Program-made: the position numbers and the translations under genes | Part shown: positions 1 to 9,289 of the stretch, one piece after another | Numbering within the stretch: position 1 is the stretch's first letter | How the letters are laid out: the number at the start of each line of letters is the position of its first letter | Source: a virus | Taxonomy: Duplodnaviria; Heunggongvirae; Uroviricota; Caudoviricetes | IMG/VR virus record: IMGVR_UViG_2537561823_000013 | DNA length: 9,289 bases | Reading direction: 5' to 3' (one strand) | Notes under the pieces: generated by a model | What the model saw: only the letters and a program-made list of their open reading frames with translations | Told to the model about the DNA's origin: nothing | Databases searched by the model: none

Positions 1-1242
1 ATGGCACGAAAAACCACCCCACTAACTATTACGGAGATCAAAAACGCACGACCAGGGGAAAAGGAATATACCCTGCAGGATGGCGGAGGATTATTTCTTC
101 TGGTGAAGCCCTCCGGATCAAAAATCTGGCGTTTTACGTACTACCGTCCGGCAGATAAAAAACGGACTATTATCAGCCTTGGATCGCTAAATGATGTTTC
201 CCTGTCTGATGCCAGAGAGCGACGGAATGAATACAGGTCACTCATAGCAAAGGGAACTGACCCACAGGACTACGAACGCCGGAAACGTGAAGCAGAGAGC
301 AGGAAAAAGGGCAACACGTTCGAAAAAGTTGCCTTGGACTGGTACGAGATGAAAAAAGGCCAGAATCTGGCTTACAACACGATTAAGGATATCTGGCGAT
401 CCCTGGAAAAATACGTATTCCCGTACATCGGAAACACGCCAATAGATCCCCTCACCGCTCGCCGCTTTGTTGAGATACTCACACCCATTAAAGCACGCGG
501 CAACCTGGAAACTCTGAAACGCGTTTTACAACGCATCAATGAAGTGATGGATTTTGCTGCCAACAGTGGGCTGATTGACATCAACACCGCCGCGAACGTC
601 CGCAAGGCATTCCCTTCCCCCACTAAAAAGCATATGCCAACCATCCGACCGGAACAGCTACCGCAGCTAATGCACGATTTATCGGTCGCCAGCATAGAAC
701 GGCAAACCAGATTGCTAATCGAGTGGCAACTGCTGACCGTAGCACGCCCAGCCGAAGCAGCCGCCGCACGCTGGGAAGAAATAGATCTCGATGCCGAAAC
801 ATGGACGATTCCAGCCGGACGCATGAAGATGCGCCGTGACCATGTGATCCCTCTTTGCGGTCAGGCGATGGCTGTACTGGAAACAATGAAGCCAATCAGC
901 GCACACAGGGAACATGTTTTTCCCAGCCTTAAAAATCCAATGCTGCCAATGAGCAGCCAGACCGCTAACGCTGCATTGCGCCGGATGGGATACGCTGGTG
1001 TGCTGGTGTCTCACGGATTACGCGCCATATTCAGTACAGCAGCGAACGAGGAAGGATTCGAGCCGGACGTAATCGAGGCCGCACTCGCACACGTGGACAC
1101 GAACGAGGTAAGGCGAGCATATAACCGAAGTAACTACCTGGAAAAACGTGTAGTACTTATGCGCTGGTGGGGTGAATTTGTGGAAGCCGCAGCAACCGGA
1201 GTGACCATAGCCAGTGGTAAAAGGGGTATCCGTGCGGTGTAA
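1..1242 (+). CDS. int: P4-family tyrosine integrase (site-specific recombinase), apparently complete
   Basis: 413 aa ORF. N-terminal arm-binding region (TLQDGGGLFLLVKPSGSKIWRFTYY, SLSDARERR) is typical of P4-type integrases. C-terminal catalytic region has HGLRA (His-x-x-Arg) and RRAYNRSNYLEKR with the presumed catalytic Tyr. Opposite-strand ORFs inside it were rejected. The att site would lie upstream, outside the window. Confidence 0.9.
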   Translation: MARKTTPLTITEIKNARPGEKEYTLQDGGGLFLLVKPSGSKIWRFTYYRPADKKRTIISLGSLNDVSLSDARERRNEYRSLIAKGTDPQDYERRKREAESRKKGNTFEKVALDWYEMKKGQNLAYNTIKDIWRSLEKYVFPYIGNTPIDPLTARRFVEILTPIKARGNLETLKRVLQRINEVMDFAANSGLIDINTAANVRKAFPSPTKKHMPTIRPEQLPQLMHDLSVASIERQTRLLIEWQLLTVARPAEAAAARWEEIDLDAETWTIPAGRMKMRRDHVIPLCGQAMAVLETMKPISAHREHVFPSLKNPMLPMSSQTANAALRRMGYAGVLVSHGLRAIFSTAANEEGFEPDVIEAALAHVDTNEVRRAYNRSNYLEKRVVLMRWWGEFVEAAATGVTIASGKRGIRAV

Positions 1243-1355
1243 CTGTACAAAAAACCAGTACAACCAGTGCAAACCATGCTAAACCATCGTATAATCGCCT
1301 ATCTCCTCAACAGACAAGGAAAAACCCGACTCATGAGAAATCGAGATTTATTGAA

Positions 1356-1598
1356 ATGGTCTGGCACGAAAAATCATCCAATGTCTGCGGTGAAGGGCTG
1401 CAACTGGCGTTAATGGCAAATCGTGAATTCTGGTCAACATACGATCCGGAAGACAAATCAACAGCCCCCACAAAACACGAGGTAGTCAGTTTTTTACGCT
1501 CGCGTGGCGCATCGAAAAATCTGGCTGAAAGCATCGACAAGGTGCTGAGGCCCACCAGCCTTAAATGTGGTGGGCGACCTAAGAAGTGGAAACGGTAA
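1356..1598 (+). CDS. hypothetical small basic protein (80 aa), ends GGRPKKWKR
   Basis: Open frame followed 6 nt later by a convincing intrinsic terminator. No clear Shine-Dalgarno upstream and no recognisable family, so coding status is uncertain. Confidence 0.3.
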   Translation: MVWHEKSSNVCGEGLQLALMANREFWSTYDPEDKSTAPTKHEVVSFLRSRGASKNLAESIDKVLRPTSLKCGGRPKKWKR

Positions 1599-1603
1599 TC
1601 ACA

Positions 1604-1634
1604 ATAGCGGCCCCTTGCGGTCGCTATTTTTTTG
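1604..1634 (+). terminator. rho-independent terminator (hairpin plus T-run)
   Basis: Stem atagcggcc (1604-1612) pairs with ggtcgctat (1619-1627), including one G-U pair, loop ccttgc, followed by tttttttg (1628-1634). Confidence 0.55.
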
Positions 1635-1666
1635 CAAAAAGAAAGCGTAATCAATGAGATAAAAAA

Positions 1667-1698
1667 CAGTGAGTACCGTTTTAAAACGGTGAGTACTG
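1667..1698 (+). promoter_or_regulatory. candidate operator upstream of alpA: perfect 16-bp palindrome with flanking direct repeats
   Basis: ACCGTTTTAAAACGGT at 1675-1690 is its own reverse complement. GTGAGTAC occurs at 1669-1676 and 1689-1696, embedded in cAGTGAGTAC / cGGTGAGTACtg. It sits between the terminator and the alpA start. Confidence 0.4.
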
Positions 1699-1767
1699 TT
1701 TTTCCCGCCCTGCCCTGTTTTACCGTATTTACCACCGGAATACGCCGGATTAACGAGGTAAAACACG

Positions 1768-1974
1768 ATGGAAGTAATCAGAAAAATTCTTACCCGTCAG
1801 GAAGTAAAAAATATTCTGCGCATCAAGGCAGACAGTTCGCTACAGGACATGATCAACGCCGGAAAATTCCCGAAAGGCTTCAAAATCGGTCTGCGCCGTG
1901 TTGGCTGGTATGAAGATGAGGTGCAGGCCTGGTTGAAAGAACGCGAGGAAGAAGCGCGCGGAACGGCTGCGTAA
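1768..1974 (+). CDS. alpA: AlpA-family (prophage CP4-57-type) HTH transcriptional regulator
   Basis: 68 aa. The motif LTRQEVKNIL...GKFPKGFKIG.RRVGWYEDEVQAWL fits the AlpA/phage_AlpA pattern. SD-like gaggt lies 7 nt before the ATG. Position directly after int is typical for PICI/P4-like islands. Confidence 0.85.
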   Translation: MEVIRKILTRQEVKNILRIKADSSLQDMINAGKFPKGFKIGLRRVGWYEDEVQAWLKEREEEARGTAA

Positions 1975-2463
1975 TGGTGTGAGGTGTAACGCAATGAACA
2001 TAACAAAAAGCGCCCCGTTGCCGGAGCGCCCTTGTGAACAATTAACCTGCTGCGAAAAAAATGGATCAGTGCAGGGGAATTATATCAACTGTGTGAAGAA
2101 GCGCCACTATTGCCGGATAACAGGCAAAGAAAAGGCCACCAGTCACGGTAGCCCTGCGACACAAATTTCGCGTTATCCCCAACGCATGAGCATCGCCAAC
2201 AATGCCACATTTGCGGCTGGTGGGCAATGCAATCAGTCTGGTTCAGTTCGTTGCCATACCTGCAATGAGCGCTTTTCCCTGTACTCTTTAAGGAATTGCT
2301 CAAGGGCAAAAGCACATGGCGCGAATCTTTCTGATTCATGCTCTATCTTTCTGCGTCGTCTTTTCCGTGTCGGTGATAATGTTTTGGTCAATTCTTTATC
2401 GGTCATTGTGTTGTCCTGCATAGCAATGCGCCGTAATACCTTACACCACGGCGCTGGTGATGG

Positions 2464-2769
2464 TCACTCCTGCTCTTTGGCCTTGCGACGCTGGAGTTCT
2501 TCACGCGCGACGGTGATGAGTTGCCCGATCTCCTCGGCTGCTTTGACTCCGATTTTTTCCACCTGCGCCAGTGCATCGAGCGAAGAAACCAGGGGATTTT
2601 CTCCGCTTCCTTCTGCCTGGCGGCGGGCGATCTCACCGCGAACGGCTGTAATCACGAAAGCGGCTATTGTTTCCCCTTCCGTTTTCGAATTTTCCATTTC
2701 CTCGATTACATCATGGGGGAAGCGGATATTTTTCATTTGCGATCTGCTGTTGATATTTCCTGTTGCCAT
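2464..2769 (-). CDS. ribbon-helix-helix (Arc/CopG-like) DNA-binding protein, candidate repressor, divergent from the early operon
   Basis: 101 aa on the minus strand. KNIRFPHDVIEEMEN...ETIAAFVITAVRGEIARR looks like a beta-strand followed by two helices, as in RHH proteins. Non-repetitive, charged composition. SD is weak; an alternative start is the internal Met (MKNIRF...). It lies inside the obviously spurious + strand ORF 1979-3172. Confidence 0.55.
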   Translation of the reverse strand: MATGNINSRSQMKNIRFPHDVIEEMENSKTEGETIAAFVITAVRGEIARRQAEGSGENPLVSSLDALAQVEKIGVKAAEEIGQLITVAREELQRRKAKEQE

Positions 2770-2831
2770 CAGAATGTCCGGTTATTTTGAGGTGTGCATA
2801 CATTACATCAAAAGGTGTGTAAATAAAACAC

Positions 2832-2859
2832 TTGACACTGTAGCGCACTTAAATTTAAT
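2832..2859 (+). promoter_or_regulatory. sigma70-type promoter for the early/replication operon
   Basis: -35 TTGACA (2832-2837), 16-nt spacer, -10 TTTAAT (2854-2859). It is about 100 nt upstream of the first gene of a tightly packed + strand operon. Confidence 0.5.
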
Positions 2860-2860
2860 C

Positions 2861-2893
2861 TGTACACACACCAATGATTGTGGTGTATGTACA
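2861..2893 (+). promoter_or_regulatory. 13-bp inverted repeat (one mismatch) with 7-nt spacer overlapping the predicted transcription start; candidate operator
   Basis: tgtacacacacca (2861-2873) versus tggtgtatgtaca (2881-2893). Reverse complement of the right arm is tgtacatacacca, so there is a single C/T mismatch. It lies immediately 3' of the -10 element. Confidence 0.4.
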
Positions 2894-2965
2894 GCAAAGC
2901 CCCGCAGTGCTGGAACACATGCAGGGCTTCTAACCACCAACGATAGCGAAAGTATCGAGGTAGCT

Positions 2966-3172
2966 ATGAGAAATTATACCAGACACCCGCAAGGGCGGGA
3001 CTCGTACAACCTGAATAAATACATCTGGCGTTTTATCGCCCTGAGCACGGCACAACCGCGCGTGATTACCATTGAGGCCACCAGCGAACAGGAAGCGCGT
3101 CAGCAATCTCCTGATGGCTGCGTGATGGTATTCGCTGCCCGTATTCGCCAGGGGGAAACCTATGCACAATAA
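2966..3172 (+). CDS. small protein, possibly Icd-like (P4 icd-type cell-division interference family); function unverified
   Basis: 68 aa, MRNYTRHPQ...YIWRFIALSTAQPRVITIEATSEQEARQQ...VFAARIRQ. It is only the 3' end of the long spurious ORF 1979-3172. First gene after the promoter. The Icd-like assignment rests on recalled motif similarity (A.SE.EAR and ..FAGR-like), not on a search. Confidence 0.5.
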   Translation: MRNYTRHPQGRDSYNLNKYIWRFIALSTAQPRVITIEATSEQEARQQSPDGCVMVFAARIRQGETYAQ

Positions 3173-3398
3173 AACCACACCGGACGCAGCCGCCGAAGCC
3201 ATCAAAACGCTGATGCACGCGCTGATTGATATTTCTGTTATCGCAGACAAGGCGCATAAGCGCGCCACCAGCGAAACAGAATATGCCGGGGCTTTCGTTC
3301 CTCACTCACTGGCTGTTATGCAACTTAGTGCTGATATGGCGCTGAATGAAGCAGGCAAAATTCTTACCGCAGATATTCAAGGGGCGCACCATGCATGA
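3162..3398 (+). CDS. hypothetical protein (78 aa)
   Basis: ATG 3162 overlaps the upstream stop (3170-3172). SD GGGGGA at 3151-3156. Non-repetitive, helix-rich composition. Confidence 0.6.
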   Translation: MHNKTTPDAAAEAIKTLMHALIDISVIADKAHKRATSETEYAGAFVPHSLAVMQLSADMALNEAGKILTADIQGAHHA

Positions 3399-3618
3399 TG
3401 ACCGTTATTTTAAATCAATGAGCCATGCAGAAAACGCACTGACTAACAGTGAATGTTTGAGGCAAATATTTCTTATCTGGCTTGATGGTTTAAGTGATGC
3501 GCCGGAAGATGAGCGTGAGTCTAATCTTGCTGGTGCGTTTATTTCATTACTCGATACGGTAATCGTCGAATTAAATAAAGCGATCGAAATTCACGATAAA
3601 AAAATAAACGCGGAATAA
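3391..3618 (+). CDS. hypothetical protein (75 aa from ATG 3391; alternative upstream ATG at 3346)
   Basis: ATG 3391 is preceded by aagggg (3378-3383) and overlaps the upstream stop (ATGCATGA). The ORF track's 3346 start has no SD. Confidence 0.55.
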   Translation: MHDDRYFKSMSHAENALTNSECLRQIFLIWLDGLSDAPEDERESNLAGAFISLLDTVIVELNKAIEIHDKKINAE

Positions 3619-3623
3619 AAACC

Positions 3624-3911
3624 ATGAAACAGAAAATTTCTGGCTTTACTGCCAGCGGCCCCGCTCGGCCTGAAATCCGCCCCGGCGATATTTTCCGGGA
3701 TAACTATGGCGGCACGGTAACGATAAAAGGCGTGGCAGAACGGCGCATCACTTACCGCCGTGATGGCTACGAATATGACTGCGTGATGCCTGTTTATCAG
3801 TTCCGGCGTGATTTCACGCTGGTGGGCCATCGTAAAGCCGTAAATCAGAAACGTGCAGCAAGTCATATCCGCAAAATTCGTGAAATGCTGGTCGCAGGGG
3901 GTAAAAAATGA
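3624..3911 (+). CDS. hypothetical protein (95 aa)
   Basis: Open frame in operon context. Its stop overlaps the helicase start (ATGA at 3908-3911). Confidence 0.6.
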   Translation: MKQKISGFTASGPARPEIRPGDIFRDNYGGTVTIKGVAERRITYRRDGYEYDCVMPVYQFRRDFTLVGHRKAVNQKRAASHIRKIREMLVAGGKK

Positions 3912-5314
3912 AACTGGCACCGAACGTAAAACTGTTACCGAAAGATAAACACACTGAGGCGGTTATTTTTGCGGGTGATAATGCTCACTCCTTTGCAGAA
4001 CATTACATGATTGCACAGGCCAAAAAAGCAGGCGATCCCATCCCTCCGGTTTACCTGGGCCGTTATCAGTTAAGCGAACTGGACAACCTGCAGATTGTTG
4101 ATGAGGGGCGATACAGGGTAACGGTGATACGCGCCGGAAATATTGACGAAGCGCAGCTGTTAACCATAGCGACAAAACTGGCGATCGCCGGAGTCCAGGA
4201 AGCGCGGCTGCTTTCTGAAAACTTCGAATTACTGGAGAAATGGACCGACCAGCTTCCACGGCTACGGGAGACATGGGAGAGAGGGGAAAGCCTGATCATG
4301 AATGGAGGAAAACAAAAAATCACGCTACCGATTTCATGGGGTTCTGAGGGATTCGACGCGCAGCAAAGCTACGTAATTAAGGGGCTTATTCCGGCTGAAT
4401 CATTATGCAGCACCTACGGGGCCAGCGGTTCTTATAAATCGTTCCTGGCTATTTCCTGGTCGTGCCATGTTGCCACAGGTATGGCATGGGGAGGCCGCAG
4501 GGTAAGTAAGGGCGCGGTTATCTATATCGCTGGCGAAGGCAGTATGGGCGTAAAACGCCGCGTTAAGGCGTGGGAGATAACCCACGACAAGGTGGTTACG
4601 GATTTGTGCATCGTTAACGCGCCTGTCTTCCCTGCATCGCCTGACTATGTGGAGCAGGTTATCAGGACCGCCGGATTAGTGCAGGACAGAACGGGCGAAA
4701 GGGTGCGGATGATTGTCATTGACACGCTGGCCCGTTGCTTTGGTGGTCATGATGAAAATGACTCCCGCGACATGGGGGCGTTTATCCAGGGGTGTGACGC
4801 GATAAAGCAGGCCACGGGGGCCACGGTTCTGGTTGTGCATCATTCCGGCAAGGATGAGACGAAAGGGGCGCGGGGTTCCAGTGCATTCCGTGCGGCGCTT
4901 GATGCTGAGTTCCGAATCAGTCGGGAACATTCAGAGGCTACGGCGCTGGTTGCAGCATGTACGAAGATGAAGGACGCGGAGGAGCCAAAAGAAAGCGCCT
5001 ACGACCTTAAGAGCGTGGAGGTATTTACGGATCCTGAGGGTGAAGAAATCGTGTCCATGGTGGTGATTGACGTTCCCCGCGCCCCTGCTGAACTGGAGCG
5101 CATAGAGGAGGCCGGGAACAAGACGGAAAATCACACGGCTTTATGGGGTTGTATCCGGTCACGTATACAGCATGGTGATAAATGCACGATCCCGCTGCTA
5201 CGTGATGACATGAAAAAGCTGGGATATGACACAAAACACCTTAAACGATGGTTAGCCAAACTGGAAAAAGACGGCGTGATTTGCGTCGATGGGGATGATG
5301 TTCACCCACTGTAA
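3908..5314 (+). CDS. RepA-type (RecA-fold, AAA_25-like) replicative helicase / replication initiator with C-terminal putative DNA-binding domain
   Basis: 468 aa. P-loop-like TYGASGSYKSF, Walker B RMIVIDTLARCF, and VLVVHHSGKDETKGARGSSAF typical of the RepA/DnaB-like plasmid and satellite helicase family. SD aggggg sits about 9 nt upstream. No zinc-finger or Toprim primase signature was seen in the N-terminal 150 aa. Confidence 0.85.
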   Translation: MKLAPNVKLLPKDKHTEAVIFAGDNAHSFAEHYMIAQAKKAGDPIPPVYLGRYQLSELDNLQIVDEGRYRVTVIRAGNIDEAQLLTIATKLAIAGVQEARLLSENFELLEKWTDQLPRLRETWERGESLIMNGGKQKITLPISWGSEGFDAQQSYVIKGLIPAESLCSTYGASGSYKSFLAISWSCHVATGMAWGGRRVSKGAVIYIAGEGSMGVKRRVKAWEITHDKVVTDLCIVNAPVFPASPDYVEQVIRTAGLVQDRTGERVRMIVIDTLARCFGGHDENDSRDMGAFIQGCDAIKQATGATVLVVHHSGKDETKGARGSSAFRAALDAEFRISREHSEATALVAACTKMKDAEEPKESAYDLKSVEVFTDPEGEEIVSMVVIDVPRAPAELERIEEAGNKTENHTALWGCIRSRIQHGDKCTIPLLRDDMKKLGYDTKHLKRWLAKLEKDGVICVDGDDVHPL

Positions 5315-5514
5315 AAAGTGGGCGTTAAAAGTGGGAATAGTGGGTAATTTAACTGGAATTTAACAAAATCGCCCACTTTCCCACGTGTATACATCCCAAA
5401 AAGTGGGCACTAAAAAAATTCTTATGAAACAGTACGATATAAAACCACAAAATCCCAGGTGGGACGAAGTGGGAAACCATGAAAAGTGGGTAGAAAAAGT
5501 GGGCACAGGTGGGC
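5303..5514. repeat. iteron array with AT-rich spacer; candidate replication origin
   Basis: Core (A)AGTGGG(N) occurs as direct copies starting at 5316, 5329, 5338, 5401, 5457, 5467, 5484, 5497 and 5507. Inverted copies (CCCAC) are at 5303-5310, 5371-5378 and 5379-5384. An AT-rich stretch at 5409-5456 separates the two clusters. The array begins inside the last codons of the helicase gene. Confidence 0.65.
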
Positions 5515-5516
5515 GC

Positions 5517-5768
5517 ATGACCAGAAAAACCAGAGATAAGACAGCACCAAAATATCGCGCATTAGACATGACAGAGCACGCCTTAAAGGTGGCAATCAGA
5601 ACGATAGACCGCCACGCGGGGGAAGGATACGCGAAAGCACATCCCGAACTGATAAGCGCATTCATGACCACGACGGCGGCAAATTTTGCCACGCTGACAG
5701 AGCGGGAGATTGCGGAAGCTGAACAGGTGACAACCATCAACGTTAAAACCGGAGAGCAGACAGCATGA
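5517..5768 (+). CDS. hypothetical protein (83 aa), start trimmed to exclude the iteron-encoded N-terminus
   Basis: The ORF track starts at 5385, but codons 5385-5516 are the iterons themselves (repeated KVG/EVG/KWV). ATG 5517 follows aggtgg. The stop overlaps the ssb start (ATGA at 5765-5768). Coding status is uncertain. Confidence 0.4.
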   Translation: MTRKTRDKTAPKYRALDMTEHALKVAIRTIDRHAGEGYAKAHPELISAFMTTTAANFATLTEREIAEAEQVTTINVKTGEQTA

Positions 5769-6187
5769 CAGCACAGATAGCAGCTTACGGTCGGCTGGTG
5801 GCTGACCCGCAGTTAAAGACCACCAGCAAAGGGACACAAATGGCGATGGCGGGTATGGCGGTTCCCCTGCCGTGCAGCCAGGCAGATGACGGAACGGCGA
5901 CGATGTGGTTATCTGTCCTGGCGTTTGGCAGACAGGCCGACGCACTGGCAAAACACCACAAAGGCGAACTCCTGAGCGTGGCGGGTAACATGCAGGTGAG
6001 CCAGTGGACAGGCCAGAACGGCAAAACGCGGCAGGGCTGGCAGGTTATCGCAGATAGTGTAATCAGTGCCAGAACGGCGCGACCGGGCGGCAAAAAAGGT
6101 CAACAGGGCCAGGCCACTGACGCATTGAACAGGGCAAAACAACAGTCAGGGAATGATGAACCGTACGGCGATAATATACCGTTTTAA
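5765..6187 (+). CDS. ssb: single-stranded DNA-binding protein (SSB family, OB fold) with C-terminal ...DNIPF tip
   Basis: 140 aa. WLSVLAFGRQADALAKHHKGELLSVAGNMQVSQWTGQNGKTRQGWQVIADSV aligns by eye with E. coli SSB [52 protein letters not shown]. The C-terminus DEPYGDNIPF resembles the canonical DDDIPF tip. SD ggagag lies 9 nt upstream. Confidence 0.8.
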   Translation: MTAQIAAYGRLVADPQLKTTSKGTQMAMAGMAVPLPCSQADDGTATMWLSVLAFGRQADALAKHHKGELLSVAGNMQVSQWTGQNGKTRQGWQVIADSVISARTARPGGKKGQQGQATDALNRAKQQSGNDEPYGDNIPF

Positions 6188-6203
6188 ATTCTGCAAACAA
6201 AAA

Positions 6204-6232
6204 ATGCCGGAAAAAAATAGATTTTCCGGCAT
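6204..6232. terminator. strong hairpin at the replication/morphogenesis boundary; possible terminator, better formed for the minus strand
   Basis: atgccgg (6204-6210) pairs with ccggcat (6226-6232), extendable through A/T pairs (ATGCCGGAAAA / TTTTCCGGCAT). A T-rich tract follows only on the minus-strand transcript (tttttgtttg), not on the plus strand. Confidence 0.4.
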
Positions 6233-6397
6233 GCTACATAAATCCCGACCAAAGGAAGTAAATACATTAACACGAATTATCAGCACTGAAGTTGTCACGG
6301 CAGATTTTATACAACATTGCACTTGGTTGCATGTATTCGCATAGCAGACATCGGTAATAGAATATATTCACAATTATTTGTAATGAATGTAAAGAGG

Positions 6398-7444
6398 ATG
6401 AGTATGGTTGATTTATATTCGCCTACACAGCTTGTGCAGGTGGCTAATGCTGAAGATGTGCAAAAAAAACTAAATGCGTTGTTTACCAGTTTGTTTTTCA
6501 CTCGCTCGGTAATGTTTGAATCGAGAGACATTATTCTTGATACGATCGACGATCCAAATATCCCGATCGCGGCGTTTTGCTCTCCTATGGTGGGCAGTAA
6601 AGTTTCACGAGATGAGGGATACGAATCAAAAACAATTCGCCCAGGCTATATGAAACCGAAAAGCAGTATTGATCCAAATAAGTTAGCTGTGCGCCCTGCT
6701 GGTGTATCACCTGAACAATACAATGCTTTTGGAGCGCGTAATATTAAAGTTAAACAGGCGATTGTAAATCAGGCTAAAGCTATACGTGCACGTATTGAAT
6801 GGATTGCTGTTCAGGCAATCACAACGGGGAAAAATATCATTGAGGGCGATGGGATTGAACGTTATGAACTGGACTGGAATATAAAACCACAAAATATTAT
6901 CACGCAGTCTGGCGGTGCTGAGTGGTCAGGTAAGGATAAAGAAACTTTTGATCCAAATGATGATATTGAGAGCTACGCAGAATTTAGTGAGGGCGTCACT
7001 AATATCATCATTATGGGCGGTAATGTATGGAAGAAATACCGTTCATTCAGAGCGATAAAAGAGGCTCTGGATACCCGTCGTGGTTCTAATTCCGAACTGG
7101 AAACGGCCCTTAAAGACCTTGGTGATTCGGTGAGTTTTAAAGGGTATATGGGCGATGTTGCGATTGTTGTTTACAGCGGACGTTATACCGACGAGGACGG
7201 AACTGAAAAACATTTCCTTGATCCTGATTTGATGGTGCTTGGCAATACGGCTCTTCAGGGGATTGTCGCCTATGGCGGTATTCAGGATCCGGAGCTAATC
7301 CGAATGGGGCTGACTAAAGCCGAACTTGCACCGAAAAACTATATTGTGCCTGGTGATCCGGCTATTGAGTACGTACAAACGCACTCTGCACCACAGCCAA
7401 TACCGGCCCGCATCAATCGTTTTGTTACCGTTCGCATTGGCTAA
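6398..7444 (+). CDS. major capsid protein, phage lambda gpE family (HK97 fold)
   Basis: Long collinear similarity to lambda gpE as recalled, for example NIITQSGGAEWSGKDKETFDPNDDIESYA...FRAIKEALDTRRGSNSELETALKDLG...GYMGDVAIVVYSG...MVLGNTALQGIVAYGGIQD versus lambda NITQSGGTEWSKRDKSTYDPTDDIEAYA...FKAVKEKLDTRRGSNSELETAVKDLG...GMYGDVAIVVYSG...MVLGNTQARGLRTYGCIQD. Start is MSMVD (6398), mirroring the lambda E MSM N-terminus; the SD aagagg (6392-6397) would favour ATG 6404. The ORF-track start 6317 was rejected. Confidence 0.9.
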   Translation: MSMVDLYSPTQLVQVANAEDVQKKLNALFTSLFFTRSVMFESRDIILDTIDDPNIPIAAFCSPMVGSKVSRDEGYESKTIRPGYMKPKSSIDPNKLAVRPAGVSPEQYNAFGARNIKVKQAIVNQAKAIRARIEWIAVQAITTGKNIIEGDGIERYELDWNIKPQNIITQSGGAEWSGKDKETFDPNDDIESYAEFSEGVTNIIIMGGNVWKKYRSFRAIKEALDTRRGSNSELETALKDLGDSVSFKGYMGDVAIVVYSGRYTDEDGTEKHFLDPDLMVLGNTALQGIVAYGGIQDPELIRMGLTKAELAPKNYIVPGDPAIEYVQTHSAPQPIPARINRFVTVRIG

Positions 7445-7453
7445 GGGGGAGCA

Positions 7454-7795
7454 ATGGCTACTCATTACACTGAACTCATGTCTGGTACTGAAGCACTGGT
7501 TACTACGCTGGGGATATTTTCAGCCAATAAAGGGGTAATACCTGCGTTTACGCCACTGATGCAGGAAGATGCAACTGGTGCGCTAGTGGTATGGGATGGA
7601 ACGAGCGCAGGCAAAGCGGTTTATGTTTCCGCTGTACAAATCGACACAGCGAAAAAAACACAGGCACAGGTTTATAAGACAGGTGTTTTAAATGTTGATG
7701 CTCTGAACTGGCCTGAGTCTGTAAGAGAACTGTCGGCAAAGGTTGCCGCGTTTGTTGGCTCAGGTATTTCTGTTCAGCCGCTGGCTCGTGTGTAA
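7454..7795 (+). CDS. head decoration protein, phage lambda gpD family
   Basis: 113 aa. TPLMQEDATGALVVWDGTSAGKAVYVSAV...YKTGVLNVDALNWPES...AAFVGSGISV matches recalled lambda gpD [29 protein letters not shown]...YKSGTFRYEDVLWPEA...TAFAGTAISIV. SD aaggggga lies 5 nt upstream. Confidence 0.85.
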   Translation: MATHYTELMSGTEALVTTLGIFSANKGVIPAFTPLMQEDATGALVVWDGTSAGKAVYVSAVQIDTAKKTQAQVYKTGVLNVDALNWPESVRELSAKVAAFVGSGISVQPLARV

Positions 7796-7806
7796 AGGGG
7801 GATACA

Positions 7807-8190
7807 ATGCAGAATCATTACAATGACCTTAAGCCAATTGCCGAAATGATGTATCCGGATCCAGCAGTAGAGGAATTAAAGGCTATTGCTGACAAAATGC
7901 GTTTAAGTGAACGCCTTGTTGATATGAATCAGGTGATGGAACTTACTACCCTTAGCCGTCGCACATTGCTAAACCTTGAGGCTCGTGGAGAGTTCCCCGA
8001 ACGCGTACAGGTTACGGAAGGGCGTAAGGCCTGGTATTTAAGTGAAGTGATCGACTGGATAAACAATATTCCTCGAGCTTCTGAATATTGCCGCGTACCT
8101 GTCCCCAAAAAGCCAGATGCGGCGCTATGCCTCAAGATTGAGCGTGTACGTCGCAATGCACGGGATGGTCGCTATAAGTTGATTGGTTGA
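7807..8190 (+). CDS. AlpA/Xis-like HTH domain protein with N-terminal extension (second AlpA-like gene in the element)
   Basis: 127 aa. MELTTLSRRTLLNLEARGEFPERVQVTEGRKAWYLSEVIDWI fits the AlpA-family HTH pattern, preceded by about 40 aa of unrelated sequence. SD agggggat lies 5 nt upstream. It sits between the decoration gene and cos. Confidence 0.7.
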   Translation: MQNHYNDLKPIAEMMYPDPAVEELKAIADKMRLSERLVDMNQVMELTTLSRRTLLNLEARGEFPERVQVTEGRKAWYLSEVIDWINNIPRASEYCRVPVPKKPDAALCLKIERVRRNARDGRYKLIG

Positions 8191-8218
8191 TGAAATTAGG
8201 GCCCGTTCTGGCTGGCGG

Positions 8219-8280
8219 GGCCTTTCCGGCGATCCGGCAGGCTACGGGGCGGCGACCTTGCGGTTTTTCGCTATTTATGA
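8219..8280 (+). other. lambda-type cos site: cosQ-like flank, cosN with 12-nt cohesive-end sequence, and conserved first 22 nt of the lambda left end
   Basis: 8247-8258 GGGCGGCGACCT is the lambda cohesive-end sequence. 8247-8280 GGGCGGCGACCTTGCGGTTTTTCGCTATTTATGA differs at 2 of 34 positions from the lambda left end as I recall it (GGGCGGCGACCTCGCGGGTTTTCGCTATTTATGA). 8219-8246 GGCCTTTCCGGCGATCCGGCAGGCTACG differs at 4 of 28 positions from the recalled lambda right end (GTCCTTTCCGGTGATCCGACAGGTTACG). Confidence 0.8.
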
Positions 8281-8391
8281 GCTTTTTCAGGGTGGTGGTG
8301 GTGGTTTTGTTGTTTGTTCTATCTCCATGAATGAAAAGGGAAAGATAACACCAACACACCAACCTGAAACCTTAACTAAGTGGGGATATTG
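8281..8391 (+). repeat. divergent cosB-like region with short repeats between cosN and terS; candidate TerS binding sites
   Basis: (GGT)5 at 8291-8305 followed by GTT/TTG-rich tttgttgtttgtt. Tandem CACCAACA / CACCAACC at 8349-8364 is roughly the inverted counterpart. The sequence no longer matches the recalled lambda cosB (AAATTTTCCGGTTTAAGGCGTTTCCGTTCTTCTTCG...). Confidence 0.4.
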
Positions 8392-8934
8392 ATGAAATCG
8401 CACCTGATGAACAAAAAAACTATGGCGCAAAGCTGCCGCGTAAGTGCGACAGCGTTCGACAAGTGGGGAGTGACTCCCGTTGAGCGTAAAGGCCGTGAGG
8501 CGTTTTATGATGTTGCTAGCGTGATAGACAATAGGGTTAACAATGCAATTAACCAACTTACAAACGACAAAGGCGAGATTGATGATGATGAACTTTTACG
8601 CGTAAGAATCAGATTAATGACGGCCCAGGCGGAAGCGCAGGAACTTAAAAACGAGCGCGAACGCGGCGAGGTGATTGATACAAAGTTTTGCATCTACGCG
8701 ATTTCAAAGCTGGCACAACAAATTTCTTCAATCATGGACAGCCTCCCGCTCACAATGCAAAGGCGCTTTCCCGATATAAGGCCGTATATGCTGGATGAAC
8801 TAAAAAGGGAAATAGTCAAAGCATGTAACGCATGTGCAAGACTTGACGAAAACCTGCCACAGATACTGGCTGATTACCTGATGGAAACTACCGGAAACGT
8901 GCCTGAGAAGTTGCTACAGAACAAAGGCGAGTAA
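8392..8934 (+). CDS. terminase small subunit, phage lambda Nu1 family
   Basis: RLMTAQAEAQELKNERERGEVIDTKFCIYAISKLAQQISSIMDSLPLTMQRRFPDI...LKREIVKACNACARLDENLPQILADYL matches recalled lambda Nu1 RLTRAQADAQELKNARDSAEVVETAFCTFVLSRIAGEIASILDGLPLSVQRRFPEL...LKRDIIKAMNKAAALDELIPGLLSEYI. The N-terminus aligns with the Nu1 winged-HTH. The ORF-track start is a GTG at 8380; ATG 8392 has a GGGGA SD 5 nt upstream; ATG 8407 is an alternative. Confidence 0.85.
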   Translation: MKSHLMNKKTMAQSCRVSATAFDKWGVTPVERKGREAFYDVASVIDNRVNNAINQLTNDKGEIDDDELLRVRIRLMTAQAEAQELKNERERGEVIDTKFCIYAISKLAQQISSIMDSLPLTMQRRFPDIRPYMLDELKREIVKACNACARLDENLPQILADYLMETTGNVPEKLLQNKGE

Positions 8935-9007
8935 CCGCCGCCCCGTAACGGGCCATAATTCCAGGAAGGACCCGACGACACCAGGCTATCAGAACGATGA
9001 GGGCACA

Positions 9008-9289
9008 ATGACTGAAGCCGAACTACTGGGATTAATCCGCCGCGTCGTCGGAATCAGCCAGCAGCATGACGAACAGGCCACACAGCCGGACAGCGTGACC
9101 GCTGAAAATTATGTGCGTGTTGTTGCTGAGGTGATGCGCCGTGATGGTATTGAGCTTAACGGCGTGGATATGCGCAACATACGAACAAGAGTCCTTGAGT
9201 TGCTGGCATACCGTCGCCGTTCTCAACAACGGAGGGAGAGCGCGAAAAATACTTACCAGTGGAAGAAGCCGGAACGGTTGCGGCGGTAG
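9008..9289 (+). CDS. hypothetical protein, 3' end runs off the window; not recognisably a lambda gpA-type large terminase N-terminus
   Basis: 93+ aa open frame with SD gaggg 4 nt upstream. MTEAELLGLIRRVVGISQQHDEQ... shows no resemblance by eye to the lambda gpA N-terminus. It is separated from terS by a 73-nt gap rather than overlapping it. Confidence 0.5.
   Translation: MTEAELLGLIRRVVGISQQHDEQATQPDSVTAENYVRVVAEVMRRDGIELNGVDMRNIRTRVLELLAYRRRSQQRRESAKNTYQWKKPERLRR

Follow-up and report, generated by a model that had tools for sequence, protein, structure and literature searches.

Two abutting 20-bp dyads upstream of alpA, in a phage satellite of Escherichia coli, probably constitute a protein-binding control site of this gene; the probability of this reading is put at about 0.7. 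The perfect 16-bp palindrome ACCGTTTTAAAACGGT, which the first-pass annotation had singled out here, can be read in the sequence exactly as described, and is the seam of the two dyads, each of which would accommodate one dimer.

The window, that is, the whole analysed stretch of 9,289 nucleotides, is a segment of a ~10 kb satellite of the PICI type located in the E. coli chromosome between tRNA-Pro (by yejM) and yejO. An IMG/VR contig (UViG_2537561826_000014) and a segment of E. coli strain 504239 are both identical to it, and in the chromosomal locus L001 tRNA-Pro lies 210 bp upstream of int. The integration zone has the composition that characterizes PICIs, a tyrosine integrase at a tRNA or att site followed downstream by an AlpA-family gene in the same orientation. 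The remainder likewise combines a replication module with late genes but no tail genes (helicase, SSB, capsid, decoration and terS within ~10 kb, the range for PICIs being 8-15 kb). This gene order (Table 1) matches the four-zone layout known for Gram-negative PICI satellites (PMC10111431). The identity assigned to alpA in the first-pass annotation is borne out by a profile match, and the palindrome does lie in the gap between a terminator and this gene. The intergenic region upstream of alpA is found in 374 of 5426 complete E. coli genomes (~7%), O111:H8 and Nissle-type strains being examples of carriers, and in at least 45 IMG/VR contigs, and an AlpA profile search of genome contigs returned, among the matches listed, only distant relatives from Acidobacteria and Alcanivorax.

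Table 1. Features of the island and of the alpA control region, with positions in the window
Feature	Position	Strand	Description
P4-type integrase (int)	1-1242		PF00589 and arm-binding domain
orf80	1356-1598	+	80-aa orphan ORF, ends at the terminator; hypothetical protein in RefSeq
Intrinsic terminator of the int-orf80 transcript	1603-1634	+	10-bp stem, 6-nt loop, T7 run
Unit 1, imperfect 20-bp dyad	1663-1682		AAAACAGT-GAGT-ACCGTTTT
Reported palindrome	1675-1690		junction of the unit 1 right arm with the unit 2 left arm
Unit 2, dyad	1683-1702		AAAACGGT-GAGT-ACTGTTTT
Dyad pattern in half-site form			AAAACNGT-N4-ACNGTTTT
Arm-substituted form of the unit 2 arm AAAACGGT (hypothetical variant)			AAAATTGT
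Spacer	1704-1718		fixed length, variable sequence; between unit 2 and the next conserved block
Fifth half-site-like element	1719-1730	+	TTTACCGTATTT; contains -10-like TACCGT (1721-1726)
Direct repeats, 10 bp each (CCGG box)	1733-1752	+	CACCGGAATA / CGCCGGATTA; CCGG-N6-CCGG
alpA RBS	1757-1761		GAGGT, by sequence reading
alpA	1768-1974	+	68 aa; PF05930, E 5.6e-9; phrog_66
YlcI/YnfO RHH-like gene	2464-2769	-	one of two reverse genes after alpA
Icd-like gene and DUF4222			downstream of the reverse genes, before the helicase
RepA-type helicase	3908-5314		
SSB, major capsid, head decoration, second AlpA-like HTH gene, terS			downstream of the helicase, in that order

Several further elements of the island were recorded. 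The second AlpA-family gene is longer (127 aa, 7807-8190; PF05930; phrog_2790, E 2e-48), separates the head-decoration gene from terS, and is carried by a minority of related islands only. Directly after the repA stop codon, the 18-bp direct repeats AAAAAGTGGGCRYTAAAA at 5313-5330 and 5398-5415, 85 bp apart, are candidate replication-origin iterons. Upstream of the Icd-like gene, the block 2832-2894 consists of a near-consensus promoter (TTGACA-N16-TTTAAT) followed directly by a hairpin with a 14-bp stem (2860-2894) and resembles the PLE / CI-RNA immunity region of P4; the sole Rfam match near it is a weak one to symR (2893-2965, minus strand, E 0.22).

The dyads sit in the sole possible promoter space of alpA, since they lie between the terminator of the int-orf80 transcript and the alpA RBS (1635-1760). 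This terminator is as clean as had been claimed (stem 1603-1628 followed by the T7 run; RNA dG -14.3 kcal/mol, z -3.3), and it insulates alpA against upstream transcription. A different terminator sequence occupies the unchanged position in the sister clade. The T run and the A run that follows it form a perfect 12-bp palindrome of their own, TTTTTGCAAAAA (1629-1640), within a 17-nt imperfect inverted repeat (1622-1647). Beyond alpA, a bidirectional terminator at 2002-2048 (stem 2006-2033) is shared, at ~98% identity over 47 bp, by ~145 other E. coli genomes carrying islands that differ in other respects. The satellite EcCICFT073, which was located in CFT073 (L218) through this shared terminator match, carries the same 47 bp ~300 bp downstream of an unrelated alpA allele.

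The two copies of GTGAGTAC described as bracketing the palindrome are present at 1669-1676 and 1689-1696, but each overlaps it by 2 nt instead of simply flanking it, and they correspond to the centres of two larger units. These units are head-to-tail tandem copies of AAAACNGTGAGTACNGTTTT, reading AAAACAGTGAGTACCGTTTT (unit 1) and AAAACGGTGAGTACTGTTTT (unit 2); they are identical at 18 of 20 positions, and such a pair appeared in none of 200 shuffles. Each is an imperfect dyad of the form AAAACnGT-N4-ACnGTTTT with a 4-bp centre. Half-sites of the type AAAACNGT thus occur four times in 40 bp, as compared with 1.7 expected in the whole window, and a repeat and half-site search revealed no further copies of the unit elsewhere in the island. 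Because the centres (1672.5 and 1692.5) are 20 bp or about two helical turns apart, two dimers could bind on the same face of the helix, possibly cooperatively.

Taken alone, the 16-bp palindrome is unremarkable, because palindromes of at least this length arose in 150 of 1000 dinucleotide-preserving shuffles of the window, i.e., in 15% of them. Such a frequency would be in keeping with an element devoid of function, generated by recent tandem duplication of an AT-rich 20-bp segment with the palindrome as a chance product, as would the gain and loss of units by slippage that is seen among relatives. However, this explanation is very improbable in view of the way in which the region has diverged: the arms are invariant across clades whose synonymous sites are saturated, whereas the centres and the neighbouring spacer vary. 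The two main clades differ at synonymous sites by p-distances of 0.51-0.79 in int, orf80 and alpA, yet they share 81-85% identity over the non-coding sequence that runs from unit 1 to the ATG. In unit 2, the arms together with the following T are invariant at 17 of 17 positions and the centre at 0 of 4 (29 distinct sequences); in unit 1, 11 of 16 arm positions are invariant and again none of the four central ones (26 distinct sequences). The spacer retains 2 of 15 columns, without indels (29 distinct sequences). The invariance of TTTACCGTATTT in the 29-sequence alignment is partly by construction, and the unbiased check comes from 50 loci retrieved solely through the similarity of their AlpA proteins (66-100% identical), with 19 distinct upstream sequences among them; every one of the 50 keeps AAAACGGT-N4-ACTGTTTTT, TTTACCGTATTT and the CCGG box. 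A dyad with conserved arms and an unconstrained centre, under constraint above the neutral level, is what an operator is expected to display, and the pattern is that of a putative footprint of a sequence-specific binding site contacted through its arms.

Natural variants indicate what is being conserved. In the largest sister clade the junction of the units is imperfect (ACCGTTTAAAAACGGT), and in L095 the units are 19 bp apart and the junction palindrome is reduced to 15 bp. Unit 1 is missing from L024 and, independently and in another background, from L114, L174 and L195; these one-unit variants have an intact unit 2 and neither the junction palindrome nor a long hairpin. Since junction-imperfect, 19-bp-spaced and single-unit variants all exist, the conserved entity is the 20-bp dyad. 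The alignment across related islands called for by the first-pass annotation therefore gives a divided answer: the dyads, above all unit 2, are kept, but the 16-bp palindrome is not. Both the junction palindrome and unit 1 are dispensable; unit 2 would be the primary binding site, and unit 1 a weaker, auxiliary one. The L113/L131/L168/L199 lineage bears a symmetric double change within unit 1, which in L199 is a perfect 18-bp palindrome. L095 (strain 2013C-3033) also has a ~400-bp insertion between orf80 and the dyads, with four GTTTTGAGACAACAT repeats (L095 2060-2200), and a Rha-family gene after alpA.

The same symmetry could act in RNA or as a cruciform. If transcribed, 1662-1703 would fold into a long hairpin followed by U5, which might serve as a second terminator or attenuator before alpA. 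The predicted stability is high (RNA dG -17.4 kcal/mol, z -5.2, with 0 of 200 shuffles as stable), and a terminator scan lists 1674-1691 as terminator-like. The variants nevertheless make this explanation quite improbable. Unit 1 varies one-sidedly while unit 2 is fixed, so that mismatches arise in L022, L113, L131 and L168 without compensatory changes, and the fold is lost in one-unit islands (L024, dG -6.8, z -0.7). Covariation counts cannot separate the pairing schemes, as all four half-sites are the same motif and only one symmetric double change is informative. The base of the stem is moreover A-U, with the U run belonging to the stem itself, and a canonical terminator already stands 30 nt upstream. 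An Rfam search returned nothing in the dyad region. Thus, 1662-1703 is stable yet behaves unlike an intrinsic terminator or attenuator.

The idea that a dimeric regulator gates alpA from this place retains its core, given the dyad anatomy and the strong purifying selection in the alpA control region, although the junction variants remove the 16-bp palindrome as its unit. Among the binders then proposed, the RHH protein (YlcI/YnfO) is unlikely: it is undetectable in ~20 contigs in which both units are present, and in the others its identity varies between 29 and 100% with unit 2 unchanged, and the co-occurrence and covariation expected of an RHH operator and its protein are not seen. SOS control, considered at the same time, is unlikely as well. 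The alpA upstream region contains no match to the LexA box CTGT-N8-ACAG, nor even to the relaxed form CTG-N10-CAG, and alpA induction has been published as SOS-independent (PMC6092414). The Ogr/delta site TGT-N12-ACA, which at late promoters lies near -55, has no match on either strand of 1599-1767, and consensus sites for LexA, Ogr/delta, CII, CRP, IHF, DnaA, sigma-54, Fis and the lambda operator half-site gave no matches. Arm-type sites of Int were considered and rejected, as the repeats by attL and attR are TAGCTAYACGTTWAGCTATACG doublets (TAGCTAYA) and no AAAACNGT is present in the att-proximal regions. In the att flanks of L001 (12660-12740 and 23040-23070), the sequence upstream of int and that close to the distal end of the island contain doubled TAGCTACACGTTTAGCTATACG and TAGCTA repeats akin to it; they are probably integrase arm-type sites, like the doubled motif of HE-PICIs (PMC10111431). 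Antitermination of the Pseudomonas aeruginosa AlpA type was also set aside, that AlpA being larger, with at least 8 helices and a Q-like fold, and not comparable with the 68-aa protein (PMC9371919). AlpA, the RHH protein and Int arm binding are disfavoured as occupants of the dyads.

The promoter served by these sites would be intrinsically weak. In agreement with the first reading, a promoter search of 1200-2900 found nothing resembling a sigma-70 promoter, and a PWM scan that took in relatives of the window lineage gave weak candidates only. The alpA promoter region has no -35 element and only weak -10-like hexamers. By eye, distant lineages share a core before alpA composed of a weak -10-like hexamer (CAACAT, CAATAT, AACTAT or TATTAC in related lineages, TACCGT or TATTTA in the window), the CCGG box and the RBS, and upstream of this core each lineage has repeat or dyad modules of its own. 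L206 and L207 combine an identical AlpA and a near-identical core with unrelated upstream modules and dyads. The shared pattern points to transcription starting at about the CCGG box, near 1733, and TACCGT could then be read as the -10 element; TTACCGT is also present ~50 nt before alpA in L096-L099. The CCGG-N6-CCGG box is situated at -33 to -36 from the alpA ATG in 14 of the 21 loci listed, including loci whose AlpA is 52-75% identical, and L022 has three copies of its 10-bp repeat. With a predicted RNA hairpin of dG -6.0 (z -2.6), it is a candidate AlpA site or 5'-terminal mRNA hairpin. A different small hairpin is found in L096-type islands where the CCGG box would be.

AlpA itself could be thought to bind the ACnGTTT half-sites, of which there are five including that at 1721-1729, and to activate its own promoter from them. 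Positive feedback of AlpA on its own promoter is known for EcCICFT073 (PMC6092414) and EcCIMP1 (PMC11773190). Within the window TACYGTWTT (family D2) occurs in three copies of one orientation, and three upstream regions with no other relation to each other all have an ACCGT element at a distance of 46-57 nt from alpA. Yet the protein is a 68-aa winged helix of the excisionase type, and such winged helices usually bind direct repeats as monomers, not 20-bp dyads. L096-L099 lack the dyads although their AlpA is nearly identical in helix and wing, and L206 and L207 join different upstream modules to one and the same AlpA. Furthermore, no other copy of the unit is found in the island, though AlpA must act elsewhere, and the CCGG 10-bp direct repeats, which track AlpA across lineages, are the better candidate for its site. 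The PalpA promoter of EcCICFT073 also has 10-bp phased direct repeats and no dyads. Autoregulation through the dyads is therefore improbable. The int-alpA spacer of EcCICFT073 (L218 2677-2741 and 2938-2990) holds six 10-bp phased (A/C)ACAAC repeats directly downstream of int and, 30-77 nt ahead of alpA, GACACAA repeats; both are candidate AlpA or Int sites in a PalpA that has been studied experimentally.

Positive control by a dimeric activator at the dyads is the tentative preference, with odds slightly below even, and is favoured over a repressor operator; that a protein binds, where the transcript starts, whether control is positive and which protein exerts it are all inferred. The activator would be made or released only during helper-phage development. 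With a start near 1733, unit 2 would be centred near -41 and unit 1 near -61, where class II and class I activators, respectively, classically bind, and the bound protein would recruit RNA polymerase to switch alpA on. The transcript would begin at the CCGG box, with the variable 15 bp acting as the promoter spacer. AlpA would then reinforce its own expression, and the island would excise and replicate. The PLL promoter of P4, upstream of the AlpA homologue vis, provides a precedent: it is switched on by Cox and Ogr of the helper P2 or by P4 delta, and is repressed by Vis. For PICI-type islands of Gram-negative hosts, alpA is the induction switch (PMC6092414, PMC11773190). On a reporter plasmid in the laboratory strains C600 and 594, its transcription is raised by helper phages lambda and 80 without involvement of SOS (PMC6092414), and EcCIMP1 deleted for alpA still shows helper-dependent induction (PMC11773190).

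Several observations count against an activator. With TACTGT (1694-1699) or NATAAA near 1655 as the -10 element, the units would overlap the core promoter or follow it, an arrangement that implies repression, and tandem abutting dyads are the classical layout of a repressor operator. One would expect a helper regulator to possess its own sites, and none were found at BLAST sensitivity, which is blind to degenerate 20-mers, either for the region in a phage collection or for its 47-bp core in 5426 E. coli genomes outside the alpA locus. The second place per genome returned by the 47-bp search is the palindrome matching its own reverse strand. A loose 20-mer pattern gave ~75 matches in viral contigs outside the satellite, all of them unrelated metagenomic sequences of varied G+C and none in a coliphage regulatory region. 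The published reporter work, too, concerns other islands, including the dyad-free EcCICFT073. As a more specific proposal, the dyads may be the docking site of a helper-encoded dimeric factor that induces Gram-negative PICIs and is co-opted by them as Ogr and Cox of P2 are by P4. An exchangeable upstream module (small ORF and repeats) before a constant alpA core (weak -10, CCGG box, RBS) would then set the helper response of each lineage. This is conceivable, with the chances clearly against it.

A dimeric repressor at the dyads, silencing alpA by occluding or blocking a weak promoter, is the main alternative and, although unlikely, still deserves weight. It would be supplied by the host or by the island, with Orf80 as the sole lineage-specific candidate, and would be inactivated by a helper protein as in the derepression of SaPI Stl. 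The tandem layout suits operators, and if TACTGT (1694-1699) were the -10 element, the units would span -43 to -4; this placement matches the 19-20 nt that separate the -10 of a good promoter from TTACCGT in L096 and L098. The restriction of the motif to the alpA locus in the 5426 genomes, at BLAST sensitivity, also speaks for a repressor. Promoters held off in this manner are usually strong, however, and none is seen here.

The case for Orf80 as that repressor is mixed. The gene is real and under purifying selection, because pN is 0.23 and pS 0.79, and it is the sole lineage-specific island gene that always accompanies the dyads: every island with units has it, and L096-L099 have neither. This co-occurrence is weak evidence, because orf80 adjoins the units and mere linkage of adjacent elements may account for it. 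The AF2 model of the protein is a 3-helix bundle (pLDDT 76), and its sequence includes an invariant EFWSTYDPED motif and a conserved basic GGRPKKW tail. No DNA-binding homology is detectable, though, in that searches for fold, Pfam, PHROG and PDB sequence matches gave nothing significant and no phage homologue; its homologues are confined to E. coli. A diverged AlpA-like winged helix was considered and rejected on the same searches, as pairwise similarity to AlpA is not significant (E 0.25), and is kept only as a speculative candidate. The by-eye similarity of Orf80 to the C-terminus of an ORF in L206 was not recovered by BLASTP. EcCICFT073 has no ORF between int and alpA, yet its alpA is helper-inducible from a plasmid in C600 and 594 (PMC6092414), and excision of PICMI satellites requires the gene that they carry between int and alpA (PMC10803314). 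Orf80 is the positional analogue of these excision-essential genes (iolg/icg), and in more distant relatives unrelated ORFs of 200-270 aa occupy its place. A database protein annotated as AlpA family of Cooperia oncophora (P0011) joins residues 1-42 of Orf80 to residues 21-68 of AlpA; this chimera, which had prompted the winged-helix idea, probably stems from bacterial contamination in the nematode assembly with a deletion that removed the whole control region.

Comparison with known systems places the dyads between several types of control element. Helper induction and transfer with helper-raised alpA transcription are published only for EcCICFT073 and EcCIMP1 (PMC6092414, PMC11773190), and no description of a cis-element in any PalpA was found in the literature searched. 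Both of these E. coli satellites resemble the window in carrying int and then alpA in the integration zone, and EcCICFT073 also shares the downstream layout (reverse YlcI/YnfO gene, Icd-like gene, DUF4222, primase/helicase). It differs in its 62-aa AlpA allele, in lacking orf80 and the terminator, and in having 10-bp phased ACAAC/GACACAA direct repeats where the window has 20-bp dyads. As at PLL of P4, the promoter precedes an AlpA-family gene in an integrase-adjacent module and is intrinsically weak, and helper proteins would act at symmetric or repeated upstream sites; the PLE-like promoter with its hairpin (2832-2894) and the Icd-like genes are further likenesses to P4. In contrast to P4, the alpA upstream region has no Ogr/delta TGT-N12-ACA, its motif and spacing differ, and the island carries capsid, head-decoration and terS genes. 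Adjacent dyads with conserved arms and free centres, one strong and one weaker site, at the master switch of the element recall lambda OR1-OR2-OR3 and SaPI Stl, but the window dyads have neither an overlapping strong promoter nor an adjacent divergent repressor gene, and they abut with a 20-bp period. Tandem class I / class II activator sites of the CRP/FNR or LuxR type (near -41.5 and -61.5) are similar in comprising 20-bp dyads two helical turns apart at a promoter without a -35 element, with the units placed at about -41 and -61. Here the positions depend on the inferred start, and the sequence does not fit the consensus of CRP, LexA, IHF, Fis or CII.

The dyad pair is thus a putative cis-regulatory operator pair, an ordinary kind of element in front of the gene that serves a widespread family of satellites as master switch. 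The life cycle of Gram-negative phage satellites cannot start without AlpA, and AlpA alone suffices to start it. How this family is induced is an acknowledged open question (PMC6092414, PMC10803314). The dyad element makes that question directly testable: being short and invariant, it can serve as a defined bait in DNA-affinity capture and can be mutated in a defined way in reporters, and nature already supplies one-unit and two-unit alleles for such tests. Should the binder prove to be a helper protein, this would explain helper specificity and help to predict which prophages mobilise which islands.

Follow-up and report, generated by a model that had tools for sequence, protein, structure and literature searches.

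The stretch of DNA analysed here (the window, 9,289 nt in full) is a whole satellite located at tRNA-Pro, carrying int, alpA, a RepA-type helicase, an SSB, homologues of the capsid E and D proteins and a Nu1-type TerS. PICIs of the EcCICFT073 type move virulence and defence genes. The features by which Gram-negative PICIs are recognised are all present (int, alpA, pri/rep, homologues of capsid E and of a decoration protein, and terS, within ~9–10 kb and with a fixed attachment site), and the gene content of this small E. coli phage satellite agrees with that described for EcCICFT073 in PMC6092414; the window is accordingly a Gram-negative PICI of the EcCICFT073 type. The same founding paper gives the activator AlpA as the only induction route demonstrated for these islands, and states that it is unclear whether Gram-negative PICIs have a repressor. 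AlpA, a homologue of P4 Vis, is encoded here at 1768–1974 on the plus strand (Pfam PF05930, 36 bits), directly 5' of a long open frame on the same strand that is described below.

Minus-strand genes opposite the long frame

On the minus strand, positions 2464–2769 encode a protein of 101 aa that belongs to the NCBIfam family YlcI/YnfO (NF041551; score 64.2 bits, cut-off 30, over aa 9–50), which is also the name given to the product by RefSeq. Codon-position variability in the minus frame follows the order third > first > second. Judged by family membership and substitution pattern, 2464–2769 is a real, conserved gene, in agreement with the initial annotation, which had taken it for a coding ORF with an RHH product. 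That annotation had also described it as the only divergent gene, a view that has to be abandoned because RefSeq annotates a further minus-strand CDS at 2233–2406. This small ORF (57 aa), located downstream of the RHH gene, matches phrog_21027 (E 1e-15), shows wobble-enriched variability in the minus frame and is probably co-transcribed with its larger neighbour. An intrinsic terminator-like hairpin at 2006–2033 on the minus strand (12 pairs, seven of them G-C, tail TGTTATGTTC after TTTT) would end the minus-strand RHH operon just before the alpA 3' end. One more minus-strand frame, orf53 (2066–2227), lacks coding periodicity and family matches and is not claimed as a gene.

The 101-aa protein is a candidate repressor with an Arc/Mnt-like N-terminal domain (aa ~9–53) followed by a C-terminal helical extension (aa 55–100). 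Specifically, it contains a strand motif of the Arc/Mnt type, NIRFPHDV, aligned to NLRWPREV of Arc (hhalign E 0.002), in which R16 and P18 are invariant and positions 12–15 and 17 are variable. No RHH family was found above threshold for this product in Pfam, a Foldseek comparison of the full-length model with the PDB returned no match, and sequence searches of the PDB yielded nothing beyond a weak, HhH-like resemblance between Hef and the C-terminal half of the protein. No promoter of the RHH gene itself was identified in the window's variant. Overall sequence similarity of the protein to Arc is marginal.

A predicted early promoter and candidate operator repeats

A predicted early promoter, P(+), is found at 2832–2859 on the plus strand, composed of the -35 hexamer TTGACA (2832–2837), a 16-nt spacer and the -10 hexamer TTTAAT (2854–2859), or alternatively of the same -35 with TAATCT at 2856–2861 and an 18-nt spacer, the start being predicted at ~2864–2869. 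These elements are present just as the initial annotation had read them, with the correction that the -10 has no A at the key position 2; this is why a consensus scan missed P(+). The -35, in the form TTGAC(A/G), keeps its position in relatives from six genera, each type having its own repeat placed between the hexamers or behind them, and most types have one repeat between -35 and -10 and another after -10. This conserved TTGAC(A/G), together with a -10-like hexamer, makes P(+) a predicted promoter internal to the eta-like long frame.

The promoter of the window is bracketed by four copies of an 11-bp motif, GGTGTRYRTAC, three of them exact and within 100 bp, with no exact copy elsewhere in the window and 0.71 expected window-wide. 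The putative operator O1 (GGTGTGCATAC, 2791–2801, plus strand) matches the motif exactly, and O2 (GGTGTGTAAAT, 2814–2824, plus strand) is a degenerate copy 8 nt 5' of the -35; a direct repeat, D1, runs over the same positions (2790–2807 and 2813–2830, spacing 23). The other two copies, O3 (2862–2872, inverted) and O4 (2882–2892), make up the inverted repeat IR1 (2860–2894) over the predicted start site. Such a repeat with a 7-nt spacer had been noticed before, and it is indeed there, with arms of 14 nt (2860–2873 and 2881–2894) complementary at 13 of 14 positions. IR1 is unique in the window at ≥13/14 matches and a loop of 3–10 nt, and nothing comparable appeared in 100 first-order-Markov randomisations (0 of 100). 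Its single mismatch is C-A on the plus strand and G-U on the minus strand. The two closest relatives show R/Y changes in the arms that are not strictly compensatory, a pattern more in keeping with protein half-sites than with an RNA stem.

Operator and protein types were compared in 104 related loci. In them, the correspondence between 24 operator types and 23 types of the protein encoded next to them is almost 1:1, a co-variation also expected from tight linkage, the two being <100 bp apart. Operator types do not track AlpA types in the same loci, and one operator type occurs with up to 6 AlpA types. In one pair of loci, L002 and L003, the differences between the proteins are confined to aa 4–23 (the N-terminal arm and strand), and the operators differ too. 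The reading of IR1 as operator-like, already part of the initial annotation, is supported by its belonging to a set of repeats around the promoter that changes with the adjacent protein over 23–24 types. RHH proteins sit as dimers of dimers on arrays of short repeats, direct or inverted, and the candidate operators, which co-vary with the protein, would suit such an arrangement.

A predicted antisense RNA and the frame that crosses it

Downstream of IR1 a second inverted repeat, IR2, spans 2896–2930 (arms AAGCCCCGCA at 2897–2906 and TGCAGGGCTT at 2920–2929), with a mismatch that is again C-A on the plus strand and G-U on the minus strand. By itself IR2 is insignificant, as we estimate ~3–4 such repeats per window by chance, and it is validated by covariation in relatives. 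From the comparative evidence below, IR2 belongs to the minus strand, where it forms the intrinsic terminator of a predicted and conserved cis-antisense sRNA of ~75–80 nt (2886–2965, minus strand) that begins with a 5' stem-loop containing an anti-SD (2932–2965) and ends with the IR2 hairpin followed by UUUGCUGU. The imperfect stem that the initial annotation had placed at 2896–2928 therefore exists, but as the terminator of this minus-strand RNA and not as an element of a plus-strand leader.

RNAalifold and pair counts gave, for the antisense strand, 97% of cells paired and 10 pairs with compensatory changes, equalled by 0 of 500 shuffles; the inner stem, for example, changes from CGATA/TATCG to CGTTA/TAACG in four relatives (L224, L225, L228 and L237). 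The minus-strand RNA has an MFE of -34.9 kcal/mol (z -4.57), compared with a z of only -0.84 for the plus strand, and the strand asymmetry is also seen in relatives, with 34 G-U cells versus 3 A-C cells; the 10 nt that follow the stem contain 5.2 T, versus 1.0 on the other strand. This U-tract is strong in most relatives, but the window has only 3 T in the 10 nt after IR2, and termination here may therefore be partial. A covariance model of the RNA (R1) scored 52–85 bits in loci left out of model building and 37.6 bits in the Pasteurella satellite Pmp7, where TATAAT lies 7 nt 5' of the match, and it found no match in P4 or in unrelated controls.

The predicted promoter of the antisense RNA is an extended -10, TGGTATAAT, at 2973–2981 on the minus strand, within codons 3–5 of the Icd-like gene, with the start at ~2965. 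Its hexamer is fixed in position and reads TAnnnT in all 96 unique relatives (TATAAT, TATGAT, TATATT, TATTAT, TAATAT or TACTAT), although the amino acids specified there differ; no recognisable -35 accompanies it. In the window the hexamer is TATAAT (2973–2978), over the Icd-like residues N3, Y4 and T5, and a silent T-to-C change at 2975 (TAT to TAC, both Tyr) would convert it into TATGAT, which among the natural variants is the most frequent. The attributes of a cis-antisense sRNA, namely a predicted promoter of its own, a stable fold on the minus strand and a G+C-rich terminator hairpin with a U-tract, are thus found at the sequence level. No Rfam family was detected in scans covering the entire window and 2760–3000, only sub-threshold similarity to symR, isrJ and two miRNA/lncRNA models, and the antisense RNA is absent from Rfam and not previously described. 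An RNA similar to P1 c4 or P4 CI had been expected 5' of the Icd-like gene and was rejected for the window, no C4 or isrK match appearing with E values up to 10 in 241 nt. Some relatives (L005, L053) carry an extra ash/P4-like insert. The known sRNAs of EHEC islands provided no link to the antisense RNA either, Esr41 being located in SpLE1 and the paper on Pas sRNAs being silent on PICIs. As for the searches for relatives, a 16-mer scan of genome contigs yielded only 7 real matches out of 96, the others being mostly chance matches in unrelated phyla, and a longer gapped pattern succeeded on viral contigs.

The target of the RNA would be the start of an Icd-like (kil-like) cistron, whose SD GAGG (2957–2960) and ATG (2966–2968) lie on the plus strand in a stretch, GAGGTAGCTATG, conserved at ≥90% in a sample anchored outside GAGGTAGCTATG. 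The predicted RNA, which would start at ~2965, one base short of the ATG, is complementary to the SD and to every base from there up to 2965. This ORF (2966–3172, plus strand, 68 aa; NF033153, 70 bits) is the first cistron of the early/replication operon and the analogue of P4 kil, and its stop overlaps the next ORF (3162). The same Icd-like domain forms the C-terminus of P4 Eta, of a long ORF in Pmp7 and of the long frame of the window.

This long eta-like frame (1994–3172, plus strand, 392 aa from the ATG at 1994, with an SD GAGG at 1981–1984) is in phase with the Icd-like ORF, lies antisense to the RHH gene and crosses the promoter, the operators and the antisense-RNA region. The leader of the initial annotation is accordingly not an untranslated spacer but part of a frame that is kept open. 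Frame 0 is free of stops in 17 of 23 module types, while the other two frames total 207 and 181 stops; the intergenic lengths range from 133 to 205 nt and every one equals 1 mod 3, and in one locus (L232) an open frame of 650 codons extends over two tandem modules. By these comparisons, selection keeps the 1994–3172 frame open, as with P4 eta. No domain match was found for aa 1–305 of the frame, and the substitutions in 1994–2233 show no excess at the third positions of frame 0 (121 / 58 / 49). Databases contain many ORFs of 247–273 aa with the same first ~85 residues.

Comparison with known immunity regions and rival readings

The gene order at the locus, alpA/vis followed by a nested eta/kil with an internal promoter, suggests that 2464–2965 is probably an on/off control (immunity) switch homologous to the immunity region of P4 (PLL-vis-eta/kil, internal PLE, CI RNA and seqA/seqC). 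In both, alpA/vis is followed by a long ORF with an Icd-like C-terminus and a nested in-frame short ORF, a promoter inside the long ORF, which in the window is the predicted P(+), the analogue of PLE, drives small ORFs and then the primase/helicase, and the start of the nested gene is subject to control at the RNA level, through an RNA that in the window is a prediction. Unlike P4, the window has a candidate repressor gene antisense in the long frame and putative operator repeats, it has no detectable RNA of the CI, C4 or isrK type, and model R1 is without a match in P4; the RNA of P4 is a processed sense-strand RNA acting on seqA/seqC, whereas that of the window would be a cis-encoded antisense transcript. 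In P4, termination is averted when the long frame is translated from the upstream promoter (PMC10111431, PMC4825925).

Other immunity designs share parts of this plan. A divergent, Arc/Mnt-like RHH repressor with operators overlapping the promoter that it controls, as predicted in the window, is also found in P22 immI, which has the RHH repressors Mnt and Arc, the promoters Pant and Pmnt and the sar antisense RNA. Like sar, the predicted RNA is an antisense RNA of ~70 nt started inside the operon and covering the ribosome-binding site of the downstream gene. However, the operon of P22 encodes an antirepressor and that of the window is for satellite replication and headed by an Icd-like gene, and no sar-family match was found in the local Rfam scan of the window. 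In P1 immI the order is c4 RNA, icd and ant, and translation of Icd is the control point for downstream expression; the window likewise has an Icd-type small protein as first cistron, but c4 is a sense-encoded, processed RNA, and the window has no C4 match and no ant gene next. SymR of the SymE-SymR system (RF01809) resembles the antisense RNA in architecture, being a cis-antisense RNA of ~77 nt with two stem-loops, a promoter in the first codons of its target and the SD covered. Its cmscan match spans exactly 2965–2893 but scores 25.4 bits where the gathering score is 61; the RNA of the window is therefore not a family member, and its genetic context and target protein differ as well.

Sequence and comparison show the RHH gene and the repeats, together with the promoter-like elements, the structure and strand of the RNA and the open frame; that the protein binds DNA and represses, that the RNA is expressed and that the entire induction step runs by AlpA read-through is inferred. 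The Arc/Mnt-like RHH protein would bind the 11-bp GGTGTRYRTAC repeats, two of them 5' of the -35 and two inverted (IR1) over the start, closing the early promoter and probably also controlling its own expression. The antisense RNA, made from the extended -10 in codons 3–5 of the Icd-like gene and ending at IR2, would pair with the SD region directly 5' of the Icd-like AUG, so that leaky early transcripts would stay untranslated and, by analogy with P4 and P1, be ended by Rho before the replication genes. Helper-induced AlpA would then drive transcription from upstream, giving a transcript translated as one long frame across the whole module, and this read-through would oppose transcription of the RHH gene, bypass the blocked internal start and shield the RNA from Rho. 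On balance we favour this switch as a whole, that is, an immunity region on the P4 plan with an RHH repressor, an antisense RNA and induction by AlpA read-through. The RHH repressor with its operators and the antisense RNA may be the missing repressor of EcCICFT073-type PICIs.

A more far-reaching version can be offered only tentatively, as a possibility that we consider somewhat doubtful. Gram-negative PICIs would be governed by a two-strand switch in which the repressor gene, the operators, the early promoter and the antisense RNA all lie inside an eta-like frame, in part antisense to it, and this frame would be kept open purely for translation. AlpA-driven transcription and translation opposite the repressor gene would themselves be the induction, silencing the repressor by collision and antisense pairing, bypassing the RNA-blocked start and preventing Rho termination, and the repressor/operator pair and the 7-nt RNA loop, both hypervariable, would define immunity types that let several PICIs coexist per cell.

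The initial annotation had proposed an arrangement that we regard as unlikely, with a master repressor like Stl acting alone on a constitutive promoter, IR1 as a single operator, IR2 as a plus-strand structure of the attenuator type and induction by a helper anti-repressor. The divergent RHH gene and the operator-like repeats do exist, the role of repressor is vacant in view of its unclear existence in Gram-negative PICIs (PMC6092414), and a divergent, hypervariable repressor candidate bordering the satellite replication operon is shared with SaPI Stl and with Rpr of Gram-positive PICIs. However, those proteins are of the Cro/CI-type HTH class and co-oriented with int, whereas that of the window is RHH-like, with its gene on the minus strand and int on the plus strand, and EcCICFT073-type PICIs are known to need the AlpA activator, which is the only demonstrated trigger, in place of an anti-repressor (PMC6092414); the likeness to Stl that had been put forward is thus a functional one, not extending to fold, orientation or induction route. 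The G-U/A-C asymmetry and the confinement of the U-tract to one strand place IR2 on the minus strand, the plus-strand leader folds poorly by its z value, and the conserved -10 points the opposite way. Moreover, the homologues of the RHH candidate in the phage collection include no helper-phage partner. A close YlcI homologue in lambdoid helpers, considered as the helper cue, was unsupported, tblastn against 50,697 phage records giving just two matches, both in small genomes (10.7 kb for Pmp7, which is PICI-like, and 16.5 kb for the other).

That the RHH protein instead serves a small minus-strand module, formed with the 57-aa ORF, as its antitoxin or autoregulator, with repeats that act only on its own promoter and overlap the early promoter incidentally, seems very unlikely to us. 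It is common for RHH antitoxins to use repeated sites for repression of their own operon, the protein gave weak matches to HicB and Rv0623-like families and a second small ORF comes next on the same strand, but this ORF matched no toxin family, in many variants the RHH gene encodes 59 aa and lacks an annotated downstream partner, and in most types the repeats lie within the plus-strand promoter, between its two hexamers, and behind it. It is even conceivable, at a probability close to negligible, that the 392-aa eta-like frame is a real protein-coding gene, the minus-strand ORF its shadow, and the promoter, inverted repeats and antisense RNA coincidental. Such a gene would account for a plus frame open and in phase across types and for the many database ORFs with a common start; against it stand the missing domain match for aa 1–305, the lack of third-position enrichment in 1994–2233, the variability of the RHH region, which tracks minus-strand codon positions, and the family model and confident predicted fold that the minus-strand ORF has of its own. 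RNA covariation and operator repeats are, in addition, independent of coding. The P4-type switch with its RHH repressor and antisense RNA remains our preferred reading.

A conserved and highly diversified RHH-operator pair, together with the antisense RNA, would supply the missing 'off' side of the PICI switch and, if true, explain the coexistence of several related islands, linking PICI control to the immunity designs of P4, P22 and P1. Engineered PICI 'drones', which depend on replication being tightly controlled, would benefit as well, and the switch provides concrete experimental handles in the 101-aa protein, the 11-bp site and the 75-nt RNA. No description of the module came up in literature searches on YlcI/YnfO, on Icd-like genes of satellites, on RHH proteins of PICIs and on antisense RNAs of PICIs. 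It occurs, for example, in Nissle 1917 and in clone D i14 / CFT073-like strains, and its leader/antisense block is present in 1567 of 5426 complete E. coli genomes (~29%).

Satellite identity and the early promoter

The window (IMG/VR contig L128) is a complete small phage satellite, and its 9,289 bp are 100% identical to a segment adjoining tRNA-Pro and yejM in several E. coli chromosomes. The plus strand encodes an integrase (1–1242), AlpA (1768–1974), an Icd-like ORF (2966–3172), three small ORFs (3162–3911), the last of which is a DUF4222 protein (3624–3911), a RepA-type helicase (3908–5314), SSB (5765–6187), homologues of the lambda E and D capsid proteins (6404–7795), a second AlpA-like gene (7807–8190), and a Nu1-type TerS (8392–8934). 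Two ORFs are found on the minus strand, a small conserved one of 57 aa (phrog_21027, 2233–2406) and one of the YlcI/YnfO family (2464–2769). This gene set matches Gram-negative PICIs of the EcCICFT073 type, in which AlpA is an activator induced by the helper phage (PMC6092414). The second AlpA-family gene, located 3' of the E/D homologues and just 5' of TerS, may be a separate regulator of the late region.

The initial annotation had proposed that a ribbon-helix-helix (RHH) protein represses a strong early promoter through an inverted repeat over its start site, with a second stem that could act in the leader, and every element that it named is found in the sequence. The −35 of the early promoter is a perfect TTGACA (2832–2837), and the proposed −10 (TTTAAT, 2854–2859, 16-nt spacer) was missed by a consensus scan because it has no A at position 2; TAATCT could serve instead, at a spacer of 18 nt. 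With either −10 the predicted plus-strand start (ca. 2864–2869) falls within the left arm of the inverted repeat IR1 (2860–2873/2881–2894), the 14-nt arms of which are complementary at 13 of 14 positions and separated by a 7-nt spacer. IR1 is the sole such repeat in the window, and none appeared in 100 randomised sequences. The second stem, IR2 (2896–2930), is by itself not beyond chance and is validated by the comparison among relatives.

The divergent RHH-like gene and its candidate operators

Judged from its sequence, the minus-strand ORF at 2464–2769 is a real gene for an RHH-like protein. It scores 64 bits against NCBIfam YlcI_YnfO_N (cut-off 30), its phrog_6522 match runs end to end, and 137 database relatives come from Escherichia, Salmonella, Citrobacter, Yersinia, Klebsiella, Serratia, and other genera. 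Variable alignment columns in the minus frame number 23, 9, and 3 at codon positions 3, 1, and 2, respectively, as expected of coding sequence. An RHH fold is likely, though not proven, given the YlcI_YnfO_N match, the parallel between the N-domain (S-Q-M-K-N-I-R-F-P-H-D-V-I-E-E-M) and Arc (F-N-L-R-W-P-R-E-V-L), the hhalign result for this domain against Arc (E 0.002), and the AlphaFold model of aa 1–54 (pLDDT 85, helices at 19–28 and 35–53). The C-terminal half (aa 55–100) forms one long helix, for which Hef gave a weak match of the helix-hairpin-helix-like type (E 0.013). Two protein lengths occur, 101 and 59 aa, many relatives being 59-aa proteins without the C-terminal half; the region concerned, 2464–2628, corresponds to aa 48–101. 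A strong minus-strand terminator at 2006–2033, just before alpA, together with the conserved 57-aa ORF, suggests a small operon on this strand that starts with the RHH gene and ends there.

The motif GGTGTRYRTAC has exact copies at 2791–2801, 2862–2872 (inverted), and 2882–2892 and a degenerate one at 2814–2824, and is absent elsewhere in the window (0.71 copies expected overall); therefore two copies lie 5' of the −35 and two make up IR1 over the start site. A gapped pattern placed in the conserved leader yielded about 120 related loci; four diverged variants from E. coli, obtained with BLAST, and seven loci from Xenorhabdus, Serratia, Edwardsiella, Photorhabdus, and Providencia were included as well. 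The stretch from the −35 to IR2 is hypervariable, and each variant has its own repeat set there, for example GTGTTCAACAC (three times), TGTAAGACAC, GTGGGCCACACC, or GTGACCACCTATT/AATAGGTGGTCAC. Typically, one copy abuts the −10-like TATACT of the divergent gene, another is set between the two hexamers of the plus-strand promoter, and one is placed just past the −10 of that promoter. The divergent proteins are all RHH-like, within two subfamilies, and in 104 loci 24 operator types correspond almost one-to-one to 23 protein types; a single operator type occurs with up to six AlpA types. In one pair of loci (L002 and L003) the proteins are identical from residue 24 on, only the N-terminal arm and strand differing, and the operators differ as well.

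An RNA stem would be another reading of IR1, yet its arms in the two closest relatives of the window carry R/Y substitutions that are not strictly compensatory, a better fit to protein half-sites. The repressor–operator idea is upheld. The pairing of repeat types with RHH types is strong circumstantial evidence, although not proof, that IR1 is part of an operator array co-varying with the RHH protein, since linkage alone would also yield co-variation.

A predicted antisense RNA over the Icd-like start

The initial interpretation stands in its repressor–operator part, but not in the leader stem, which is no plus-strand element: covariation, G-U asymmetry, and a minus-strand T-run reassign IR2 as the terminator of a predicted minus-strand antisense RNA. 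The DNA from IR2 to ca. 35 nt inside the Icd-like ORF is conserved at the nucleotide level across genera, with the flanking genes diverging. Aligned as minus-strand RNA, 28 distinct versions gave two stem-loops with RNAalifold, with 97% of cells paired and 10 pairs showing compensatory changes; none of 500 shuffles reached the observed pairing values, and slid controls dropped to 33–58% paired. The terminal hairpin has 34 G-U cells versus only 3 A-C, hence the minus-strand form gives the better helix, and the 10 nt past the stem contain on average 5.2 T on this strand versus 1.0 on the plus strand. The 80-nt minus-strand RNA of the window folds at −34.9 kcal/mol (z −4.57), compared to z −0.84 for the plus-strand leader.

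A −10-like hexamer is present on the minus strand in all 96 unique sequences, at a distance of exactly 4 nt from the start-codon complement, and the putative antisense promoter of the window is TGGTATAAT, an extended −10 (2981–2973, minus strand). A sample anchored outside the block added TAATAT and TACTAT, the hexamer remaining TAnnnT while the encoded residues vary (N-Y-T, N-H-T, D-I-T, N-S-I), and in this sample the inner stem switches from CGATA/TATCG to CGTTA/TAACG. A sub-threshold SymR match (2965–2893) begins at the predicted RNA start, ca. 2965. The covariance model built from the alignment scored 52–85 bits in relatives kept out of its building; neither P4 nor unrelated loci gave a match. 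It did match Pmp7, a Pasteurella satellite, at 37.6 bits (E 3e-9), again with TATAAT 7 nt upstream, a U-run past the hairpin, an adjoining RHH gene, and GGTG...CACC repeats. No Rfam family reached threshold for this RNA, and no ncRNA is annotated at its position in 1,567 E. coli genomes with the block.

The predicted RNA is fully complementary to the SD GAGG (2957–2960) and all bases to 2965, one short of the Icd-like AUG. The 7-nt loop (2946–2952) is the most variable part of the otherwise conserved 5' hairpin, with majority-base frequencies of 40–80% versus at least 90% in the stems (outside-anchored sample) and ca. 19 or more variants among unique sequences. It is reminiscent of the loops that confer specificity on plasmid antisense RNAs and may determine the specificity of antisense–target recognition. 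In this window the minus-strand T-run 3' of IR2 is weak, so some antisense transcripts may continue into the RHH gene, for which no promoter of its own was found in this variant. On the minus strand, the antisense −10 is immediately preceded by a hairpin in codons 7–12 of the Icd-like ORF (CCCGC-AAGG-GCGGG, 2986–2999), and the Xenorhabdus and Photorhabdus relatives have a hairpin of other sequence (CCTTTC...GAAAGG) at the same place.

The long frame, the P4 plan, and a proposed switch

Read backwards from the Icd-like ATG, the in-phase plus frame stays open to 1979/1994, beginning 5–20 nt past the alpA stop, with an SD at 1981–1984. Extending to 3172, this frame passes antisense through the RHH gene and across the promoter and operators. 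Over the 780 nt before the ATG it lacks stops in 60 of 104 loci; the other two plus frames average ca. 15 stops. Among one representative per operator type (n = 23), stops total 33 in frame 0 versus 207 and 181 in the other frames, and 17 have no frame-0 stop from the end of the RHH gene to the ATG. The two start codons are 133–205 nt apart, always 1 mod 3 except in three frame-shifted types. In one locus, L232, the frame (3565–5517) reaches 650 codons and covers two tandem RHH-plus-RNA modules. The first 305 residues match no domain family, and third positions of frame 0 are not preferred sites of substitution there; openness, not protein sequence, seems to be conserved.

P4 eta (199 aa) begins at the vis stop and has the same Icd-like domain as its C-terminus (73 bits). 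The interior of P4 eta contains a constitutive promoter, and Kil is a shortened form of Eta. Translation of the complete Eta occurs only from the late promoter upstream and is coupled to the alpA homologue; this translation averts termination (PMC10111431). Given the shared domain and this eta/kil design, we read the window as built on the P4 plan but with another immunity effector, RHH repressor, operators, and cis-antisense RNA replacing CI/seqA, a system that Rfam scans did not find in the window. The P4 immunity region is the closest in plan and P22 immI, with its Mnt/Arc RHH repressor and sar antisense RNA, the closest in parts; the first gene is of the P1 icd type, the repressor is not a member of the Stl family, and the antisense RNA belongs neither to SymR nor to C4/CI. 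No description of this repressor or RNA was found in the searchable literature, and both would be of real value for PICI biology.

In the off state, the RHH protein would bind the four operators and block the early promoter, while a constitutive antisense RNA would stop Icd-like translation on leaky transcripts. Because the genes of the operon are closely packed, their stops and starts overlapping at 3162–3172, 3391–3398, and 3908–3911, the operon RNA would become accessible to Rho when untranslated, as happens in P4 and P1. By analogy with P4 and from published AlpA data, the helper phage would induce alpA, and read-through from upstream would be translated as the long frame, its transcription opposing that of the RHH gene and being antisense to the RHH mRNA. 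Long-frame ribosomes would cross the blocked start site and shield the transcript from Rho; the repressor would then drop, the early promoter fire, and the antisense RNA be out-titrated.

Two tandem RHH-plus-antisense-RNA modules are found in L232 (4485–4569 and 5230–5313) and L227 (2327–2410 and 3071–3154), the RHH type differing between copies. In L005 (1723–2463) and L053, ca. 300 nt separate the conserved SD-ATG from the Icd-like domain; this insert is labelled as an "ash family" pseudogene and resembles the P4 cI region, and elements of this type may combine both immunity systems. Annotation pipelines are evidently inconsistent over the long-frame region: in L002 (1180–1659), L003 (1102–1659), and L004 (1264–1543), its 5' portion is given in RefSeq as a pseudogene for an "Icd-like protein", in each case overlapping the RHH gene on the other strand. 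Pmp7 (L246), deposited as a Pasteurella phage, is a PICI-like satellite of 10.7 kb with the same module (2083–2757); its annotation calls the long eta-like ORF a "transcriptional repressor" and has no entry for the RHH gene opposite.

Follow-up and report, generated by a model that had tools for sequence, protein, structure and literature searches.

The window, meaning the whole 9,289-nucleotide stretch of DNA analyzed here, belongs to a Gram-negative phage-inducible chromosomal island (PICI) of about 10.4 kb that lies beside tRNA-Pro in E. coli and is related to EcCICFT073. The gene at 5765–6187 (+ strand) probably encodes a functional bacterial-type SSB that forms part of the replication module of this satellite. 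Judged from sequence and genomic context, its most likely role would be to coat ssDNA during satellite replication and to recruit host SSB partners. The gene is genuine but ordinary, in a type of satellite that is common in E. coli, and the finding is already known: RefSeq annotates the product as "single-stranded DNA-binding protein" (WP_000126631.1), and a survey of Gram-negative PICIs lists an SSB, together with primase and DUF5906, in the replication category (PMC10111431). Its value as a discovery is therefore small, the more so as the Asn of its DNIPF tip is ordinary allelic variation. Our literature search found no functional study of a PICI SSB.

The coding sequence, taken from the ORF list and the sequence, specifies 140 amino acids plus a stop, and the translation ends in NDEPYGDNIPF. 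A Shine-Dalgarno-like GGAGAG (5751–5756, + strand), read from the sequence, lies 8 nt 5' of the ATG, which shares an ATGA with the stop codon of an upstream 83-aa ORF. The protein matches a single Pfam family, PF00436 (SSB), over aa 5–99 with an E-value of 7.5e-15 and a score of 55.3 bits, the gathering cutoff being 26. It also scores 57.1 bits with NCBIfam TIGR00621 (cutoff 53.95) and matches PHROG 44, "single strand DNA binding protein", at E 1.6e-37. The initial annotation had described a recognizable OB-fold core in a short element-encoded SSB; both points are borne out, the first by the Pfam and NCBIfam models and by a predicted fold that superimposes on solved SSBs, the second by a length of 140 aa against 178 aa in E. 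coli SSB.

The predicted OB-fold ssDNA-binding core occupies aa 1–100 (5765–6064, + strand), as delimited by AlphaFold2, Foldseek and the aligned aromatic residues. The AlphaFold2 monomer model has a pLDDT above 92 over this range, with strands at residues 3–11, 16–19, 25–36, 44–54, 69–82 and 88–100 and a helix at 55–62. When the model was compared with the PDB, the best 50 Foldseek matches listed were all bacterial SSBs; S. aureus SsbA (7ym1) was the best match listed, with E 1.9e-9 and a TM of 0.78 on target, and TM on target reached 0.81 among those 50. A spurious OB-fold match was rejected on the strength of the curated-model scores, the predicted structure and the Foldseek results. In the alignment, the ssDNA-stacking aromatics W54, F60 and W88 of E. 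coli SSB correspond to W48, F54 and W81 of the island protein, which are kept in 59, 64 and 41 of 64 family sequences, respectively. The position of E. coli W40 is occupied by C37, an aromatic residue there not being conserved in the family, so that three of the four stacking aromatics are retained. The position of E. coli H55, likewise not conserved, holds Leu. The C-terminus has the acidic amphipathic tip with terminal Pro-Phe of bacterial-type SSBs, less acidic than DDDIPF. Proteins of this type bind ssDNA with high affinity and independently of sequence as homo-oligomers, usually tetramers, and the island protein may do the same.

A short ORF with a truncated tail and a missing W40 equivalent might also be what is left of a captured ssb gene that is decaying or no longer functional, and some of the relatives in databases are indeed truncated. 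This account is effectively refuted. The gene is under purifying selection, with pairwise dN/dS of 0.14–0.29 against eight homologues and dS up to more than 2, and its frame is intact. The tip is kept in 115 of 120 clusters of close relatives, the gene holds the same position across several genera, and the fold is predicted with high confidence.

The surrounding genes identify the element. Their order is int, alpA, DUF4222, a RepA-type helicase, the iteron origin, the small ORF, SSB, capsid, decoration and terS, and the island is syntenic with EcCICFT073. The tyrosine integrase (1–1242, + strand; Pfam Phage_integrase, Phage_int_M and Arm-DNA-bind_3) lies beside tRNA-Pro, and is followed by an AlpA-type regulator/excisionase (1768–1974, + strand; PF05930, E 5.6e-9). 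The DUF4222 gene (3624–3911, + strand; PF13973, E 1.1e-25) overlaps the start of repA; it also precedes the replicase in related E. coli, Shigella and Citrobacter islands (L002, L006, L011, L012, L013 and L015), and a homologue lies upstream in a further locus (L008). The RepA-family replicative helicase/initiator (AAA_25; 3908–5314, + strand) has 468 aa and matches PF13481 (E 6.8e-43), PHROG 2850 and primase/helicase PHROGs, and RefSeq names it "helicase RepA family protein". Downstream of the SSB gene are homologues of the lambda gpE-like major capsid protein (6404–7444, + strand, start per RefSeq CDS; PF03864, E 1.7e-40) and the gpD-like head decoration protein (7454–7795, + strand; PF02924, E 4.6e-15), and then a Nu1-like small terminase subunit (8392–8934, + strand, start per RefSeq CDS; PF07471, E 2.9e-24; PHROG 57).

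In RefSeq context the island is bordered by tRNA-Pro/yejM on one side and yejO on the other, and a 16-bp direct repeat, TTTTTAGCTACACGTT, at 8910 and 19291 of the chromosomal locus (L001) gives the size of about 10.4 kb. It has the structural features by which PICIs are recognized: a size in the range of about 10–20 kb, an attachment site with a direct repeat, a terminal int, a rightward, unidirectional int-alpA-replicase order and an iteron origin 3' of the replicase. Induction, replication and high-frequency transfer that depend on a helper phage also characterize PICIs, and this island may share them. Its late genes are limited to the E-like capsid, D-like decoration and Nu1-like TerS genes, without tail, lysis or full morphogenesis functions. 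The capsid-forming PICI (cf-PICI) class, defined by an HK97-type capsid, prohead protease, portal, head-tail connector, HNH, TerS and TerL, was rejected for the window, where portal, protease and TerL are absent; a true cf-PICI (L013) does carry the same SSB cassette. The proposal that the SSB belongs to a mobile element reliant on the host replisome fits the gene content, which includes an initiator-helicase and no polymerase. No recombinase was found among the island ORFs compared with Pfam and PHROG, and no Rfam family reached its gathering score in a search of the window for regulatory RNAs (P4 CI, C4, isrK-like).

Directly 3' of the repA stop, at 5316–5503, is a probable satellite replication origin with a GC content of 39–42%. 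Seven AAGTGGG iterons are arranged there in two groups flanking an AT-rich stretch, out of nine matches in the window; chance expectation is 1.1 per whole window, and nine were reached in 0 of 200 shuffles. This layout agrees with the published architecture of Gram-negative PICI origins, and the seven-copy array, which follows repA and lies about 260 bp 5' of the SSB gene, is in the position published for the PICI origin (PMC6092414). Between the two is the small ORF of 83 aa (5517–5768, + strand; WP_001485926.1), which matches PHROG 1231 (function unknown) at E 1.3e-49. It gave no Pfam, PADLOC or named PHROG match, and its AlphaFold2 model is helical and of low confidence (pLDDT 60). Because their stop and start overlap in ATGA, the small ORF and the SSB gene are probably coupled in translation. 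Among complete E. coli genomes, at least 1454 have the small ORF together with the SSB gene; it is limited to Escherichia/Shigella, apart from one record labeled Citrobacter freundii and flagged UNVERIFIED_ORG; it is absent beside the SSB gene in Leclercia, Citrobacter, Edwardsiella and Scandinavium islands.

These elements suggest how the protein may act. Induction by a helper phage would lead to excision of the island, whose initiator-helicase RepA would open the iteron origin at about 5316–5503, and the host replisome would then make many island copies. The SSB would be expressed from the same rightward operon, its translation coupled to that of the small upstream ORF, and would coat ssDNA at the origin and forks. 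In doing so it might top up the host SSB pool, which must serve both helper and satellite replication, and its conserved D-x-I-P-F tip might dock host Pol III chi, DnaG and PriA. Autonomous replication in DH5alpha has been published for a construct said to consist of the rep gene and ori of EcCICFT073, and the text of that study nowhere mentions an SSB (PMC6092414). The SSB is therefore probably accessory rather than essential for the replicon.

EcCICFT073, the prototype Gram-negative PICI, offers the closest comparison. Like the window, it has a replicase, an iteron origin, a small ORF with an ATGA overlap, an SSB gene, and capsid and decoration genes. Its SSB (WP_000126698.1; NC_004431.1 1384538–1384948, E. 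coli CFT073) is 69% identical to that of the window and has the OB core, the SARxARPGG motif and the D-x-I-P-F tip in common with it, but is 136 aa long, with an alternative linker (NRRKTTGTQGNQPPAGG) and a DDIPF end. The two islands also differ in that EcCICFT073 encodes a D5_N/DUF5906 primase, has iterons of the GGTAGAC type and occupies a roxA-phoQ site rather than tRNA-Pro.

More broadly, relatives of the SSB comprise thousands of member sequences, and a single-sequence search returned nine distant loci. In Escherichia, Leclercia, Citrobacter, Edwardsiella and Scandinavium, homologues lie directly 3' of a large replication protein and 6–8 kb downstream of an integrase. Three unrelated replicase types precede the gene (AAA_25 RepA, D5_N/DUF5906 primase-helicase, and DUF927 with or without Toprim), and the iteron sequence differs by replicase type across related islands, with the SSB unchanged. 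Two linker alleles exist in the family, the second being present in O157 and CFT073, and RepA and primase are each found with both. All four combinations occur in five E. coli loci, a small sample in which linker allele and replicase type show no association. Replicases and iterons thus change without the SSB, and either linker can accompany RepA or primase, which argues that the role of the SSB may be general or host-directed, not replicase-specific.

The C-terminal tip, EPYGDNIPF (aa 132–140; 6158–6184, + strand), was marked out by the conservation of D136, P139 and F140. The tip peptide of the island SSB is denoted GNDEPYGDNIPF. That the protein ends in DNIPF and not DDDIPF, as the initial annotation stated, can be read directly from the translation; its further suggestion, that this is a meaningful variant altering partner choice, is not supported. 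The 115 clusters that keep the tip end in D-x-[ILVMA]-[PGS]-F, and at -4 there are 58 clusters with N, 23 with D, 21 with G, 11 with E and two with S; DDDIPF occurs in none. In a 33-sequence alignment extending down to 30% identity, D136 (-5) and F140 (-1) are invariant and P139 (-2) nearly so, and position N137 (-4) is unconstrained. The Asn codon is one G-to-A transition away from Asp. Given this free variation, Asn(-4) appears to be an allelic state of the tip residue under least constraint, neutral or near-neutral and not itself selected. The Pro and Phe of SSB tips fill a hydrophobic pocket in known partners such as chi (PMC3045619), and both are intact here. In the same model of chi, the equivalents of D172 and D174 make polar contacts, and of the three chi-contacting Asp residues the island tip has lost two (PMC3045619). 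The last nine residues include two acidic ones, against four in E. coli SSB. The loss of such contacts and of acidic charge means that affinity for host partners could be lower.

The tail preceding the tip was expected to be a brief Gly/Gln-rich linker. The tail is indeed short, at about 40 aa where E. coli SSB has about 63, but with 15% Gly and 12% Gln it is not a purely low-complexity spacer: a conserved basic stretch is followed in it by a weakly predicted helix (GGKKGQQGQATDALNRAKQQ). The tail/linker (aa 101–131; 6065–6157, + strand) includes the family motif SARTARPGG, whose R106 and P107 hardly vary across the 33-sequence alignment, a basic KK patch and the conserved GQQGQATDALNRAKQQ, which holds the weakly predicted helix (residues 114–130, pLDDT only 53–64). 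Among E. coli loci sharing the linker form of the window, linker dN is 0.02–0.04 against dS of 0.34–0.97, and the identical linker peptide is retained in Leclercia and Citrobacter.

The GGKKGQQGQATDALNRAKQQ peptide is thus conserved even though synonymous change is saturating, which would be unusual for a mere spacer. This lends some weight to another account of the protein, in which a tip of reduced charge (DNIPF, preceded by Gly at -6) acts with the conserved linker to retarget it from the host interactome to an element-encoded partner. That partner might be the replicase, the product of the co-translated small ORF or a protein of the helper phage, and satellite ssDNA would thereby be marked for satellite-specific processing. 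There is precedent in phage HK620, which is also a mobile element of an enterobacterial host with a non-canonical SSB tip; its NDYPPF is required to recruit Sak4 (PMC5928155). The loss of the two chi-contacting Asp residues and the coupling and co-inheritance of the small ORF in E. coli point the same way. We nevertheless regard retargeting as unlikely. The protein keeps the terminal Pro-Phe on which docking of host partners depends, and the freedom of the -4 residue, which in close relatives can be N, D, G, E or S, indicates that Asn itself was not selected. Pairing with three unrelated replicase families, and of both linkers with RepA and primase, opposes a replicase-specific fit, and the small ORF is missing beside the SSB gene in the four other genera. 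HK620 differs, too, in that its SSB partners the product of an adjacent recombinase gene (the Sak4 annealase), which has no counterpart in the island.

Comparison with other SSBs places the island protein at a distance from that of its host. E. coli SSB (1EQQ) similarly has one OB fold per chain, the W54/F60/W88 equivalents, a disordered tail and an IPF ending, but the two sequences match only remotely (phmmer E 4.6e-4). The island protein is basic, with a pI of 9.5 against 5.4, and has little Gly/Pro/Gln repeat in its tail, with EPYGDNIPF in place of MDFDDDIPF at the tip. Its closest structural matches, which are also among the closest by sequence, are Firmicute SSBs and their phage homologues, namely S. 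aureus SsbA and SsbB, B. subtilis SsbA and the SSBs of staphylococcal and streptococcal siphoviruses. These are similarly compact and reach 27–29% identity and a TM of 0.76–0.81 on target, but belong to unrelated hosts and elements, and identity below 30% speaks for shared family membership rather than recent exchange. Conjugative plasmids also encode an extra SSB, as in the leading-region Ssb of F-type plasmids, which may supplement the host pool. An SSB of that type should be close to the host protein and carried on conjugative plasmids, whereas the island SSB is distant from the host's and rare on plasmids. Only 49 of 72,556 plasmid records matched it, most of them less than 60% identical and predicted to be non-mobilizable, with two predicted to be conjugative; a plasmid-type SSB was ruled out by the rarity and distance of these matches. 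Sequenced phages gave no match above 30% identity, which rules out recent capture from a helper phage.

This divergence also bears on a possible role in conflict. The SSB might mainly compete for ssDNA or for partners and so disturb the DNA metabolism of helper or host, or, as a non-self SSB, might be sensed by or shield from defenses such as Retron-Eco8, AbpAB, Hna and DARNA. Several defense systems do tell phage SSBs from the host SSB, and the literature on these four agrees with the initial annotation that non-host SSBs can trigger abortive infection. A protein so far from the host SSB, with every phage match below 30% identity, would look non-self, and PICIs are known to interfere with their helpers (PMC6092414). 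We consider this main function improbable, however. The gene keeps its place by the origin in the replication module and not in an interference or accessory region, and the ten island proteins scanned, the SSB and its neighbors, gave no match above noise to PADLOC defense models. The characterized trigger of Retron-Eco8 is of the T7 gp2.5 type, an OB domain protein of about 206 aa with an acidic C-tail, unlike the 140-aa PF00436-type island SSB. It activates via the OB domain with the C-tail dispensable, whereas the host SSB, which is of the PF00436 type, is inactive in this respect (PMC13402713). Dispensability of the C-tail implies that the tip is not the relevant feature for Retron-Eco8.

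A broader idea, which we hold to be a long shot, combines parts of both alternatives. The PICI SSB might be a satellite-specific organizer, marking the ssDNA of the satellite and using its linker or tip to bring in a particular partner, and, being non-self, could be sensed by or protect against SSB-sensing defenses. The idea draws on a protein that is short, basic, distant from host SSB and absent from sequenced helper phages, with a conserved linker. If true, these common islands would shape which defense systems E. coli strains tolerate. The practical value of the finding is modest. Of 5426 complete E. coli genomes, 1869 (about a third) have the cassette of small ORF and SSB gene, and its carriers include Nissle 1917, CFT073 and O157:H7.

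The ssb gene is a real, functional-looking gene and an ordinary, already annotated component of a phage satellite that is very common in E. coli. It lies exactly where the initial annotation had placed it, on the plus strand at 5765-6187, and encodes an SSB (a protein that binds single-stranded DNA) of 140 amino acids ending in NDEPYGDNIPF. A GGAGAG motif is read on the same strand 8 nt upstream of the ATG, which overlaps the stop codon of an 83-aa ORF (5517-5768, plus strand; PHROG 1231, unknown function) as ATGA, suggesting translational coupling. The protein matches Pfam PF00436 over residues 5-99 (55.3 bits, cutoff 26), NCBIfam TIGR00621 (57.1 bits, cutoff 53.95), and PHROG 44 (E 1.6e-37), a profile labeled 'single strand DNA binding protein'. 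An AlphaFold2 model, built from a 33-sequence alignment, shows the OB-fold strand pattern with pLDDT above 92 for residues 1-100, and of the best 50 matches listed by a Foldseek search of the PDB every one is a bacterial SSB, the first being S. aureus SsbA (E 1.9e-9, TM 0.78 on target). Given these curated model scores, the predicted fold, and the structural matches, the OB fold recognized in the initial annotation is not a spurious match, and the identity of the protein as an SSB is well supported in every test run. Pairwise dN/dS values of 0.14-0.29 between homologues indicate purifying selection. Residues 71-140 also match PHROG 28350 (E 2.3e-44), a 71-position profile of 'unknown function' that is probably a family of cut-off gene calls of the same SSB.

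Six complete E. coli genomes, that of ETEC strain TW11681 among them, match all 9289 bases of the window at 100% identity in the chromosome, where the island sits between tRNA-Pro/yejM and yejO. The window is flanked by copies of a 16-bp direct repeat, TTTTTAGCTACACGTT, one some 90 bp to the left of position 1 and the other roughly 1 kb beyond the right end; in L001, the chromosomal locus holding the island, they occur downstream of tRNA-Pro (8910-8925) and before yejO (19291-19306). These repeats are candidate attL and attR sites bounding an island of about 10.4 kb. Reading rightward, the island encodes a tyrosine integrase, AlpA, a YlcI/YnfO-family gene transcribed divergently, an Icd-like gene, and a number of small ORFs, then DUF4222, a RepA-family AAA_25 helicase, an intergenic region, the 83-aa ORF, and SSB, and finally a lambda gpE-like capsid protein, a gpD-like decoration protein, a second AlpA-like protein, a Nu1-like small terminase, and a small ORF at the end. 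This is the published layout of Gram-negative phage-inducible chromosomal islands (PICIs) (PMC6092414; PMC10111431). The prototype, EcCICFT073, is organized in the same way and carries an orthologous small-ORF and SSB pair in which the SSB (WP_000126698.1) is 69% identical to that of the window and likewise overlaps as ATGA. The capsid and decoration genes (6404-7795) stand without a portal or protease, and their EcCICFT073 equivalents (c1499 and c1500) are reported to be dispensable for transfer and interference (PMC6092414). Since portal, protease, and TerL genes are absent, the capsid-forming class of PICI is ruled out for this island; the same SSB cassette is present in a genuine capsid-forming PICI, at locus L013. 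Just past the SSB stop codon, a perfect 11-bp inverted repeat (ATGCCGGAAAA/TTTTCCGGCAT, 6204-6232) carries a T-run on the minus strand and so looks like a terminator of leftward transcription, with no leftward gene near. The GC content of ssb is about 59% and drops to about 35% at 6200-6500, which marks off the replication module from the late-gene module. Directly 3' of SSB, the O157:H7 and CFT073 islands have a PerC-family regulator gene that the window lacks (L012 8670-8942; L015 9960-10208).

Directly after the repA stop codon, seven AAGTGGG iterons (5316-5503) are arranged in two groups, one on each side of an AT-rich stretch. The motif occurs nine times in the whole window against 1.1 expected, a count reached in none of 200 shuffles. 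Judged by sequence, the array matches the described PICI origin, in which iterons immediately 3' of the initiator form two sets flanking an AT-rich region (PMC6092414). Two more copies at the start of terS (8378-8384 and 8461-8467, plus strand), far from the origin, may be there by chance or may mark a second RepA-binding site. We compared the post-replicase intergenic regions of the window (5316-5503) and related loci (L012 7798-8004; L002 8677-8970; L013 7648-8004; L015 8994-9288). RepA islands carry AAGTGGG or AAGTGAG and P4-type primase islands carry GGTAGAC or CTCTACC; the iterons track replicase type while the flanking DUF4222 and SSB genes remain homologous. In Leclercia, Citrobacter, Edwardsiella, and Scandinavium, SSB homologues lie 6-8 kb downstream of an integrase and just downstream of a large replication protein. 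Because SSB follows three unrelated replicase architectures (AAA_25 RepA; D5_N/DUF5906/Pox_D5; DUF927 with or without Toprim), it is a portable part of satellite replication modules, not matched to one initiator. Residues 1-131 of the RepA-type helicase (3908-4300) are 42-55% identical to the N-termini of P4-type and DUF927-type PICI replicases (compared at L002 6925-7317 and at L006, L007, and L011), and beyond these roughly 130 residues the proteins are unrelated, which suggests that the replicase types have exchanged a common N-terminal domain.

The linker, described initially as brief and Gly/Gln-rich, is not simply so, as it holds a peptide, GGKKGQQGQATDALNRAKQQ (6089-6148, plus strand; residues 109-128), whose amino acids are kept in E. 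coli, Leclercia, and Citrobacter although synonymous changes are many; E. coli copies differ by dN 0.02-0.04 and dS 0.34-0.97. AlphaFold places a helix at residues 114-130, but with a pLDDT of only 53-64. The O157:H7 and CFT073 islands carry a second, unrelated linker allele, NRRKTTGTQGNQPPAGG, and RepA and primase replicases are each found with both.

The DNIPF tip had been proposed as a variant of DDDIPF that could alter partner choice, a proposal that its close relatives do not bear out. A D-x-[ILVMA]-[PGS]-F end is found in 115 of 120 clusters of these relatives, with N (58), D (23), G (21), E (11), or S (2) at position -4, and DDDIPF in none of the 120. A wider alignment shows no variation at D(-5) and F(-1) and almost none at P(-2). 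P176 and F177 occupy the hydrophobic pocket in the chi-SSB model, where D174, D173, and D172 contact R128, R135, and K132 (PMC3045619). The island SSB retains the pocket residues and the D173 equivalent, whereas D174 is replaced by Asn, with a hydrogen bond still possible, and D172 by Gly. Given this variability and these retained residues, the tip is a recognizable SSB-Ct with weaker charge, its Asn being one allele at an unconstrained position. The tip might nevertheless have been retargeted away from host partners, as the different NDYPPF tip of the phage HK620 SSB is a working docking site that recruits Sak4 (PMC5928155). Host partners are favored by the independence of SSB from replicase type and by the small ORF, which was not found beside SSB homologues in other genera and is absent outside Escherichia/Shigella.

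The best-supported mechanism, which we hold to be somewhat probable, has two parts: after helper induction, the island SSB would add to the SSB available at satellite origins and forks, and its D-x-I-P-F tip would recruit host partners. An EcCICFT073 construct described as the rep gene plus ori replicates autonomously in DH5alpha (PMC6092414), suggesting that SSB helps but is not essential. As first noted, defense systems do sense non-host SSBs, with Retron-Eco8, AbpAB, Hna, and DARNA as published cases. For Retron-Eco8, the trigger studied is a T7-type SSB with a dispensable C-tail, and host PF00436-type SSB is inactive (PMC13402713). None of the 10 island proteins scanned matched a PADLOC model above noise, and a defense role for the island SSB is speculation.

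The SSB already carries the RefSeq name 'single-stranded DNA-binding protein' and falls within the known PICI replication category 'Primase, SSB and DUF5906', colocalized with the origin (PMC10111431); among the papers searched, none testing a PICI SSB was found. The small-ORF and SSB cassette occurs in 1869 of 5426 complete E. coli genomes, at up to six copies per genome, with Nissle 1917, CFT073, and O157:H7 among the carriers. The 83-aa ORF is co-inherited with SSB in at least 1454 complete E. coli genomes and EcCICFT073, has no Pfam or PADLOC match, and is modeled by AlphaFold2 as a low-confidence helical hairpin (pLDDT 60).

E. coli host SSB, its sequence verified, is only a distant relative (E 4.6e-4 against 1EQQ). 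Host W54, F60, and W88 are conserved as W48, F54, and W81, whereas the equivalents of W40 and H55 are not, and the island protein is basic (pI 9.5 versus 5.4). The aligned family shares a signature of its own, SARTxRPGG, C-terminal to the OB core. Among 50,697 phage records there is no close relative, every match being below 30% identity, and a search of plasmid records shows the family to be rare there. Small Enterobacter 'plasmids' of 10.6 kb (OW969629.1 and OW969669.1) and 15.5 kb (NZ_CP066105.1, NZ_CP047733.1, and NZ_CP047718.1) encode partial homologues with 51% identity over residues 1-86; these satellite-sized records might represent satellites that were excised as circles and assembled as plasmids.

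Follow-up and report, generated by a model that had tools for sequence, protein, structure and literature searches.

We analysed a window of 9,289 nucleotides (the whole stretch of DNA studied) that belongs to an att-bounded chromosomal element of ~10.6 kb. In all likelihood this element is a classical cos-type PICI of the EcCICFT073 / EcCIIHE3034 family (type A) that uses its own small terminase (TerS) and cos together with a lambdoid helper, the capsid and decoration genes being an accessory. Positions 6404-9289 are a classical Gram-negative PICI late zone whose gene set is already known, and the element is an ordinary member of a catalogued E. coli PICI family. That family conserves the capsid/decoration pair as a functional accessory, which is no sign of a new strategy. 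Genes run rightward with the integrase leftmost, and the opposite strand carries only a YlcI/YnfO-like gene and one small ORF. The features were as follows:

1-1242, positive strand: integrase (Pfam Phage_integrase, Phage_int_M and Arm-DNA-bind_3), with tRNA-Pro just upstream
1768-1974, positive strand: AlpA regulator, an activator/excisionase-type HTH protein of Gram-negative PICIs (Pfam Phage_AlpA, 5.6e-9)
3908-5314, positive strand: RepA-type replicative helicase/initiator (Pfam AAA_25, 6.8e-43; phrog_2850, 5e-185)
5314-5508, no strand: iteron-type replication origin directly 3' of repA, with seven copies of (A/G)AAAGTGGG
5765-6187, positive strand: single-strand DNA-binding protein, SSB (Pfam SSB, 7.5e-15)
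6204-6232, no strand: G+C-rich, terminator-like hairpin between A and T runs (from the sequence)
6305-6363, positive strand: TTGC-N6-TTGC-N6-TCGC motif followed by a weak sigma-70-like promoter (from conservation)
6404-7444, positive strand: major capsid protein of the lambda gpE family (HK97 fold), 346 aa (Pfam Phage_cap_E, 1.7e-40; phrog_29, 1.6e-90; PDB 3BQW, 2e-121; lambda gpE 7VI9, 6e-77)
7454-7795, positive strand: head decoration protein of the lambda gpD / phage 21 SHP family, 113 aa (HDPD, 4.6e-15; phrog_49, 1.9e-26; PDB 1TD0, 3e-16)
7807-8190, positive strand: second AlpA-family HTH protein, 127 aa (Pfam AlpA, 1.4e-8; phrog_2790, 1.8e-48; PDB 8C3T, 1.6e-10)
8215-8258, positive strand: cosQ-like stretch and cosN, with the exact lambda cosN GGGCGGCGACCT at 8247-8258
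8259-8391, positive strand: PICI-specific cosB-like region with the inverted repeat TTTCAGGGTGGTG / CACCAACCTGAAA
8392-8934, positive strand: TerS of the Nu1 family, 180 aa (Phage_Nu1, 2.9e-24; phrog_57, 1.2e-52)
9008-9289, positive strand: orf93, a conserved 93-aa protein (phrog_1561) common to TerS-type and Rpp-type PICIs

The boundaries of the element were read from six complete genomes carrying a 100% identical copy. There, attL is the tRNA-Pro gene, located between yejM and yejO, and the other end is a degenerate tRNA fragment ~1.1 kb past the end of the window. The ~1.1-kb tail had no annotated genes and no ORFs longer than 75 aa besides an antisense pair of 69 and 112 aa overlapping orf93. 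An Rfam search of this tail gave tRNA alone at gathering score, with chance-level matches at E up to 1, and a conserved ~100-nt segment of it folded no better than shuffled sequence (z = -0.96). From attL to attR we found no portal, protease, TerL, connector, HNH, tail or lysis genes, so that the statement of the first-pass annotation that portal, protease, TerL and tail genes are lacking holds after extension to both att ends in the six genomes. Homologues of lambda A, W, B, C and FII were absent from the whole element, and no fragments of other phage genes were seen within the att sites. The view of the element as a satellite was upheld as well.

The RepA-type helicase, iteron origin and SSB proposed at first reading were all borne out by the domain matches and by the seven iterons at 5314-5503, whose window-wide count was reached in 0 of 200 shuffles; relatives have a primase at the locus position of the RepA helicase. 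Judged by its sequence, the hairpin at 6204-6232 looks like a terminator that would set the late block apart from the replication module. Before the capsid gene, the TTGC-N6-TTGC-N6-TCGC motif was kept in six loci from five genera, and the weak sigma-70-like site lies at 6336-6363; the single occurrence of TTGC-N6-TTGC in the window is by itself not significant. We regard 6305-6363 as a putative activator-dependent promoter of the late block. A sigma-54 promoter was also considered for the TTGCAC...TTGCA motif and rejected: the GG is absent and the spacing is one base short.

The E-like capsid, D-like decoration protein, Nu1-like TerS and cos announced in the first-pass annotation were found at their places by Pfam, PHROG and PDB matches and by the lambda cosN, in the order E, D, HTH, cos, TerS that it had given. 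Its capsid ORF stood as a gene, though probably with another start: ATG 6404 is more likely than TTG 6317, because it is the RefSeq start, it has the ribosome binding site AGAGGA, and the homologues open with M-x-DLY. The capsid protein is intact and full length, lacks a fused scaffold domain, and shares 42% of its residues with lambda gpE across the whole length. The dN/dS ratios were 0.089 for the capsid gene (versus the relative locus L003), 0.053 for the decoration gene and 0.15-0.17 for TerS. The values of 0.05-0.09 mean strong purifying selection on capsid and decoration, and therefore both genes are functional. The decoration gene co-varies with the capsid lineage: there are two lineages, between which E is 54-55% and D 46-54% identical, and the element carries the one called W-type. 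This E lineage is satellite-specific, since INPHARED phages reached at most 42% identity to it, as compared with 90% between the E proteins of lambda and N15; overall, the head/packaging-family genes of the element are 36-42% identical to those of lambda. A contig scan with peptide patterns from the capsid alignment gave only four loci, because the patterns were strict.

The second AlpA-like HTH protein is co-inherited with the capsid/decoration lineage: 79 of the 80 IMG/VR loci with the same capsid type have it. Past it, positions 8215-8280 share 88% identity with the cos region that precedes Nu1 in a Ravinvirus prophage. The cosB-like region is kept among PICIs with the same TerS. It has CGCGGnTTTTCGCTATTTATGA in common with lambda and N15 within the first ~30 nt past cosN and diverges from them further on; the arms of its inverted repeat (8285-8297 and 8357-8369) are 59 nt apart and the repeat also occurs in EcCIIHE3034. 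TerS is 47% identical to N15 gp1; the part that can be aligned with lambda and N15 Nu1 is its C-terminal half (48% identity over 95 aa), whereas the DNA-binding end differs. A sequence search of the PDB with TerS matched neither Nu1 nor Rpp, because the solved structures cover the divergent N-terminal domains only.

Judged through Pfam and PHROG matches against the published definition (int, alpA/merR/stl, pri-rep, capsid, terS), the element has 5/5 core components of PICI type A and none of the forbidden ones (portal, connectors, TerL, tail, holin). This type is defined in SatelliteFinder by int + alpA + pri-rep + capsid + terS, and 97% of its cases are from E. coli (de Sousa et al. 2023). 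The late gene set has been published and catalogued since 2018 and serves as a detection rule. The first reading could not tell whether it was described; EcCICFT073, EcCIIHE3034 and SatelliteFinder PICI type A already describe it. The element also has the traits of Gram-negative PICIs (Fillol-Salom 2018), i.e., an integrase at the left end, alpA, rightward transcription, its own initiator with an iteron origin immediately 3', a size within ~8-15 kb at a PICI-specific att site, and the lack of tail, lysis, portal and large-terminase genes. In the PICI table (Table S1), yejM appears among the sites and the sizes span 8.5-11.9 kb; 21 of the 29 reference Gram-negative PICIs have a capsid gene, which is dispensable for transfer, and the islands are packaged as ~45-kb concatemers.

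Other satellite classes fit less well. The portal, prohead protease, head-tail adaptor/connector, HNH and TerL genes of cf-PICIs are absent between attL and attR; the rpp position of Rpp-type cos PICIs is taken by a Nu1-family TerS dissimilar to RppA; and the site is a tRNA-Pro gene between yejM and yejO, not a late gene of a helper prophage as in helper-embedded PICIs. The hallmarks of P4-like satellites (psu-delta-sid operon, epsilon/ash, alpha primase-helicase) were absent among the Pfam/PHROG matches of the scanned ORFs, and alpA, int and an Icd-like gene are all that such satellites have in common with the element.

The closest known islands are EcCIIHE3034 and EcCI18098 (Fillol-Salom et al. 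2018, ISME J, PMC6092414), which have the same order of capsid, decoration, small protein, cos, TerS and 93-aa ORF, a size of 10.5-10.8 kb and an int-alpA-replication backbone like that of the element; the TerS of EcCIIHE3034 is 87% identical to the one found here. They differ in having the other capsid/decoration lineage (55% identity) instead of the W-type, a c1501-like protein as third late gene instead of the AlpA-like HTH, a primase instead of the RepA helicase, and an integrase and att site at cspD-clpS instead of tRNA-Pro/yejM. In EcCICFT073 (Fillol-Salom 2018, 2019), the model for Gram-negative cos PICIs with Rpp, the backbone is alike and the late zone comprises E (c1499), D (c1500), c1501, RppA and orf93, with 54% identity in the capsid, 54% in the decoration protein and 78% in orf93. 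Its lambda-type cosN is in the same position, but it has two cos sites and the element one, and its RppA is a TerS-binding redirector that has no detectable similarity to the element's complete Nu1-type TerS. The 11capE-like helper-embedded PICIs (Tommasini, Mageeney and Williams 2023, PMC10111431) have capsids 98-100% identical to that of the element, the same decoration and AlpA-like genes and often the same TerS and orf93, but they sit within the lambda-type head genes (B, C, E) of a helper prophage and not at a chromosomal tRNA gene. The cf-PICIs, e.g. EcCIEDL933 (Alqurainy et al.), share a PICI backbone with capsid and TerS genes; they add the full head/packaging set (portal, protease, connectors, HNH, TerL) that the element lacks and form their own small capsids. 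SaPIbov5 Ccm and the TerS of pac-SaPIs follow a common logic, a satellite capsid homologue plus a satellite TerS redirecting the helper TerL, with unrelated sequences and in Gram-positive hosts. Capsid resizing has been demonstrated for Ccm, but not found with the capsid homologues of E. coli PICIs.

Of the 5426 complete E. coli genomes, 727 (~13%) have this TerS type, far more than the 97 that have the Rpp model island. The IMG/VR loci with a 98-100% identical capsid lay within prophage head clusters in ~55 of 80 cases, in a sample biased towards prophage-embedded elements. Four such composites were examined in detail, and their Nu1, A, B, C, D and E were 97-100% identical to those of lambda; many relatives disrupt E or B of the helper itself. 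Given these near-identical late modules in lambda-head prophages, a lambda-head phage is the obvious helper candidate, which sustains the earlier proposal of a lambdoid-type helper. The resident prophages barely mobilised EcCIIHE3034 and EcCI18098, and the searchable literature yielded no demonstrated helper for TerS-type E. coli PICIs.

By analogy with its relatives, a lambdoid helper would turn on AlpA, upon which the island would excise and replicate from its RepA/iteron origin into concatemers, and its Nu1-type TerS would bind the island-specific cosB. The C-terminal half of TerS, like that of lambda and N15 Nu1, is expected to recruit the large terminase of the helper (gpA type), which would cut the lambda-identical cosN and package island DNA into helper procapsids. 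The att-to-att lengths among the elements are 10.4-11.2 kb and four copies therefore make 42-45 kb; each full-size head, closed and tailed by helper proteins, would probably hold a concatemer of some four copies (~42 kb).

As for the capsid/decoration pair, a structural role is possible because the pair is functional and co-inherited, and the most probable one is adding subunits to, or modifying, lambda-type shells on helper portal, scaffold and protease. In EcCICFT073, the one relative tested, this role is dispensable for transfer: neither transfer nor interference changed when c1499 or c1500 was deleted, a c1499::cat island was still transferred at 1e5-1e6 per ml (up to 1e6 with phage 80), the DNA packaged with lambda was all of phage size, and PICI late genes overexpressed singly, rppA excepted, did not affect lambda. 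These are the only experiments on a close relative, and they conflict with the partial capsid-forming strategy, perhaps with smaller capsids, put forward in the first-pass annotation, in which island E and D build a shell on helper portal, scaffold and protease and TerS and cos steer island DNA into it. Nor does the island encode a scaffold, protease or portal. The intact E with its matched D, their co-divergence in two lineages, the strong selection on both, the satellite-specific E lineage and the disruption of helper E or B in many relatives all speak for such a shell, and by plain arithmetic a 10.6-kb monomer would roughly suit a T=3 shell and a dimer a T=4 shell. On balance we consider this strategy unlikely, and the same applies to the incorporation of island E and D into transducing particles as whole or mixed shells on the helper portal, scaffold and protease.

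Still less probable is a size redirector like SaPIbov5 Ccm, whereby the island capsid would co-assemble with helper gpE into small capsids and thereby exclude the helper genome. A cos-type satellite with a homologue of the helper capsid would suit it, and the Pasteurella PICI PmCI172, which has a capsid homologue, makes small capsids; however, EcCICFT073 with lambda gave neither small capsids nor PICI-sized DNA, interference was not relieved by the c1499 and c1500 deletions, and the sizes of the elements match four copies to a lambda head. That E, D and Nu1, all of lambda head/packaging families, were kept by chance in a decayed lambdoid prophage is hardly credible. This compact architecture is seen again at several att sites, with differing integrases and replicons and in five genera, every gene is intact and subject to purifying selection, their order is unlike that of lambda, at 36-42% identity to lambda they are not degraded copies, and other phage-gene fragments are absent, which effectively refutes a remnant.

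As a discovery the element has little weight, its gene set having been known since 2018 and being present in hundreds of sequenced E. coli genomes. The worthwhile question is why strong purifying selection maintains a matched capsid/decoration pair in most Gram-negative PICIs, given that deletion of either gene had no phenotype in the one island tested. A dN/dS below 0.1 in abundant structural genes is at odds with dispensability, and a role unseen in laboratory assays is therefore likely. If island E and D were indeed incorporated, TerS-type PICIs would rank between classical PICIs and cf-PICIs as a "shell-only" intermediate, and the benefit would surface only with natural lambda-head helpers, e.g. 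when the helper E or B gene is interrupted or the helper capsid protein is limiting or targeted.

The 93-aa ORF at 9008-9289 was absent from the first-pass annotation. It had no match in Pfam, NCBIfam, PADLOC or PDB, and a Foldseek search of its model against BFVD gave none with E <1. The AlphaFold2 model has three helices and is of moderate quality (pLDDT 70), and the homologues, nearly all from E. coli, are 86-100% identical.

The element in the window is a PICI of a described family, and its chromosomal context defined both of its ends. The window sequence was identical to IMG/VR contig UViG_2537561826_000014 and to part of the chromosome of six complete E. coli genomes. In one of these, NZ_CP025859, the integrase lies ~210 bp downstream of tRNA-Pro, adjoining yejM, and ~1.1 kb past the window end the tRNA 3' end recurs in degenerate form, with yejO next to it. 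A 26-nt arm-type repeat, TTTTTAGCTACACGTT(T/A)AGCTATACG, is present inside each element end, and the complete element measures about 10.6 kb. The attR copy of the tRNA-Pro 3' end reads TTTGAATACTCTCGTGGACCAAAAATC (18368-18395 in L001, the locus with the complete element and its flanks) versus TTCAAATCCTCTCGTGCCGACCAAATCG (L001 7765-7791); this degeneration agrees with the published observation that displaced tRNA fragments are damaged by PICIs. The genes of the window were assigned as follows.

Genes of the 9289-bp window, in an array running rightward (coordinates; product; best matches where given)
1-1242, rightward: integrase
1768-1974, rightward: AlpA
between AlpA and the helicase: small ORFs, Icd-like and DUF4222 proteins among them
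3908-5314, rightward: AAA_25 RepA-type helicase
5765-6187, rightward: SSB
3' of SSB, rightward: late block flagged in the first-pass annotation (capsid, decoration, HTH, cosN, TerS, orf93), including the next four entries
7454-7795, rightward: decoration protein, gpD/SHP family (HDPD 4.6e-15; PDB 1TD0 3e-16)
7807-8190, rightward: second AlpA-family HTH protein (PDB 8C3T 1.6e-10)
8392-8934, rightward: TerS, Nu1-family small terminase (2.9e-24)
9008-9289, rightward: orf93, 93 aa (phrog_1561)

The order of capsid, decoration, HTH, cos and Nu1-like TerS behind an iteron origin, noticed in the first-pass annotation, was borne out by family and structure matches, by an exact cosN and by seven (A/G)AAAGTGGG iterons directly 3' of repA. 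Extending the contig to the other att end revealed no portal, protease or terL gene downstream. The 1.1-kb tail holds no annotated genes and, besides two antisense ORFs (69 and 112 aa) overlapping orf93, no ORF longer than 75 aa. The element is not a cf-PICI, i.e., a PICI encoding a complete head set, since portal, protease/scaffold and TerL are absent from the complete att-bounded ~10.6 kb; nor is it a prophage, as TerL, head-tail, tail and lysis genes are likewise missing. Within the tail, a non-coding segment of ~100 nt (L001 17580-17740, ~300-450 bp past the window end) was 89-95% conserved in ~25 other PICI loci, some of which carry it two or three times. It had no Rfam match, its folding was not significantly better than that of shuffled sequences (z = -0.96), and it is followed by four GTGAC repeats spaced ~10-11 nt apart.

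Whether this exact gene set had already been described was left open in the first-pass annotation; it has, in EcCICFT073, EcCIIHE3034 and PICI "type A". EcCICFT073, the Rpp-type model located between roxA (ycfD) and phoQ in the CFT073 chromosome, has a late block of capsid (c1499), decoration (c1500), a 137-aa protein, RppA (144 aa, homologous to RppC, PDB 6HLK) and the same 93-aa ORF (78% identical), with a lambda-type cosN at the same position as in the window element. EcCIIHE3034, published in 2018 as a TerS-encoding PICI (Fillol-Salom et al., PMC6092414), presents capsid, decoration, a 137-aa protein, a TerS 87% identical to that of the window and the 93-aa ORF. In Table S1 of the same study, the yejM locus is among the PICI att sites, and the sizes of E. 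coli PICIs are 8.5-11.9 kb. Type A consists of int, regulator, pri-rep, capsid and terS, and 97% of such elements are in E. coli (de Sousa et al. 2023); a major capsid gene occurs in 21 of the 29 reference Gram-negative PICIs (Tommasini et al. 2023, PMC10111431).

The most likely start of the capsid gene is ATG 6404, not TTG 6317, and the resulting product of 346 aa matched Phage_cap_E (1.7e-40) and phrog_29 (1.6e-90). Its best solved structure was 3BQW, "putative capsid protein of prophage" (2e-121), followed by lambda gpE (7VI9, 6e-77). No phage capsid in a collection of 50,697 records exceeded 42% identity to it, whereas the gpE proteins of lambda and N15 are 90% identical; the capsid lineage is satellite-specific. 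Residues ~205-265 (alignment columns 211-270) were 66-70% identical to lambda gpE, which equals or exceeds their identity to the other PICI capsid lineage (43-67%) and points to a mosaic ancestry or to gene conversion involving the capsid gene of a helper. Compared with a relative of 82% nucleotide identity, dN/dS was 0.089 for the capsid, 0.053 for the decoration protein, 0.18 for the HTH, 0.15-0.17 for TerS and 0.11-0.31 for orf93. Judged by these ratios, the late-block genes are functional; pseudogenisation of the capsid and decoration pair, which would have spoken against the first-pass reading, was not found.

That reading held that the island E (gpE-like capsid) and D (gpD-like decoration) build a shell of their own, perhaps a small one, on the portal, scaffold and protease of a lambdoid helper. 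Both genes are full-length, intact and under strong purifying selection, they diverge together as partners, and island insertion often interrupts the helper's own head genes, all of which speaks for a structural role. However, EcCICFT073 with c1499 or c1500 deleted transferred and interfered as before, transfer reached up to 1e6 per ml when cat took the place of c1499, and overexpressed late genes other than rppA had no effect on lambda. EcCICFT073 DNA packaged with lambda was phage-sized, and the window element lacks genes for scaffold, protease and portal. According to Tommasini et al., PICIs do not need their capsid gene to be transferred by a helper, and packaging of the E. coli model is in concatemers of ~45 kb (PMC10111431). 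The satellite lacking portal, protease and TerL thus stands, but an obligatory own-shell or small-capsid strategy conflicts with these deletions and with the phage-sized DNA, and we consider it unlikely. Our best current guess is that the pair is a conserved accessory, dispensable in the laboratory, with a contributory or modifying role in lambda-type shells.

Two capsid lineages, 54-55% identical, were distinguished, each paired with a distinct decoration protein (46-54% identity across lineages) and a distinct third gene: the AlpA-family HTH here versus, in the CFT073 lineage, an acidic c1501-like protein of 137 aa, unrelated to the HTH and with no family match (L004 10018-10431, L007 17083-17496 and L012 9024-9437, all loci of relatives). 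All nine loci checked by hand obeyed this association, and 79 of the 80 IMG/VR loci whose capsid is 98-100% identical to that of the window carry the HTH. TerS, RppA or neither may follow either lineage. Since the third gene covaries with the lineage and TerS/RppA does not, the E-D-third gene block is therefore inherited as a unit, with the recombination joint near cos. In relatives without TerS, the slot after the HTH carries other cargo; by eye only, a 382-aa protein of a Cedecea helper-embedded PICI (L010 12106-13254, minus strand) has a TIR-like N-terminus, and the C-terminus of a 199-aa Kluyvera protein (L008 12062-12661) resembles lambda tail-assembly protein I.

Upstream of the block, the motif TTTATACAnnATTGCAC-N4-TTGCA-N5-T(T/C)GCA at 6305-6345, 60-95 nt 5' of the capsid ATG, was kept in five genera and also precedes the capsid genes in L003 and L008-L011. 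It lies 3' of a hairpin (6204-6232) and 5' of a weak sigma-70-like promoter, and its TTGC repeats are spaced 6 nt apart, the geometry of the lambda CII box. This arrangement suggests an activator-dependent late promoter driving the block from E to orf93 (E-D-HTH-cos-TerS-orf93).

The lambda cosN 12-mer is found exactly at 8247-8258, between HTH and TerS, with a cosQ-like stretch 5' of it; both cosQ and cosN match lambda, and the 66 nt at 8215-8280 were 88% identical to the intergenic region 5' of Nu1 in a Ravinvirus prophage. The ~30 nt directly 3' of cosN (CGCGGnTTTTCGCTATTTATGA) are common to lambda and the element, and the sequence beyond is conserved among PICIs with the same TerS, unlike lambda or N15. 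This cosB-like region contains a dyad, TTTCAGGGTGGTG ... CACCAACCTGAAA, with arms 59 nt apart (8285-8297 and 8357-8369), also carried by EcCIIHE3034. A RefSeq 69-aa hypothetical protein (WP_001440045.1, 8183-8392) annotated across cosQ, cosN and cosB is probably an artefact over the non-coding packaging site. The best phage match of TerS was N15 gp1 (47%); TerS could be aligned with Nu1 of lambda and N15 beginning near residue 70 and reaching the part responsible for gpA binding in lambda, and its N-terminal DNA-binding end is unlike lambda and closer to N15. Because the C-terminal part of TerS and cosQ/cosN are lambda-like while cosB is PICI-specific, we propose that island TerS would read a private cosB and bring the helper large terminase to a standard cosN. 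This would be the cos-phage counterpart of the SaPI TerS strategy, and an alternative to Rpp, which EcCICFT073 encodes at the same locus. With elements 10.4-11.2 kb long, four copies amount to 42-45 kb, which falls within lambda packaging limits; we infer that four copies would be packaged per helper head, in agreement with the published phage-length DNA.

Of 5426 complete E. coli genomes, 727 contained the TerS type and 97 contained rppA, so that the TerS-type late module is ~7 times commoner; in 395 genomes, matches spanned at least 80% of the window capsid and decoration allele. The late block is paired with varied integrases, att sites and replicons (RepA helicase or primase), and also occurs in Kluyvera, Superficieibacter, Cedecea and Kosakonia. 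We found no published helper for any TerS-type E. coli PICI in the searchable literature, and lambda-head prophages emerge as a clear candidate helper type for this abundant variant; this, together with what PICI capsid and decoration genes do, is where the lasting interest lies. Among the 80 IMG/VR loci, a sample skewed to elements inside prophages, ~55 lie within a prophage head-gene cluster, where they break either B (portal) or E (capsid); such elements are what Tommasini et al. describe as helper-embedded PICIs. Because near-identical late modules sit inside lambda-head prophages, phages with lambda-type head and terminase genes are predicted to be the natural partners of the module. In the four composites examined, the flanking Nu1, A, B, C, D and E were 97-100% identical to those of lambda, island E was about 41-42% identical to helper E, and island TerS was 36-38% identical overall to helper Nu1 and 48% over the C-terminal 95 residues. 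Two loci of other genera presented the same insertion in a prophage head-gene cluster.

Follow-up and report, generated by a model that had tools for sequence, protein, structure and literature searches.

A second AlpA-family protein of phage satellites, inherited with the capsid genes, as a candidate regulator of their promoter

Among the closest described relatives of the gene that we have analysed is alpA of the Gram-negative phage-inducible chromosomal islands (PICIs), which encodes a protein of about 65-75 aa within the int module and which in EcCICFT073 has been shown experimentally to produce an activator that autoregulates its own promoter (PMC6092414). A second gene of the AlpA family, alpA_1, is known from the E. 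coli PICI EcCIMP1, where it lies far from int, on the opposite strand and at the end of the element; it is dispensable for the core cycle of the PICI, resembles the helper Xis of TorI type and can partly replace the helper Xis (PMC11773190). Two further groups of proteins enter the comparison. In the Rpp proteins (RppA and RppC, PDB 6HN7) an N-terminal winged helix-turn-helix (wHTH, residues 1-64) precedes a coiled-coil helix for dimerisation, and the rpp gene lies downstream of cos; BldC is the DNA-binding template for RppC (PMC6739421). The AlpA of Pseudomonas, an antiterminator, has a Q-like (21Q-like) fold of eight helices, with an HTH at the C-terminus and an N-terminal ring that goes into the RNA exit channel; residues 128-142 read the DNA (PMC9371919). 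Finally, the GIsul2 excisionase (PDB 8C3T), for which our literature search retrieved no paper, is an AlpA-family protein of 73 aa without extensions that belongs to an integrase module.

The window considered here, namely the whole stretch of 9289 nt of DNA under analysis, is 100% identical to a chromosomal island present in six complete E. coli genomes, where it is inserted at tRNA-Pro beside yejM, and judged by its gene content it is a Gram-negative PICI of the EcCICFT073 kind. It opens with the integrase of the int module (1-1242) and a first alpA (1768-1974; Pfam Phage_AlpA, E 5.6e-9), a canonical gene that the initial annotation had placed next to int and which is indeed present, although 526 nt downstream of int and not adjacent to it. 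Then come a RepA-like helicase (3908-5314), an iteron replication origin with at least eight copies of AAAAGTGGG in both orientations (5313-5510), which lies directly 3' of the helicase gene and extends partially into the beginning of the small ORF that comes next, and an SSB (5765-6187). The structural genes reported upstream of the gene of interest are also confirmed, in the form of a satellite major capsid protein of the lambda E family (346 aa, 6404-7444, + strand) and a head decoration protein of the lambda D family (7454-7795, + strand). The mechanical list of ORFs starts the capsid gene at TTG 6317, inside the repeat array described below, and the conservation of the 346-aa product in all relatives supports ATG 6404 as its start. 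The gene of interest (7807-8190) and the cos site are followed by a Nu1-family terminase small subunit, the satellite TerS (8392-8934, + strand), and by a 93-aa ORF (9008-9289). An Rfam search with the whole window returned no match.

The gene itself runs on the + strand from ATG 7807 to the stop codon at 8188-8190, as initially called, starts 11 nt past the stop of the decoration gene (7795) with a ribosome binding site of its own (GGGGGA), and encodes 127 aa. By score and predicted fold its product is a member of the AlpA family of Pfam: Phage_AlpA (PF05930) matches residues 36-85 with E 1.4e-8 and 34.9 bits, above the cut-off of 21, and an AlphaFold model with 28 homologues predicts a three-helix wHTH with a beta wing (helices 40-47, 51-59 and 78-87, beta hairpin 67-77; pLDDT 83-89), which bears out the AlpA-like helix-turn-helix proposed at first. 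Confidence is moderate outside this core (mean pLDDT 68 for the model, 40-57 at residues 1-30), where the model adds a C-terminal helix (105-119) and, at the N-terminus, two helices that are poorly defined. The protein had been described as longer than canonical AlpA by an N-terminal extension of 40 residues; the extension exists, but its length is about 35 residues (1-35, 7807-7911), and the wHTH core (36-90, 7912-8076) is followed by a conserved C-terminal extension of about 37 residues (91-127, 8077-8187) with a basic helix (105-119), which that description lacked. PHROG 2790, annotated as 'excisionase and transcriptional regulator', matches residues 11-109 (1.8e-48), RefSeq names the product 'helix-turn-helix transcriptional regulator', and an NCBIfam search of the protein gave no match.

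There are 99 homologues across Enterobacterales (Escherichia, Enterobacter, Citrobacter, Salmonella, Klebsiella, Pluralibacter, Trabulsiella, Scandinavium and Buttiauxella), nearly all of 127 aa, and all those listed carry PF05930. Between genera dN remains low and synonymous sites are saturated; for the comparisons in which dS is unsaturated, dN/dS is 0.07-0.09 overall, with 0.02-0.05 in the core, 0.13-0.27 in the N-terminal extension and 0.09-0.20 in the C-terminal one. Conserved homologues of constant length and such low ratios indicate a real gene under purifying selection, extensions included. The recognition helix, TTLSRRTLL, is unchanged throughout the main clade. The full-length architecture has a narrow distribution: when 1.84 billion representative proteins were searched with a profile, the matches that reach into the extensions fell into about six clusters, and another 2283 matches were confined to the core. 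A search of 50,697 phage genomes (tblastn, E <= 1e-5 and E <= 1) found no homologue, and a scan of species-representative genomes found four loci with one. We found no paper describing this gene or the array of its capsid promoter.

How does the protein compare with the described systems? With the PICI AlpA, of which the first AlpA of the window is an allele, it shares PF05930, the wHTH fold and a satellite origin, and the early promoter of the first AlpA likewise has phased repeats abutting TATAAT (1253-1295). However, only a core of 55 residues is common to the two, with 20% identity (hhalign probability 97.8), and the protein is about twice as long, has conserved extensions, is encoded at the end of the capsid operon, 5.8 kb from int, and is inherited with the capsid genes. 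Lying in the wrong module, having the wrong size and being inherited independently, it is, as far as comparative evidence goes, not the PICI master regulator. With alpA_1 of EcCIMP1 it shares the condition of a second AlpA-family gene distant from int, but it is co-oriented with the capsid operon, lies within it and has no phage homologue. The GIsul2 excisionase was the sole match in a search against solved structures, the library of which included RppC; in contrast to that excisionase, our protein is tied to no integrase type. Neither Rpp nor the N-terminal domain of lambda Nu1 has any sequence similarity with it, and it differs from Rpp also in having its wHTH at residues 36-90, after an extension, and its gene upstream of cos; the lack of homology, the other architecture and the co-occurrence of both in one locus (see below) argue that it is not an Rpp. 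A role as an antiterminator like the Pseudomonas AlpA was rejected, given that only the name is shared and that a three-helix wHTH with a beta wing is a different fold.

Small winged-helix proteins of the Xis, AlpA or MerR kind bind phased direct repeats head to tail; lambda Xis at X1-X1.5-X2, BldC and PrtN at the P box do so as monomers, and PrtN, the pyocin activator, activates operons for phage-derived structural proteins. The 127-aa protein is similar to these three in combining a small wHTH with head-to-tail sites spaced by about 10 bp, its binding to them being a prediction. PrtN-named proteins occur among its fold matches, which reflect generic fold similarity only, and the PrtN family of Pfam gave no match at E <= 0.1. 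The sites in question are four direct repeats with 10-bp spacing upstream of the capsid gene (6307-6342, + strand: TTATAC at 6307, TTGCAC at 6317, TTGCAT at 6327 and TCGCAT at 6337), the sole such array on the + strand of the window, contained in the region 6233-6397 that the initial annotation had suggested as an EMSA target. They run into a promoter-like site, P_E (6336-6363, + strand), composed of the -35-like hexamer TTCGCA, a spacer of 16 nt and TAGAAT, the -10 element, at 6358-6363. Between the SSB gene and this promoter there is an 11-bp perfect inverted repeat, ATGCCGGAAAA / TTTTCCGGCAT (6204-6232), which probably insulates the cassette from the replication operon; its positional counterpart in relatives is a GC hairpin set between runs of A and of T.

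When the 300 nt upstream of the capsid gene are aligned for 13 lineages, the hairpin, an ATAACAG block, the repeats and the -10 element appear in that order. Lineages carrying the gene have three to five copies of the repeat, consensus TT(A/G)(C/T)A(C/T), with 10-bp spacing upstream of the capsid gene. With -10 elements picked from the alignment column, the repeats of every one of the 13 lineages start 61, 51, 41 and 31 nt (+-2) ahead of the -10 hexamer; nine of these lineages have an extended -10 (TGnTAnnAT) at the aligned position, and the distance from the -10 to the capsid ATG varies between 34 and 59 nt. Since the first spacing is fixed and the second is variable, the array belongs to the promoter and occupies one face of the helix; its proximal repeat adjoins the -35 position, which on sequence grounds is the geometry of a class II activator. 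Shuffling of the 354 kb of fetched sequence gives an expectation of 0.35 matches of three repeats, and such a match was observed at the capsid-promoter position in most loci. Cassettes of the EcCICFT073 type have no such intergenic promoter, their capsid gene abutting the upstream ORF. In one lineage (L021) the recognition helix reads TTLSRQTIL and the repeats are TTAGAC instead of TTGCAC, a possible case of co-variation between the two. That the array could be a replication origin was rejected, because the iterons lie at 5313-5510 and the array is kept across different replication modules.

The inheritance of this promoter region is closely bound to that of the gene. In about 115 related satellites the homologue of the 7807-8190 gene, the capsid and decoration genes and one upstream promoter travel together; the gene and the array are both present in 96 of 98 loci with a window-type capsid gene, and the array is missing from all 81 loci whose cassette is of the EcCICFT073 type, with a scaffold-like gene in third place, these last two counts deriving from 179 phylogenetically dependent loci that represent essentially two cassette lineages. 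Loci with homologues down to 45% identity were compared (L002-L016 and L019-L022), and the order capsid, decoration, homologue of the 7807-8190 gene was found in every locus examined, including P0100 and P0101, the most distant full-length relatives. This order of capsid and decoration genes is the reverse of that in lambda (D then E), and therefore the cassette was not simply taken over as one block from the late operon of a lambda-like phage.

Identity to the window is 45-74% for the 127-aa protein, 72-87% for the capsid protein and 58-77% for the decoration protein, and in the same loci it is 18-28% for integrases and 23-31% for the first AlpA proteins, which have 22-35% identity among themselves. 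Homologues occur alongside at least five integrase and att types, the targets among relatives being tRNA-Pro, fis and the capsid gene of a lambdoid prophage; PICIs at the last location are the 'helper-embedded' ones (PMC10111431). The replication proteins of the relatives comprise RepA-like helicases, D5-type primases and DUF927 proteins. IMG/VR contigs with the int-alpA module of the window may have a window-type cassette, an EcCICFT073-type cassette or no capsid genes, and because one int-alpA module thus occurs with differing capsid cassettes or none, the cassette is a module exchanged between satellites, around which the integrase, the first AlpA, the replication module and the packaging gene (own TerS, Rpp or none) are freely swapped. 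In the slot of our gene EcCICFT073 has the unrelated c1501, of 137 aa (L006:2084-2497), and since this matches the Nu3/scaffold C-terminal part of the head maturation protease (phrog_53, 1e-8), the EcCICFT073 cassette looks like one of capsid, decoration and scaffold. The c1501 site serves as a neutral place for a tetA marker, and EcCICFT073 marked there still transfers, at 10^3-10^4 per ml (PMC6092414).

The most likely role of the gene, as judged from these comparisons, is control of the capsid-cassette promoter rather than action at the adjacent cos, and to the specific proposal that it encodes a dedicated transcription regulator of a portable capsid cassette we assign a probability of roughly 45%. 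We infer that the protein binds the array at 6307-6342 because no other DNA-binding protein encoded by the satellites stays with the array: integrase, replication proteins and first AlpA all change around it. The cassette would then consist of a promoter with its operator, the E-like capsid gene, the D-like decoration gene and the gene of the regulator. The wHTH core would bind as monomers, head to tail, to the three to five repeats directly upstream of the -35 (6307-6342), with the N- and C-terminal helices contacting neighbouring monomers, RNA polymerase or both. Being the product of the last gene of its own operon, the protein would close an autoregulatory circuit, with positive feedback, were it an activator, once read-through or basal transcription has started the operon after helper induction; an activator so placed needs some other trigger to start the operon. 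The analogy with the PICI AlpA and the position of the sites incline us somewhat towards activation. Autorepression would be possible as well, given how frequent the extended -10 is: workable without an activator and present in most lineages, it leaves room for an array that could mediate repression or bind another factor. The late-gene activator of the initial annotation is therefore favoured by the comparative evidence at least as a putative regulator of the capsid promoter, the array being inherited with the gene. The same annotation had considered that the function could not be chosen from sequence alone, a fair judgement for a single sequence, but related loci permit the candidate roles to be ranked.

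A regulator of this kind would bear upon the role of capsid genes in satellites. A capsid gene is present in 21 of 29 reference Gram-negative PICIs (PMC10111431), and deletion of the capsid or the decoration gene of EcCICFT073 left transfer and interference unchanged (PMC6092414). One widespread version of these genes is a self-contained, separately promoted module with its own DNA-binding protein, swapped among satellites with different integrases, replication modules and packaging strategies, and the gene and its four repeats would offer a handle on the timing of the satellite capsid proteins and on their effect upon helper capsids. A practical caution also follows, in that an AlpA-family match in a satellite is not always the master regulator or an excisionase; schemes of the SatelliteFinder type, which use alpA as a core marker, will count this second gene too.

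Among the alternatives, the one that fares best, unlikely as we judge it, is an action in trans, with the helper phage or a partner protein as its target: the protein might, for instance, bind helper promoters or sequester a helper or host regulator in the way that TorI sequesters TorR, and the array would then be read by the first AlpA, by a protein of the helper or by a host regulator of the OmpR/PhoB type. Regulators of the OmpR/PhoB type use 10-11-bp direct repeats near -40, and the 10-bp direct repeats of the array, which end near -40, would suit winged-helix response regulators of this sort; these and a helper protein are thus candidate binders of the array. Purifying selection upon the extensions also suggests partners beyond DNA. 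Moreover, the TTGCAC-N4-TTGCAT of the array contains TTGC-N6-TTGC, the lambda CII box. Yet the distance of 31 nt between the proximal repeat and the -10 does not suit CII-dependent promoters, and three lineages have TTATAC or TTAGAC repeats without TTGC; on both counts the array was rejected as a CII-dependent promoter. Cross-talk with the CII regulon of a lambdoid helper through the CII-box content of the E. coli-type operator is accordingly the most improbable idea that we entertain, even when its two possible directions are taken together: the satellite protein might occupy helper CII boxes (pRE, pI and pAQ), altering Q and late expression or the choice between lysis and lysogeny, or helper CII might turn on the satellite capsid cassette. 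If this were true, regulation of the satellite and of the helper would meet at the cassette, which would be more than a set of spare capsid genes. More generally, satellites commonly carry interference functions in this region, but when late-region genes of EcCICFT073, which has no homologue of our gene, were expressed singly only rppA blocked lambda (PMC6739421). The inheritance of array and gene as a unit, while other satellite regulators vary, argues for control of the capsid promoter over any such action in trans.

Less probable again, in our estimation, is that the protein serves as a recombination directionality factor, working with the integrase of the satellite or in place of the Xis of a helper prophage. 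Lambda Xis contacts Int through a C-terminal tail beyond its wHTH, and a C-terminal tail past the wHTH is present here too; the wording of the PHROG 2790 annotation, the excisionase identity of the nearest solved structure and the precedent of the EcCIMP1 alpA_1 point in the same direction. The pattern of inheritance speaks differently, for the identity of the protein parallels that of the capsid and decoration genes, not that of the integrase (18-28%), of which at least five types, with their att sites, are found with it. The int module already has the first AlpA, which varies with that module, and the phage genomes searched lack any homologue, unlike the case of the alpA_1 of EcCIMP1 with its likeness to helper Xis. 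Near attL and attR of L001, a search with the candidate recognition sequence found no P_E-type array, the arm-type repeats there being TAGCTAYACG. The excisionase option of the initial annotation is consequently disfavoured, at least as the cognate of the integrase, because the sequence follows the capsid genes.

The int-alpA module has phased repeats of its own. Four direct repeats just past the int stop (1253-1295), AACCAGTACA ACCAGTGCAA ACCATGCTAA ACCATCG, run into a perfect TATAAT, and the block is kept with the int-alpA module in 24 IMG/VR contigs with any late cassette; it is probably the early promoter with the operator of the first AlpA. The reverse complement of these repeats (TTGCACTGGTTG) resembles the repeats of the capsid promoter. 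The array at 1253-1289 (reverse complement of TTGCACTGG) was considered as a second target of the 127-aa protein and rejected, because it travels with the int-alpA module under any late cassette or none.

There remains the cos site, at which the protein had been imagined to bend or mark DNA in the way of IHF, or to redirect the terminase in the way of Rpp. The site is real and the gene does lie directly before it, with cosN 57 nt past the stop codon: the segment 8211-8290 (+ strand) aligns with the cos junction of lambda, with a cosQ-like GGGGCCTTTCC at 8217-8227 and an identical 12-nt cohesive end, GGGCGGCGACCT, at 8247-8258. It continues into a satellite-specific cosB (8291-8367, + strand), consisting of GGTGGTGGTGGTGG-TTTTGTTGTTTG / GGTGGTGGTGG-TTTTGTTGTT at 8291-8316 and ACACCAACACACCAACCTGA at 8348-8367, two blocks in roughly inverted orientation that are kept only in loci with their own Nu1-like TerS and that may be the R sites of the satellite TerS. 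The single point in favour of a role there is the distance of 30-90 nt that in most loci separates the end of the gene from cosQ/cosN. This cosB, however, is not linked to the gene, and three unrelated kinds of cosB are found beside its homologues: the TerS type, with the motifs GGTGGTGGTGTTGTTG and AATACACCCACCTGA; the Rpp type, which in L016 has a single AACACACCCCACCACCACCAGG block and then a true Rpp homologue (32% identity to RppA/c1503); and a lambda-like type in L004 and L008 (TTTAAGGCGTTTCCGTTCTTCTTCG ... AAAGAAAGGAAA; L004:8345-9276, L008:9384-9650), which have no TerS or Rpp gene and presumably use the helper terminase unmodified. Conversely, 81 loci of the EcCICFT073 type combine the same cos with the same TerS or Rpp genes and have no homologue of the gene, and EcCICFT073 itself transfers efficiently without it (PMC6092414). 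Independence from the type of cosB and absence from these 81 loci imply that the protein is neither required by, nor matched to, one packaging-recognition system, and the former also argues against Rpp-like binding to the N-terminal domain of the helper TerS and to the satellite cosB; TerS assorts independently of it, and a functional linkage to TerS or Rpp was rejected for this reason.

Other details of the loci agree with that. In Pluralibacter the cos lies 446 nt downstream of the gene, beyond a truncated rpp-like gene, and across loci the stretch from the stop codon to cosQ has nothing conserved and no phased repeats; the search of solved structures, too, returned only the GIsul2 excisionase and not RppC. 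A packaging accessory acting at cos, whether of IHF or Rpp kind, is therefore disfavoured, and we regard it as improbable, clearly more so than an excisionase. The rpp-like gene of Pluralibacter (L013:9033-9428) resembles RppA (35% identity) only over the C-terminal two-thirds of the latter, with no alignment between its N-terminus and the wHTH part of RppA, and has cos after it rather than before it. Between the 7807-8190 gene and cos an intrinsic terminator is not significant in the window (z 0.10) and is clear only in some relatives, for example L010. RefSeq has a hypothetical protein of 69 aa (WP_001440045) at 8183-8392, spanning cosQ, cosN and cosB, and this ORF is probably not a gene.

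As to its ends, the island runs about 1.1 kb past the end of the window, with attR near L001:14380 (about L001:14376-14395), and the segment L001:13290-14290 is without an annotated gene. A doubled motif, TTAGCTACACG/TTAGCTATACG, occurs at both ends of the island (L001:3910-3935 and 14291-14316), with further copies before int; it resembles the doubled motif reported for helper-embedded PICIs and likely represents the arm-type sites of the integrase.

Follow-up and report, generated by a model that had tools for sequence, protein, structure and literature searches.

A probable two-module packaging site in an Escherichia coli PICI, with a lambda-like cosQ/cosN next to a distinct cosB and a full-length small terminase gene

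The segment 8216-8391 of the window (the whole stretch of DNA analyzed, 9,289 nucleotides of IMG/VR record IMGVR_UViG_2537561823_000013) probably serves as packaging site for a phage-inducible chromosomal island (PICI) and appears to be built from two modules, a helper-type cosQ/cosN and a cosB/TerS pair that belongs to the island itself. The combination of a helper-like cosQ/cosN with a different cosB has already been published for Gram-negative PICIs, in which the short protein Rpp re-targets the helper TerS (PMC6092414, PMC6739421, PMC9026076). The general layout of this packaging hijack is known, but the version in which a full-length TerS takes the place of rpp is common and unstudied. 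Published work is followed for what each cos subsite does, for the Rpp precedent, and for the N15 R3 mapping (PMC9026076, PMC6739421, PMC4669245), and cosN is defined as in PMC9026076. Relatives and comparison loci carry L numbers (L008-L012, L016, L040, L041, L043, L103, L104, and L193).

The island carrying this segment is a PICI of the EcCICFT073 family, located at tRNA-Pro in ETEC strains. The tRNA gene adjoins the island and flanking 26-nt direct repeats lie 10,381 bp apart (10.4 kb). Genomic features that define Gram-negative PICIs were found, namely an att-site integrase, a size of ~10 kb, an alpA-type regulator, and a replication module and origin of its own. Pfam matches identify an integrase, AlpA, a RepA-type AAA_25 helicase, SSB, a gpE-like capsid protein, and a gpD-like decoration protein, while the origin iterons that accompany the RepA helicase (AAGTGGG followed by C, A, or T) occur in seven copies at 5316-5504. 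The island has no lysis, tail, or TerL genes, every one of its genes is intact, and an identical island was found in six complete genomes and is carried by ETEC strains. Its 3' end is syntenic with EcCICFT073, except that rppA is replaced by terS; both islands share the order capsid, decoration protein, small HTH/hypothetical gene (the position of the Pfam AlpA gene here), cos, packaging-specificity gene, and 93-aa ORF. Relatives of the island sit inside gene E of lambda-like prophages, and comparison with these helper-embedded relatives suggests that induction, packaging, and transfer would depend on a helper phage. A promoter scan of 7700-9289 returned no promoter-like site. The features of the region are as follows.

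7807-8190, plus strand: AlpA-family helix-turn-helix gene directly upstream of cos (Pfam Phage_AlpA, E = 1.4e-8; relatives keep the gene order)
8217-8223, plus strand: cosQ-like heptamer GGGGCCT (GGGTCCT in lambda) at -30 to -24 from the cohesive end; 6/7 match in alignment to the lambda and phage 21 termini
8245-8260, plus strand: cosN, consisting of GGGCGGCGACCT (8247-8258) and 2 bp on each side; cohesive end 12/12 against lambda and phage 21
8259-8290, plus strand: cosN-to-cosB spacer TGCGGTTTTTCGCTATTTATGAGCTTTTTCAG, corresponding to I2 in lambda and phage 21; within the 87% lambda match
8289-8317, plus strand: R3-like region AGG (GGT)5 TTT GTTGTT TGT, with G(G/T)T triplets in the phase and position of the mapped N15 R3
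8318-8351, no strand: A/T-rich interval between R3 and R2, at the position of the lambda and phage 21 IHF site I1; no IHF consensus
8352-8365, minus strand: putative R2-like box, inverted, AGGTTGGTGTGTTG, bp 106-119 from the cohesive end; 13/14 against the family consensus
8378-8391, plus strand: putative R1-like box AAGTGGGGATATTG, bp 132-145; 10/14 against the consensus; overlaps the terS ribosome-binding site
8392-8934, plus strand: terS, full-length Nu1-family small terminase (180 aa); winged-helix DNA-binding domain of the N15 type; C-terminal region kept
8936-8973, minus strand: cos2 remnant, a second inverted cos with cosQ GGGTCCT, the left flank, and only the first 8 nt of the cohesive end; abuts the terS stop codon

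The first module was observed directly in local alignment with the lambda termini (NC_001416), where 8216-8292 is identical to lambda -31 to +45 at 66 of 76 positions (87%). Phage 21 matches about as well over the same interval (identity of 0.86 against 0.87, with z = 13.8 for both against shuffled sequence), and the cohesive end at 8247-8258 is identical in all 12 positions to both phages. The site therein has a 12-nt 5' cohesive-end sequence in cosN with a lambda-like left arm beside it, as expected of a lambda-like cos. The description of the cleavage region as almost identical to lambda in the earlier note stands for the cohesive end and the 87% match but was slightly overstated with respect to cosQ and position +13. 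All other cos sites compared have GGGTCCT at cosQ, from which the island copy alone deviates (T4 to G), and all have C at +13, where the island cosN has T. These two changes at otherwise invariant positions are an observation that sits uneasily with the two-module reading of this copy. Conservation of the spacer extends to every satellite and phage cos site compared; its I2 annotation is taken from the phage 21 record. Among relatives with the same cosB motifs and TerS, cosN itself varies (GGGCGGCGACCT, GGGCGTCGACCT, GGGCGGCAGACT, and AGGCGGCAGCGT). An exact-pattern scan of IMG/VR for cos sites with GGTGGTGGTGTTGTTGTT gave 76 loci, mostly unrelated, including nine genuine satellite cos sites. 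Terminator-like matches that overlap the cos sites (cosN at 8245-8260 and the cos2 remnant at 8924-8944) are probably incidental.

Beyond the spacer the resemblance ends. From +46 (8293) to the terS start codon there is no similarity to the cosB of lambda or phage 21 (z = -0.2 and 0.7, respectively), as had been claimed, and no INPHARED phage record matches beyond 8292. The repeats were also described correctly: (GGT)5 lies at 8291-8305, a GTT-rich run includes GTTGTT at 8309, and CACCAAC-type sequence lies at 8350-8365. The same claim went too far in calling this cosB completely different, as the layout of lambda and phage 21 is kept, with R3 and an inverted R2 at canonical distances, and the recognition class appears to be that of N15 and Monarch. 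Between cosN and terS there are repeated candidate TerS-binding boxes (R3, inverted R2, and R1), the arrangement expected of a cosB. A 13-nt inverted repeat (8285-8297 and 8357-8369, 92% complementary) has its left arm overlapping the R3-like region, while its right arm is the R2-like box. R2 is conserved as ATACACC(A/C)AC(C/T)TG in E. coli, Enterobacter, Kosakonia, and Citrobacter relatives. The R1-like box overlaps the terS ribosome-binding site, GGGGA, located 5 nt before ATG, and at the R1 position the relative L009 has AAGTTGGTGTATTA, an inverted counterpart of R2 over 11 nt with no mismatch. Two or more box matches at >=10/14 arose in 1% of shuffled sequences (P of about 0.01), against a consensus that was derived from the satellite family itself. 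No match to this consensus was found in lambda, phage 21, or Rpp-type cos1, whereas the mapped R3 of N15 matches at 10/14.

The number of GGT copies in relatives is 2, 3, or 5, and the distance between cosN and cosB varies among them by 3-bp steps; changes in this spacing are deleterious in lambda (PMC9026076). The interval between R3 and R2 contains TCTATCT..ATGAATGAAAAGGGAAAGAT, which is conserved among E. coli relatives. With the consensus WATCARNNNNTTR and at most one mismatch, no IHF site was found anywhere in 8186-8602, hence none in cosB (8293-8391). The missing IHF site between R3 and R2, the 3-bp spacing steps, and the modest agreement of R3 (only ~8/14, read by eye) and R1 (10/14) with a self-derived consensus are observations less easily accommodated by the proposed cosB. 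The (GGT)n run might alternatively be read as glycine codons of a RefSeq ORF (8183-8392) that passes through cos; the ORF is annotated under only one of the 12 listed matches, and the relatives L012 and L016 have in-frame stop codons (read by eye), on which grounds both the gene and the codon reading were rejected. The motif AAGTGGGG, which had been described as a lone copy of the origin iteron core just before terS, has a second exact copy at 8461, and the origin repeats have the different form AAGTGGG plus C, A, or T. The link to the iterons was rejected because the copy at 8378 aligns with the R1-like box and ribosome-binding site in relatives and the copy at 8461 encodes DKWG.

The gene that follows encodes a diverged Nu1 homologue, as had been recognized. 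The protein scores 86.1 bits against Pfam Phage_Nu1 (cutoff of 30), and its alignment with lambda Nu1, which spans 179 columns and reaches residue 180, shows 37% identity (E = 8e-36). Identity is higher to N15 gp1, at 48% overall and 57.7% at the N-terminus (E = 3e-14), and the DNA-binding domain is 60% identical to that of N15 gp1 but only 35-42% to those of lambda and phage 21. The recognition helix TAFDKWGV, which differs from QAFDKWGV of N15 at one of eight residues, is invariant in 22 family members. A PICI-only profile matches residues 1-98 of lambda TerS (6HN7_B, E = 0.004). The AF2 model has the order beta-helix-helix-beta-beta-helix at a mean pLDDT of only 57, and Foldseek with this low-confidence model gave MerR-type wHTH proteins as top matches at non-significant E values of 0.2-0.35. 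A phmmer search of PDB with the single TerS protein returned nothing relevant and no Rpp chain. Judged from a dN/dS of 0.15-0.20 against relatives, the island terS is kept under purifying selection. The same R-box motifs are conserved together with TerS across E. coli, Enterobacter, Kosakonia, and Citrobacter.

Comparison with phage systems places the TerS DNA-binding domain and the cosB boxes most plausibly in the N15/Monarch recognition class, with a partial match to N15 at R3. The R3 of N15 was mapped experimentally at bp 48-59 (GAGGTTGTTGTT; PMC4669245). In the island, bp 48-59 read GGTGGTGGTGGT, which is identical at 7/12 positions and in the same triplet phase (read by eye), and GTTGTT follows at bp 63-68. 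The two systems are alike in their recognition helix, their DNA-binding domain, and G-N-T triplet boxes at the N15 R3 position and phase, and the tripartite layout is shared with Monarch, which was compared by its description only. They differ in that N15 boxes are (GTT)3 with Gln in the helix, while island boxes are GGT- or GTTGG-rich with Thr; in that the N15 cosN is GGGCGGCGTCCG and the island cosN is of the lambda type; and in that the island module lies on a 10-kb satellite with no TerL gene. This pattern extends beyond N15, as phages with the Gln helix (N15, L040/L041, and L104) have GTTGTTG boxes and satellites with the Thr helix have GGTGGTG or GTTGGTG boxes. Such consistent substitutions of G for T and Thr for Gln may reflect a shifted specificity.

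With lambda and phage 21 the island shares, in addition to the 86-87% identity of the first module, the order, orientation, and spacing of cosQ-cosN-I2-R3-R2-R1-terS (R3 at 51-66 and R2 at 108-123 in the phage 21 record; R3 at about bp 45-68 and R2 at 106-119 in the island). Its R-box sequences are unrelated to theirs, the IHF I1 consensus is missing, R1 abuts the start codon, and cosB is ~45 bp shorter. A more distant parallel is found in SaPI TerS, a satellite small terminase homologue that reads a satellite-specific site and uses the helper large terminase (PMC6092414, 10.1101/2022.09.08.507074). SaPIs, however, are Gram-positive elements with headful pac packaging, an unrelated TerS family, and a separate Ppi that blocks the helper TerS, whereas the site here is a cos whose nicking and termination parts are common to island and helper.

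Relatives that are physically linked to their helpers provide the most direct contrast. In L043 and L193, satellite and surrounding lambda-type prophage have cos sites that are 86% identical over -31 to +45; cosQ and cosN are shared, and the cohesive ends of satellite and helper are identical in each pair, that of L043 being the rare variant GGGCGGCAGACT. No relationship is seen between satellite and helper in cosB (z = -0.2), and identity in the TerS DNA-binding domain reaches only 33-37%. The helper Nu1 proteins are 86-87% identical to lambda Nu1 and accompanied by a lambda-like cosB. The anatomy of the sequence and its homologies were observed directly, as were this contrast and the joint conservation of cosB and the TerS DNA-binding domain; from the sequences we infer DNA binding, TerL recruitment, cleavage, and interference with the helper. 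The specificity swap proposed in the earlier note holds in its modular form, with the TerL-recognized cosQ/cosN kept and cosB replaced along with an island TerS, and gains comparative support from the L043 and L193 pairs, but its principle had already been published for Rpp PICIs.

We hypothesize the following course of events. Module 1 (cosQ, cosN, and spacer; 8216-8290) would copy the part of the helper cos that the helper TerL nicks and uses for termination. Module 2 would be cosB (8289-8391), with R3, R2 in inverted orientation about 60 bp farther downstream, and R1 beside the gene, all G(G/T)T-triplet boxes whose presumed partner is the island's own full-length small terminase (8392-8934) with its helix TAFDKWGV. 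After helper induction and island replication, the island TerS would bind the R boxes on island concatemers and bring the helper TerL to cosN, either directly, through the C-terminal domain it keeps, or as part of oligomers mixed with helper TerS. Island DNA would then be cut at 8247-8258 and packaged into helper-built particles, while a helper TerS of lambda or 21 specificity would be predicted not to read the island cosB. Exclusion of helper DNA gains no support from these comparisons and would not be automatic, because packaging of lambda DNA by an N15-specific terminase is reported (PMC4669245). Direct TerL binding is likewise not assured, because the putative TerL-binding C-terminal region is only 37-41% identical to phage TerS. 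The two TerS-encoding E. coli islands tested in published work, IHE3034 and 18098, did not transfer when resident prophages were induced (PMC6092414), an observation that, like the low C-terminal identity, runs against the proposed mechanism.

It is possible, if rather doubtful, that the island TerS acts mainly in mixed oligomers in which TerL is bound through the helper subunit and DNA specificity comes from the island subunit, so that helper packaging is poisoned and the helper terS is essential. This is the published mechanism of the syntenic rpp gene (PMC6739421, PMC9026076), and EcCICFT073 cos1 with Rpp is otherwise similar, as its cosQ/cosN resembles that of lambda-like helpers, its cosB is unrelated to the helper's, and a second inverted cos lies downstream, complete at the same position in EcCICFT073 and the relatives L008-L011 and only a remnant here. 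The coiled-coil/oligomerization region contains the motif R.RL..A.A.AQELKN, common to all family members and phage TerS compared, and the C-terminal region is the least conserved part of satellite TerS (24-29% between E. coli and Enterobacter/Citrobacter clades). However, Rpp proteins have 139-154 aa and lack the C-terminal TerL-binding segment (PMC9026076), whereas the island TerS is 180 aa long and can be aligned with Nu1 as far as its C-terminus. The island TerS also shows no similarity in sequence to the 144-aa RppA (BLASTP, E = 7). Its C-terminal region, which is 41% identical to that of lambda and 37-41% identical to any phage TerS compared, is closer in E. coli to phage TerS than to other satellite clades, a pattern expected of adaptation to TerL; against lambda-type TerS, the satellite C-terminal regions reach 37-44% for P0100 and P0107 and 29-32% for P0114. 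The sites differ as well, as EcCICFT073 has one proposed R3 and the island cosB has three boxes and an inverted repeat; the Rpp-type box ACACCACCACCACTTG, when reverse-complemented, becomes a box that contains (GGT)3.

We regard it as improbable that the helper is itself a lambda-like phage with an N15/Monarch-type TerS and cosB, from which the island would have copied the whole cos-terS module, leaving a cosB that the helper TerS reads and no private specificity. Enterobacteriaceae do contain lambda-like prophages that combine an N15-type TerS with a closely similar cosB; the Trabulsiella loci L040 and L041 carry CAGGAGGTTGGTTGTTGTTTTGTTG (L041 with the lambda cohesive end), the IMG/VR locus L104 has an R3 of GGTGGTTGTTGTTTAA, an inverted R2, and a TerL gene, and the cos2 of the RppA-type island L103 carries the same R3 as N15. 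Nevertheless, the helper is of the lambda type and not the N15 type in both linked pairs, and N15 and a single N15-like Enterobacter phage are the only phage records within Enterobacteriaceae to have this DNA-binding domain. Boxes and helix differ consistently between satellites and phages (G versus T in triplets and Thr versus Gln), and a private terS would be unnecessary under such copying, yet it is under purifying selection. That this copy is a decaying relic with a non-functional cos, no longer mobilizable, is suggested by the two deviations in cosQ and cosN, the truncated cos2, and the occurrence of the identical island in only six complete genomes, but has little probability given that all island genes remain intact, as do cohesive end, spacer, R2, and R1, that terS is constrained, that variation in cosN is tolerated by lambda-family terminases (PMC4669245), and that cos2 is not the site EcCICFT073 needs for transfer (PMC6739421).

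Building on the two-module reading, we tentatively suggest, as a proposal that may well fail, that satellite TerS and cosB constitute a third, satellite-specific packaging specificity in the lambda family. In this proposal an N15-like helix with Thr would recognize GGT boxes; TerS and cosB would together be orthogonal to helper TerS of both the lambda/21 and N15/Monarch types; the helper TerL would be captured directly, with no helper TerS; and changes in spacing by repeat length would be tolerated or exploited. Were this true, it would be the dominant way in which E. coli PICIs hijack packaging, and it is experimentally unstudied. PICIs spread virulence and defense genes, and Rpp is the only characterized packaging strategy of E. 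coli cos-type PICIs. A different helper dependence is predicted because the helper terS may be dispensable. The islands also offer a natural experiment for lambda-family terminases, with the same cosN and TerL but a different TerS and cosB, and the covariation of Gln/Thr with T/G (one residue, one base) marks a candidate specificity determinant. They further provide natural variation in cosN-to-cosB spacing where spacing is thought to be critical, and an orthogonal cos/TerS pair would serve engineered PICI or cosmid delivery. The TerS-type module was found in 729 of 5426 complete E. coli genomes and an RppA/B-like module in 97, which makes the former about seven times commoner at megablast sensitivity; strains of O157:H7, O55:H7, and O26:H11 are among those that carry it.

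On sequence comparison, 8216-8934 is a self-contained packaging-specificity module, in which a nicking and termination site of helper type would be joined to a docking site private to the island and to a cognate small terminase (TerS). The principle behind such a specificity swap, as proposed in an earlier note on this DNA, is already known from the published Rpp islands. In islands of the EcCICFT073 type, cosQ and cosN resemble those of lambda-like helpers while cosB differs, and the short island protein Rpp (139-154 aa), a wHTH protein without the C-terminal TerL-binding segment of TerS, forms dimers with the helper TerS and directs it to the cosB of the island instead (PMC6092414, PMC6739421, PMC9026076). 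The TerS-encoding E. coli islands IHE3034 and 18098 have been noted without analysis and were not mobilised in the assays of that paper (PMC6092414). No description of the full-length-TerS version of the swap was found in the literature searched.

Six complete E. coli genomes, among them those of ETEC strains TW11681 and WS1933D, carry a chromosomal island identical to the 9289-bp window. In TW11681, the island adjoins tRNA-Pro, with yejM on one side and yejO on the other, and lies between 26-nt direct repeats with a spacing of 10,381 bp. About four copies of this 10.4-kb island would fill a lambda-size head. Its features, with proteins assigned by Pfam, are as follows.

1-1242, tyrosine integrase
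3908-5314, RepA-type helicase
5316-5504, seven iterons AAGTGGG(C/A/T) on both strands, directly after the RepA helicase gene
5765-6187, SSB
6317-7444, ORF for a gpE-like major capsid protein
7454-7795, gpD-like decoration protein
7807-8190, AlpA-family HTH protein
8392-8934, Phage_Nu1 protein, terS (86 bits, cutoff 30)
8936-8973, minus strand, cos2 remnant (second, inverted cos) with consensus cosQ, the left arm and 8 nt of the cohesive end

The iteron cluster is probably the replication origin of the island. An exact 17-nt direct repeat, ATATAAAACCACAAAAT, is found in the origin region (5437-5453) and inside the capsid gene (6879-6895). The 3' end is syntenic with that of EcCICFT073, the model Gram-negative phage-inducible chromosomal island (PICI), where the capsid and decoration genes are followed by a small ORF, cos1, rppA, inverted cos2, and a 93-aa ORF; the window (6317-7795) and EcCICFT073 each carry their own gpE-like capsid and gpD-like decoration genes. 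A 69-aa hypothetical protein annotated by RefSeq at 8183-8392, spanning cosQ, cosN, and cosB, is probably spurious, as stop codons interrupt its frame in relatives L012 and L016.

The lambda-like cleavage region described in the earlier note was confirmed, with some differences, by alignment to the true lambda termini. Counting from the 12-nt cohesive end, 8216-8292 matches lambda -31 to +45 at 66/76 positions, the cohesive end at 8247-8258 reads GGGCGGCGACCT without a mismatch, and phage 21, compared likewise, scores similarly (z = 13.8 against shuffled sequence for both phages). The window has GGGGCCT at cosQ and T at +13, where all other cos sites examined have GGGTCCT and C.

The cosB region is, as claimed, unrelated to that of lambda: no similarity to cosB of lambda (z = -0.2) or phage 21 (z = 0.7) is seen between +46 and the start codon, and none of the phage records searched matches past 8292. 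All of the claimed repeats were found, namely (GGT)5 at 8291-8305, the GTT run, and the CACCAAC repeats, together with an inverted repeat of 13 nt (8285-8297 and 8357-8369; 92% complementary). Three putative TerS-binding elements can be read in this region.

bp 45-68, R3-like region of G(G/T)T triplets, in the triplet phase of N15 R3
bp 106-119, inverted box AGGTTGGTGTGTTG (R2)
bp 132-145, direct box AAGTGGGGATATTG (R1), abutting the ATG

This architecture is canonical, because the box positions compare with R3 (bp 51-66) and R2 (bp 108-123) of phage 21. In N15, the single critical site R3 has been mapped to bp 48-59, GAGGTTGTTGTT, with GTTGTT (bp 54-59) as its most important part, and the N15-related "Monarch" group has the same recognition helix with a tripartite cosB (PMC4669245). 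Our box consensus matches the mapped N15 R3 at 10/14 positions, and a scan of lambda, phage 21, and the Rpp-type cos1 returned no match. An IHF consensus sought between R3 and R2 of the window was not found. The lone AAGTGGGG before terS, which the earlier note likened to the origin iteron core, is best read as the R1 box plus ribosome-binding site rather than as an iteron, since R2 and R1 form a perfect 11-nt inverted repeat in relative L009. Among relatives (L008-L026), (GGT)n varies (n = 2, 3 or 5), and the distance from cosN to the GTTGTT core, R2, and R1 thereby changes in 3-bp steps, always with the triplet phase kept; in lambda, by contrast, shifts of cosB relative to cosN are deleterious (PMC9026076).

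The terS product (180 aa) is 37% identical to lambda Nu1 in an alignment that spans its full length, shows no similarity to RppA, and has N15 gp1 as its nearest phage relative (48%). Its DNA-binding domain is 60% identical to that of N15 and 35-42% to those of lambda, phage 21, and a lambda-type helper, while the C-terminal 41 residues are 37-41% identical to all four. The recognition helix TAFDKWGV (QAFDKWGV in N15, RTIQNWQE in lambda) is invariant or nearly so across 22 family members. A profile built from satellite sequences only matches lambda TerS 1-98 (6HN7_B; E = 0.004), an AF2 model has the expected secondary structure at low confidence, and a dN/dS of 0.15-0.20 indicates purifying selection.

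Enterobacter-group relatives are helper-embedded PICIs that lie within gene E of lambda-like prophages. With helper gpC as query, two loci with both cos sites were recovered, L043 (Kosakonia sp. S29) and L193 (IMG/VR). In both, helper Nu1 is 86-87% identical to lambda Nu1, the helper cosB is lambda-like, and satellite and helper cohesive ends are identical, the L043 pair sharing the rare variant GGGCGGCAGACT. Satellite and helper are 86% identical from -31 to +45 in the L043 pair, whereas satellite cosB is unrelated to helper cosB in both loci (z = -0.2, measured in the L043 pair). These linked pairs give the strongest computational support for the predicted swap. The observation of the earlier note holds, and its interpretation is supported in part, for the swap but not for helper exclusion or the iteron. 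Identity of partner cosN is not a rule, because in L245 (5300-5510) a prophage with lambda-type Nu1 (87% identical) has the N15-type cohesive end GGGCGGCGTCCG, unlike the GGGCGTCGACCT of its embedded Rpp-type satellite.

Direct recruitment of helper TerL by the island TerS is possible, and is favoured because the C-terminal region is retained, with clade-specific divergence towards phage-like sequence: it is the least conserved part of TerS between satellite clades (24-29%) and in most comparisons resembles phage TerS more closely than it does the other satellite clade. Alternatively, island and helper TerS may work together in mixed oligomers, on the model of Rpp, which the strong conservation of the central region permits. 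Helper exclusion is not implied, because the N15-specific terminase packages lambda DNA (PMC4669245).

The cos2 remnant, which keeps only 8 nt of the cohesive end, joins directly onto the terS stop codon. In EcCICFT073 and L008-L011, by contrast, cos2 is complete, and cosB there looks helper-type (lambda-like, or with 21-like ATGTCCGG boxes). There is a modest chance that the cosQ and +13 changes and the truncated cos2 impair this copy. In EcCICFT073 cos1 (L005:2611-2626) and the Rpp-type cos of L245, a cosB box, ACACCACCACCACTTG or CCCACCACCACT, lies at about bp 53-68; on the opposite strand ACACCACCACCACTTG gives a (GGT)3-containing box like the TerS-type R boxes, and its distance from cosN is the same. 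This suggests a common ancestry of the two island cosB classes, or a physical role that the repeat has in both.

Members of the TerS family are abundant in E. coli, with the cosB-terS module in 729 of 5426 complete genomes; a search of equal sensitivity placed an RppA/B-like module in 97. Across islands of E. coli, Enterobacter, Kosakonia, and Citrobacter, the TerS DNA-binding domain (72-96% identical) is conserved alongside the cosB motifs (GGT)n(GTT)n and inverted ATACACC(A/C)AC(C/T)TG, while cosN varies (GGGCGGCGACCT, GGGCGTCGACCT, GGGCGGCAGACT, AGGCGGCAGCGT). Phages with a Gln helix (N15, Trabulsiella prophages L040 and L041, and IMG/VR phage L104) have GTTGTTG-type boxes and Thr-helix satellites have GGTGGTG or GTTGGTG boxes, a candidate residue-base covariation seen in few independent lineages. 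In one E. coli island (L015:2521-3543), the cos-terS module directly follows a PerC-like gene without capsid or decoration genes; therefore, the module moves independently of the capsid genes. Cargo also varies in helper-embedded relatives, which carry a CAP12-PCTIR TIR-domain protein (L020:3379-4254), an FRG-domain protein (L023:4559-5584), and a CoiA-like nuclease (L021:7036-7758), possibly for anti-phage defence.
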